DNA of 64,000 nt from Planctomycetota bacterium. Its GTDB lineage: Bacteria > Planctomycetota > PLA2 > JAEUHO01. The notes under the pieces were generated by a model, which saw nothing but the letters and a program-made list of their open reading frames with translations, did not search any database and was not told where the DNA came from. Numbering within the stretch: position 1 is the first letter of the stretch; the number at the start of each line of letters is the position of its first letter. The translations under genes and the position numbers were made by a program. The stretch covers positions 190,810 to 254,809 of the forward strand of contig CBDCWP010000034.1 in the NCBI GenBank assembly GCA_965223505.1, written 5' to 3'. This document shows positions 1-64,000 of this stretch, piece after piece.

Positions 1-58
1 AACCCGGCGCCGGCCCGCCGTACGGCAGGGGCTCGACCCGCACGCGAGCAACATGCCG

Positions 59-1600
59 CTAACGCAGCCGCAAGAGCCGGCGCAACGGGTCGCTCGCAGG
101 CGCGTCCCAGAACGCCGACGCGAGCGCGTCGGCGCACCTGACCAGGGCGTCCACGCGGCGTTGGGTCGCCGGATCGTCGAGGTCGAGCGACTCGATCCAG
201 GCGCCGACGCGGTCGAGTCCGACACGAACGAGCGGGCGCAGCGCATCGTTCTTCCGCAAGGCACGGGCGTATCCGGGGCCGTGCTCGTAGTAGAGGCGCA
301 CCAAGCGCCGCCCGGCTTCGCTGCGTCGAAGCACACGGTCGCGAAACTCACGGAAGCGGTCGACTTCGGGTGAGACCGGATTCTCGTAGACCGCGTTGGC
401 GATGAAGCAGTCGAACAACCGGCGGAACGTCTTCCAAAGCTCGACCGCGTCCTTCTTGGCAGCCGGCGTCCACCCCTTGGTGACCGGACCGATGTCGTAC
501 GTCTGTCCGCCTTCGGTGAGCTTGCCCGTCCCGTCCGCACGGCCGATGACGACGGCTCTCTTCAGTGCCGCGTCGTCGACGGATAGCTCCTTCTTGAGCG
601 CCTCTGCGGAGGGAAACGTGCCTCGAAGGGTGAGCAGGATCGTGCCGGAGAAGCCCTTGCCGTCCATCTTGCCTTTGATCTTCAACGCGTATCGGCCCTT
701 CTCGAGGAAGGGATACTCCTTCAGCGCGGCGTCTTGGATGACCAGGATCATCGACTGCGGGTCGTCGAGTGTGGGGTCGAAGGTGAAGTCGTCGACGGTC
801 AGCGTCTTCAGCCAGGCGTCGAGCCGCTTGTTCCACTCTTCGTCGCTCTCGTCCTCCTTCCGCTCCAGGTCCTTCTTCTCGAGATTCATCTTGGCCGCCG
901 CGAAGGCCGCGTAGTAGCGCTCGGCCGGCCCCATGATCTTGCCGAGGTTACCGCCGCAGTGCGCCGTCTCGTCGCCCACGCGTGCCGCCGGCTTGCCGTC
1001 GATGAGCACAGTCGGATCGCCACCGGTGATCTCGAACGTGTTGGATCCGCAGCAGGCCGAGTGGATGCCCTTGTCGCCCTTCCGGGCCGCCGGTAGGCCG
1101 TCGATCGTGACCGTGGGGCTCCCGGAGATGATCGGGCCCTTGACGTCGTGCGGGCACGCGTTGCATCCGTGTGCGCAGTTCGGACAGTGCGCGAGATCGC
1201 CGAGTTTCGCGAACGTCGTGCCCTCGTCGTCCATGGCCTTCGAGCTCACGGCGACCACGTTCCACGATTTCGCGACGTCCTTGCCGCCGACGTTCACCGT
1301 CAGCGTGATCCGATTCGCACCGGGAGCCTTGAACGCAGGACGCGACTCGGCGCCGACCGCAGGCGTGAACGTCCCCGTGCCCGACCAGGCGACCTTGGAG
1401 GACCGATCCTCCGTCTTGCCGTCCTTCGTGACCTTGCACGTGGCGCCGAAGACCCAGCCCTCGGTGAACACCTTCGGGCTCTTGCCGGCCGGATAGGTCA
1501 GCTCGAGCGTGACGTCGGCATCGCCGTCGGGCGCGGAGCCGACCTCGGAACACGGAACGAGGAGCGCGACGATCAGGATCGAAAGAGCGGCGTATCTCAT
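59..1600 (-). CDS. Exported protein with internal PAAR domain and C-terminal CFI-box-CTERM domain (513 aa)
   Basis: ATG at 1600 opens signal peptide MRYAALSILIVALLVPC; Cys/His-rich PAAR region with PAARKGD and PAARVGD; C-terminal CFIANAVY..EVDRFREFRD..L...GRRLVRLYY..GP. Confidence 0.8.
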   Translation of the reverse strand: MRYAALSILIVALLVPCSEVGSAPDGDADVTLELTYPAGKSPKVFTEGWVFGATCKVTKDGKTEDRSSKVAWSGTGTFTPAVGAESRPAFKAPGANRITLTVNVGGKDVAKSWNVVAVSSKAMDDEGTTFAKLGDLAHCPNCAHGCNACPHDVKGPIISGSPTVTIDGLPAARKGDKGIHSACCGSNTFEITGGDPTVLIDGKPAARVGDETAHCGGNLGKIMGPAERYYAAFAAAKMNLEKKDLERKEDESDEEWNKRLDAWLKTLTVDDFTFDPTLDDPQSMILVIQDAALKEYPFLEKGRYALKIKGKMDGKGFSGTILLTLRGTFPSAEALKKELSVDDAALKRAVVIGRADGTGKLTEGGQTYDIGPVTKGWTPAAKKDAVELWKTFRRLFDCFIANAVYENPVSPEVDRFREFRDRVLRRSEAGRRLVRLYYEHGPGYARALRKNDALRPLVRVGLDRVGAWIESLDLDDPATQRRVDALVRCADALASAFWDAPASDPLRRLLRLR

Positions 1601-1659
1601 GCCGCCAGCGTACCGAAGCGCGGTCGGAAGGGGCACCCCCCGTGCTGCGGAGTTCTGCG

Positions 1660-2739
1660 CTATCGGACGATGGGGCGCGCGTTCGACACGTCGCTCAACC
1701 GATACCGGATCCGGTTCGTCATGAGGTTGTCGCGCAGCTCCATGATCTCGGGGTGGACGGGATCGATGTAGGACGCCCGCGCGGTGTACCGCTCCGCCTT
1801 CGTCCACACCGTCGCATCGTGCATGAACCACGCCATGCTCAGCAGCAACGTGAACTGTGCCTCGTCCAGCTCGTTGAGCTTCGTCAGCACGTCGCGGCGC
1901 ATCTCGCTGCCACGCGGCAGGATGCGGCGCAGGCGTCCGAGGTTGCGTCGCGACTGCTGGAAGTTGCCGTCGGCCTTCTCGGCGAGCTTGCGCGCCTTCG
2001 AGACCGAGCCCCGTTCCTGCGCCTTCTTGCACTCCGCGGTGCCCTTGATCCCGAGCTGCAGCAAGCGGACCGCGTCGGCCATGCGCTTGATGATCTCCTT
2101 GTTCTTCTTCAGCTCGACCGTGGCTTTCTCGAGCTCGGCCTTGGCCAGCGCGGCTTCCTTGTCGAGCTCGCGCACGCGCTTGACCAGCTCGTCGATCAGC
2201 TTGTTGATCTCCCGCGCGTTCGGCGCCGACGCGAAGTGGAGCCGCAGCTCGCCGGCCGTCTTCAGCGCCGCCTCGAGATCGCCGGCTTCGGCCTGCTTCT
2301 TCGCGCGGTTCACGCCCGCGCGGACGGCGTCGGTCTCCGCCGCCCGTGCCAAGCCCTCGAACTGCTTCTTGTTGATCGCTCCGAGGTAGTACGCCTTCTC
2401 GTACTCGGTGCGCGCTTCGGCATAGAGCCCGATGTCCGCCGCCAGCTCCGCGAGCTTCATGCGCGCCTTGCCGTCGGCGGGCGGCGCGAGAGCGGCCTTC
2501 ACGCGGAAGACGCCCAGCGGCGTGATCTGCGTCCACGGCACGCGGCGGACCTTGTCCGGACCGACCGCCAGCACGACCTCCTTGGCCGACGCGGACTGCA
2601 CGACGCCCGTGAGCGACTTGCCGTTCAGCAGCGGAATCTCGACAGGTCGCTCGTCGCCCGCCAGCGCGGGGAGGGCTCCCAGGAAGAGCAGGGTCAGGAG
2701 CGCGATGGCCGGCACGCGCAGGGGACGGATTCCGGGCAT
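1660..2739 (-). CDS. Exported helical/TPR-like hypothetical protein
   Basis: Signal peptide ending ALPALA; Lys/Glu-rich coiled coil; GGAG SD upstream. Confidence 0.75.
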   Translation of the reverse strand: MPGIRPLRVPAIALLTLLFLGALPALAGDERPVEIPLLNGKSLTGVVQSASAKEVVLAVGPDKVRRVPWTQITPLGVFRVKAALAPPADGKARMKLAELAADIGLYAEARTEYEKAYYLGAINKKQFEGLARAAETDAVRAGVNRAKKQAEAGDLEAALKTAGELRLHFASAPNAREINKLIDELVKRVRELDKEAALAKAELEKATVELKKNKEIIKRMADAVRLLQLGIKGTAECKKAQERGSVSKARKLAEKADGNFQQSRRNLGRLRRILPRGSEMRRDVLTKLNELDEAQFTLLLSMAWFMHDATVWTKAERYTARASYIDPVHPEIMELRDNLMTNRIRYRLSDVSNARPIVR

Positions 2740-2991
2740 GGGTGAGTCTCCAGGACCATTCTAGGAACGCCGCGCGCCCGCGAACGCCTCCAGTTTCCCA
2801 TCGGGCCCGGCACGGGCTCTCAATTGCCGTCCCGCTCAACGCAGGGCGCCATCGTCTCTTCGCGAGACCGGTGAGACCGAAGCGAGCCGGAGCGACGACG
2901 AGGGTTCCGGCCGGAGGCGTGCTTCAGCACGTCGAGGACCGGGTTCCGAGTCGGTGCCCGGCGCAGCGAGGGGATCGCCGGTCGCAGCACG

Positions 2992-4083
2992 CTAGCCGGC
3001 GCCGCTCCCCTTCAGGACGTTGGTCCGGTCCAGGACCCGCTTGTACTTGTCCAGCAGGTCGGCGGCGTTGATCCGCTGGTCGCGGTGCGTCGCCGGATCC
3101 GTGATCTTGAGGTACTGCTCGAGGTCGCGCACCGCCAGGCTGTACTGGTGCAGGTTGGCGTAGGCCTGGGCCCGCTCCACGTACGCGGCGGGGACGGCCG
3201 AGTCCATCTCGATCACCTTGCTGAACTCGCGCACCGCCGAGCCGAACTCGTCGCGGCGCATGTGCACCGAGCCGACCAGCAGGTGCATCTTCTTTTCCTT
3301 CTCCGCGGCGCCGTGCATCTTCTCGAGGAAGAACTGACGCTGCTGGCGCGTGACGTTCTGGGTGCCCGCCGTCTTGATCCAGTCGTCCATCTCGCGCTTC
3401 CAGTTCTGCTGGCTGCGACGGCTGAGCTCGATGTAGCGCTTCGCGTAGTCGAGTCCTGCGGTGTCGTTCCCGAGCTGCAGGTGTGCCTTCGCGAGGCCGG
3501 CGAGCGCGTACTGGTTCTCCTTCGAGGTCGCCAGGACGCGCTCGTAGATCGGCACCGCCTTGCGCAGCAGGTCGTTGCGCTTCGTGGTCTGGATCGAGAG
3601 GTTCGTGTTGGCCTCGGCGCGGTCGATGTTGGGGTTGTGGGCGAGACGGTGCTGGATCAGCCGTACGTCGCGGTCGTAGTAGTCGGCCAGCGCCGAGTAC
3701 ACCTGCGCGTAGTCCTTCTGGACCTCGAACCGGCGATCACCGTGCTCCGGGTGCGTCCAGTCGAGCCCGACGATCTCCTTGTAGTATGCCTCGGCCGTGC
3801 GCAGCGCGTCCACGCTGCCGATGCCGTACAGTGCGCGCGCCTTGCCCCACTTGGCCTTCTTGTTGTTGGGGTCCTCGAGCAGGACCTTGTCCCACTGCTC
3901 GACGGAGTCCTCGTAGCGGCGCCCCTCGTAGTAGGTGAGCGCGTGCGACTCGTAGTACTCGATCTTGGCCTGGCGGTCCTTCTCCTCGTCGCGATCGTCG
4001 GGCGTGAGGGGGATCGAAGAACCCTGGCAACCCGTGAGCACGAGCAGGCCGGCGAGGGCGAAGGAAGCGGCGATGGAGCGCAT
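2992..4083 (-). CDS. TPR-repeat lipoprotein
   Basis: SD AGGAG; lipobox LTGC; several TPR motifs (e.g. AYVERAQAYANLHQYSLAVRDLEQYL). Confidence 0.85.
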   Translation of the reverse strand: MRSIAASFALAGLLVLTGCQGSSIPLTPDDRDEEKDRQAKIEYYESHALTYYEGRRYEDSVEQWDKVLLEDPNNKKAKWGKARALYGIGSVDALRTAEAYYKEIVGLDWTHPEHGDRRFEVQKDYAQVYSALADYYDRDVRLIQHRLAHNPNIDRAEANTNLSIQTTKRNDLLRKAVPIYERVLATSKENQYALAGLAKAHLQLGNDTAGLDYAKRYIELSRRSQQNWKREMDDWIKTAGTQNVTRQQRQFFLEKMHGAAEKEKKMHLLVGSVHMRRDEFGSAVREFSKVIEMDSAVPAAYVERAQAYANLHQYSLAVRDLEQYLKITDPATHRDQRINAADLLDKYKRVLDRTNVLKGSGAG

Positions 4084-4163
4084 GTTTCGACTCTCCTGTC
4101 TGAGCCCCGAATTCTGCGCCGAACGGGTCACATCGTCGTCATACGCGCCTACCGTTACCCGCG

Positions 4164-5627
4164 TTAGGCTCTCGGCCGCGAGGCCTGGAGCCGGGCCCTG
4201 CGCGCCGCATCCAGACGCACGGTCAGCGTCTTCGCGCGCTCGACCGTGACCAGGCCCGGCGCGGCGCTCTTGGGCTTGCGCACGTAGCGCCGTTCCACAT
4301 AGTCGACCTCGTTGTGCTCGGCCTCGCGGCGCTTGCTGAACAGGCACGCGAGCTGCGCCGCGTCGAGGAGCGTGTCCTTCGGCACGGTCTTGCCGCGCGG
4401 TGTCGGAACGATGACGTGGCTGCCCGGCGCGCCCCGCACGTGCAGGAACAGGTCGCCCGGCTTGGCGATGCGAAGCGTGAGCGCGTCACTCTCCCGCGCG
4501 TTGCGCCCGACCCAGATCGGCCATCCGTCGAGCGAGACGAACGCCCGGTATCCGGCCGCTTTCGCCGGCTGCCGCTTGGGCGTCTGCGGACGCAGGGCGG
4601 CTTCGATGTGCGTCCGCGTCTCCGTGTCGAGCGTCGCCAGCGCAACCGTCAACGCGTCTTCGTCGTCGAGCTGGTCGAGCGCGGCGAGGGCACGTTCCAC
4701 GCGCGACACCGCGTCCGCGACCGCGTCGATCGCCGATCCCGCGCGTTCGGCCGCGGCTCTGAGCTTGCGTTCGCGGCGGAAGCACCACGCGACCTGCTCG
4801 CCCGGCTCGAGCCCCGGCCGAAGCGGCACCTCGACTTCGCGTGGCGGATCGGACTCGTAGTCGAGAACGGTGACCTGCTCGAGGCCGGGTCGCAGCAGGT
4901 GAAACGAACCGCGCAGCAGCTCGCCGCGACGACGAAGCTCGTCCGCCTCGGCGCCGCCGTCGCGCGCCTGCTGAAGCTGCGTGAGGCGCTTGCCGAGGGT
5001 GCGTTGCTTCTTCTTGAGCGCGCGCCGAACCATGGCGCGCGACCGCTCGGACGAGCGCTGCTCGCTCTCCCCCTCGTAACGCTCGACGAGCTGCGCGGAC
5101 GCCGAGCGACCCGGCTCCGGCGCGGCGTCGTTCTCGGGCGCCTTCCGTGCCGGCACGGGTTCGAACGTGTCACCCACGGCAGCCGCGCGGGTCTTGGCGA
5201 CCTCGCCGCGGCATGTGACCCGTACGACGTCTTCCTCGTCGAGGACGTAGACGTTGGCCTGCCGTCCGAACAGCTCGATCCAGAGCGTGCGTTCGGCGCC
5301 GCGAAGCGTGAAGCGCAGCGCAGCGGCGCGTTCGCCGGAGACGGTCGCCGCGCCCTCGAAGCGTGCGCCCTGGAGAAGATTGCGCATCGATGCCGCGAGC
5401 GCGCTCGGCTCGGGCGGCGCCTTCGCCGGTGCGTCCAGATGCATGCGCGGAAAGTCGGGATCGAGGTCGATCACGATGTCCGCGCGTCCGTCGGACGCGT
5501 CGAGCGCGACACGAAAGCGAAAACGATCGTCCTGGTGAACGGCGCGGACCTTGGCCGGTGCGCGGGCGTCGATCTCCGCCGCGATGGCGCTCAGCCATGC
5601 CGGAGTGATGCCCCGCAGCGTCGTCAT
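4164..5627 (-). CDS. rqcH: NFACT family protein (RqcH/FbpA-like) with NFACT-R domain
   Basis: IELFGRQANVYVLD N-domain; IWVGRNARESD.LT, FLHVRGAPGSHV, VDY..RRYVRKPK C-domain. Confidence 0.8.
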   Translation of the reverse strand: MTTLRGITPAWLSAIAAEIDARAPAKVRAVHQDDRFRFRVALDASDGRADIVIDLDPDFPRMHLDAPAKAPPEPSALAASMRNLLQGARFEGAATVSGERAAALRFTLRGAERTLWIELFGRQANVYVLDEEDVVRVTCRGEVAKTRAAAVGDTFEPVPARKAPENDAAPEPGRSASAQLVERYEGESEQRSSERSRAMVRRALKKKQRTLGKRLTQLQQARDGGAEADELRRRGELLRGSFHLLRPGLEQVTVLDYESDPPREVEVPLRPGLEPGEQVAWCFRRERKLRAAAERAGSAIDAVADAVSRVERALAALDQLDDEDALTVALATLDTETRTHIEAALRPQTPKRQPAKAAGYRAFVSLDGWPIWVGRNARESDALTLRIAKPGDLFLHVRGAPGSHVIVPTPRGKTVPKDTLLDAAQLACLFSKRREAEHNEVDYVERRYVRKPKSAAPGLVTVERAKTLTVRLDAARRARLQASRPRA

Positions 5628-5637
5628 GCAACCGCCG

Positions 5638-6099
5638 TTAGTCGTTGGCGTCGTAGACCCACTTGAGGCGGTCGAGCTCGCCTTCGACCAAGCCGTCGGG
5701 GAAGAACAGGCCGAGCTCCTTCTCGGCGGCCTCGGGGCCGTCGGATCCGTGCACCAGGTTGAACGACCGGCTCATGCCGTAGTCGCCGCGGATGGTGCCG
5801 GCCGGGGCCGCGCGACCGTCGGTCGGACCCATGAGGCCGCGAACGACGGGGATGGCGTCGTCGCCGCGCCACGCCATGGCGACGATGGGGCCGGAGCTCA
5901 TGAAGCCGACGAGACCTTCGAAGAACGGCTTCTCGACGTGCTCGCTGTAGTGCTGTGCGAGCAGATCGCGGGTGCAGACCATCAGCTTCATGCCGACCAG
6001 CTGCAGTCCCTTCGCCTCGAAGCGCGAGATGACCTGTCCCACCATGCCCCGCTGGACGCCGTCCGGCTTGACCAGCACCAGGGTCGTTTGCTCCGCCAT
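5638..6099 (-). CDS. ndk: Nucleoside diphosphate kinase
   Basis: KPDGVQRG, PGTIRGD-like, NLVHGSD motifs. Confidence 0.97.
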   Translation of the reverse strand: MAEQTTLVLVKPDGVQRGMVGQVISRFEAKGLQLVGMKLMVCTRDLLAQHYSEHVEKPFFEGLVGFMSSGPIVAMAWRGDDAIPVVRGLMGPTDGRAAPAGTIRGDYGMSRSFNLVHGSDGPEAAEKELGLFFPDGLVEGELDRLKWVYDAND

Positions 6100-6319
6100 G
6101 TCGATTCCTTTTCTGGGGTTCGGTTGGCGAGATTGTCAACGGCGCGGGCTCGTCGCGAAGAAGAGTCCGCCGCGCCCCATGGCGATGCCGGGTTTTTCCC
6201 TCGACATTCGAACCGGCGAACCCGGCGTCTGCGTGCAAAGTATCGATCCCGGCCTCCGGACGCGGACGGAGAGAAGCAGCCTGCTTCGCGGCGACCGCGT
6301 CGAGGGAAAGAGCAGTCTC

Positions 6320-6841
6320 GTGACCACCATTCTCGCCATTCACAAGAACGGCCGATCCGTGCTGGGCGGCGACGGCCAGGTCACGCTCGGCGATCACGTC
6401 CAGAAGCACGGCGCGGTCAAGGTGCGCGCGCTGAACGACGGCAAGGTCCTCACCGGCTTCGCCGGCGGCGCCGCCGACGCGCTCGCGCTGTTGGAGCGCT
6501 TCGAGGCGAAGCTCGACGGAGCCGGCGGCCGACTGCGCAAGGCCGCCGTGGAGCTCGGCAAGGACTGGCGCACGGACCGCGTGCTGCGGCGCCTGGAAGC
6601 CGTGTTGCTGCTCGCCGACAACGACGAGCTGTTGCTCGTCTCGGGTAACGGCGACGTGATCGCGCCCGACGACGGCGTCCTCAGCACCGGCAGCGGCGGC
6701 GCCGTCGCGGCCGCTGCGGCGCGCGCGCTGTCGCGTCACTCGGACATGGACGCCAGGGCGATCTGCGAGACTGCGCTCGGGATCGCCGGCGAAATGGACC
6801 TCTACACCAACGACCACATCACGATCCTCGAAGCGACCTAG
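6320..6841 (+). CDS. hslV: ATP-dependent protease peptidase subunit HslV
   Basis: GTG start then catalytic Thr (TTILA), GDGQVT, GFAG..ADA, KDWRTDRVLRRLEA, GSGG. Confidence 0.95.
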   Translation: MTTILAIHKNGRSVLGGDGQVTLGDHVQKHGAVKVRALNDGKVLTGFAGGAADALALLERFEAKLDGAGGRLRKAAVELGKDWRTDRVLRRLEAVLLLADNDELLLVSGNGDVIAPDDGVLSTGSGGAVAAAAARALSRHSDMDARAICETALGIAGEMDLYTNDHITILEAT

Positions 6842-6869
6842 CATCGCGCCCCCGGAAAGACGGACTCCC

Positions 6870-8267
6870 ATGTCCCGCATCAAAGACAAGGACCTCACGC
6901 CTGCGCGTATCGTCGCGGAGCTCGATCGCTACGTGGTCGGACAGAAAGACGCGAAGCGCGCGGTCGCGGTGGCGATTCGCAATCGCTGGCGCCGGATGCA
7001 GCTTTCCGACGACATGCGCGAGGAGGTCCTGCCGAAGAACATCCTCCTGATCGGCGCGACGGGCGTCGGCAAGACGGAGATCGCCCGGCGCATCGCCAAC
7101 CTCATCGACGCGCCCTTCACGAAGGTGGAAGCGACGAAGTTCACCGAGGTCGGGTACGTCGGGCGCGACGTCGAGCAGATCGTGCGCGATCTCGTCGAGA
7201 ACGCCATCGCGGTCGTCCGCGAGAAGGCGCGGCGACGGGTGCAGCGCAAGGCGGAGGAAGCGGCCGAGCAACGGGTGCTCGACGCCTTGATCGCGGACTT
7301 CGACCCGCGCGACGTCGATCTCGACCCGAACAAGTTCGACTCCACGACGAGCGCCCAGCCGGTGCAGTACGACATGGCCGCGATGCGCATCAAGTTGCGT
7401 GAGCGCTTGCGGGCAGGCGCCCTCGACGACCGCGAGATCACGATCGAGGTGCGCGAAGAAGGCCAGGCGCTCGGCAGCATCTTCGGCGATCAGACGTTCG
7501 CGCAAACGGGGATCGACTTCAGCAAGCTGATGAAGTCGATGGGGCGCGAGCCGCCGTCGAGCACGAAGTCGCGTCGCACGACCGTCAAGGAGGCGCTCGA
7601 GACGTTGGCGACCGACGAAGCGGAGCGTCTCGTCGAGGGAGCGGGCGTGGAGCAGGAGGCGATCCACCTCGTGGAGAACTCCGGCATCGTGTTCGTCGAC
7701 GAGATCGACAAGGTCGCGGGCCGCTCGCAGGGCGGCTCGGGCCCGGACGTGTCGCGAGAGGGCGTGCAGCGCGATCTGCTGCCGCTCGTCGAGGGATCGA
7801 CGGTCTCGACGCGGCACGGTCCGGTGCGCACGGATCACATCCTGTTCATCGGGGCGGGCGCGTTCCACGTCAGCAAGCCGTCGGATCTCTTGCCGGAGCT
7901 GCAGGGCCGGTTCCCGATTCGCGTGCGACTCGACGACCTCACCGAGGCGGACTTCGTTCGGATCCTGCGCGAGCCGCGGAACGCGCTGCCGAAGCAGTAC
8001 GAGGCGTTGCTCTCGACCGAGAAGCTCAAGCTGTCGGTGACGGACGACGGGATCGAGGAGATTGCTCGCGTCGCGGCGCGCGCCAATGCCGAGCACGAGA
8101 ACATCGGGGCGCGGCGGCTGGCGACGGTGATCGAGCGGGTGTTGGACGGCGTGTCGTTCGACGCACCGCAGATGGCCGGCGAGAAGGTGAAGGTCGATCG
8201 CGCCTATGTGCGTGAGCGTGTCGAGGACCTCATCGAGGACCGCGATCTGTCGAAGTACGTCCTGTAG
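6870..8267 (+). CDS. hslU: ATP-dependent protease ATPase subunit HslU
   Basis: PKNILLIG.TGVGKTEIARR, EATKFTEVGYVGRD, DEIDK, PELQGRFPIRV. Confidence 0.97.
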   Translation: MSRIKDKDLTPARIVAELDRYVVGQKDAKRAVAVAIRNRWRRMQLSDDMREEVLPKNILLIGATGVGKTEIARRIANLIDAPFTKVEATKFTEVGYVGRDVEQIVRDLVENAIAVVREKARRRVQRKAEEAAEQRVLDALIADFDPRDVDLDPNKFDSTTSAQPVQYDMAAMRIKLRERLRAGALDDREITIEVREEGQALGSIFGDQTFAQTGIDFSKLMKSMGREPPSSTKSRRTTVKEALETLATDEAERLVEGAGVEQEAIHLVENSGIVFVDEIDKVAGRSQGGSGPDVSREGVQRDLLPLVEGSTVSTRHGPVRTDHILFIGAGAFHVSKPSDLLPELQGRFPIRVRLDDLTEADFVRILREPRNALPKQYEALLSTEKLKLSVTDDGIEEIARVAARANAEHENIGARRLATVIERVLDGVSFDAPQMAGEKVKVDRAYVRERVEDLIEDRDLSKYVL

Positions 8268-8275
8268 CCGACAAT

Positions 8276-8358
8276 CGGTACCGGGTTTTTTCCGACGGAC
8301 ACGCGGGGGCGCGCACGGCGCGGACGCGTCCCGACCCGTCGAAAAAAACCCGGTACCG
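8276..8358. repeat. Intergenic 23-bp inverted repeat (REP-like palindrome)
   Basis: cggtaccgggttttttccgacgg (8276-8298) vs ccgtcgaaaaaaacccggtaccg (8336-8358), one mismatch. Confidence 0.75.
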
Positions 8359-8430
8359 TATGACGACCGTGGTCGGCAACCGGGACGCCGGTACCCTGTG
8401 CCGTTCCCGCCACGGATGCACGAGAGCAAC

Positions 8431-10257
8431 ATGAAAACCACGCTGCGTACACACACCTGCGGCGAGCTGCGGTCCGATCACGTCGGCGACACCGTCACGC
8501 TCTGCGGCTGGGTCAACGTCGTCCGGAACCAGGGCGGCGTTCTGTTCGTGGATCTCAGGGACCGCTACGGCGTCACCCAGATCACGTTCCGCGGCGACAA
8601 GGACGCAAGCCTGCTCGAGAACGCCGAACGCGTACGCCCCGAGTGGGTCCTGCGCGTCACGGGCGCCGTCATCCGACGCCCGCCCGAGGCCGCGAACCCC
8701 AACCTGGACACCGGCGAGATCGAGGTCGAGGCCGACGCGCTCGCGGTGCTCTCCGAGAGCCGCACCCCGCCGTTCCCGCTCGACGACCGCTCCGAGGTCA
8801 GTGCCGAGATCCGGCTACGCCACCGCTACCTGGACCTGCGACGTACGCACATGACCAAGATGATCGCGGGGCGCGCGGCCATCGCGTCCGACGTACGCGC
8901 CCATCTCGAGGCCCACGGATTCGTGGACATCGAGACGCCGACGCTGATTCGCTCGACCCCGGAAGGCGCGCGCGACTATCTCGTGCCGAGCCGCGTGCAT
9001 CCGGGCACCTGCTACGCGCTTCCGCAGTCGCCGCAGCTCTTCAAGCAGCTGCTGATGGTGGGGGGGCAGGACCGCTACTACCAGATCGCGCGCTGCTACC
9101 GCGACGAGGACCTGCGCGCCGACCGCCAGCCCGAGTTCACGCAGGTGGACATCGAGGCGTCGTTCGTCGAACAGGACGACGTGTTCGAGCTGCTCGAGTC
9201 GCTCACCGTCGCGCTCGTGAAGAAGTGGCGCGGGCACGAGCTGACGGCGCCGTTCCAACGCATGACGCACGAGGAGGCGATGCGCCGGTTCGGCAGCGAT
9301 CGGCCCGACCTGCGCAACCCGCTCGAGCTCGCCGACGTCTCCACCGCGGCGGCCGCCCTCGGCTTCGCGCCGTTCGAAGGCGCGGTGTCGTCCGGCGGCA
9401 TGGTCAAGGTCCTCGTCGGACCCGGCGCGGCGAAGCTGTCCCGCAAGGAGATCGACGCGTTCGAGTCCGAGGCGCGCTCGATGGGCGCACCGGGGCTGGC
9501 CTGGACCAAGCTCGGCGAGGAGAAACCCACCGGACCGCTGGCGCGGTTCCTCGACGGCGACGCGGGCAAGGCTTTCCTCGAGGCTGCGGGTGCGAACACG
9601 GGCGACCTCGTCTTGTGCGCGGCCGGCGACGCCGCACTCGTCCACCGCATCCTCTCCGCGCTGCGCGATCGCATGGCGCAGAAGCTCGAGCTCGTCGACA
9701 CGACGTGCACCGCCGTGCTCTGGGTGACGGACTTCCCGTTGCTTGCATGGAACGAGGACGAAGGGCGCTTTGCCGCCGAGCACCACCCGTTTACCTCCCC
9801 GCGCGACGAGGACCTCGACGCGCTGTTCGAGGCGGCGGAGAGCGGAGTGAGCGAGGAAAATCGCGCACGCGTCGCGACGATCTGTTCCAAGGGCTACGAC
9901 CTCGTCCTCGACGGCCACGAGCTCGCGGGCGGGAGCATCCGCATCCACCGGCAGGACGTGCAGCAGGCGGTCTTCCGCTTGCTGGGCATGGACGCCGCGG
10001 AGGTCGAGCGCCGCTTCGGTTGGTTCGTCGAGTCGCTGCAGTACGGAACCCCGCCCCACGGCGGGATCGCGATCGGGTTCGACCGACTCGTGATGTCGCT
10101 GCTGGGCGACCAGGGCATTCAGGACGTGATCGCGTTCCCGAAGACGCTGAACGCGTCCGACCTGATGTGCGACGCCCCCGCCGCGGTCGAGCCCAAGCAG
10201 CTCGACGAGCTGGGTTTGGCCTGGAAATCGAAATCGGGGGCCGACGAGAATCGTTGA
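8431..10257 (+). CDS. aspS: Aspartate--tRNA ligase
   Basis: RTHTCGELR, DLRDRYG, TPEGARDYLVPSR, ALPQSPQLFKQLLM, PPHGGIAIGFDR. Confidence 0.97.
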   Translation: MKTTLRTHTCGELRSDHVGDTVTLCGWVNVVRNQGGVLFVDLRDRYGVTQITFRGDKDASLLENAERVRPEWVLRVTGAVIRRPPEAANPNLDTGEIEVEADALAVLSESRTPPFPLDDRSEVSAEIRLRHRYLDLRRTHMTKMIAGRAAIASDVRAHLEAHGFVDIETPTLIRSTPEGARDYLVPSRVHPGTCYALPQSPQLFKQLLMVGGQDRYYQIARCYRDEDLRADRQPEFTQVDIEASFVEQDDVFELLESLTVALVKKWRGHELTAPFQRMTHEEAMRRFGSDRPDLRNPLELADVSTAAAALGFAPFEGAVSSGGMVKVLVGPGAAKLSRKEIDAFESEARSMGAPGLAWTKLGEEKPTGPLARFLDGDAGKAFLEAAGANTGDLVLCAAGDAALVHRILSALRDRMAQKLELVDTTCTAVLWVTDFPLLAWNEDEGRFAAEHHPFTSPRDEDLDALFEAAESGVSEENRARVATICSKGYDLVLDGHELAGGSIRIHRQDVQQAVFRLLGMDAAEVERRFGWFVESLQYGTPPHGGIAIGFDRLVMSLLGDQGIQDVIAFPKTLNASDLMCDAPAAVEPKQLDELGLAWKSKSGADENR

Positions 10258-10289
10258 TCCCGCTACCGTCCCGATCGAGGTGAACTGAC

Positions 10290-11522
10290 ATGTCGATGCG
10301 ATCGACCGCGATCCTGCTGCTCGTCCTCGCGGTGGTCGCAGGCGCGTTCTTCGCCTTGCGCTCGTGCGACCGCGAAGAGGAGATCCCGCTCGACGAGCTG
10401 TTTCTCCTGTTGGATCAGGTCGAAGAGGGCACGCAGCAAGAGGAGGTCATCCAGCGACTTGGACGGCGCGGCCGCGCCGAACCGGAAGAGATGATCCCGC
10501 TGTTCATCGAGCGCCTACGCAAGGAACGAGCGGACCCCGAGTCCTCCGTGATCGAGTTCACCGTGCCCTACAGCAAGACGACGCTCGACGAATCGGCGCG
10601 AAAGCAGGAGCTGAGAGAGATCGGGCTCGCAATGACTCGGCGTCAGAACGTGTACGGGTTCGCCGGGGTCACGGTCCGCGTCGTCGGCCTCACGACGGAC
10701 GGCGACGGCGTGATCCAGCTCGAAGTGCCCCGTCCGTTCGACGAAGCCGAAGAGGCGGCGCTGTTGCAGCAGCGATTGCGGCTCATGTCGGCGCCTGGTT
10801 CGTCGGAGCTGCTGGTCGTCGCGGAACCGCCCGCGGAGGGCCTGAAGCCGCCGTCGCTTTGGGACGGCGACCGCGCTTCGTTCGATGCGTTCGTCGAGGA
10901 AGAGCGCGCGCGCCTGTCCAAGGCCGAGGCCGCAGAGGAGTCGCTCGTTCCCGACAAGCGGGGCTATCGGCTGGTACCGCTGCGGCCCCAGGCGCCGGGC
11001 AAGCCGCCCCGCTTGATCGTCTGTGTCGAGCCGGCGTCGCCGGCGGAGCAGTTCCGCGGCGATAGCTTCGAGCTGATCGACGCGCTCGATCCGCGCACCA
11101 ATCGCCTGCTGTTCCAGATGACCCCGTCGCCGGACCGCCTGAAGGACCTCGAGGCGTGGTCGACCAAGCATCTCCACCGCGATGTCGCCATCGTCGTGAA
11201 CGGCCGGGCCGAGGTGGTCGCGCGCGTTCGCCAGCCGATCACGGGGCGCATGGACATCGACGTCGGTCCGCTCAGCGAGGTCAACCGGCGGTGGGTGGGG
11301 TCAGTACGCCGCGCCATCGCCGCGCCGTACCCGCGGGAGATCGAGGGCCGCATCCTGCCGAACGACCCGCGCGAGCTCAGCACGAAGATGGCCCGCGTGC
11401 TCGCCGCGTGTGGCCCGGCCGCTGATCCGTATCTGGAGGCCCTGCAGCAGGAGGGCGGCTCGCTCGCCCGCCGGGCCCGCTGGGCGCGCGAGGAGCTGGC
11501 GAAGGCAGAAGCCATCAAGTAG
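10290..11522 (+). CDS. Membrane-anchored protein with SecDF P1-head-like domain
   Basis: One N-terminal TM; C-terminal HRDVAIVVNG...ARVRQPITG resembles the SecD P1 head; no SecD TM bundle. Confidence 0.55.
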   Translation: MSMRSTAILLLVLAVVAGAFFALRSCDREEEIPLDELFLLLDQVEEGTQQEEVIQRLGRRGRAEPEEMIPLFIERLRKERADPESSVIEFTVPYSKTTLDESARKQELREIGLAMTRRQNVYGFAGVTVRVVGLTTDGDGVIQLEVPRPFDEAEEAALLQQRLRLMSAPGSSELLVVAEPPAEGLKPPSLWDGDRASFDAFVEEERARLSKAEAAEESLVPDKRGYRLVPLRPQAPGKPPRLIVCVEPASPAEQFRGDSFELIDALDPRTNRLLFQMTPSPDRLKDLEAWSTKHLHRDVAIVVNGRAEVVARVRQPITGRMDIDVGPLSEVNRRWVGSVRRAIAAPYPREIEGRILPNDPRELSTKMARVLAACGPAADPYLEALQQEGGSLARRARWAREELAKAEAIK

Positions 11523-11653
11523 TCGGCGTGCCGCCGGTGATTCCCTGCCCCGAACGTCCGGATTCTCGGGGGCCCGTGTACCTTGTTGCGTCCGCCGCAG
11601 AAACGCGCAATGGAGCGTGTTTCCGGCCCGAATCGCGAAAGGAGCGAACTCCC

Positions 11654-13576
11654 ATGTCTGCCACCGTCGAACTCCGTATGCCTGATGGATCGATTCGCAA
11701 GGTCGATCGCGGCACGACGGTCGCCGACGTGGCCGCCGACATCGGACCCGGCCTCGCCAAAGCCGCCGTCGCGGGCGTCATCGAAGACGACGTCGTCGAG
11801 ATCGGTCGCGCCATCGCGTCCGACGGGGCGTTCCGCATCCTGACCGCGCGCGATCCCGAGGCGCTCGACGTCCTGCGTCACAGCGCGGCGCACCTGCTCG
11901 CCATGGCCGTGCTCGAGCTCTATCCCGGCACCGACCTGGGCTTCGGCCCGGCGACCGAGCAGGGCTTCTACTACGACTTCAAGACTCCGGAGCCGATCAC
12001 CGAGGACGACCTGCCGCGCATCGAAGCGCGCATGAAGGAGATCGCGGCGCAGAAGCGCCCGTTCGCGCGTGTCGAGCTCGACCGAGCGAAGGCCAAGAGC
12101 CGTCTGCGGGAGGTCGGCTACGACCTCAAGGTCCCGCATGTGGACGAGATCCCGGAAGACGTGATCTCGTTCTACGACTCCGCGGACTTCACCGACATGT
12201 GCGAGGGCCCGCACGTGCCCGACACCGGCTGGCTCGAGAACGTGAAGCTGCTCTCGGTCAGCGGCGCGTACTGGCGCGGCGACGCCCAGGGTGAGCCCAT
12301 GCAGCGCGTGCGCGGAACCGGCTTCTTCACCGCCAAGGAGCTCAAGAAGCACCTCCACATGCTGGAGGAGGCCAAGAAGCGCGATCATCGCCGTATCGGG
12401 CGCGAGATGGACTTGTTCTCCCTGCACGAGGAGGGGCCCGGGTTCCCGTTCTGGCACCCCAACGGCACCGTGCTCTGGAACGAGCTCGAGCGGCTCTTGC
12501 GCGAGGAGCTCACCGCGCGCGGCTACGGCGAGGTGCGCACCCCGGCGGTGCTGTCCGACAAGCTCTGGCGGACCTCCGGTCACTACGACCACTTCCGCGA
12601 GAACATGTACTTCCTCGAGATGGACGAGCGCTCGTACGCGGTCAAGCCGATGAACTGCCCCGGCTGCTGTCTCGTCTACGGCACCCGTCCGCGCTCGTAC
12701 AAGGAGCTGCCGCTGCGGATGGCCGAGTTCGGCCTGTGCCACCGGCACGAGATGTCGGGCGTCCTGCACGGTCTCATGCGGGTGCGTTCGTTCACCCAGG
12801 ACGACGCGCACGTGTACTGCACCGAGGAGCAGCTCGAGTCCGAGATCGGCGACATGATCGACATGACCAAGAAGGTCTACGAGATCCTCGGCTTCGACGA
12901 GGTGCGCACCCGGCTTGCGACCCGTCCCGACGACGCGATGGGCGAGCCGGCGGTGTGGGAGCAGGCGCAGCAGGCGTTGGCGAACGCGCTGGACAAGCAC
13001 GGCTTCGAGAATCAATGGGACTGGGCGCCGGGCGAAGGGGCGTTCTACGGCCCGAAGATCGAGGTCCACGTCACCGATGCCCTCGCGCGCAGCTGGCAGT
13101 GCGGAACCATCCAGGTGGACTTCTCGATGCCGGCGCGCTTCGGCCTGGACTACACCGGCCGCGACGGTCAGAAGCACACCCCGGTCATGATCCACCGCGC
13201 GATCCTCGGTTCGATCGAGCGGCTCGTCGCCGTGCTGATCGAGCACCATGCCGGCAAGTTCCCGGTGTGGCTCGCGCCGGTGCAGGCCAAGGTGCTGTCG
13301 ATCACCGAGGCGCAGAACGAGTACGCGCAGCAGGTCGAGCAACGGCTCGAGGCGGCGGGCGTCCGCGTGCAGAGCGACCTGCGCGGCGACAAGGTCGGGT
13401 CGAAGATCCGCGACGCCACCCTCGAGCGCGTTCCGTACATGCTCGTCGTGGGCAAGCGCGAGGCCGAAGAGGGCACGGTGGCCGTGCGGAAGCGCTCCGG
13501 CGAGGACCTGGGCCCTACCCGGCTCGAGGCCTTCATCGACACCGTCCGCGAGCAGATCGACACCCGTGCGCCATAA
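11654..13576 (+). CDS. thrS: Threonine--tRNA ligase
   Basis: TGS domain, RHSAAHLLA, KPMNCPG, GLMRVRSFTQDDAH, GEGAFYGPKI. Confidence 0.97.
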   Translation: MSATVELRMPDGSIRKVDRGTTVADVAADIGPGLAKAAVAGVIEDDVVEIGRAIASDGAFRILTARDPEALDVLRHSAAHLLAMAVLELYPGTDLGFGPATEQGFYYDFKTPEPITEDDLPRIEARMKEIAAQKRPFARVELDRAKAKSRLREVGYDLKVPHVDEIPEDVISFYDSADFTDMCEGPHVPDTGWLENVKLLSVSGAYWRGDAQGEPMQRVRGTGFFTAKELKKHLHMLEEAKKRDHRRIGREMDLFSLHEEGPGFPFWHPNGTVLWNELERLLREELTARGYGEVRTPAVLSDKLWRTSGHYDHFRENMYFLEMDERSYAVKPMNCPGCCLVYGTRPRSYKELPLRMAEFGLCHRHEMSGVLHGLMRVRSFTQDDAHVYCTEEQLESEIGDMIDMTKKVYEILGFDEVRTRLATRPDDAMGEPAVWEQAQQALANALDKHGFENQWDWAPGEGAFYGPKIEVHVTDALARSWQCGTIQVDFSMPARFGLDYTGRDGQKHTPVMIHRAILGSIERLVAVLIEHHAGKFPVWLAPVQAKVLSITEAQNEYAQQVEQRLEAAGVRVQSDLRGDKVGSKIRDATLERVPYMLVVGKREAEEGTVAVRKRSGEDLGPTRLEAFIDTVREQIDTRAP

Positions 13577-13763
13577 CGGCACGGTGGGGAACGAGTTGCC
13601 GCGGTGGCCGGCGGATCTGACATCCGGGACACCGGGAAACAGGTGTTCAGCCCGTCGGGTTATGGCAATCTGAGGGACGACCCCGGCGCGCGTGCGAGCG
13701 CGCGCCGGGCGTTCGAGGCGCGCGCGTTGCGCGCTTCGTTACGTGACTTGGAGGAAAACCAAC

Positions 13764-14300
13764 ATTCGACCGCGTCGTGATTTCAGCATGCCTCGCGTCA
13801 CCGGACCGAGGATCAACGAACGAATCACCATCAGGCAGGTGCTGCTCATCGACGAGAACGGCACCCGGATCGGGATCGTTCAAACGCAAGAAGCTCTGCG
13901 GATGGCACGCGAGAAGGATCTCGACCTCGTCGAGATGAACTCGAACAACCGCCCGCCCGTCTGCAAGATCATGGACTTCGGGCGGTACAAGTACGAGCAG
14001 AACAAGAAGCTCCAGCAGAGCCGCGCCAAGCAGCACCGGTCCAAGCTCAAGACCGTGCGCCTTCGGCCCAAGACCGACCCGCACATGCTCGGCATTCGCG
14101 TCGCCAAGGCGCGCGAGTTCCTCGAGCGCGGCGACAAGGTCCAGCTGATGATCCTGTTCCGCGGACGCGAGATGGCGCACCAGGAGCTGGGCATCGCCCA
14201 TTGCAAGGAGGTCGCCAAGCGCCTCGAGGACATCGCCAAGGTGGAACAGCATCCGCGCATGGAAGGCCGGCGGATGACCATGCTCATGTCGAGCAAGTAG
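13764..14300 (+). CDS. infC: Translation initiation factor IF-3 (probable ATT start)
   Basis: RINERI, PPVCKIMDFGRYKYEQ, FRGREMAH; SD GGAGG 13750-13754 is 9 nt before in-frame ATT 13764. Confidence 0.93.
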   Translation: MRPRRDFSMPRVTGPRINERITIRQVLLIDENGTRIGIVQTQEALRMAREKDLDLVEMNSNNRPPVCKIMDFGRYKYEQNKKLQQSRAKQHRSKLKTVRLRPKTDPHMLGIRVAKAREFLERGDKVQLMILFRGREMAHQELGIAHCKEVAKRLEDIAKVEQHPRMEGRRMTMLMSSK

Positions 14301-14418
14301 GCGGCCGCGCGCCGCCTCGCCCGGCCCGTGATTCCGGGGGGAATCGGGCCCTTGCCGTCCGCTGCCGACCGGCCCCGAGGTCCGGCTCCAGGGGGCGTTT
14401 TCCAGCCCGCGCGCGCGC

Positions 14419-14446
14419 TTGACGGCGACCCCCGAGGGGGTACCCT
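14419..14446 (+). promoter_or_regulatory. Putative sigma70 promoter for rpmI-rplT
   Basis: TTGACG-N16-TACCCT. Confidence 0.4.
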
Positions 14447-14480
14447 GCGCCGTTCGACCCCTATTCTCGGACACGATCCC

Positions 14481-14678
14481 ATGCCCAAGATGAAGACCCG
14501 CAAGTCGATCGCGAAGCGATTCAAGGTGACGAAGACGGGCAAGGTGCTGCCGTACGGCTCGGCGTTCACCAGTCACATCATGAGCAAGAAGGATGCGAAG
14601 CGGCGCCGCCGCCTGCGCAAGCCGGATGCGATCACGGGCAAGCAGGCCGCGTCGATGCGCCGGTACATGGGCAAGTAG
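14481..14678 (+). CDS. rpmI: 50S ribosomal protein L35
   Basis: [22 protein letters not shown]; between infC and rplT. Confidence 0.96.
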
Positions 14679-14697
14679 GGGCTAGAGGGAATCCACG

Positions 14698-15054
14698 ATG
14701 GCACGCGCAACGAACACCCCGGTCCGCCTGGCCCGCAAACGCCGCCTGATGAAGTTCGCCAAGGGCTTCTGGGGCGCGCGGAGCAAGCAGTACAAGGTCA
14801 TGCGCGAGACGGTCCACCGGGCCTGGCAGTACGCGTACATCCACCGGCGCCTGCGCAAGCGTGACTTCCGCCGACTCTGGATCCAGCGCATCAACGCGGC
14901 GTCCCGCGCGCGCGGTCTGATGTACAGCCGATTCATGAACGGCCTGAAGAAGGCCGGTGTCGAGCTGGACCGCAAGTCGCTCTCCGAGCTCGCCATCCAC
15001 GATCCGAAGGCCTTCGATCAGGTCGTCGACGTCGCGAAGGCCGCGCTGGCCTAG
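14698..15054 (+). CDS. rplT: 50S ribosomal protein L20
   Basis: [36 protein letters not shown]. Confidence 0.97.
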
Positions 15055-15078
15055 GCGCGTCGTTTCCGCGCGCGAGCT

Positions 15079-15277
15079 GTAGGGGCGTAGGGGCGACCCG
15101 CGTGGTCGCCCAATGAGCCCCGCGCCTCGGGTTGGGACGCACGTAGGGGCGACCCTCGTGGTCGCCCAATGAACCCCGCGCCTCGGGTTGGGCAGCCACG
15201 AGGGCTGCCCCTACCGCAACCCGTTTTCGCCGTGCGGCGGCTCTCGTTCGTTGGGCAGCCACGAGGGCTGCCCCTAC
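15079..15277. repeat. GTAG-family REP cluster (4 palindromic units, BIME-like)
   Basis: GTAGGGGCGACCC[G/T]CGTGGTCGCCC at 15087 and 15143; inverted GGGCAGCCACGAGGGCTGCCCCTAC at 15190 and 15253. Confidence 0.88.
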
Positions 15278-15290
15278 ATTGGTTCGTCAC

Positions 15291-16303
15291 ATGCTGGACC
15301 GCCTCGACACGCTGCAAGAGCAAGCGCTCGCGAACATCAACGCCGCTGCCGACGTCGCGGCGCTCGATGCCGCGCTCAACCAGTACCTCGGCAAGAAAGG
15401 CGAGGTACAGGGCATCCTGCGCTCCATCGGATCGTTGCCGCCGAACGAGCGCGGACCGGTCGGCCAAGGCGCCAACAAGGTCAAGCAGGCGCTCGAAGCC
15501 GCCGCCGCGGACCGCCGCACAGCGTTGATCGAGGCGGCCGAGGCCAACCTCTCCGACACGGAGTGGGTGGACGCGACCATGCCACCGCCCGCCGATCGGA
15601 CCAGCAAGCGCACCGGCGGCACGCTGCATCCCATCACCCAGCTTTGGCGCGAGCTGGAGAAGGTCTGCCTCGGCATGGGGCTCGAGCTGCTCGACGGCCC
15701 GTGGGTCGAAGACGACGCGCACAACTTCACCGCGCTCAACATGCCCGCCGGCCACCCCGCGCGGGACATGCACGACACGTTCTGGCTGACCGACGGCAAC
15801 CTGCTTCGAACACACACGAGTCCCGTTCAGATTCGCGCGATGGAGAGCAGTCCTCCGCCGATTCGCGCCGTCGCGATCGGGCGCGTGTTCCGGCACGAAG
15901 AGCTCGACGCCACGCACGAGCACACGTTCCACCAGATCGAAGGCTTCTACGTCGATCGCGAGATCAACGTGGGCCACATGGTCTACGTCCTGCGAACGAT
16001 GCTGACCGAGATCCTCGGCGAGGCCGTCGACGTGCGGCTGCGCCCGTCGTACTTCCCGTTCGTCGAACCCGGCTTCGAGATGGACGTCCGTTTCCGCGGC
16101 GACTGGCTCGAGCTGCTCGGCTGCGGCATGGTCCATCCGCGCGTGCTGCGCGCCGGCGGCATCGACCCCGACGAGTGGTCGGGCTTCGCGTTCGGCCTCG
16201 GCGTCGACCGCCTCGTGATGATGCGCTACGACATCGAGGATTTGCGCCACTTCATGGCGGGCGACCTGCGGTTCCTGCGCCAGTTCGACGGGGGGGTCGA
16301 AGG

Positions 16304-16307
<4 letters not shown>
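15291..16307 (+). CDS. pheS: Phenylalanine--tRNA ligase alpha subunit
   Basis: HPARDMHDTF, LLRTHTSPVQ, YFPFVEP, GFAFGLGVDR. Confidence 0.97.
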
Positions 16308-18754
<2,447 letters not shown>

Positions 18755-18940
18755 CGCCGGCGTGTTTTCGCAACGCATGTCGCGCACGCACGACACGCGT
18801 GTCGCCTGTGCGCCGCGTCGCTCAATTGCTACGAACTAGGGGACGTGAAATCAAGCTTCCTTGTTGCGCTTGTTAAGACAAATCGTCCTGTACACGACGG
18901 CTTTGGGACGAACGTGTTTCGTGCGCCGCCTGTTCCGCGA

Positions 18941-18949
18941 TGCTAGAAT
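18941..18949 (+). promoter_or_regulatory. Extended -10 promoter element for 6S RNA
   Basis: TGcTAGAAT about 7 nt upstream of the predicted 5' end. Confidence 0.55.
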
Positions 18950-18956
18950 CCGCATC

Positions 18957-19145
18957 ACCGAGGCGAAGGCGGCTTTACGTCCCTGAGCCTATTTGAAAGA
19001 GAACTGGATTCCCTCTTGTTGGGTGTCTAGTGCCCGCAACGGCGGCCGGGCTTGACTCGGACGCTCGATTACAGGCGCGACGCACTCACAGGCGAGCCCA
19101 CCTGGACAGGGGCTCAGTTTGGATCCGACTCGCCCTCGCCTCGGT
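18957..19145 (+). ncRNA. ssrS: 6S RNA
   Basis: Closing stem accgaggcga/tcgcctcggt; conserved-like GTCCCTGAGCC and CCCACCTGG..GGCTCA segments; ~190 nt; downstream of pheT. Confidence 0.8.
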
Positions 19146-19195
19146 ACTAGAAGGCCCCGCGTGCGCAGCACGCGGGGTTTTCTAGTACCGAGGCG
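19137..19195 (+). terminator. 28-bp hairpin overlapping the 6S RNA 3' end
   Basis: cgcctcggtactagaaggccccgcgtgc-gca-gcacgcggggttttctagtaccgaggcg (2 G-U pairs). Confidence 0.65.
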
Positions 19196-19378
19196 TTTCT
19201 ACGTTCCGCGCTGCGCGCTCCACTCACGTCCATCGCGCGGAGAGCAGGGCGCTTCGAGGAGTCGAACGCAACCGACCCCCGGGGCACACTCCGTCATGAG
19301 CCTGGAGCTCCCACGCGATGGACAACGCGCCGCAAACGCGGCGCATGTACGTCGACTCGATCTTGCCATGGCGTACCG

Positions 19379-19575
19379 GTAGGGGCAGCCCTTGTGGCTG
19401 CCCAACTAGGGACGCGACTTTGGGCGACCACAAGGGTCGCCCCTACAGCTCAACCCCGTGCGTTCACCCGGGCGACGTAGGGGCAGCCCTTGTGGCTGCC
19501 CAACGAGGGACGCGTCTGATTGGGCGACCACAAGGGTCGCCCCTACAGCTCAACTCCATGGAGGGTCGCCCCTAC
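19379..19575. repeat. GTAG-family REP cluster (two inverted doublets plus a half unit)
   Basis: GTAGGGGCAGCCCTTGTGGCTGCCC at 19379 and 19477; GGGCGACCACAAGGGTCGCCCCTAC at 19422 and 19522. Confidence 0.88.
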
Positions 19576-20087
19576 AGCGCGAACAACTCGTTCGGGACGA
19601 CCTCGAACCCGTCGATCACCGCCGACGTCGCGACGACGTTGCCCGACGCCAAACGCATACCCGTCGCCGACCACACCTCGACGTGCTTCTCCATCGGATC
19701 CACCAACCACACCTCGCCCACACCCGCCTCGATCAGCTTCGCTCGCTTCACGTAGCGGTCCCGGCGCTGCGTCGACGGCGACAAGATCTCCATTGCCACC
19801 AGCGGAATGCCGACGTCGTGAGCCGTGGGTTCGGGCCGCTCGCGCAAAACCACGATGTCCGGCTGATACACGTCGTGCTCGCCCAACCCGACATCCGACG
19901 GCGGCATGGGCAGGAAACAGGGGTCGACGACCTTCGTCAGCGCGAGAAACAGCCGCGTCGCAATCGAGTTGTGCTCGTACGTCGGCGAAGGCTCCTTGAC
20001 CAGATAGCCCTCGATCAGCTGCGCCGGGAAACCCTCCGGCAACGTGTTGTAGTCGGCCTGTGTGTACAGCCCTTCCATGACTCTCAT
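19572..20087 (-). CDS. Uma2 family (DUF820) endonuclease-like protein
   Basis: QLIEG....PSP..EH, QPDIVV, EILSPST...DR..K...Y/L..AGV.EVWLVDP. Confidence 0.9.
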   Translation of the reverse strand: MRVMEGLYTQADYNTLPEGFPAQLIEGYLVKEPSPTYEHNSIATRLFLALTKVVDPCFLPMPPSDVGLGEHDVYQPDIVVLRERPEPTAHDVGIPLVAMEILSPSTQRRDRYVKRAKLIEAGVGEVWLVDPMEKHVEVWSATGMRLASGNVVATSAVIDGFEVVPNELFAL

Positions 20088-20124
20088 GGATCATACTCGC
20101 GCGAGCGCATCGCCCGGTTACGCC

Positions 20125-20155
20125 AAAAAGGCCGGGCCGCTCGCGCAGCCCGGCC
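20125..20155 (-). terminator. Probable intrinsic terminator of the EF-hand gene
   Basis: GGCCGGG...CCCGGCC stem followed by TTTTT on the minus strand. Confidence 0.5.
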
Positions 20156-20182
20156 CCATGCGGGTTCGGATGTCCGTAGCGA

Positions 20183-20863
20183 CTACCGCGGACCGCCGCG
20201 CCCGCCGTGCCGGCGCTTGTGCTTCTTCCGCGCCTTCTTGGCGTTGGCCTTCTCCTCTTCGTTCAGCTCGCCGTCGCCGTCTTCGTCGAACTTCTCGAGG
20301 ATCTTGGCTTTGATCTTCGCGCGCCGGGACTCGCGAACCGCCTTGCGCTCGTCCTCGTTCAACGTCCCGTCGCCGTCCTCGTCGAACTGTTCCAGGATCT
20401 TCGCCTTGCGAGCCTTCTTCGCCGCCTCACGCTCCGACTTGTCCAGCTTGCCGTCCTGGTTCTCGTCGAACTGCTTCAGCAGCTTCTGCTTCACCGCCTC
20501 GGGCAGGCGACGTCCGCCGCGACGGCCCCGGGGAGCTTGGTCGTCGCCGCGCGCATGCGCCATCCGGCGACCGCGCATGCCCCGGCCCCTGCGACGCTTC
20601 GGACGCGCCTCCTTGGCCTTGGCTCTTTCGTCTTCGCTGAGCTTACCGTCGCCGTCCTCGTCGAACTTCTCGAGGATCTTGGCCTTCAGCGCTTCGCGCG
20701 CCGCCTTGCGTTCGGTTTCGTCGAGCTTGCCGTCGCCGTTCGCATCGAACTTCTCGAGCAACTTCGCGCGTCGGCCTTGCTTGCCTTCTTCCTCGGCCTG
20801 TGCCGTGCCGCTCAACAGTGTCGTAGCGGTCAGCACGAACGCCGTCGTGATCAGGAGTCTCAT
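20183..20863 (-). CDS. Exported EF-hand repeat protein
   Basis: Signal peptide ..GTAQA; five FDxDGDGKLxxxER loops. Confidence 0.88.
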   Translation of the reverse strand: MRLLITTAFVLTATTLLSGTAQAEEEGKQGRRAKLLEKFDANGDGKLDETERKAAREALKAKILEKFDEDGDGKLSEDERAKAKEARPKRRRGRGMRGRRMAHARGDDQAPRGRRGGRRLPEAVKQKLLKQFDENQDGKLDKSEREAAKKARKAKILEQFDEDGDGTLNEDERKAVRESRRAKIKAKILEKFDEDGDGELNEEEKANAKKARKKHKRRHGGRGGPR

Positions 20864-20945
20864 GACTGTCTCCAGGTTGGGTGTCGCGTGCTGATACCCC
20901 GACGAGGGTGGTAGGTTCTGGTTCCCGGCTGTTAGAAAGGCGCTC

Positions 20946-21749
20946 ATCTCGAATCCGCAGAAGACAGCTGCTTACGCCCTCCTTTCGTTCGCCCTCCTCG
21001 CTGGTTGCGGCGACAAGCCGTCGAGCGATGCGACGGACGCATCCCGCACCGTCTTCCTGCGTGTAGACGGTGAAGTCCGCTTCGGCAAACAGACGTTTCG
21101 GTTCTCCGCACAAGACGCGGTGGAGCGCGACAAAGCAGTCAGCGACTTCCGACTCGCCCTCCAGACGAGGTACGACAGGCCGGAGCTGCGTGCGCCGGAC
21201 GGTTCTTCGACGATCGTGCTACGCGTCGAATCCGACCCCGGTGCGGCGTGGCGCAACGTGCAGTGGATCATGCAAGCCGCGGCGCACCCCGGCGTACGCA
21301 TCTACAAATTGGAGCTGAGGTGCGCCGGCGACGCCGACTGTGCGCCCGTCACCCTGCCTCGCGACGCCGGGCTGTCGGTCGACGGGGGGATCCTCGTCGG
21401 CGACGTCCATGTCGATCAGGAATACGACAAGCTCAAGCTGACCTTCGTTCGCGAGAACAGGGCCGAGATCGACGCGCAGACCAAGCTGCGCATCGACCAT
21501 GGCGAGTCGTTCCTGTTCCCGTCGAGCGAGCGCGTGGACGACAAGGGCTTCGCGAAGGTCAGCGCCGTCGTGGAGAAGCTCGTCAAGGACAGGCTCGAGA
21601 GCGAGCTCCACAAGCCGGAGGTCGTCGAGATCGCGGCCCCGCCGCCGGCCGGCGGCGCCGTCCCCGTCGAGCACGTGCTGCACGTGTATCGCATGATCCG
21701 ATCGCTCGGACACGAGGTCTTCCTCTTCGACGGTGCGCCGCTCCGATGA
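20946..21749 (+). CDS. Hypothetical lipoprotein with ExbD/TolR-like domain (start uncertain)
   Basis: Frame is open upstream of the ORF-track start 21120 through lipobox ALLAGC; IVLRVESDPGAAWRNVQWIMQAA resembles the ExbD periplasmic domain. Confidence 0.5.
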   Translation: MSNPQKTAAYALLSFALLAGCGDKPSSDATDASRTVFLRVDGEVRFGKQTFRFSAQDAVERDKAVSDFRLALQTRYDRPELRAPDGSSTIVLRVESDPGAAWRNVQWIMQAAAHPGVRIYKLELRCAGDADCAPVTLPRDAGLSVDGGILVGDVHVDQEYDKLKLTFVRENRAEIDAQTKLRIDHGESFLFPSSERVDDKGFAKVSAVVEKLVKDRLESELHKPEVVEIAAPPPAGGAVPVEHVLHVYRMIRSLGHEVFLFDGAPLR

Positions 21750-21829
21750 TGAGCACGACCGGCGGATCGTGCGACCCCGACTACGAGCGCGTCCGCGCCG
21801 TGTTCGTGCCGGGTACGCGCGGCGACTGA
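21746..21829 (+). pseudogene. N-terminal remnant of a serine hydrolase (beta-lactamase family)
   Basis: MMSTTGGSCDPDYERVRAVF resembles the G.C.P.F..VR..F N-terminus of EstA-type hydrolases; stops after 27 aa. Confidence 0.35.
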
Positions 21830-21869
21830 AAGGGCCCGCCGCGCTTTCGGCCCTTCTTGGGTGAACCTC

Positions 21870-22760
21870 ATGGCTCGCAATCGCCACCTCACCCCGCTGG
21901 GGGCGGCGTTGTGCCTGGTCATCATCCTCAGTGGCTGCGGTGACGGCGTCGTGCCTCACGATCCCGACGCCGATCCCGAGGCGACCTCCACCGTTCGGCC
22001 CGGCCTCGGGTCGAGCAAGCCCGCTTCCGACGCGGCGCCGGTGGCCTGCCGCTGCTGCAGGGCCGCCCGGTACCACGGGATCCGCGTCGTGCCGCTGACA
22101 CAGCGCTCGGTCCCTCACTGCATGCCGGACCACGTCGCCGTATGTGCGCTACATCCGGCGGGCGACGCGCGGGTCGACGACCTCCAGGGCTACGCCATGC
22201 AGGTCGACATCGACTACGAGCCGGGCGGCCGCCTCGAGTTTCGCGTCAACGGCGAACTCGTGGCATCGGAGCGCTTCGAGCCGACCCGTGTCGTGACGCG
22301 CGGCACGCTGCCGCGGTCGGTGCTCGACCGGCTCGACGAGGAGCGCGGGACGCTGACCTGGGGCTACGTGCCGCCGAAGGGCGAGCCGACACTCAAGCGC
22401 GTCCGAATCGTGAGCCTGACTTCGAAGGAAGAGCGCGTGCTCGAGCGCCTGCAAGAGCGGACGCCGGACGACCCGATGCTCTATCGGCTGCTGCGCGGGC
22501 TCTACTTCCATCAGCTCGGGATGTACGAATCGGCGCGGCGCGAGGCGCTGGCCGTGCTCGAGCTCCATCCCGACGAACCCCACGCCCTGGCCCTGCTCTC
22601 CGACGCCCTCCTCGGCTTGGACTCGAACATGACGTCCCAGTGGATCGATCTGCGCTTCGTCGGCATCCGCGTCCTGCGCGAACGGGAGGCCGCCGGCACC
22701 CGCTGCGACCTCGAGAAGCCGCGGGCACCGAACGAGCGGGGGCCCACCGGCGGCTGCTAG
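21870..22760 (+). CDS. Hypothetical lipoprotein with C-terminal TPR
   Basis: Lipobox LSGC; TPR-like RGLYFHQLGMYESARRE..LELHPD. Confidence 0.65.
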   Translation: MARNRHLTPLGAALCLVIILSGCGDGVVPHDPDADPEATSTVRPGLGSSKPASDAAPVACRCCRAARYHGIRVVPLTQRSVPHCMPDHVAVCALHPAGDARVDDLQGYAMQVDIDYEPGGRLEFRVNGELVASERFEPTRVVTRGTLPRSVLDRLDEERGTLTWGYVPPKGEPTLKRVRIVSLTSKEERVLERLQERTPDDPMLYRLLRGLYFHQLGMYESARREALAVLELHPDEPHALALLSDALLGLDSNMTSQWIDLRFVGIRVLREREAAGTRCDLEKPRAPNERGPTGGC

Positions 22761-34685: not shown

Positions 34686-36082
34686 GAGGGTGTACCGTTC
34701 TTTCTGTAAATGGCTCCCGAGAGAGAGGCGCTCGCTTCGCTTGAATCAGCTAGCTGATTCAAGCGAAGCGGGCGCGCCGCCATCTCCCGGGGTCAACTGA
34801 GTGGCGGATCAACGCCGTACCTTTGCAGGTCTACGACAACTTGCATTGGAGATCGACGTGACCCACCACGAACAGCGTACGCCGTGGGCCGACGCCCTGG
34901 AAGCGCTCAGCGAGAGCGGATTCGACGGCATGGCCGAGGCGATGCGAGTGCTGATCAACGAGTCCATGAGAATCGAACGCAGTGCCTTCCTCGGCGCTGA
35001 ACCGCACGAGCGCAGCGAGCAGCGTCGCGGGTACGCCAACGGGTTCAAGCCCAAGCGCGTTCGCACGCGCCTAGGCGAGATCGACGTACAGGTGCCTCAG
35101 GTGCGCGACGTCGAGGGCGGCGATGCGTTTTACCCATCGAGCCTTGAACGCGGCCAGCGAAGCGAGAGAGCGCTCACGCTGGCTTTGGCGGAGATGTACG
35201 TCCAGGGTGTTTCGACGCGCCGTGTCGAGGAGATTACGAAGGTGCTTTGCAACGGCCTTGAAATCAGCTCCACGAGCGTGTCGCGAGCAGCTGCGCTGCT
35301 CGATGAGGAGCTTTCGCGTTGGCGCACACGGCCGCTCGGGGCATTCAAGTACCTCGTGCTCGATGCCCGCTACGAGAAGGTGCGCCACGGCGGATCGGTG
35401 CGCGACTGCGCGCTGCTCATCGCCATCGGCATCGGCCACGACGGCAGGCGCAGCGTGCTGGGAACGAGCGTGAGCCTTTCGGAAGCCGAGGTTCACTGGC
35501 GCGAGTTCCTCAGCTCGCTCCAGGACCGCGGACTGCATGGCGTCGAGCTCATCACCAGCGACGGCCACAAGGGCTTGGCCGCCGCGCTCGCTGCCCGCTT
35601 CGCCGGCGTCGCCTGGCAGCGCTGCCAGTTCCACCTGCAGCAGAACGCACAAGCTTACGTGCCGCGTCAGAAGCTTCGACGCGACGTCGCCGCTGATCTT
35701 CGCGCCGCGTTCAACGCGACGTCGCGGCGCGAGGCTCAAGAGAAGCTCGAGGCCTTCGTAAAGAAGTGGGACAAGCCCGCGCCCGACTTGGCGCGTTGGG
35801 CCGAGGAGAACATCTCGCAGGGATTCACCGTGTTCGACCATGGCCTCAACGAGGCGCAACGCAAGCGCCTGCGCACCACCAACAGCCTCGAAAACCTGAA
35901 TCAACAGATCCGGCGGCGCACGCGTGTTGCCGGACTCTTTCCAAACGAAGCGTCCTTGCTGCGGCTTGCGAGCGCGGTGCTCATCGAGATCAGCGAGGAA
36001 TGGGAAACCGGACGGAGGTACTTGCCGAGGGACGACGCTTGATCAACCGCTCAGCGATTTACAGAAAGAACGTTGCTCTGCC
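34686..36082 (+). mobile_element. IS256 family insertion sequence (1397 bp), 8-bp TSD TACCAATT
   Basis: Imperfect TIRs sharing cgttctttctgtaaat; TSD at 34678-34685 and 36083-36090. Confidence 0.93.
34858..36042 (+). CDS. IS256 family transposase
   Basis: EMYVQGVSTRRV, LDARYEKVR, SDGHKGL, WQRCQFH, RTTNSLENLN. Confidence 0.95.
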   Translation: MTHHEQRTPWADALEALSESGFDGMAEAMRVLINESMRIERSAFLGAEPHERSEQRRGYANGFKPKRVRTRLGEIDVQVPQVRDVEGGDAFYPSSLERGQRSERALTLALAEMYVQGVSTRRVEEITKVLCNGLEISSTSVSRAAALLDEELSRWRTRPLGAFKYLVLDARYEKVRHGGSVRDCALLIAIGIGHDGRRSVLGTSVSLSEAEVHWREFLSSLQDRGLHGVELITSDGHKGLAAALAARFAGVAWQRCQFHLQQNAQAYVPRQKLRRDVAADLRAAFNATSRREAQEKLEAFVKKWDKPAPDLARWAEENISQGFTVFDHGLNEAQRKRLRTTNSLENLNQQIRRRTRVAGLFPNEASLLRLASAVLIEISEEWETGRRYLPRDDA

Positions 36083-37471
36083 TACCAATTCATGGGCGGT
36101 ATGGGCGGGTTTCTCATCATCGAGGGCGGACCCGGTAGTCTGGACGACATGCCTGAGATCAAGGCGGCGCGCGATCTCGTCATGGGGTTCCAGACGATTC
36201 GCACCGATCCGCAAGGTACGGTGCCGTGGGTCAACCTCCAGGCGACCAACTTCCAGCAACTGTTCAACACGCTGGACGATGGAAAACTCTTCATCACGAC
36301 GAACGGCGTCGTCGCGCCGACGCTGTGCATGAAACCTGGTGAGGTCGTGCGCTGTCGGTTCTTGAACGCCACCGTGGGGGAGACGCTGGCGTTGAAGATC
36401 TACGAGACCGGAGGGGGCGGACAACGACTCTTCGGGTTGCCCATGCACCTACTGGCCATCGACGGCCTGACGATGCCCGACATGGTGACGATGCCGTTCT
36501 TTGGTCAACCGCTCATCTTGGGCGGTGGCAATCGGGCGGATGTCCTCATCAAGGCGCCCATGGAGCCTGGGGAGTACGAGATCCGCACCCTCAACACGCA
36601 CCCCGACCCGAACCTTGGCGAGACCGCCGTGGTTGCTTCCGTATCCACGCAGAACGTCGAGTTGGATGATCGGATCTCGCGTGCGTTCCCGGGCGGCTCA
36701 GGCGGCACCTCGATTCCCCAGTGGCAATTCCCGGTGACGCTTGTGAAGATCGACGTTTCCGGCACTGCGAACGACATGGCCCTGCCGGTGGGACCGCTGC
36801 CTAGGCCTGATTCGATCGGGGCGCAGGCTACGGCCGACATCCTGGCCGCCACGCCGGACAAGACCCGCAACGTCCTGTTCGAGATCTGCAGCTCGAACAA
36901 CCTGGGCCAGCACCCGTGCGCGACGTTCGGGCTCATCTTCGGCTACGACACGCCTGCCTATTGGGGCGGCACGAACTTCAACAACTGGTTGTTCATGCGC
37001 GACGGCGACGATTTCGGCCCTGGATTCGGAAAGCAGGCGTTGTTCACACATGGACAGCCACTTTTTTCCGACATGTTCGCCGGCGCAATCGAGGAGTGGA
37101 CGATCCACAACAACTCTGCTTCGGATCACCCGTTCCACATCCACGTCAATCCATTTCTGCTGACCCACATCAACGGGACGCCTCTGCCGATACCCGAGTG
37201 GCGCGATACCGTCCTCGTGCCCGCCGGGACGAACCAATCACCCGGCACGGTGACGTTTCGAACGCACTTCCACCCCGACTTCACGGGCAGATTCGTCGCA
37301 CACTGCCACATCCTCAGCCACGAGGACATCGGCATGATGCAAGAGCTGGAGATCAAGCCGGCCCCGATGCGTATCAGCGGAGGCAACTGACCCTCCGAAA
37401 AGGCACGGGGGTGTGTGGCGGTGCTGCGAGACGACGTCGTCGTTGTGGCTCGCGCGGCGCGCTAGGAAGAC

Positions 37472-37682
37472 ACCGAGATGAGATGAGAAGGCCGGCCCTC
37501 CTCCGCCGCGCAGTCATCGGTTAGACCGAGCTGCAAAGTTGACCAACGGGGTCGAGGGCCCTGAGAGGAGGACCCGTATGGCAACGGTATGACGGAGCCG
37601 ATTGGCGTGGACCTGGGCGATCGTCACTCGGCGTTCGGCATCGTGGACCAGGCGTCGGGTGATGAGGTCGAGCGCGGACGCG
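37472..37682 (+). mobile_element. IS110 family remnant: non-coding end plus truncated transposase N-terminus
   Basis: SD GGAGG; IGVDLGDRHSAFGIVD matches the IS110 DEDD N-terminus; truncated after ~30 aa. Confidence 0.65.
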
Positions 37683-37808
37683 AGAAGGTCGTGGTCCTCA
37701 TCGGAGGCCCTCCCGGGCCGGGCAAATCAGTCGTCGCAGCTCACCTATGGGCCGCACTCGCTGGCAGGCCAGAGTTGGATGGAGACTACGTGCTCGTCTT
37801 ACCGCCGG
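37683..37808 (+). pseudogene. P-loop NTPase/helicase fragment (DUF2075-like)
   Basis: KVVVLIGGPPGPGKSVVAAHLWA fused in frame to the IS110 remnant. Confidence 0.4.
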
Positions 37809-37843
37809 CGCTCAGCGACTCATAGAAAGAACGTTGCTGTGCC
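37809..37843 (+). mobile_element. Orphan IS256 right end
   Basis: 31/35 identity to the right end of the IS256 at 36048-36082. Confidence 0.7.
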
Positions 37844-37972
37844 GGGAGGGAAGCTCAGTCGGCGCAGCGCGGTTGAACGTCTGTATTGTCGGAGCTATTC
37901 TCCGGATGGATGCTTGACTTGACTTTGTACTCCGTACTCTACGCTGCGGGGGCGTCGGCTTGAGGAGCCCGC

Positions 37973-38548
37973 ATGCTGGGTTTGGTCTATCGCAAGGCCG
38001 CCGAACAGTGCCTCCGCACGTTCGTGGAGGTAGAGGCGCTTCGCGGCACCGAGGTCTCAGACAAGTCGTTCGCGGCGCTGCCGCGCTACTTGGGCCCTTT
38101 CGCCTCTCTCGCGTTCGGAGCGTTGTTTGTCATTTTCCTGGTCGCAACGTTCCTTGACATGGGCCGCTATGGAGACCCCGTCGGATACTGGGTCATGGGG
38201 GGCTTCGGGCTAGTCTCCATCGGACTCGGCGTCTTCTGGATGGTTCGCCTCAAACGTAGCCGTCTGACTTTCCGCTCAGGGAAGTTGCACTATCTGGGAG
38301 TGTTCAAGAACTGCACTGTCGACCTGAGCGACGTGGGAGTCGTCGCGGCCGGCCCGGGGGACTTCTTCCTTTTCGATCAACGGCGGAAGTACCTCTTTCG
38401 ATTCCCGGCCCAGTTCGAGCACATCGCCGAGGCCGTGGCGCGCGTCGCGTGGTATCGGCCCCAAGGTGGCCGGCCGGCACGCTTCCTCAAGGACATCCTT
38501 GCCAATCCGATTCCCCAGCTTCCAACCCATTTTCAAACCCGTGAGTGA
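37973..38548 (+). CDS. Hypothetical membrane protein (2 TM plus soluble beta domain)
   Basis: SD GAGGAG; two TM helices. Confidence 0.65.
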   Translation: MLGLVYRKAAEQCLRTFVEVEALRGTEVSDKSFAALPRYLGPFASLAFGALFVIFLVATFLDMGRYGDPVGYWVMGGFGLVSIGLGVFWMVRLKRSRLTFRSGKLHYLGVFKNCTVDLSDVGVVAAGPGDFFLFDQRRKYLFRFPAQFEHIAEAVARVAWYRPQGGRPARFLKDILANPIPQLPTHFQTRE

Positions 38549-38650
38549 GGCGATACCGAGCCCGGTTTTCTTGTTCGATATTCAGCTGGCACAGCCGGTG
38601 AAATCGCGTACAGACTATCCGGGCTCGGAAATTCTAGGGAAGGAGCTCCG

Positions 38651-39070
38651 ATGAGAGGCTCAGAGGCGAGTGCAGCCGCAATACCCTGCCTGCGATACAA
38701 CGACGCATCCGCTGCAATCGACTGGCTCTGCAACGCGTTCGGATTCGAGAAGCATCTCGTCGTTCCCGGAGATGACGGCGAGGTTGCCCATGCACAGCTC
38801 AAGCTCGGGTCTGCGATGGTCATGTTGTCGTCCGCGCGCGACGATCAATTCGGCCAGCTCTACAAGCTTCCCGCCGAAGTTGGCGCGGTGACGCAGAGCC
38901 CCTACATCGTCATCCATGACATCGATGCGCACTATGGCCGAGCGAAGTCCGCAGGAGCCGAGATGGTCATCGAAATCAAAGACGAGGACTATGGCGGCCG
39001 CGCGTATTCGGCTCGTGATCCCGAAGGCAATGTCTGGAACTTCGGCTCGTACGACCCCTGGGCCAACTGA
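38651..39070 (+). CDS. VOC/glyoxalase family protein
   Basis: AIDWL..AFGF, HAQL.LG, D.DYGGR.YSARDPEGNVWNFG.YDPW. Confidence 0.92.
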   Translation: MRGSEASAAAIPCLRYNDASAAIDWLCNAFGFEKHLVVPGDDGEVAHAQLKLGSAMVMLSSARDDQFGQLYKLPAEVGAVTQSPYIVIHDIDAHYGRAKSAGAEMVIEIKDEDYGGRAYSARDPEGNVWNFGSYDPWAN

Positions 39071-39176
39071 ATACGGTACCCGACTCAGCTAATCGCTATT
39101 CGTCGAAGCGCGGCTCGAAGAGCGAATAGCTGGGGCGGGTACGGTACTTCTCCCGTGGCGCTCGACCATGACGAGG

Positions 39177-39666
39177 AGATTCCGACCTGCGTATCTTCCG
39201 GCATTTCGTCGGATCCGAGGTCAGTGATCCGCGAGCAGATACGTGGTAGCTTCACGCCATGTGTCACGTGTGGTCGTCATCCGTGCTCTTGCTGGCCTCC
39301 GTGCTCTTCGCACACGATGCGGTCGCCGAAGGAATGCCAGAGAATCTCCGGAGGAAGGAAGCCAAGACGCTGGAGAGTGTCCGCAGAGACCTCGAGAAGC
39401 TCGGCGACTGGTGCGTAGGAAAGATTCCGACCTGCGTATCTTCCGGCATTTCGTCGGATCCGAGGTCAGTGATCCGCGAGCAGATACGTGGTAGCTTCAC
39501 GCCATGTGTCACGTGTGGTCGTCATCCGTGCTCTTGCTGGCCTCCGTGCTCTTCGCACACGATGCGGTCGCCGAAGGAATGCCAGAGAATCTCCGGAGGA
39601 AGGAAGCCAAGACGCTGGAGAGTGTCCGCAGAGACCTCGAGAAGCTCGGCGACTGGTGCGTAGGAA
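39177..39666 (+). repeat. Perfect 245-bp tandem duplication
   Basis: 39177-39421 = 39422-39666; covers the 5' end of the downstream gene. Confidence 0.9.
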
Positions 39667-40916
39667 AGAAGGCCTATCGAGCCGCGTGCAGCGAGTACCG
39701 CCGCATCCTCCTGATCGACCCTCACGCCCAGGGGATCAACGAGAAGATCCTGTCGGCGATCTATAAGAGTGATGGCTGGAAATCGGGGTTCGATGAGGCC
39801 TACCAACGGAAGCGGGTGGGAACCTACAAAACGTGCGCGGGACGACTCTGGGCACTTGCGAAGGCATGCGAGAGCAACTACCCAGCTGGCTTCGTAAAGA
39901 ACATCACCCGTGCGCAACTTCACCTCGAAGGAGCGCTCGATTCCGAGAAACTCGAGCTGCGCTTCTTTGAGCCGTACCTGCAGTGGGTTCGGGAAAGTGA
40001 CTGGGTGAAGCTCAACAAGGGGCGCGAGTTCGTCGACGGCAAGTGGCTCACGCGCGCACAGGTTGCGGAGGCAAATGCGAAGCACGACAGCTGGAAGACG
40101 GCATGGATCGTCGAGGACGGGCGAATTAGGGTCTTGAGGTCCGGCACGCTGCGGGAAGTCAGGACGATCTTTGCGCACGCACGAGCAAACCTCGACTTGG
40201 CACTCGCACTCTACGGAGCACCGTTGGATCTTCGCGCCCCGGACAAGCCCATCGAGCTCGTTCACACGAAGACGCAGCAGCGGTTCAGGCGGATTTTGGG
40301 CATCCTGGGCGGCGGCCGCAGTACGGATGTCCGTAGGAGCAGTGTGACGATCGGCCGGACACTGGTCTTTACTCAGCAGCCGAGAGGGGTCGATGGGAAG
40401 ACCGTCACGCTGCCGTTCAATCTAATGTTGCGGTACCTGCGTCGAGAGCTGGTCGGACACGTGCTCATGACGCACACACAGCATGCGCGCGGAGAGCGGA
40501 GTTCAAAGGAGTACGTTTCGGCGATCGGCGCACCGGGCACGATGACGGAGATGTTTCACATGCACGACACGGGCTGGCGCGTGATGCGGAAGCAGCACCT
40601 TCCCTACCGTAGCGTGGAGTGGTCGAACATCGCTTACGTTCAGAAGAGAATCGACGAGCTGCCAACACTTGGACGACTGATCCCGGGCAACCACCCACGG
40701 AGGCCGGACTTCCAGAAGCACACCGGTGTGATGTCGTGCTACTTCATGTTCGGACCTGAGCCGACCTATCGGCGTGCCTGGTTGGAGCTCACGAAGCGCT
40801 CGTACTTCGCGACCGTGAAACCGGATACCTTCGCGGAAGTATTCGCGGGGATCGACCTCGCGGGACTACAGAATGACTTCCGCGGATTCATCGAAGACCA
40901 GGTAGTCGAGCGATGA
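39504..40916 (+). CDS. Exported hypothetical protein
   Basis: Signal peptide ..AHDAVA; 470-aa ORF. Confidence 0.65.
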   Translation: MCHVWSSSVLLLASVLFAHDAVAEGMPENLRRKEAKTLESVRRDLEKLGDWCVGKKAYRAACSEYRRILLIDPHAQGINEKILSAIYKSDGWKSGFDEAYQRKRVGTYKTCAGRLWALAKACESNYPAGFVKNITRAQLHLEGALDSEKLELRFFEPYLQWVRESDWVKLNKGREFVDGKWLTRAQVAEANAKHDSWKTAWIVEDGRIRVLRSGTLREVRTIFAHARANLDLALALYGAPLDLRAPDKPIELVHTKTQQRFRRILGILGGGRSTDVRRSSVTIGRTLVFTQQPRGVDGKTVTLPFNLMLRYLRRELVGHVLMTHTQHARGERSSKEYVSAIGAPGTMTEMFHMHDTGWRVMRKQHLPYRSVEWSNIAYVQKRIDELPTLGRLIPGNHPRRPDFQKHTGVMSCYFMFGPEPTYRRAWLELTKRSYFATVKPDTFAEVFAGIDLAGLQNDFRGFIEDQVVER

Positions 40917-41004
40917 GGATTGCGGCGTCAGGGCATTTCCTGTCCGCGATACGGAGCCCGGCTTTCTATTCGATATTCGGCGGCAACCTGCTGCCCATAC
41001 TGAA

Positions 41005-41292
41005 GTGAGCGACCATGACGCGATCCGGTGGCATCTGGAGCAGTTAGTGCACTCGCTCCATGGAGCGGGGGACGTAGCTCTTGCCGGCTCGGTGCGCGAA
41101 GCACTGTCTGGTACAGATGAGCAGGTAGGTGCGTTTCTAATCTCGAATGAGCTGTGGGGCGGGGCAGGCTCGATTGCCGATCAAGCACGCCCAGGCGCAC
41201 ACCCGAGTTTGCTCGCACTGGGGCAGGCTCAAATTGCAGCCGGCTTCACGAACCCCCGCACCGCCATGTGGGTCGCGTTTCTTCAACGATGA
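41005..41292 (+). CDS. Hypothetical protein (immunity-like)
   Basis: 95 aa, FL.SNELWGGAGSIADQA motif; repeat motif on both sides. Confidence 0.55.
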   Translation: MSDHDAIRWHLEQLVHSLHGAGDVALAGSVREALSGTDEQVGAFLISNELWGGAGSIADQARPGAHPSLLALGQAQIAAGFTNPRTAMWVAFLQR

Positions 41293-41313
41293 CTCCAATA
41301 CCGCGCGCGGTCT

Positions 41314-41413
41314 CTCTGTTCGACATTCATCCAGTCAGAACGGGCGGTTCCTTCGCGCGCCTGGAGCATGCGGTTGTTCATCTTGGTTGGGTGCCGTCCA
41401 GGATGTTCAGTTG
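41314..41413 (+). repeat. 100-bp direct repeat, copy 1 (copy 2 at 42573-42672)
   Basis: 98/100 identical; contains the 3' end of the DUF1851-like gene. Confidence 0.88.
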
Positions 41414-41493
41414 TGTCCGCTCGAACGGGGGAAGGTCAGCTCTCACTTGACCTGGCATGAGAATCATCGGGGACCGTCAGTCGGTGAAGAGGT

Positions 41494-41997
41494 TCACTGC
41501 CTTTGAACATGTTGTTTCAGTGAACTCTTCTCTAGGCACTGTGCGCCCGCTCGTTCGGTGCGCCACGCCAGCAGCGCGAGCGGCGCCCCGTCCGGGTCGA
41601 CGAACGGCACCTTGCGGACGCCGGCCCTGGCGGTCGCGCCGACGGGAGGCAGCATCCAGCCGTTGCGGCGCAGCAGCCGGCCGACGTGGCGCTGGTGGTA
41701 GCGCACGCCCCAGCGCTTCTCGATGAGCGCGACGACGGCATCCTGGCTCCAATGGTCGAGGTCGAAGCCGTGGGCGCGCGGGCTGTCGTGGAGAGAGACG
41801 TTGAGTTCCGCGCGCGCCCGCGCCGGAAGTCGCGGCGCGCGCCCGCGGCGCTCGTCCGTCAGCGAGCCGCCCCCGGACCAGAACCGGAACCAGCGCCCGG
41901 CCGTGGCGCGCGTGACACCGAGTCGCCGGGCGACATCGGCGCGCGTGCTTCCGTTCGCGAACAGTTCAGCCGCCTTGGCGCGCTTCTCCCGGTCCAT
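41494..41997 (-). CDS. Winged HTH protein resembling the IS630 transposase N-terminus (no DDE domain)
   Basis: VARRLGVTRATAGRW, PRAHGF....WS...V..LI...GVRYH..HV.RLL. Confidence 0.75.
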   Translation of the reverse strand: MDREKRAKAAELFANGSTRADVARRLGVTRATAGRWFRFWSGGGSLTDERRGRAPRLPARARAELNVSLHDSPRAHGFDLDHWSQDAVVALIEKRWGVRYHQRHVGRLLRRNGWMLPPVGATARAGVRKVPFVDPDGAPLALLAWRTERAGAQCLEKSSLKQHVQRQ

Positions 41998-42092
41998 GCG
42001 TTCAACCTACTCGCTGTTGCAGGTTTGCGCGACCGGTTTGGCTTGATCCTGGGTGCCTCCGCGTCGATGTTGAGCCCACACGGGAGGAACTC

Positions 42093-42467
42093 ATGATCGA
42101 CGGCGGCAACGCGACCATCTTCGTCTCCGACTTCGAGCGGGCGATCCACTTCTACACGGAGATCCTCGGCATGCCCCTGCGCATGCGCGCGGAGAACTTC
42201 TGGGCCGAGGTCGTCGCGGGAAGGGACCTGGTCATCGGCATCCATCCGGAATCGGAAAACGCCGCGAAGCCGGGCACCCAGGGCTCGATCCAGATCGGCC
42301 TCAACGTGACCGGTTCGCTTCACGAGCTGGTCGACGACCTGAAGGGCAAGGGCGTTGCCTTCGAGGGCCCCATCGTCCAGGACGACGGCGTGGGAAAGTT
42401 CGCCCGCTTCCGCGACCCCGACGGGAACGCGCTCTACTTCTGGGAGCCGGCGAAGGTCTCGAGCTGA
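42093..42467 (+). CDS. VOC family protein
   Basis: VSDFERAIHFYTEILG, FRDPDGN. Confidence 0.9.
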   Translation: MIDGGNATIFVSDFERAIHFYTEILGMPLRMRAENFWAEVVAGRDLVIGIHPESENAAKPGTQGSIQIGLNVTGSLHELVDDLKGKGVAFEGPIVQDDGVGKFARFRDPDGNALYFWEPAKVSS

Positions 42468-42502
42468 AGGTGCCGAAAAGTACGGAGTCGTTCCGCGGTC
42501 CT

Positions 42503-42572
42503 GCAACTAGTGAACTTTTCACCCGGCACCGTAGACGGCAACTAGTGAACTTTTCACCCGGCACCGTAGACG
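42503..42572 (+). repeat. Perfect 35-bp tandem repeat x2
   Basis: gcaactagtgaacttttcacccggcaccgtagacg twice. Confidence 0.9.
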
Positions 42573-42636
42573 CTCTGTTCGACATTCATCCAGTCAGAAC
42601 GGGCGGTTCCTTCGCGCGCTTGGAGCATGCGGTTGT

Positions 42637-43125
42637 TCATCTTGGTTGGGTACCGTCCAGGATGTTCAGTTGGATGTTGGTGCCATCAGGAAGGTCCGAG
42701 ATCTGACGATGCAGATCCGCCAGGAACGAGTAATACTCGCGAATCGACTTGACCCGCGTGTTCTCCAGCGACGCCTGGCCCCCTAGAACGAGGGGCATTG
42801 CGTACCCATAGCACTGACCGGTGTCGAGGAGAAGGCCTGCTCGTCGCGCTCTGTCGATCTCCGACATGCGTAACCACTCGTCGGCGTTCGTGCCCACGTC
42901 CGCGCGGGTCGCGAAGTCCTCCCAGCTATCTGCAAGGCGCTCCACGACGCTTCGTTCGAGATCAAGGCGATGAACGCTGTTGTCCTTGAACACGAGAATG
43001 GGCTCGCCAAACCGATTCACGAGCGGTACCGTCAGTTCCACCGGAAGTCGGGTGGTCCACCAATCAGAGAGAAGAGTGGCCCAATCAAGGTCTTCTTGAC
43101 TCAAGACGTAGCTGTCGAGTTCCAC
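42637..43125 (-). CDS. DUF1851/Tdi1-like immunity protein
   Basis: VNRFGE, QCYGY..PLVLGG...EN, ADLH.QI.DLPDGT. Confidence 0.75.
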   Translation of the reverse strand: MELDSYVLSQEDLDWATLLSDWWTTRLPVELTVPLVNRFGEPILVFKDNSVHRLDLERSVVERLADSWEDFATRADVGTNADEWLRMSEIDRARRAGLLLDTGQCYGYAMPLVLGGQASLENTRVKSIREYYSFLADLHRQISDLPDGTNIQLNILDGTQPR

Positions 43126-43232
43126 ACTCTGATCCTACAAGATACGGAGCCCTGTTTTTCTGTTCCATGTTCAGCTGCTACAGCAGGTGGAATCGCGTAC
43201 AGATGATTCGGGCTCGGTAGCTCTCCGCAGAG

Positions 43233-43613
43233 TCACGTTCGCCAGAACTGCCACCACCGACGGCCAGGACGAGACACACCAGCTTCGATCGTCTGGATCC
43301 TGCGCGGGATGTTGGGATCACCGCCTCGATACTTGATGCAGCCAGTTTCTTGAAACGCCATGACCTGGAGCATTCTGCCGAGCTCCGCGTCGTTCTCAGG
43401 CTGTCGCTTCACGTAGCAGTGTGTATCTGAGTCGTACGCGAACAGGTCCGGCGCGATGTCCATCGGGACACCACAGCAGACGCAGCACCCGCTCCCCACG
43501 AAGAAGTCCCCGGCCGCGTTGAACGGATGAGCCTCGCCGCCTCGCCTTGCCGGTGTGGATCCAATCTGCGAGGGAGCGACCGGTTGGAAGGGCTCGGTGT
43601 CCGTTCGATCCAT
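43233..43613 (-). CDS. Ferredoxin-like protein with WWQFW tail (start uncertain)
   Basis: HP.NAAGDFFV..CCVCCGVP..APDLF, HCYVKRQP, CIKYRG. Confidence 0.6.
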   Translation of the reverse strand: MDRTDTEPFQPVAPSQIGSTPARRGGEAHPFNAAGDFFVGSGCCVCCGVPMDIAPDLFAYDSDTHCYVKRQPENDAELGRMLQVMAFQETGCIKYRGGDPNIPRRIQTIEAGVSRPGRRWWQFWRT

Positions 43614-44029
43614 CCCAAGCCGCCACACTTGTCGCAGATGATGGGGGAGGGCTCGGAAAGCCCGCGGGCCTCCGTTGCCGTGATGTCACCCGCCTCAACG
43701 AGCTTCCGCTTGAAGAACTCTCGGTCCCCTTTGCACGTCGGACAGTCCAGAGCGTCGCTCGGTCGCTCGGGCTTCAGATCGGCCAGCGAAGGGAACCACT
43801 CCGAGGCGAATAGCAACGTGGTCCGTGTCTCAAACGTGTCGGCGGGCTCCACTTCGTACTCCCAGCTACAAGACACGACCTTGCCCGAGGGCATCAAGAC
43901 GAAGCTTCCGCCCATCGTGTGCCATACCGGAAGTCCACCAGTCGCCTTCGCGACGTCACGGTATTCCTTCAGGCCCCTTATCAAGCGCTCGATCCTGTCG
44001 GCCAGGGGATCCGGCTGGTGCTTCGGCAT
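43409..44029 (-). CDS. Hypothetical protein with CxxC..CxxCxGxG zinc finger; C-terminus runs into the next gene
   Basis: P.RP.DA.DCPTC.G and ICDKCGGLGW. Confidence 0.6.
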   Translation of the reverse strand: MPKHQPDPLADRIERLIRGLKEYRDVAKATGGLPVWHTMGGSFVLMPSGKVVSCSWEYEVEPADTFETRTTLLFASEWFPSLADLKPERPSDALDCPTCKGDREFFKRKLVEAGDITATEARGLSEPSPIICDKCGGLGWIERTPSPSNRSLPRRLDPHRQGEAARLIRSTRPGTSSWGAGAASAVVSRWTSRRTCSRTTQIHTAT

Positions 44030-44135
44030 GGCTCCCGAGCATATCCGGTTTCATCAGGGTGTCGCCCAAGCGGGGGAAGGTCACTGGCTCAGTTGTTGGC
44101 GCTCCTGCCTCTTCGGAGTGACGTAGAGTAGTCCC

Positions 44136-44642
44136 ATGGACCCTGCAAAGGCCATTGCTGCCGCTCGCAATCCCGCCACGACGCCTGAGGAGTTGAGGCT
44201 CCTGTCGGAATTCGAGTTCATGTTCGTGCGGGAGGCGGTCGCCGCTCATCCCTTGGTGACGACTGAGATCCTAGACGGCTTGCTGCCGGTCGACATAGGC
44301 GTGTACGAGCAATACTGCGTCGCGCGTTCCGTCGCGGACAGTGACCGCACGAGCGCTACGACGCTCGGAGCCGTGCTGGCGCTGATCGACGCACGTCAAC
44401 TCGACGGTTCGCGAAGGGAGAACTGGACCTACGAGGACGTCGCAAAGCGGGCGCTCACGCGGGCGAGATGTCCCATTGCGGAAGCAGAGAGACTCCTCGA
44501 CGACAGTCTGGTTGGGATGGGCGTGCGGCTCTATGTCGCGAAGAACGCACACTCTGTCGACGTCCTGTCCATCCTCCTGAGAGACAGGAGCAAGAGGGTG
44601 CGCGAAGCGGCGGCTGCCCAGAAAGCGTCAATCCTGTCCTGA
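44136..44642 (+). CDS. LRV/HEAT-like repeat protein
   Basis: ARNPATTPEELRLL, VREAVAAHP, VRLYVAKN, RVREAAA. Confidence 0.7.
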   Translation: MDPAKAIAAARNPATTPEELRLLSEFEFMFVREAVAAHPLVTTEILDGLLPVDIGVYEQYCVARSVADSDRTSATTLGAVLALIDARQLDGSRRENWTYEDVAKRALTRARCPIAEAERLLDDSLVGMGVRLYVAKNAHSVDVLSILLRDRSKRVREAAAAQKASILS

Positions 44643-44769
44643 ATTCGCAGATACCGACGACGGCCTACATGTGTCTGAGAGAGTTCCGAGTCGGGTTTGT
44701 CTGGTCGTCGACATTCGGACCCAATCTCGATGGGTCATGGGTATGAGAGCGTGCTCAGTACCGATTTCC

Positions 44770-45798
44770 CTACGCGATTCGCGGGAGCCAGTAGATCTCG
44801 AGCGCGCGCTCGATGTTCTTGCGGTCCGAGCCCCAATCGTCGAGGGCATGGCGGTAGCGTAGGTACGCGATCAGGGCCTTGCACTGGGTGCGGTCGAAGA
44901 CCTCGAGCCGCGCGTTTCCGCGCTTGCCGATGTGCCGGGCCAGCGTGTCCACCGGATCGAAGTCGCACTCGCCTCCGTAGACGTCAGCGAGCAAGAAAGC
45001 CGGCAGGAAATAGGCCAGGCCCTCTGCGGTGAAGAAGCTCGGCGCCGCGTAGTTGTAGCTCAGAAACTCCGGGTGCAGGGTACGCCAGTCCTGACCGCGA
45101 AACTCGAGTGCATACTGCGGCCCGTCGTCCCCCTGACTGGACCCGCTCAGCCGGTCGTCGCCGGGGTATGCCGCGCCTTCGAATGCCGACTTGATCTGTG
45201 ACGCCACAGCACCGGCCTCACCCTCCAAGTCCGGCCAGGTGTGCCCGAACATGCGCTCGTAGTGGCTGTGCATGACCGCGTGATGGGGAGTGTCGCGGGT
45301 GCTCCATCCCCACCGCATGGCCTCTGCGGCGAGGAAGGGATACCGAAGGCGCTGGATCCACGCTAGGAACTCGCAGACGAGGTCGTACTCCTCGGGCGCG
45401 AGCGTCGCAACGCGCGCTTCGTGTTTCCGGTCGGCACCGCGGTAGTAGATGTGCCAGTAGCTCGGTACAAGTGAGAACGTCACCCTGTGGACGAGATTGC
45501 CGTCGTCTTTCAGATCGGTGAGTGCGCCACACAGGAGGGAAGGCAGGTAGTGGTGGTATCCCTCTGGCGTCAGGTAGATGAACGACGACCACTTGTCACG
45601 TAGCCAGTCCAGTGGAACCTGATCCCACGTTCGTCCCCGGAGCGCCTTCGCCAACGCCGCAGTCCCTGCGGGATCGTCCGTCGCCGCGTTCGATTCGATC
45701 AGTTTCTGCCCCCGCGGCTTCTTGCCGACGCCGAACCCGCGGGTGATTCGCAGAATCAGGTCGTGGGCCTGCTTGTGTTCCTCAGGAGAAAGCGCCAT
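44770..45798 (-). CDS. Tandem DUF6714-like domain protein
   Basis: Two repeats of W..[V/L]....L......[Y/F][L/F]T.EG..[H/Y][Y/F]LP; AF....YPGDD. Confidence 0.6.
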   Translation of the reverse strand: MALSPEEHKQAHDLILRITRGFGVGKKPRGQKLIESNAATDDPAGTAALAKALRGRTWDQVPLDWLRDKWSSFIYLTPEGYHHYLPSLLCGALTDLKDDGNLVHRVTFSLVPSYWHIYYRGADRKHEARVATLAPEEYDLVCEFLAWIQRLRYPFLAAEAMRWGWSTRDTPHHAVMHSHYERMFGHTWPDLEGEAGAVASQIKSAFEGAAYPGDDRLSGSSQGDDGPQYALEFRGQDWRTLHPEFLSYNYAAPSFFTAEGLAYFLPAFLLADVYGGECDFDPVDTLARHIGKRGNARLEVFDRTQCKALIAYLRYRHALDDWGSDRKNIERALEIYWLPRIA

Positions 45799-45940
45799 TG
45801 ACGCAAGGTACGGCACCCGTTCAGCGCGGTGGCAGCGGATTCTCGACGGTGCGTGACCGAAACCGCCGCCTCCGCGACTCGGATACCGAAGAGTCAGAGT
45901 TCCGCAGGTACCGAGTCAGGACCGATTCGTAGTCACTGGC

Positions 45941-46924
45941 CTATTCAGCAGCGGGCTTCGGCTTTCCAAGTTCCGGCCAGTACGCGAGGGCCTTCTCCTG
46001 GTCGCGTGCGAAGACGACTCGCCCCTGCGTGAACTCCGAGTCCTCTTCGATGTCGCGTGACGTGTAGCCCTGCCAGTGACCCTCGAACAGTCGACCCGTC
46101 ATGCCGATGGGGCGTAGGAGCGTGGTTCCGCAGATGCGGAGTTCGCCGGGGCTCCAGTAGGAGAGAGCGACGGATCCGTCGGGCGAAACTACCCCTTCCA
46201 TGGGGTACTGCTTCACTGCGGCGTCGAGCTGGTCCATGCCCTTCTTTGTTGAGAGCCCGACCATCCGGATTCGGTCGTTGGTGGTCCAGACACGGAGTTT
46301 GTCGGCTTCGAACACGTCCTCGGTTCCGTCATCATAGAGTTGCGTCCACTTGGCGTACCACCAGCCCTCCATCTTCTTGGCCGCGCGCTGAACGTGAAAG
46401 TGACCGTGAAACAAGACACGCGAAAGGGAGTCTACTCGTGCCTTGCCAACCTTCTCCATGTACCGATCGATGTAGCCCGCCAATGGCTCCATGGCTTTCG
46501 CTGGTGTGTCGGCGCCGAAGTGCCTGAGAGCTAGATCTCCGCAGAGCTTCTTGACCGAACGAGCGTCTTCGCCGTTGTATCGGTGATGCCGTGTGAAGAC
46601 CTCGTGGATGCTTCGCTCAGTGATGAAGTAAAACACCGGGATGATCAGCTTGTCTTGACCCTCGGCAAAGCCGCTTTCCCACACAAGCCAGGGTCTCTCG
46701 TTCGAGCCGGGCGTCAGGATGACGAGAATGGTATCCGCTTCCGCTACCCTGTTGTCGATGTTGCGGCGCCAGTCTCCCTGCGCCATTCCTTCCCCGGCCT
46801 CTTCATCGCTGGAGTACCAGGGATTGACCTGACGCCTAGTCACCGCCTTGATTAGCTGCTTCCACGCATCAGCGAGCAGCTTGTCGTCCTTGGCATGAGA
46901 GATAAAGATCTTCAGTCCGCCCAT
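45941..46924 (-). CDS. TIR domain protein with C-terminal beta-barrel domain
   Basis: IFISHA..D, W...I, ILTPGS.ERPWLVWESG; beta-rich C-terminal half. Confidence 0.82.
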   Translation of the reverse strand: MGGLKIFISHAKDDKLLADAWKQLIKAVTRRQVNPWYSSDEEAGEGMAQGDWRRNIDNRVAEADTILVILTPGSNERPWLVWESGFAEGQDKLIIPVFYFITERSIHEVFTRHHRYNGEDARSVKKLCGDLALRHFGADTPAKAMEPLAGYIDRYMEKVGKARVDSLSRVLFHGHFHVQRAAKKMEGWWYAKWTQLYDDGTEDVFEADKLRVWTTNDRIRMVGLSTKKGMDQLDAAVKQYPMEGVVSPDGSVALSYWSPGELRICGTTLLRPIGMTGRLFEGHWQGYTSRDIEEDSEFTQGRVVFARDQEKALAYWPELGKPKPAAE

Positions 46925-47023
46925 CGCAATTACAACGCCTCCGCAAAGGAGTGCCTGCACCGGCTCCATCTAGAGTACTGCGAGATAACGAGTTTCTCCG
47001 TTCGATGTTCGAACGGGAGCTCC

Positions 47024-48580
47024 CTAGAGGCAGAGCAGGAAGGCCACGAGATCCTCCTTCTCTCCTCGGTTCAGATGCAACTCGAGCACGAGGTCGAAGA
47101 ACTCGACGACGTCGTGCAGTGTGGGTAGGCGGCCGTCGTGCAGATACGGCGGCGAGTCCTTGATGCCGCGCAACGGGAACGTCTTGATCGGCCCCTCCGG
47201 TCGTCCCTTGTAGAATCGTTCGACCCTCAGGTCATGCAGGTAGTCGTCGGTAAATGCCGGACCGTAGTGGCAGGCAGCGCAGCGGGCCTTGCCGTGGAAC
47301 AGCGCCTCGCCGCGCAGCTCGGCCTGCGTTGACTTCGACGGGATCAACCGCATGAGAGGTCCCAGCTTCGGCGCGGGCGCGTAGTCGATGATCGCGTTGA
47401 AGTCGCCCATCCGATTCGTAATCTGGCGCTGGGCGCCGCGCGGGCCGATCGCCTGCATCAGACCGGGATCCCCGTCGAAGTACTCCTCCACCTCCGCGAA
47501 GTGATCCAGACTTCGAATGGACCGTTTGGCGGACAGCTGCATCAGGTTGTAGTTGCCGCGCATGGTCGGCGTGTCCACGCGAAGCCTCGCCTGGTTCGGG
47601 CGGGCGTCCGGCGCGAGCTCGAAAGCGCCGTTCGTGTGCCCGTTCACGTGGCAGGCGAAGCACGACACGCCCGCGCTCGCTTCCTTGGTGACCCGGTGAT
47701 GCGTGTGGTTGAACCACGTCGTCGGCGTCGGTCGTAGCAACTCCTTCAGGCCCTCCATCTGCTCGGGTGTCAGGAGACCGTCGAAGATCTCGTAGTAGTT
47801 GGCGAGCGTGACCTCGCGCCCTTTGGTTACGTCGCCCAGCTCCTTGTGGGTCGTCAGGAACAGTGGCGCCGGGAACTCGGGCAGATACGCATCCGGAAAG
47901 TCGTGATCGACATCGATTCGGAGGTGCTCCGGATGGGCGCGGACCCATTGATCCGGAAACACCATGTGCGCGGTCGACTGCAGCGGGTGAGCCAGGGGAA
48001 GAAACGGGAACAGGCCGCGATCGCGGATGGCGTCGGGGGTGAGGCGACCCAACGCCTCCCACGAATCGACGCCTTCCGGCAAGCGCGCTACGGGGCCGGC
48101 CATGATCGGCTTGCCGCCGCTCATGGAGGCGCCGGGAATCGACTTGCCGTGGAAGTCGAAGCGACTCTTCATGTAGTGCCGCACGTCTTTCATGAGCGAC
48201 GGCTTCTGCTTCTCGCAGTGATCGAGCCACTCCGCCCAAGACATCGACAACGTCGGGCTCGACCACGAGCTCGCTCCCCGTCCGGCGTAGCGCCACAAGT
48301 CGAAGGGCGTTCGCATTCCCGGCTTTTCACTGGGGTAGGGACGCAGCTTCGCGACGAACCCGTCCCCCAGACCCCAGTCCGTGGCCGGCCTCTTCGCGCG
48401 GGCGGCCGGGCTCTGGCGCAGGTGCATCGGTCGCTCGTCCGGTTCGTACCGGACGTTGGGCTCTTGGGGCTCTTCGTCACCCGACGCGGGGGGAACGCCG
48501 GCGCCGATCACGTAGCCGACGGCAAGCGTCGTCGTCACGAGCGTCAAGCAAAGCAGTAGACGTGTCTGTCGAGACTTCAT
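47024..48580 (-). CDS. Exported di-heme cytochrome c (cytochrome c peroxidase-like)
   Basis: Signal peptide; CFACH and CAACH; TFPLRGI..SPPYLHDG. Confidence 0.88.
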   Translation of the reverse strand: MKSRQTRLLLCLTLVTTTLAVGYVIGAGVPPASGDEEPQEPNVRYEPDERPMHLRQSPAARAKRPATDWGLGDGFVAKLRPYPSEKPGMRTPFDLWRYAGRGASSWSSPTLSMSWAEWLDHCEKQKPSLMKDVRHYMKSRFDFHGKSIPGASMSGGKPIMAGPVARLPEGVDSWEALGRLTPDAIRDRGLFPFLPLAHPLQSTAHMVFPDQWVRAHPEHLRIDVDHDFPDAYLPEFPAPLFLTTHKELGDVTKGREVTLANYYEIFDGLLTPEQMEGLKELLRPTPTTWFNHTHHRVTKEASAGVSCFACHVNGHTNGAFELAPDARPNQARLRVDTPTMRGNYNLMQLSAKRSIRSLDHFAEVEEYFDGDPGLMQAIGPRGAQRQITNRMGDFNAIIDYAPAPKLGPLMRLIPSKSTQAELRGEALFHGKARCAACHYGPAFTDDYLHDLRVERFYKGRPEGPIKTFPLRGIKDSPPYLHDGRLPTLHDVVEFFDLVLELHLNRGEKEDLVAFLLCL

Positions 48581-48867
48581 CTTCGGTACCTCCTGTCATC
48601 GATCCGGAGGATAAGCCGCCTCCGAAGCAAAGACACCCGGCGCGAGATCAGTCGGTGGACGAGCTGCGGAGTCTTCCGCAGCAGGGAGGGAGTACCGAGA
48701 CCGGCTCGGAACTCCTTGCGTTGCGTTCGACCATTTTGGGAACGAGCCGACGTCTGAATCGCTTCGACGCGGACCTAGCACTTGGTCTCCGGATTTTCCG
48801 TGGCATCCGGCAGTGCCGGGCGACGCCTGAGTGTTCAAGCAGGCATCCAGGTCGGAGGTCACACGCG

Positions 48868-49011
48868 ATGAAGAGGCGAGGCTTGTTGGTTCTTGTGCTG
48901 CTCGTCGTCCTCCTCGGAGCGACGTCCTGCGGCGGTGGCGGGTCCAGGCTCCCAGCGCAAGGCTCGAGCGTCTGGGGGCAGATGATCTGGGGCACGGGTG
49001 TCTGGCGCTAG
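48868..49011 (+). CDS. Small lipoprotein with WG-xx-WG-xx-W tail (47 aa)
   Basis: SD GGAGG; MKRRGLLVLVLLVVLLGATSC lipobox. Confidence 0.6.
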   Translation: MKRRGLLVLVLLVVLLGATSCGGGGSRLPAQGSSVWGQMIWGTGVWR

Positions 49012-49053
49012 TGTCGCGAGCTGCGGGATCCCCGCGATGTCGGAGGTACTGAG

Positions 49054-49722
49054 ATGAGGACATACACCGGTCTATTCACGTTGGCGGTCTTGATCGCACT
49101 CGGCGTCATGAGCCACTCGGTCAGTCATGGCGATGAGGTTACGGGTCTCGCGACGTTCGTGAACGGTCAAGTCGCCGACGCCGACGCGGTAAATGCCAAC
49201 TTCACGGAAGTGCAGGATTCGGTGAACGACAACCACCAACGAATCACGGCGCTGGAGGCCACGACGAAGGTGCGCCGCATCAGCTTCCCCGGTCAGTCTC
49301 TCAACCGACCGAGCGGCTTGGGACCCGTTGACGATACGGACGGCGTCCGTTGGGCGCATTCAGTTACGCCGAGAGTCTTCGCCGCCTTGCGGGCGCCAGC
49401 GGACTACGACGGCGGTGATGTGAAGCTGCTGATCGTGTTCAAGAAGACGGCCGTTCCGGCCGGGGACGTCGATTTCCTCGTGGCGGCGACGTCGCACGAT
49501 GCCGGTGAGGCTCTGGGCATCGGCGCCGCGCAGCCCACCACCCCGACGGACGTCATCGGCGCGGGGGCAGGCTCCCTGCTTACGCAGGAGCTGACGATTG
49601 CCGCTGCGGCGCTCACAAAGGACTTTTGGAACATCCGCCTCAGCAGAAACGCGTCGACAACGGATACGCACGCTCACGACATCGTCGTTCCGTTCATCAC
49701 GCTCGAGTACATGGCCAACTAG
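49054..49722 (+). CDS. Exported protein with fibre-like N-terminal motif
   Basis: SD GGAGG; signal peptide; TFVNGQVADADAVNANF plus short coiled coil. Confidence 0.7.
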   Translation: MRTYTGLFTLAVLIALGVMSHSVSHGDEVTGLATFVNGQVADADAVNANFTEVQDSVNDNHQRITALEATTKVRRISFPGQSLNRPSGLGPVDDTDGVRWAHSVTPRVFAALRAPADYDGGDVKLLIVFKKTAVPAGDVDFLVAATSHDAGEALGIGAAQPTTPTDVIGAGAGSLLTQELTIAAAALTKDFWNIRLSRNASTTDTHAHDIVVPFITLEYMAN

Positions 49723-50344
49723 CACTGCCGCAACGCGACGAACCGGACTTGATCGATCCGTCCCCAGTCCAGTTCACCCGACCCTAGTTGAACCTGGCCA
49801 CACGGTTCGGGACGGGACGAGTGTGCACATCGAGGGAGTTCGAGGTCAACGATTGCCGGAGCGCAGAGACGCGATCTCCTGCTCGAGTCTGCTGATTCTC
49901 TCGAGAGCCGGTGGAGAGACGTCCTCCGCTCGTCCTGACGCTGGTCGAATCCGCCGCCTACGTGAACCACTGCAGGCTCGAGATGGGGGAGCGGCCGGTG
50001 CTGGCGGTCGCCTCCCACAGGAGGCCTCGAGACCGGCGAAGTCGGCGCCGGCGCCCCGAAACGGGCCTGGACGGGCGTCGCCGGGGCCCGCTCCTGGCCC
50101 AATTCGGGCTCACCAGGGATCAAGGCCCCTTCAAAGCCCTGAAAATGGCCTTCCTGGCGGAATCAGAAGGGGAACCTTTTCCCGGATCCGCGCGTCAACC
50201 CCCATAGACAAAGGGCCCCGGTCCGCCTCCTGAGTTGGTGGCATCCACAAAACGGGGGCCCTAGAATGGGTCGATTCAAGGAATCCGAGCAGCGCAATGA
50301 CTCCGCAAGTGGGGCGGGTGTGCGCTGCGCGAGAGAGGACAAAC

Positions 50345-51106
50345 ATGCGGAAGTTCTTGTTCACGGGCCTGGTGCTGGCCTTCGTCTTCACGTGCTCCGG
50401 GCTGACCTACGCCAAGACGGTGGGCTGCTGAGGCATCTCTCCGGCCAGTTCGGCTGTGTTGAACAAGGCTTGGTCCACCGCGAACCGGGCCTCGCCGGCG
50501 CTCGACGGCGTCATTACCGGCGATAGCGCCTCGGAAGAAGAAGCCGAGGAGCCCGCGGAGCTGAAGCCCGCCGATCAGCCGATGCTGATCTACGTGCACG
50601 ACGGCAACGCCGAGGACGAAGACTTCCAGAAGATCGAGAACATCGTCCTTCAGGACTTCAAAGTCGCTGCGGCGCGCAACGCTTTCCGTTGCCTCAAGAT
50701 GACACCCGAGGACGTCGAGAACGATCCGGCCCTCGCCGGTAACGGCAAGGCCCCCTCTCGCCTCCTCGTCGTCGATCGCGACTGGAAGAAAGTCAAGGTC
50801 ATCGAGGGCAAGAACCTCTCGTCGAAGAAGCTGTACACGGCGATGAAGGCATCGGCGAACCGCGCGTACAAGACGAAGCTCGACAAGAACGTCAAGGGCC
50901 TTCTCAAGTTGATCAACGAGTTCAACAAGATCAACAACGCCAAGAAGGTGCTCGAAGAGAAGGAACAGCGTCTCGGCTCCGAGATCAGCAAGGCCGACGC
51001 CAAGAAGATCGCCAAGGAGCGCGAAGAGCTGAACGAGGCACAGAAGGAAGCCGACGCGCTGCGCGACAAGCTCTACCACTTCGAGCTGAAGCCCCTGAAG
51101 GCCTAG
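50345..51106 (+). CDS. Candidate exported selenoprotein (GC-U-G, in-frame TGA 50429-50431), thioredoxin-like fold plus coiled coil, 253 aa
   Basis: SD GAGGA, ATG, 23-aa signal peptide, KTVGC-TGA-G in frame with ORF 50456-51106; hairpin just downstream of the TGA. Confidence 0.7.
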
Positions 51107-51143
51107 TACTTCCCGCTACTTCACGACTCGACTGCTTACCCTG

Positions 51144-51175
51144 CAACGGGCGCCTCACGGCGCCCGTTGTTTTTT
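51144..51175 (+). terminator. Intrinsic terminator
   Basis: CAACGGGCGCC-TCAC-GGCGCCCGTTG followed by T6. Confidence 0.88.
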
Positions 51176-51232
51176 GGCACGGCGTCCGGCCCTTCGGGGC
51201 ACTCGAGACGCGACGCGCTTCTCGCGAGCGTT

Positions 51233-51697
51233 TCAGGGGCCGGCACGCCAGGCCGGGACGTGTCCAAGCGCCGCCTCACGAATCGCGGCCCACGCTTCGC
51301 CCGACAGCGCCTCCGTGATGCGCGTTCGGGTCCGACCCAACTCTCGTTTCAGCGCGTCGAACCCCTCCCGATCGCCGACCGCACCGGAGCGTCCGATCTC
51401 CACGAACTGGTCGAGGACCGCCTGCATCTCATCCAGCCAGGGATCGGCGTCCGGCGCGTCCGGGTCTGCCGGGCGACGGCGCGCGAGCTCTGCGATCCGA
51501 TCATTCAGGCTTCGGGCGGTCTGTGCGTGTGCCTCCCAGGTCGGGAGGTCCTTCGACGCGTATCGGTTCGCGATCCAAGCCCCCACGCCGATCAAGACGA
51601 GCACGCCGAGCCCGATGAGCAGGAGGCGGTTGTGCGACCTGGCGCTTCGTGTCGCCCGATCTCGCGCCGTGTGCCTCCGTCTCGGTGCAACGCCCAT
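51233..51697 (-). CDS. Hypothetical membrane-anchored protein
   Basis: One TM then helical domain; start uncertain. Confidence 0.5.
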   Translation of the reverse strand: MGVAPRRRHTARDRATRSARSHNRLLLIGLGVLVLIGVGAWIANRYASKDLPTWEAHAQTARSLNDRIAELARRRPADPDAPDADPWLDEMQAVLDQFVEIGRSGAVGDREGFDALKRELGRTRTRITEALSGEAWAAIREAALGHVPAWRAGP

Positions 51698-51888
51698 GCG
51701 GCGGATCTTAGCGCAACCAGCGTGGCGGCGCCGGTCGTCGCGAAGTCCGGCCGTCGACGCAGCACCTCGCGAGCAGCCGTCACGGCAGGTCGAAGCAACA
51801 CTCCAACGCATTGGAGACACCTTGGTCGAGACGCTCGCGACGTGAGCGGCTGCAGCGGCCGGACCCGAGTTTCCTCCGACTCGTGCCG

Positions 51889-52734
51889 TCAGTGACCGAG
51901 GACCAAGCCCTCCCACGGGCGCGGCAAGAATTGCTCCCAGACCAGGGTGAGTACCTCCGGACGCGGCTCGGGGATGGTGAACTTCCACCAACACACGTAC
52001 TCTTCGCCGGGTGCAAGCGTGAGCGACGAGGGCGTGCTGGTCCAGTGAAACGACCGACTTGACGTGCTCGGTCGCGTCTCCGCTCCCGTGCTCTCGTCGA
52101 ACAGATGGGCGTCGTTCGGAACGACCGTGAAACTGGAGCTCTCCGTACGGCTGTTGTGCAACCTGATCTCGAGGGTCACGAGATCACCGCCGCCCGTGGG
52201 CTCGAAGCGTATGAGCTCGCATTGAATGCCCTCGATACTGCTGGGACGCGTCGGGCCGGTCAGCAGGTCGAGGTTGTGACGCGTGGCCACGACGCGCGGA
52301 CTCCGAGCAGACGCACGCGCGATGTCTCTCCGACCCTCCTCTCGATCGCCCGCCGCGAGCTTGGCAGCTCCGATGTTCCCCAGTAACGCAGCTGTCGGGA
52401 CCAGCTCGTACACGGACTCGAAGAGGGGGATCGCCTTCCTGAACTCCTGCTGTTCCACGAGACGCATCGCCTGGCGCAGCGACTCCTTGGCGTCCTGCGA
52501 CACCTCGATGCCGGCGCTACTCGCCTCGCCCAGTATCAGGTTGAAGCTGTTGAAGGCGACGTCGTGAAACTGGTTCCCTGGCCCGGAGTTGATGTAGAGG
52601 GTCTCGCCGATCTGGTTCACATCACCGCCAGCGCCGCCACCGGCAAACAGGCTCGGCACGATCGCAATGATCGCGACGGAGATCGGGACGGCAACGCCCA
52701 CGATCCACCACTGCTTCTTGCTGAGCGTCTTCAT
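51889..52734 (-). CDS. Membrane-anchored TPR plus Ig-like domain protein
   Basis: N-terminal TM, two TPR-like helical pairs, C-terminal LTLAPGE beta sandwich. Confidence 0.65.
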   Translation of the reverse strand: MKTLSKKQWWIVGVAVPISVAIIAIVPSLFAGGGAGGDVNQIGETLYINSGPGNQFHDVAFNSFNLILGEASSAGIEVSQDAKESLRQAMRLVEQQEFRKAIPLFESVYELVPTAALLGNIGAAKLAAGDREEGRRDIARASARSPRVVATRHNLDLLTGPTRPSSIEGIQCELIRFEPTGGGDLVTLEIRLHNSRTESSSFTVVPNDAHLFDESTGAETRPSTSSRSFHWTSTPSSLTLAPGEEYVCWWKFTIPEPRPEVLTLVWEQFLPRPWEGLVLGH

Positions 52735-52985
52735 GGGGCTTCTCGAGGCACTTGACACCATGCGGAGGGGAACAGGCCCCGCATCGGAAAGGGCGGAGCG
52801 CGGGTTCGGATGTTTCGGGGCCGTCGAGACCGGCGAAGTGATTCGGGGCGCCGAGACCGCCGACGGCCCGCCAGAGGCAGGCCAGCAGGGCGTCCGGGGC
52901 GGAGAGGGGCGCGCGGCGACCCGCCCGTGGCTAGAATGGATGGGAACGCAGCCTCGGGCGCAGCGTCGCCCGGTGGGGGTGTCCG

Positions 52986-53594
52986 ATGCAGAACGCCGCT
53001 CAGTTCGCCCTGACCCTCGTCCTCGTCCTCGTCTCGCTCGGCATGTACCACCTACTGGTGGGAGACTCGGCGTCCTACTCCGACATGGATGAACCGGAGG
53101 ACGAAGTGCCGGCGAGCTGGGCGCCCGAGGAGCTCGCATCGCGGATCGCGGCACTCGAGCGGAGGTCGCGCGCCAGCAAGGAGCTCACCGTAGAGCGCGT
53201 CGACCCGGATCGCCTCGACGGCCTGGAGGGTCGTGTGGCGGCTCTCGAAGCCGCGGCAAGCAGGAGCGCCGCGCGACCGGTGCGAGCAGAGCCGCCGGCC
53301 GCGCCGCCGCGCGAGGCGCCACAGCCTCGCAAGGTCAGCGGACCTGTCGCCAAGGCCGCCCAGCGCCTCGGCCTCGAGCTCAGTGAGCCGCAGGTCTCGG
53401 ACCTTGAGCAGCTTCTGAAGGAACACAAGGAAGCCGTCGCGGAATACACGCGGGAAGCGAATGAGAACGAGATCCCCGCCGAAGATCGCCGCGCCCGCCT
53501 GGACGAGCTGAAGGCGGACTTGAAAGACCAGGTCGAGCGCATCGTGCCCGGGGACGAAGGCACGAAGCTGGGTGACGCGCTCGCCGGCGGATAG
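52986..53594 (+). CDS. Membrane-anchored coiled-coil hypothetical protein
   Basis: N-terminal TM, RIAALE/RVAALE heptads. Confidence 0.65.
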   Translation: MQNAAQFALTLVLVLVSLGMYHLLVGDSASYSDMDEPEDEVPASWAPEELASRIAALERRSRASKELTVERVDPDRLDGLEGRVAALEAAASRSAARPVRAEPPAAPPREAPQPRKVSGPVAKAAQRLGLELSEPQVSDLEQLLKEHKEAVAEYTREANENEIPAEDRRARLDELKADLKDQVERIVPGDEGTKLGDALAGG

Positions 53595-53904
53595 CGGCCA
53601 AGCTCGCGCACGTGACCTGCAACGCGGCCTCGCCCGCGTCGTCGGTTCTGCGGTCGCACCTTTGGGAACGGAGGTGGACCCTGGGGGCGTCGTGCAGCGC
53701 GAGAACGCATCTCCTCTCAGCCCCTAACGGACTCTCTTGAAACAGGTTACGACGTGATTGCCAGGGTCGCCGACCGGGACCGCTCGAAATCAGGCCGACA
53801 AAACCTTGCGCTGCCTTGCGTATTGTATAGATTTTTAATTATACGAAATAAGGCGGGCGCGGGCCTACCGAGCCGCCCCCGGACAAATGACCCAGGAGCC
53901 TCCC

Positions 53905-55161
53905 ATGAACCCCCTCAACCCGATCTCGAGCAGCCTTCGCCGCGCAGCGGTCGTCGTGGTCCTCACGATAGGACTGCTCCTTCCCACAACCGCCGGCGCC
54001 GGTGAAACGGAAGGCGAAGAGACCGTATCGAAGGACTTCTTCGAGGCGTCTCTCGACGGTCTGATCATCGGGACGCCGGGCGTGTGGGACGAGATCACCG
54101 TGTTCCCGATCGTCGCGCCCAAGGCGCCGGCACCGCTGGCGATCGATGCCGGCTCCGCCGCGGCGGGACTGCGAATCAAGGATCGCACGACACGCCGGCA
54201 CGAGTACGACCTCGTCCTTCGCAATGAAGGCGACCGCGCCGTCCTCTTGCTCGGGGGAAGCGTGATCACGGGCGGCAAGATGGAGCGCGTCGTGCCCTCG
54301 GACGTTCTTCTTCCCGCCAAGTCCGGGGACGTCGATCTCGACACGCTCGCTGCAAGCGCGTCGTGGGAGCTCCTGCCCGAAGCGAAGCGCAAGCCCCAGC
54401 GCCTGGCCGACGTCATGGCGCCGAAGTACTTGCGGGAGCTGATCGAGGACCGTCGAACGAACCGCAGCGTCCGTCGATTCCTGGAGAACTTCGACGGCCT
54501 GCGAACCGGCGACGAGGCACCGACGCTGAGCGGTACGGCCGACGCGGATCCGTTGAAGGAGTTCTGCATCGCCTGCCAGGGCGACGTCGCCAACTTCCCG
54601 CGGCTGAACCGCCCGACCACCATCGGGTTCATCACGGCGGTGGGGGATCGCCTACAGACGCTCGAGCTGTTCGGTTCGAACGACCTGCTCCGGCAGTCCT
54701 TCCGTCCGATCCTCGCCGCCCACGCGTTCCGCGTCGCAGCCGAAGCGGTCCGTCGCGGCGAGCTGGAAGAGGAACTGCCGAAGGTGGACGCTGTGAAACG
54801 TCTCGAGTCCCTGCGCACCGACGCGGAGTGGTTGTTGGGCGCGCTTCGCGATCGTGGCTACACGCGAGATGACGAGGTCGAGAGCGACTCGGCGGGCGAG
54901 GCACTCGACATCTGGATTCGCGGCGCGCGCGGCCGGGCCATCGGAATCGACGGCCGTCTCGTGCACGCAACGGTATTCCGCCACGACCCCTTCGAGCGCG
55001 CGCTCTTCGACGATCCCCTGCAGTTCGATCAGGAGACCCGCGCGAAGAACGTCGGAACAGAAGAGCTGAAGCGTCGAGGTGACCGCGGCACCTTGACAGA
55101 GTACGAGCGCCGGCTGCTCGAGCGTCGCAGCGCACGCGATCCGCTCGGGGCGCCGCGCTAG
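53905..55161 (+). CDS. Exported ARPP-1/DUF6569-like domain protein
   Basis: Signal peptide; ITVFPI, L.N.GDRAVLLLGG..I.GGK.ERVV..DVLLP, LELFGS..L. Confidence 0.7.
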   Translation: MNPLNPISSSLRRAAVVVVLTIGLLLPTTAGAGETEGEETVSKDFFEASLDGLIIGTPGVWDEITVFPIVAPKAPAPLAIDAGSAAAGLRIKDRTTRRHEYDLVLRNEGDRAVLLLGGSVITGGKMERVVPSDVLLPAKSGDVDLDTLAASASWELLPEAKRKPQRLADVMAPKYLRELIEDRRTNRSVRRFLENFDGLRTGDEAPTLSGTADADPLKEFCIACQGDVANFPRLNRPTTIGFITAVGDRLQTLELFGSNDLLRQSFRPILAAHAFRVAAEAVRRGELEEELPKVDAVKRLESLRTDAEWLLGALRDRGYTRDDEVESDSAGEALDIWIRGARGRAIGIDGRLVHATVFRHDPFERALFDDPLQFDQETRAKNVGTEELKRRGDRGTLTEYERRLLERRSARDPLGAPR

Positions 55162-55206
55162 GCCCGGCTTCGACACGCGATACCCGGCCGGAGCAGGAGC
55201 CTCGCG

Positions 55207-55581
55207 ATGGTGAACGTCTATCTGTGGCTGAACGCAGCGATGTATCTGCTGCTGGGTGTCTGGTGCACCGTCCTGCCGGAGCGCACGTCCGCGGCCATCG
55301 GTTTCGGCTTCGAAAAGCCGGGCGCGCGCTCCGAGTACATCACCGTCTACGGTGGGTTGGAGGTCGGGCTCGGCGTGTTCTTCGCTCTCGCGGCGCTCAA
55401 TGCGTCATGGCGCGAGGCCGGCTTGTTGCTCGCCCTGTGTCTCTACGCCGGCCTCGCGTTGTGGCGAGCGTACACGTTTCTCACCATCTCCGGCGTGACG
55501 GGTTTCCCGCGTATCGCATTCGCCCTCGAGTCCGGATTGTTCATCGCCGCGCTGATCCTCTGGCTGCGCCGGCCCGTCTAG
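55207..55581 (+). CDS. DUF4345-like membrane protein
   Basis: 4 TM; SEY..VYGGLE.GLG. Confidence 0.75.
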   Translation: MVNVYLWLNAAMYLLLGVWCTVLPERTSAAIGFGFEKPGARSEYITVYGGLEVGLGVFFALAALNASWREAGLLLALCLYAGLALWRAYTFLTISGVTGFPRIAFALESGLFIAALILWLRRPV

Positions 55582-55859
55582 GAGTTTCCCGTGATCTACT
55601 TCATCCGTCCGGCCACCGCGCCCCGGCGCCGTTCCGACAGCGTCGTCCGCACGTCCTCCCGCGCGCGCAGCAGCCGAGACGTCCGCGGCGCGCCGATGAA
55701 AGGAACGAGGCGGCTGGACCGACTTCGCTCTCCTCGCCTCCCTACGCCGACGCGGAGCAGCTGAAGCGTCGCGGCGAGCGGCACTGCGAGGAACATCTGG
55801 CAGAATGCCAGGCGCGCGCACCATTCGCGTCGCAACTCGAACACATGCGAGGACCCCCC

Positions 55860-56222
55860 ATGCGAGCCCTACTCTTCGTCATCGCCGGCCTGCTCATCGC
55901 GCTGGGGGTCGGTCTGTACTTCGGATCGGGCCGTGAGAGCGTCACGGCACTGATTCCCGCCTTCGTCGGTGCGGCGTTCGCGATCTGTGCCCTGGTGGCA
56001 ACCACCCCGAATCGGCGCAAGCACGCGATGCACGTCGCGGCCCTGCTCGCACTGATCGGGATCGGCGGGAGTGCAACCGGCATCCCGGCGGCGATCCGTC
56101 ACCTGCAAGGCGAAGTGATCGAACGCCCGGAGGCGGCCTGGGGCCGGTCCGCCATGGCGATTCTGTGTCTCGTGTTCCTGGTGTTCGCGATCCGCTCGTT
56201 CGTACGCGCCCGGCGCAGCTAG
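55860..56222 (+). CDS. Small membrane protein
   Basis: S.TALIPAF.G, RKHAMHVAA, SFVRARR. Confidence 0.75.
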   Translation: MRALLFVIAGLLIALGVGLYFGSGRESVTALIPAFVGAAFAICALVATTPNRRKHAMHVAALLALIGIGGSATGIPAAIRHLQGEVIERPEAAWGRSAMAILCLVFLVFAIRSFVRARRS

Positions 56223-56657
56223 CGGCGTCCCGCATTTGCGTGTCGCGGTGCGTCTACTTGGAGGCAGGTTCCACTTCGCAAACGACACGGAAGGCTCGAC
56301 AGCCTGCCAGTTCGGGTCGACACGAAGACGAATACCGACGGCGCCATTTCAGACGACCCCGTGGACAACGGCTACTCCTACACCGTAATGACGGACGGTA
56401 CGTTGTCCGTGACCCCGTCGGACCGGCGAGGCGCTTCGGGGCGCTGTGTCCGCCGACGGCCGGTTCGGATTCGCATCCGGCGGCGACATGACCGGGGACG
56501 ACGTCTGGTTCATTCTTCTCTGCCGCTGACAGAAAACCGATGACACCGCCCACGCCTGCCGGACGTGACCAGGCATCAGGAAGGTCGAGGTCGGCTGGCC
56601 ACGCGAGCGCGCCGACGGATAGACTGGCGCCGACATGCGCGCCCTCGTCACCACGTC

Positions 56658-57915
56658 ATGGCCGGCCGGGTGAGCCTTCGACGCTGGCCTCTCCTCGTCT
56701 TGCCCGGCATCCTCGTGGCGGCGACGGGGCGTCGGGGCAGGCGACCTCGCGACCGCGGGCTTCGCGGGTTCCAAGCTGGGTGTCGGCGTCTTCTGGGCCG
56801 TCGTCTTCGGCGCCGTCCTGAAGTGGACGCTCAACGAAGGGCTCGCCCGCTGGCAGATGGCCACCGGAACCGACGTTGCTCGAGGGCTGGATCCGGCGGC
56901 TCCGACTGCAGTGGGTCTTCCTCTCTCTATCTCATCGGATGGTCGTTCTTCGTCGGGGGCGCGCTCATCAGCGCCACGGGCGTGGCAGGTAGCGCGCTGG
57001 TCACACTCCACCAGGACCCAGACGTATCCAAGCAGATCTGGGGCATCGTGCACTCCCTCGGCGCCGTCGGACTCGTGTTGTGGGGCGGCTACAAGCTCTT
57101 CGAGAAGCTGATGGCCGTCTGCATCGGCCTCATGTTCGTCACGGTGCTCTACTGTGCCGTTCGCATCGCTCCTTCCGTCGACTGGGGCTCGACGCGCGTC
57201 ATCGCGCCCTGGGAGTTGAGCGCGGAGGGCCGCGGCTGGGTCCTCGGCCTGATCGGAGGCGTGGGCGGCACGCTCACGCTGCTCTCGTACGGCTACTGGA
57301 TTCGAGAGCGCCGGCGAACCGGAGCTGCGGGCGTGAAGCTCTGTCGAATCGACCTGACCGTCGGGTACGTGATGACGGCGTTCTTTCGGCGTCGCGATGC
57401 TGCTGATCGCATCGACCGTTCCGACCTTGGAGGGCAAGGGCGCTCGTCTGGTCGAGCTGCTCGGTGACCGCCTCGGCGATGCGATCGGACCCGAAGTCCG
57501 CTGGGTTTTCCTGGTCGGCGCATGGGGCGCGATCTTCTCGAGCATGCTGAGCGTGTGGCAGAGCGTGCCGTACATGTTCGCCGACTTCCTCAGTGAGGCG
57601 CGGTGGATCGAGCCCGAGAAGCGCGACGCGTACGACCACGCGGGCTCCAAGCCGTACAAGGCGTTTCTTCTCTACCTGGCGATTCCACCATTGGTCACGC
57701 TCTGGTGGAAGTTCCAGACGATCCAGCTGCTCTACGCCGTGCTGGGCGCGCTGTTCATGCCCTTGCTCGCCGCGACGCTATTGATCCTCAACAACCATCG
57801 CCGCTGGATGCCGGAACAGTTCAGGAGCGGCGTCATCGTGAACACCTTCCTCGCGCTCACGCTCGCGTTCTTTCTCTGGCAGGGCTATCTGACCGTCGTC
57901 GCCAAGCTCGAATGA
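56658..57915 (+). pseudogene. Nramp-like divalent metal transporter with ~4 frameshifts
   Basis: PGILVAATG/VGAGDLAT, LKW.LNEGLARWQMATG, GGVGGTLTLLSYGYW, WGAIFSS spread across frames. Confidence 0.8.
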
Positions 57916-58002
57916 CGCGGAGGTCTCGAAGAAGGCGCCTCGATTCGATCGAGAGCGCCTGCTCCGCGACGGCCGCTTCTTGTATCCTGCGCGGAAGCGC
58001 AC

Positions 58003-59796
58003 ATGGAGACGACGCTACTCGTACTAATCCTGACGGCTGCAATCGTCCTTTACGTCACCCGTTGGCTGTCGATCGCGGTCACTTCGCTCCTGATCCCGCC
58101 GGCGCTCTACTTCACCGGCATTCTCGGTGTCGAGCAGGCCCTCTCCGGCTTCTCGAACCCCGCCACGGTCACGATCGCGAGTCTCTTCGTGATCTCGGCG
58201 GGGCTCACGCGAACCGGAACGCTCGACGCACTGACGGAGCTGTTGCGAAAGAGCGCGAAGGGAAGTGCCACGCGCGTGCTGCTGATCATGGCGGCCACGG
58301 TGCCCGTGATCAGCGCGCTGATGAACAACATCCCGGTCGTCGCGATGCTCGTTCCGGTGGTGCTCGTCCTCTGTCGCGAGCTCGATGTGAAGCCGTCGAA
58401 GCTGATGATCCCGCTCAGCTTCTTCGCCATTCTCGGAGGCACGTGCACGCTGATCGGGACGGGCACGAACGTGATCGTTCACGACTTCTTCAAGGCGTGG
58501 CAGGTCGCGAACGGAGAACAAGCGACCGGTCTGGGAATGTTCGAGTTCACGTCGATGGGGTTGGTCCTCCTGGCCGGCGGCGTGCTCTTCCTCCTGACGT
58601 ACGGCCGCCGGATCCTGCCGGAGCGCACTTCGTTGTCCGCGATGATCCCGCGGGAGCGGACGGCGCAGTTCGTGACGGAGATCGTCGTCAAGCCGGGCTC
58701 CCGCCTGCCGGGCATGCCCCTCGACCGCGTCCTTCCCGGGTCGGGAAGCGTACGGCTGCTGGAGCTGATCCGTGACGAGCAGGTGCTCATGAAGGCCGAC
58801 CTCAAGGATCTGGTGCTCGAAGTCGATGACGTCTTGATCATCTGTGCCACGTCGAAGCAGATCACCGAGTTCCTCCGCTCGACAAAGGCGTCGCTCGCGC
58901 CCGTTCTCGAGGACGATCAGCTCGTGCCGATGCGAACGGTAGAGCTGATGCTCGCCGAAGCCGTGGTGCTCCCGGCGTCGCCCTTCGTCGGCCAGCGTGT
59001 GGCCGACCTGCGCCTGAACAAGCTCTACCGCGTCAAGGTCCTGGCGCTGCAACGCGGCGGACGCCACCATCGCAAGGACATCAAGAACGTCCGGTTGCAG
59101 GAGGGGGATGTCCTGTTGCTCCAAGCCTCGGCACAGGGCTTCGACGCGCTGCGACAAACCGAGGCGGTGCTTCTGGCCGAAGGCCTCGAGGGTCTGATCC
59201 GCCATCGGGAGCGCGCCCCGATCGCGGTTGCGATCATGCTCGGGGTGATCGTCTTGGCGGCGTTCACGCCTCTGCCCATCGTGGTGCTTTCCGTTGCCGG
59301 CGCAGGACTGATGGTGGCAACCCGATGCCTACGAGCGAATGAGGCGTTCCGATCTCTAGACGCCTCCGTTCTCCTGCTGATCGCGGGAACGATTCCGCTC
59401 GGCGTCGCGATGGACACCACGCATCTGGCACGTGACATCGTGACGACCCTCGTTGAAGTCATCGGTGACGACCGGCCGTGGCTCGTCTTGAGCGCCCTCT
59501 ATCTGCTCACGAGCACCGTCACGAACTTCCTCTCGAACAAGGCGACCGCGGTGCTGCTGGTGCCCTTCGCCCTGCAGCTCGCCGAGCAGATGGGGGTCGA
59601 TCCACGTCCGTTCATGATGGCGATCTGCTTCGCGGCGAGCGCGAGCTTCGCGACGCCCATCGGCTATCCGACGAATCTGATCGTGATGGGGCCGGGGGGC
59701 TACCACTTCGCGGACTTCATCAAGATCGGCGTCCTCATGAACGTGCTGATGTGGCTCCTCGCAACGGCCCTCTTGCCGATCCTGTACCCGTTCTAG
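58003..59796 (+). CDS. SLC13 family permease with TrkA-C domains
   Basis: SGFSNPA, MNN.P.V, GGTCTLIGT.TN, ASASFATPIGYPTN. Confidence 0.93.
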   Translation: METTLLVLILTAAIVLYVTRWLSIAVTSLLIPPALYFTGILGVEQALSGFSNPATVTIASLFVISAGLTRTGTLDALTELLRKSAKGSATRVLLIMAATVPVISALMNNIPVVAMLVPVVLVLCRELDVKPSKLMIPLSFFAILGGTCTLIGTGTNVIVHDFFKAWQVANGEQATGLGMFEFTSMGLVLLAGGVLFLLTYGRRILPERTSLSAMIPRERTAQFVTEIVVKPGSRLPGMPLDRVLPGSGSVRLLELIRDEQVLMKADLKDLVLEVDDVLIICATSKQITEFLRSTKASLAPVLEDDQLVPMRTVELMLAEAVVLPASPFVGQRVADLRLNKLYRVKVLALQRGGRHHRKDIKNVRLQEGDVLLLQASAQGFDALRQTEAVLLAEGLEGLIRHRERAPIAVAIMLGVIVLAAFTPLPIVVLSVAGAGLMVATRCLRANEAFRSLDASVLLLIAGTIPLGVAMDTTHLARDIVTTLVEVIGDDRPWLVLSALYLLTSTVTNFLSNKATAVLLVPFALQLAEQMGVDPRPFMMAICFAASASFATPIGYPTNLIVMGPGGYHFADFIKIGVLMNVLMWLLATALLPILYPF

Positions 59797-59937
59797 CCGG
59801 CCGAGGGCCCCGTCGATGCACGGCGCAGGTCGAAGCGGCGGACCCGATGGGCGATTCCCGCGCCCGTTGCGAGGACCGTGCGAGCGCGGCGCGAGAGCCG
59901 CGGGCTCTACCGATCCTGATGTACCATTTGAGCGTTC

Positions 59938-60966
59938 ATGACGGAGATCCTCCTCGTCGCCGGCCTCACCCTGTTGGCGTCCTTTCTCTGTTCCTTGTTC
60001 GAGGCCGCACTCTATTCGCTAACACCTGCGCAGATCGAGGTGTTGCGCGCGCGCGGCGACCCCAACGCGGAGCGCCTCGATCAACTTCGCACCCAGGTCG
60101 AGGAGCCGATCGCGGCGATTCTGACCATCAACACGATCGCTCACACGATCGGCGCTGCCGTTTGCGGCGCCCTGGTCGGCGCCCGCTACGGGAGCGCGGC
60201 CGTCGGGATGTTCGCCGCGGCCTTCACCGTGCTCGTGCTCGCCTTGACCGAGATCGTCCCGAAGAGCCTGGGTGTGCGCTACGCCGAAGCACTCGGGCCG
60301 CGCATCGCCTTGCCGTTGCGGCTGATGATCGTCCTCGTTTGGCCGATCGTCTGGGTCGTCAAGCGAGCGTCGCGCCGCGTCGCCGGCGGACCTGCGGTCG
60401 TAGGGCCGAGCGAAGAGGAGGTGCTGGCGGTCTCACGTCTCGCCGCTCGTAGCGGCAGGGTGCGGCATGAGGAGCACAAGTGGGTTCGGAACGCGTTGCG
60501 CCTCGACGCCGTCACCGCGAGGGAGCTGCATACGCCGCGGCCCGTGGTCGAGACGATCGCGGCGGATACCCCGGTTTCCGAGATCCTCGATCGACCCCAC
60601 CGATGGATCCACAGCCGCCTGCCCGTGACCGAGCAGCCCGACAACAAGGACAACGTGATCGGCTGCCTGTATCGCCGGGAGGCGATCGACGCAGCCCTCA
60701 ATGATCCGGACGGGACGACCACGGCACGCGACCTGATGCGTCCGCTCTACTTCATCCCGGCCTCGATGCCTGCGCACCGGCTGCTTCAGCAGTTCCTCGA
60801 GCAGCGAGAGCACATCGCGGGCATCCTCAACCAGTACGGCTTGTTCGAGGGTGTCGTCACGCTGGAGGACGTGCTCGAGTGCTTGCTGGGCGCGGAGATC
60901 GTCGACGAGCACGACCAGGCCGCGGATCTGCGCGAAGTGGCTCGTCGCCGCCGGCGGGACGATTGA
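59938..60966 (+). CDS. CNNM (DUF21)-CBS domain protein
   Basis: SFLCSLFEAA, ILTINTIAHT.GA, TEIVPK, GVVTLEDVLE.LLG.EIVDE. Confidence 0.92.
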   Translation: MTEILLVAGLTLLASFLCSLFEAALYSLTPAQIEVLRARGDPNAERLDQLRTQVEEPIAAILTINTIAHTIGAAVCGALVGARYGSAAVGMFAAAFTVLVLALTEIVPKSLGVRYAEALGPRIALPLRLMIVLVWPIVWVVKRASRRVAGGPAVVGPSEEEVLAVSRLAARSGRVRHEEHKWVRNALRLDAVTARELHTPRPVVETIAADTPVSEILDRPHRWIHSRLPVTEQPDNKDNVIGCLYRREAIDAALNDPDGTTTARDLMRPLYFIPASMPAHRLLQQFLEQREHIAGILNQYGLFEGVVTLEDVLECLLGAEIVDEHDQAADLREVARRRRRDD

Positions 60967-61050
60967 ACTAGCGAGGCGGCACGAGGCCGGGCGGGGCGAC
61001 GACGAGTGCGGCGAGCGGTCCCGCCTTCGAGTAGGGGGCCGCGGTAGGCG

Positions 61051-61602
61051 TCAATAGCTTCCTTCGCTCGAAAGCACGCCGACGGCGACCACGACGTAGA
61101 TCAAGCCGAGGATGACGAAGACCGTCGCGATGATCCCGCAGATCATGCCGGCCTGCGTCGAACCGCGTCCGGAGGGGTCCATGATTCCCGCACGCATTTC
61201 ACGCAAGTCCGCCGCTCCCATCACCCATGCGATGATGCCGCAGATCCCGCAAACCACGAGTCCGAGGATGCCGAGCACCAGCACCGTGTTTCCCCGGTGC
61301 TCCTTGTATCGACGCCTGCGACCGTCGCGTCGTCCGCCGGTCCGGGAGCTCGAGACCGGTGCCGGGGGGCGTGGCGCGGAGGGAGGACCCTGGCCTGCCA
61401 GCGGCGCGACGGTCGACGCCGGAGAAGCGGCTGCGGGCGGGAACAGCTCCGGGCACTGGGATCCAGGGCGCCACTCTCCGCCCTCGAGCGAGAACATCAT
61501 GTCGTCGCGAACCTTGCCCTCGGCGATCAGCTCCAGCAGGCGCCGCTGCGTGAACGGTCCCTGTACGTTCTGTCCGACCGCCCCCGCTCCCCGAAGACGC
61601 AC
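61051..61602 (-). CDS. GYF_2 plus DUF4190 membrane protein (start uncertain)
   Basis: GQ.VQGPF...L..L, HRG..VLVLGILGL, AG.ICGII. Confidence 0.65.
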   Translation of the reverse strand: MRLRGAGAVGQNVQGPFTQRRLLELIAEGKVRDDMMFSLEGGEWRPGSQCPELFPPAAASPASTVAPLAGQGPPSAPRPPAPVSSSRTGGRRDGRRRRYKEHRGNTVLVLGILGLVVCGICGIIAWVMGAADLREMRAGIMDPSGRGSTQAGMICGIIATVFVILGLIYVVVAVGVLSSEGSY

Positions 61603-61722
61603 AGGGGCAGAGACCCTAGTACGGAGTGCGGGCGTGCGAAAGCCCGAGATGACCTGGACCTCGCGCCGAGGGAGGCGATCGTCACCGGCGCGGGGCAGGC
61701 ACGCGTAGCGCTCGAGAGTGGC

Positions 61723-61767
61723 TTGACACTGGCAGCGCGGTCCACTATACATAACCATATGGTTATG
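61723..61767 (+). promoter_or_regulatory. Promoter and palindromic ArsR operator
   Basis: TTGACA 61723-61728; perfect palindrome CATAACCATATGGTTATG 61750-61767 over the start codon. Confidence 0.75.
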
Positions 61768-62130
61768 AATAAGAGCCGCCTCGATCTCGTCTTCTCCGCG
61801 CTGTCGGACCCGACGCGCCGTGGAATGCTCGAGCGGCTCGCGCAGGGCGAGACCAACGTCAGCACGCTCGCCGCGCCCCATGACATGTCGCAGCCCGCCG
61901 TGTCGAAGCACCTGCGCGTGCTCGAGCGGGCGGGGCTGATCCAGCGCACCCGACAGGGACGCGAGCACCGCATCCGCGTCGATCCGCGGCCCATCGACGA
62001 GGCCAGTACGTGGATCGGGCGCTACGCGAGGTTCTGGAGACGGCAATTCGACGCCGTGGACGCCTATCTGAAGGCGCGCGCGGCGGAGGCACGAACGACC
62101 AGAAATCAACAGGAGCGAAAGAAGCGATGA
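61759..62130 (+). CDS. ArsR/SmtB family regulator
   Basis: VFSALSDPTRR, SQPAVSKHLRVLERAGLI. Confidence 0.92.
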   Translation: MVMNKSRLDLVFSALSDPTRRGMLERLAQGETNVSTLAAPHDMSQPAVSKHLRVLERAGLIQRTRQGREHRIRVDPRPIDEASTWIGRYARFWRRQFDAVDAYLKARAAEARTTRNQQERKKR

Positions 62131-62603
62131 GCACGGAACTGAAGTTCGAGGACGGCAAGCTGATCGTTACGCGCGTGTACGACGCGCCGCGCGAGGATGT
62201 GTTCGAGGCGTGGTGCGAGACCAGCAAGGTGCAGCAGTGGTGGGGGTGCGCCGAGTGCACGTCGGTTCGTTCGGAGGTCGAGCGCAGGGTCGGTGGTCAG
62301 TACAACCACCACATGACGATCGAGGGCGTCGGTGAGGTGCCCGGTTTTGCGACACTCACGGAGTACGATCCGCCCGCCCGGTTGGCCTACGAGTCCGCCG
62401 CGCCGGACGGTAGCGCCGGCGGGATGATCGTCTCCGTGGACTTCACGGAAGTGGAAGGCGGCACGCTCGTACGGCTCGTGCACGCCGGCATTCCGGACAT
62501 GCGCGTCGAAGGCGACATGGAGCTTCGCGAGATCGTCCGCGCCGGTTGGACGGCCGCGTTCGGAAAGCTCGCAACGTTCCTGGGAGCTGCGTCCCGAAGC
62601 TGA
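62127..62603 (+). CDS. SRPBCC (AHSA1-like) domain protein
   Basis: RVYDAPREDVFEAW, DPP.RL.Y, GT.V.L.H, GW. Confidence 0.9.
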   Translation: MSTELKFEDGKLIVTRVYDAPREDVFEAWCETSKVQQWWGCAECTSVRSEVERRVGGQYNHHMTIEGVGEVPGFATLTEYDPPARLAYESAAPDGSAGGMIVSVDFTEVEGGTLVRLVHAGIPDMRVEGDMELREIVRAGWTAAFGKLATFLGAASRS

Positions 62604-62644
62604 GGGAACCCGCGGCTCCGGTACACTAGAAGGGTAGGCCCCTG

Positions 62645-62974
62645 ATGGAGAACGTCATGGCTGCGAGCGACCCGACCGAACCGATTCGTCTCAAGGCGAG
62701 CCAGTATCCCGACGTCGCCAAGGGTACGGCTTGCACGCAGAGCTCCTTCAAGACGGGCAAGAAGGCGTTCTTGTTCGTCGGGGAGCAGGGCGGTCGCTAC
62801 AAGGCCATGTTCAAGCTCAAGACGTCCCTTCCGGAGGCGACGAGGCTCGCAGAAAAGGACCCGGATCGCTTCCAGGTCGGGTCGTGGGTCACCGCCCGAT
62901 TCACGGCGGAAGAGCCCATGCCGAAGAAGCTCTGGACGAAGTGGCTGGACGAGAGCTACGAGTTGAGCCGTTGA
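62645..62974 (+). CDS. MmcQ/YjbR-like protein
   Basis: SFK.GKK.FLF, WVT..F, WLDESYEL. Confidence 0.7.
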   Translation: MENVMAASDPTEPIRLKASQYPDVAKGTACTQSSFKTGKKAFLFVGEQGGRYKAMFKLKTSLPEATRLAEKDPDRFQVGSWVTARFTAEEPMPKKLWTKWLDESYELSR

Positions 62975-63048
62975 CGTAGAGTCTGTATCTGGCACAGCCT
63001 GCCGGGCTACGATGCTGCCGTGCCGAGTGACGCAGCACGGTGGCCTTC

Positions 63049-63774
63049 ATGTACAGCCTGTCGACGTTCAAGATGACCCAGATGATCGACGCCGGCCAAG
63101 CGCTCCGCGTGATCGGTGACGGTGCGGCGAGCATGGAGGGAGTGGCTCAGCGGATCGTGCGCTTCCTGCACGACAACCTTCGCGGGTCCGAAACCGAGGA
63201 GCGCGAGTGCGTCCTGGTTCGGTTCTACAAGACACACACGTTTTGCGAGCTCGAGCCCGATCTGCAGGAGTTTGCGGTCGGCATCCTCGACGACGGCTCA
63301 CTGCGGCCGGAGATGAAGTGCTTGACCCTGCTGGCGAGTGTCGGCGAGAACGAGCGCTGGGGTGACCGCAGGAACTCGGCGGGCCACAAGGCCATTCCTC
63401 TTCCGAGCGAGCTCTTCGTCGACAACTTCCCGATGATCTCGCAGCTCATCAAGCAGTTCGGCTTCGACGTGGATGCGGTCGTGTCGCCGGACCCGCGGTT
63501 CCTTCTCGACGTAGAGCAGAAGACCTACAACGTGTTCTACGTCCCCGAAGCGCTCGGAAGCCCCTACGTGCCTGCGCAGGAGAACTTCGTCATTCCGTAC
63601 TCGGTGAAGTCCGCTCTCGGGTTCGGCGGCATGCTGCCGACCGGGGACCTCTTCGCCGTGATCCTGTTCACCCGTGTGCCCGTCAGCCAGGAGACCGCGG
63701 AGTTGTTCAAGACGCTGTCGCTCAACGTCAAGCTCGCGATCTTGCCGTTTGCGAGGGGGCCCGTCTTTGTCTGA
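63049..63774 (+). CDS. Conserved hypothetical protein, probable sensor-kinase partner
   Basis: LVRFYKTH, CLTLLA..G, S.GH.AIPL, PMI.QL, SP.VPAQ..FV.PY...S.LGFGG.LP.GDLF. Confidence 0.75.
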   Translation: MYSLSTFKMTQMIDAGQALRVIGDGAASMEGVAQRIVRFLHDNLRGSETEERECVLVRFYKTHTFCELEPDLQEFAVGILDDGSLRPEMKCLTLLASVGENERWGDRRNSAGHKAIPLPSELFVDNFPMISQLIKQFGFDVDAVVSPDPRFLLDVEQKTYNVFYVPEALGSPYVPAQENFVIPYSVKSALGFGGMLPTGDLFAVILFTRVPVSQETAELFKTLSLNVKLAILPFARGPVFV

Positions 63775-64000
63775 GCGCGACGCAAGAGACGAGCTTTCGT
63801 CGCCTGTCGAGAACGCCTACACCCAAGAGCTCGAACGCCTGCGTTCCGAGTGCTCCGCCCTACAACAGCTCCTGGAGGTGCACGAGCAAACCGCACTCGA
63901 ACAGACGCGGAGACTCGAACAGTCCCTGGCCCAGCTGCGCACCCAGGCCAGCGAGCTCGAGGACCGCGAAAGCCGGCTGCAGGCGCTGTTCGAAGCGGCG
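63767..64000 (+). CDS. Partial CDS: coiled coil leading into a probable PAS domain (signal-transduction protein)
   Basis: SD GAGG, TTG start overlapping the upstream stop; LQQLLEVHE..., ESRLQALFEAA at the window edge. Confidence 0.55.
   Translation, partial: MSERDARDELSSPVENAYTQELERLRSECSALQQLLEVHEQTALEQTRRLEQSLAQLRTQASELEDRESRLQALFEAA

What the first reader, a model, noticed from the sequence alone, without database searches (positions are those of the whole stretch)
50345..51106. Candidate new exported selenoprotein with an N-terminal Gly-Cys-Sec-Gly motif
Seen: SD and ATG at 50345 give a clean signal peptide (MRKFLFTGLVLAFVFTCSGLTYA), then KTVGC, TGA (50429-50431), then GISPASS continuing in frame into the 216-aa ORF. 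That ORF lacks its own SD and signal peptide. About 10 nt after the TGA is a hairpin cggcc-agttc-ggctg with G in loop position 2. Known: GCUG is the C-terminal redox motif of mammalian thioredoxin reductase, and bacterial SECIS elements are hairpins just 3' of UGA with a G early in the loop. Inference: a monocistronic, secreted thioredoxin-like protein with no CxxC, carrying a vicinal Cys-Sec pair on a flexible N-terminal arm. Gene callers would truncate it.
Basis: partly seen in the sequence, partly recalled or inferred. Interest (0 to 1): 0.82.

Follow-up and report, generated by a model that had tools for sequence, protein, structure and literature searches.

The report
New exported selenoprotein family in Planctomycetota
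This gene encodes a secreted thioredoxin-like protein whose in-frame TGA is read as selenocysteine just after the signal peptide, and it belongs to a widespread, so far unannotated protein family of Planctomycetota that gene callers routinely cut short.

Summary
ATG 50345, in-frame TGA 50429-50431 and the 216-aa ORF form one 253-codon gene. In all 50 TGA-containing homologs read at residue level, the TGA lies at the same motif column after a signal peptide. Eleven full-length homologs have Cys there. A hairpin follows the TGA; its loop Ser codon is AGU in 25 of 25 genes, against 2.9% AGU elsewhere in those genes. The genome has selA, selB, tRNA-Sec and a Sec-containing SelD. In a 301-genome phylum sample, 58 genomes carry the family, and 49 of 52 full-length matches have an in-frame TGA.

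The AlphaFold model (pLDDT 88.7) is a thioredoxin fold without CxxC, closest to DsbD-gamma/ERp19, plus a C-terminal helical hairpin. GCUG itself is not conserved. One chalcogen is invariant (60 of 60), and the second varies: CU, UC, UU, UGU, U(G)nRC, or none.

No Pfam or NCBIfam model matches, no entry in the 2026 list of 119 prokaryotic selenoprotein families fits, and sources say "hypothetical protein". Function is inferred: most likely a periplasmic redox centre on a short N-terminal tail (about 0.5); metal capture is the main rival.

The parts
50238..50267 (+). sigma-70-like promoter candidate (GTGGCA, 18 nt, TAGAAT)
   Evidence: 1 site found against 0.1 expected in shuffles. Homology to the closest relative begins at 50218. 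This is a consensus match only.
50331..50339 (+). Shine-Dalgarno-like GAGAGAGGA, 5 nt before the ATG
   Evidence: Read directly.
50345..51106 (+). Complete selenoprotein gene: 253 codons with Sec at codon 29, stop TAG at 51104-51106
   Evidence: GC3 frame signature.
50345..50413 (+). Signal peptide, residues 1-23, with predicted signal peptidase I cleavage after T-Y-A
   Evidence: Read. Homologs show n/h/c regions and mostly A-x-A before the motif. Hydrophobic core scores at least 1.6 in 49 of 60 rows. No SignalP run.
50414..50434 (+). Mature N-terminal tail K-T-V-G-C-U-G; Cys28 codon 50426-50428, Sec29 codon TGA 50429-50431
   Evidence: The chalcogen column is Sec or Cys in 60 of 60 rows. Mean pLDDT of residues 21-30 is 61.
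50442..50456 (+). SECIS-like hairpin CGGCC / AGUUC / GGCUG inside the coding sequence
   Evidence: 88.3% of cells paired against 22.8-36.1% in slid registers; loop Ser codon AGU in 25 of 25; only 16 such hairpins in the whole genome.
50435..50494 (+). Docking segment, residues 31-50 (helix 33-39, strand at W43), the first element of the thioredoxin fold
   Evidence: pLDDT 91-95. VIA alignments start at model residue 35-43. A34 and W43 are conserved.
50495..50578 (+). Acidic, low-confidence linker, residues 51-78
   Evidence: pLDDT 65-72; variable length in the alignment.
50579..50872 (+). Core of the thioredoxin fold, residues 79-176, with no CxxC after the first strand (HDGNAEDE instead)
   Evidence: No Pfam hit.
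50879..51073 (+). C-terminal hairpin of two long Lys/Glu-rich helices, residues 179-243
   Evidence: H179-213 and H216-243, pLDDT 96-97.
51143..51176 (+). Intrinsic terminator: 12-bp stem with 9 G-C pairs, then a T run

Best explanation
Window 50345-51106 is one monocistronic gene for an exported selenoprotein.

Shown by comparison: UGA at codon 29 is decoded as selenocysteine by the organism's SelA/SelB/SelD/tRNA-Sec system, directed by a SECIS hairpin that starts 10 nt after the UGA inside the coding sequence.

Inferred from sequence: the first 23 residues are a Sec-pathway signal peptide removed by signal peptidase I. The mature periplasmic or secreted protein then begins K-T-V-G-C-U-G, with the Cys-Sec pair on a short free tail.

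Predicted with high confidence: the tail leads straight into a thioredoxin fold of the DsbD-gamma/ERp19 class that has lost its CxxC, followed by a helical hairpin.

Inferred, about 0.5: the invariant (seleno)cysteine of the tail is the reactive nucleophile. The neighbouring Cys or Sec resolves it into a vicinal selenenylsulfide (or diselenide), so the tail replaces the missing CxxC as the redox centre of a periplasmic oxidoreductase or peroxidase-like protein. It works like the GCUG tail of animal thioredoxin reductase, but at the opposite end of the chain.

The confidence below is for the identity claims (real gene, Sec decoding, exported, thioredoxin fold, new family). The redox step is rated separately at about 0.5.
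For: Conservation of the TGA:
- 36 of 41 related genomes have the family, and nearly all full-length matches carry one in-frame TGA.
- in 50 of 50 TGA-containing genes read at residue level, the TGA lies at the motif column after a signal peptide.
- 58 of 301 phylum genomes have the family. By my count of its rows, 49 of 52 matches starting at profile position 14 or earlier have a TGA, in 11 taxonomic families.

Cys homologs: searches give 11 full-length members with CC, CCC, CxC, CxxC or a single C there. In the tree they arise at least 5 times within Sec clades.

SECIS:
- the hairpin is paired in 88.3% of cells against 22.8-36.1% in slid registers, with compensatory changes at 2 pairs (9 cells).
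- four genes (L023-25, L027) have different hairpins further 3'.
- loop Ser codon AGU in 25 of 25 against 13 of 448 other Ser codons; the preceding Ala is GCC in 28 of 28.
- By reading the DNA printed: 14 of 14 distant genes with Ser at that place, par1 and the UU gene also use AGU, while par2 uses AGC.
- Cys forms lose the A-S-x-A motif in 10 of 11 (read).

Machinery: searches show selA, selB, tRNA-Sec at 69 bits, and selD with TGA at its known Sec site. Of 31 genomes with a TGA form, 29 have selA and the other 2 have selB and tRNA-Sec.

Coding frame: GC3 1.00 before the TGA.

Fold: pLDDT 88.7 and pTM 0.82; 1sen at E 3.5e-3 plus AGR2 and DsbD-gamma; 3f9u Z 8.0 and 1vrs_D Z 7.8.

Redox step: one chalcogen is invariant in 60 of 60 rows. 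The second moves or is missing in 5 of 60 (read). This is the pattern of catalytic plus resolving residues in thiol peroxidases and reductases (my knowledge). Some paralogs carry two extra Cys in the loop where CxxC would sit.
Against: There is no experimental evidence of selenium incorporation, export or activity, and no RNA run was listed. RNAalifold predicted no consensus structure on the 30-sequence alignment, and Rfam has no match. bSECISearch was not available. The stem core never varies, so most support for the hairpin comes from codon choice and from only two covarying pairs.

The fold matches are modest (best Foldseek E 3.5e-3; Z 8 lies in a range the tool calls common), and the model was built with Cys in place of Sec. 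Model coordinates could not be read, so the distance from the tail to the former active-site loop is unknown.

Against the redox step: the window's own protein has no Cys in the former active-site loop, and Cys116 is present in only 28 of 60 rows. Tails that are Gly- and Cys-rich with variable spacing (for example QCGGCCKSGGCKGG in L077) also resemble metal-binding tails. No conserved neighbour gene suggests a redox partner.
Confidence: 0.87

Rival explanations
1. Same selenoprotein, different chemistry. The N-terminal Cys/Sec tail is a soft-metal or metalloid capture arm (for example Hg, Cu, Cd, Ni or As) that binds an ion and holds it or hands it on in the periplasm. The thioredoxin-like domain would serve only as a scaffold or docking module.
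For: Haft and Gwadz argue that CC and CU motifs in selenoproteins signal heavy-metal interaction (sections 16 and 29 read). The family's tails are Gly-rich, with 1-5 chalcogens at variable spacing (CGC, UGU, CEHC, QCGGCCKSGGC). The motif lies 1-6 residues from the predicted mature N-terminus, so the free amine could be a further ligand. From my own knowledge, not tested here: the vicinal C-terminal Cys pair of mercuric reductase captures Hg(II), and the processed N-terminus of Ni superoxide dismutase forms a metal hook.
Against: No metal-resistance or transport genes are conserved next to the gene. No NCBIfam model of the SAO or MbdU selenoproteins matches. Five of 60 members have a single chalcogen, which is poor for chelation. 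No conserved His, Met or Cys cluster exists in the domain.
Confidence: 0.3
2. The TGA is an ordinary stop. A 28-residue hydrophobic leader peptide is made, and the downstream protein is translated separately from GTG 50456 or an equivalent start.
For: Table 11 gives exactly these two ORFs, and all public gene calls start after the TGA.
Against: The codons between the TGA and the first downstream start are conserved as protein (G-R-S-x-A-S). The two parts are in frame in 50 of 50 genes. Full-length homologs replace TGA with Cys. There is no Shine-Dalgarno-like sequence before 50456. The downstream protein would lack the first element of its own fold and any export signal. One homolog has TGA TGA in tandem at the site.
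Confidence: 0.03
3. Assembly or sequencing error, or a recent pseudogene: the true codon is TGC or TGG.
For: Depth in the run-level contigs is low (word depth 2-3.4).
Against: Contigs of X1, X2 and X3 agree with no differences (same sample, so not independent). The same TGA occurs in 31 genomes of 11 taxonomic families in the phylum sample and in three paralogs of this genome.
Confidence: 0.01

Closest known systems
C-terminal Gly-Cys-Sec-Gly tail of animal thioredoxin reductase / thioredoxin-glutathione reductase
   Same: The identical tetrapeptide G-C-U-G in the window's protein and 22 other members (labels). It is a vicinal Cys-Sec pair on a short, flexible terminal tail able in principle to form an 8-membered selenenylsulfide ring.
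   Different: Here the tail is at the processed N-terminus, not the C-terminus. The protein is exported. There is no FAD/NADPH domain or partner CVNVGC centre. The SECIS is a bacterial in-frame hairpin. The motif is not fixed in the family (UC, UU, UGU, U..RC, U alone). All GCUG papers found concern eukaryotic enzymes (search listing only).
Exported thioredoxin-fold domains of the DsbD-gamma / ERp19 (TXNDC12) / AGR2 / Thioredoxin_7 class
   Same: Best structural matches: 1sen at E 3.5e-3, AGR2 and DsbD-gamma; 3f9u_B Z 8.0 with rmsd 3.3 over 107 residues, and 1vrs_D Z 7.8 with rmsd 2.7 over 104 residues. The protein atlas points to Thioredoxin_7/_2 clusters at 0.81-0.83 (a lead only). These domains lie outside the cytoplasm, as this one is predicted to.
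   Different: No CxxC or CxxS at the canonical site. No Pfam hit even at E up to 1. An added N-terminal Sec tail, a 28-residue acidic insertion and a C-terminal two-helix hairpin.
Known thioredoxin-fold bacterial selenoproteins (Trx, Grx, DsbA-like, DsbG-like, TlpA UGC type, SaoT, Trx7/PDZ and others)
   Same: Thioredoxin fold with Sec, Cys-containing homologs, and an in-frame SECIS directly after the UGA.
   Different: In all of those, Sec sits in a UxxC, CxxU or UGC motif (Table 1 of PMC13188914, read in full). By my knowledge of the fold, that motif lies at the canonical active site. Here that site is empty and Sec lies about 50 residues upstream, next to the signal-peptide cleavage site. 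None of their Pfam or NCBIfam models matches; the entries that carry only cd models could not be scanned.
CU-motif selenoproteins of Haft and co-workers (SaoL, SaoB, SaoC, HgcA, MbdU, KCU-star)
   Same: A Cys-Sec dipeptide; systematic truncation in databases at the TGA; occasional double-Sec forms.
   Different: No sequence relationship (no NCBIfam hit), no SAO-type conserved neighbourhood, a different fold and a different position of the motif.

Membership tests
Bacterial selenoprotein (UGA decoded as Sec) | In-frame UGA conserved among homologs, with protein-level conservation on both sides | tested here: met
   50 of 50 TGA-containing genes read at residue level; 49 of 52 full-length matches in the phylum sample (my count); GC3 1.00 upstream.
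Bacterial selenoprotein (UGA decoded as Sec) | Homologs with Cys aligned to the Sec | tested here: met
   11 full-length Cys forms; the chalcogen column is filled in 60 of 60 rows; Cys forms are nested in Sec clades.
Bacterial selenoprotein (UGA decoded as Sec) | SECIS hairpin just 3' of the UGA with G early in the apical loop | tested here: met
   (AGU in 25 of 25 against 2.9%). Against this: RNAalifold found none, there is no Rfam match, and bSECISearch was not run.
Bacterial selenoprotein (UGA decoded as Sec) | selA, selB, selC and selD in the genome | tested here: met
   across the phylum, 31 of 31 genomes with a TGA form show Sec machinery.
Bacterial selenoprotein (UGA decoded as Sec) | Selenium shown in the protein (75Se labelling or mass spectrometry) | not testable with these tools
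Thioredoxin-fold superfamily | Beta-alpha-beta-alpha-beta-beta-alpha topology matching solved thioredoxin-fold structures | tested here: met
   Model with pLDDT 88.7. Foldseek probability about 1.0 but E no better than 3.5e-3. VIA Z up to 8.0, and nearly all of the 50 listed rows are thioredoxin-fold proteins.
Thioredoxin-fold superfamily | CxxC (or CxxS / UxxC) at the N-terminus of the helix after the first core strand | tested here: not met
   The window has H-D-G-N-A-E-D-E there. Only some paralogs carry C-x5-C in that loop.
Pfam Thioredoxin_7 (PF13899) or any Pfam / NCBIfam family | Match to the family's profile at or above its cut-off | tested here: not met
   Pfam: nothing better than E 0.01, and no thioredoxin family listed. 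NCBIfam: 0 families at E up to 1.
Thioredoxin reductase type GCUG redox tail | G-C-U-G as the penultimate C-terminal residues of a pyridine-nucleotide disulfide oxidoreductase | tested here: not met
   The tetrapeptide is present but N-terminal, and there is no FAD/NADPH domain. It may work like one, but it is not a member.
SAO-system / metal-binding CU selenoproteins | NCBIfam model match and the conserved SAO neighbourhood | tested here: not met
   no hit; no conserved neighbours.
Bacterial lipoprotein | Lipobox with uncharged -4 to -1 residues before an invariant Cys | tested here: not met
   Read: many members have E, D or K at -3/-4 (TEAG-U, ADAG-U, AKTVG-C) or Sec at +1. A-x-A signal peptidase I sites fit instead. 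No predictor was run.

The most novel reading that the evidence does not exclude
A thioredoxin fold whose reactive centre has been moved off the canonical CxxC site onto the processed N-terminus. There, a vicinal dichalcogenide (Cys-Sec, Sec-Cys or Sec-Sec) on a swinging tail acts as the catalytic centre of a new class of periplasmic oxidoreductase or peroxidase. This would be a bacterial, N-terminal counterpart of the thioredoxin reductase tail. Placing the UGA directly after the signal peptide would also make export of the protein selenium-gated, because failure to insert Sec yields only a signal peptide.
Probability: 0.35. Interest if true: 0.85.

Novelty: new variant of a known kind. Interest (0 to 1): 0.74.

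Why it matters
If confirmed, it adds a family to the 119 listed prokaryotic selenoprotein families. The family is common: 58 of 301 sampled Planctomycetota genomes carry it, and this genome has three Sec copies. Yet every public record seen calls it "hypothetical protein" and truncates it. Re-annotation would restore the signal peptide and the reactive residues to hundreds of database entries.

Chemically, it offers a natural series of vicinal CU, UC, UU and CC tails on one scaffold. That is a ready-made system for asking why selenium is chosen over sulfur, and what vicinal selenenylsulfides or diselenides do outside thioredoxin reductase.

It also shows that Sec can sit 2-6 residues from a mature N-terminus, with the SECIS encoded in the first structural element of the protein. 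This bears on how SelB-dependent decoding coexists with co-translational targeting.

Tried and rejected
- RNAalifold on the 30-sequence alignment gave no consensus structure. I relied on counts for the named structure and on codon usage instead.
- Rfam gave only three noise hits, with E of 0.28 or more.
- Pfam and NCBIfam scans of the protein found no family.
- The search for related loci with the 30-row alignment failed for lack of a conserved stretch. A 7-row alignment worked but found only 11 loci.
- Gene-context analysis found no neighbour shared with the window. Neighbours shared among distant orthologs are an Asp-Al_Ex/TrkA_C permease and ABC permeases, which are uninformative.
- No RNA holder was listed for the stretch, so nothing can be said on expression.
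- Model coordinates are not exposed, so the position of the tail relative to the former active site could not be measured.
- The protein atlas gave only Planctomycetota "hypothetical protein" clusters and thioredoxin-like leads below 0.9.
- The search of earlier findings by sequence returned nothing.
- Haft and Tolstoy 2025 (PMC12013261) is not held. Its families were checked only through the review's table and the NCBIfam scan.
- The lipoprotein reading was considered and rejected (see membership test).
- Alternative genetic codes (TGA as Trp or Gly) were rejected because Cys, not Trp or Gly, aligns with the TGA, and because selD carries TGA at its known Sec site.
- The genome-wide hairpin scan found 6 other hairpins with an upstream in-frame TGA, all in Arg/Pro-rich frames that do not look like protein. 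I did not follow them up.

Full report
**The observation.** Searches confirm every sequence statement. A Shine-Dalgarno-like GAGAGAGGA (50331-50339) lies 5 nt before ATG 50345. Codons 1-23 read as a signal peptide (MRKFLFTGLVLAFVFTCSGLTYA), followed by KTVGC. TGA is at 50429-50431, and the frame continues without a stop to TAG 51104-51106. That gives 253 codons, of which table 11 sees only the last 216 (GTG 50456). The hairpin CGGCC/AGTTC/GGCTG occupies 50442-50456 and starts 10 nt after the TGA. The 28 codons before the TGA have GC3 = 1.00 in the frame of the downstream ORF (GC3 0.87), while the intergenic DNA upstream has no such periodicity. A promoter-like site (50238-50267) and a strong terminator (51143-51170 plus a T run) bracket the gene. 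Homology to the closest relative begins at 50218 and nothing further upstream is shared. The gene is therefore a self-contained unit.

**Is the TGA selenocysteine?** Four independent lines say yes.

1. *Machinery.* The genome has selA and selD side by side on contig C8, selB on C41 and a tRNA-Sec at 69 bits. Its SelD carries TGA at the known Sec position, G-U-A-A-K.

2. *Conservation.* A six-frame search with the read-through protein found the family in 36 of 41 related genomes, and almost all full-length matches have exactly one in-frame TGA. I read 50 TGA-containing genes at residue level: 30 loci, two tandem paralogs on contig C30 of this genome, 17 from other taxonomic families and one more. 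In all 50 the TGA lies in the same short motif, between a signal peptide and the conserved G-R-S-x-A-S-x-A-x-L-x-I-x-W segment. In an even sample of 301 genomes of the phylum, 58 carry the family. By my count of the rows, 49 of the 52 matches starting at profile position 14 or earlier have a TGA, across 11 taxonomic families. Record titles of relatives read "MAG: Planctomycetota bacterium".

3. *Cys homologs.* A profile search of 1.84 billion representatives gave 566 hits at E up to 0.001. Most start at profile position 35, the Met after the TGA, so they are truncated gene calls. The full-length ones have Cys at the Sec column: GCGCCG, GCCCG, CACC, CGC, CSSC, CEHC, CKGC or a single C. In a maximum-likelihood tree of 60 rows (49 Sec, 11 Cys; one duplicate dropped), the Cys label needs at least 5 changes and is nested within Sec clades.

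4. *SECIS.* In the common register the hairpin GGCC-AGUAU-GGCC is paired in 88.3% of cells against 22.8-36.1% in registers slid by 1-3 columns, with both-sided changes at 2 of 6 pairs (9 cells). Four of the 30 genes (L023-25, L027) have a different hairpin further 3', for example GGUGAGG/CCUCACC. The sharpest result is codon choice. The Ser in the loop is AGU in 25 of 25 genes, whereas AGU is 13 of 448 (2.9%) of all other Ser codons in the same 30 genes, and the Ala before it is GCC in 28 of 28. Reading the DNA printed, a further 14 of 14 distant genes with a Ser there, paralog 1 and the UU gene use AGU, while paralog 2 uses AGC. Ten of the 11 Cys forms have lost the A-S-x-A motif, as expected if the RNA, not the protein, constrains it. 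In the whole 5.15-Mb genome only 16 hairpins of the type CC-AGUNY-GG with at least 5 pairs exist. The window's is the only one behind an in-frame TGA in a protein-like frame.

*Results against.* RNAalifold predicted no consensus structure, Rfam has no match, and bSECISearch was not available.

*Further checks.* Twenty-nine of the 31 genomes with a TGA form have selA (against 221 of 301 overall, so this test is only mildly discriminating). The other two, both fragmented MAGs, have selB and tRNA-Sec over threshold. A base error is excluded by the comparative data. Contigs of three runs from one sample, possibly the source, also show no difference at the TGA.

**What the protein is.** AlphaFold2 with the 30-sequence alignment gave pLDDT 88.7 and pTM 0.82.
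- Residues 1-30 are of low to middling confidence (signal peptide and tail).
- Residues 31-50 score 91-95 (helix 33-39, strand at the conserved W43).
- Residues 51-78 are an acidic low-confidence linker.
- Residues 79-176 form a beta-alpha-beta-alpha-beta-beta-alpha core.
- Residues 179-243 form two long helices.

Foldseek against the PDB lists thioredoxin-fold proteins, led by ERp19/TXNDC12 (1sen, E 3.5e-3), AGR2/AGR3 and the gamma domain of DsbD. The aligner that does not depend on Foldseek gives 3f9u_B (an exported cytochrome-c-biogenesis-related domain; Z 8.0, rmsd 3.3, 107 residues) and DsbD-gamma 1vrs_D (Z 7.8, rmsd 2.7, 104 residues), followed by dozens of thioredoxins. The tool itself warns that Z values near 8 are common. 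The model ranges start at residue 35-43, so the segment directly after the Sec is the first element of the fold and only about residues 24-30 are free. Where CxxC would sit, the window has H-D-G-N-A-E-D-E. No Pfam or NCBIfam profile matches.

Most members have an A-x-A type signal peptidase I site 1-5 residues before the motif (TYA|KTVGCUG, AIA|GACUG, AEA|GUCG, AYA|KGUGGGG). Charged residues at -3/-4 argue against a lipobox. This is reading, not a predictor.

**The motif.** G-C-U-G is only one state. The family shows CU (23 rows), UC (13), U-G-U (1), U-(G)n-R-C (10) and U alone (2). One gene outside the tree has two adjacent TGA codons, G-G-U-U-G, followed by the same hairpin. In the 60-row alignment one chalcogen column is filled in 60 of 60 rows. 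A second chalcogen is adjacent in 42 rows and sits at the R-C-G position in 10. Reading the tails, three further Cys forms carry it two to three residues upstream (CxxC/CxC), and it is absent in 5 rows (L065, L080, L078, P0040, P0067). Cys116 of the core is present in only 28 of 60 rows. Some paralogs, including the two on C30, have C-x5-C in the loop where CxxC would be. The same domain without a Sec tail occurs inside large proteins, including a 1598-aa Ser/Thr kinase with an FGE-sulfatase domain in this genome, and a HEAT-repeat protein.

**Mechanism.** Decoding of UGA29 as Sec through an in-frame SECIS, and membership of a conserved family, are shown by comparison. Export and cleavage are inferred from sequence. 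The thioredoxin fold is predicted with good confidence.

The chemistry is inferred. An invariant nucleophile with a movable or dispensable partner is what one sees in 1-Cys/2-Cys peroxiredoxins, methionine sulfoxide reductases and glutathione peroxidases (my knowledge). The scaffold is a redox fold that has lost its own centre. I therefore favour a redox-active tail forming a vicinal selenenylsulfide or diselenide (about 0.5).

The main rival (about 0.3) is metal or metalloid capture. It draws on Haft and Gwadz's reading of CC/CU motifs (sections read) and on the Gly/Cys-rich, variably spaced tails. Nothing in the neighbourhood helps to decide, because neighbours are not conserved.

**Novelty.**
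- I read Table 1 of the 2026 review PMC13188914 in full (119 families). No entry has this architecture. The CU/UC entries are CopZ-like 2Fe-2S proteins, SaoL, SaoB, SaoC, HgcA, MbdU and KCU-star. Most entries carry Pfam, NCBIfam or TIGR models, and my scans of those libraries found nothing; a few carry only cd or PTHR identifiers, which I could not scan.
- For deep-Sep (PMC12013277) and BSepDB (PMC13326102) I saw only search passages. Neither mentions Planctomycetes. Their supplementary lists were not read and could bear on priority.
- Searches for "selenoprotein" with "Pirellulales" (0 papers) and for "GCUG" with bacterial terms (only eukaryotic reductases among the 12 listed) found nothing.
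- Table S9 of PMC4807772, read, lists one unnamed "hypothetical" selenoprotein candidate in a planctomycete, with a Cys homolog in Rhodopirellula and a SECIS. It may or may not be this family.
- Public records of 10 representatives are unnamed or named "hypothetical protein".

**Verdict.** This is a real and well-supported selenoprotein gene, and the founding example of an undescribed, phylum-wide family with an unusual placement of Sec. Its function is still open.

Noticed in passing
G003:C51 (locus L082:100-885, minus strand): A family member with two adjacent TGA codons (G-G-U-U-G), followed 11 nt later by the same GGCC-AGUCU-GGCC hairpin. If both are decoded, this is a vicinal Sec-Sec pair served by one SECIS.
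   Followed up: partly
G000:C30:299734-301433, minus strand (outside the window): Two tandem paralogs of the family in the same genome, both with Sec (AEAG-U-C-...). They carry C-x5-C in the loop where a thioredoxin CxxC would sit. One has a 10-residue Gly-rich insert between the Sec and the docking segment, which puts its loop Ser codon (AGC) 42 nt after the TGA.
   Followed up: partly
G000:C40:209934-210452, minus strand (protein P0099, 1598 aa): The same thioredoxin-like domain plus helix, without a Sec tail, is embedded in a giant protein with an N-terminal Ser/Thr kinase, Glucodextran_B-like domains and a C-terminal FGE-sulfatase domain. Other genomes have it in 750-950-aa and HEAT-repeat proteins.
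   Followed up: partly
G000:C8:36851-39232 (outside the window): selA and selD are adjacent, and SelD is itself a selenoprotein (TGA at G-U-A-A-K). Its downstream hairpin also has GGCC/GGCC arms (CAAGGCC-ACCUUGGA-GGCCUUG).
   Followed up: partly
phylum sample: selA is found in 221 of 301 sampled Planctomycetota genomes, so selenocysteine use appears to be the rule in this phylum.
   Followed up: no
window 47024-48580, minus strand: A 518-aa exported protein with two CxxCH haem-binding motifs (CFACH, CAACH) and only a weak RoxA-like cytochrome-c hit (E 6e-4). It looks like a di-haem peroxidase or MauG-like protein and lies 1.8 kb upstream on the other strand. It is not conserved next to homologs.
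   Followed up: partly
window 44770-46969, minus strand, and 53887-55161, plus strand: Neighbouring genes encode a TIR_2 domain protein (E 7.8e-9), a DUF6714 protein and an ARPP-1 domain protein. This may be a defence-type neighbourhood unrelated to the finding.
   Followed up: no
G000, (for example C38:88680 minus strand, C44:235445 minus strand): Six other CC-AGUNY-GG hairpins in the genome have an in-frame TGA within 57 nt upstream. The surrounding frames look like non-coding Arg/Pro-rich translation, so they are probably chance.
   Followed up: no
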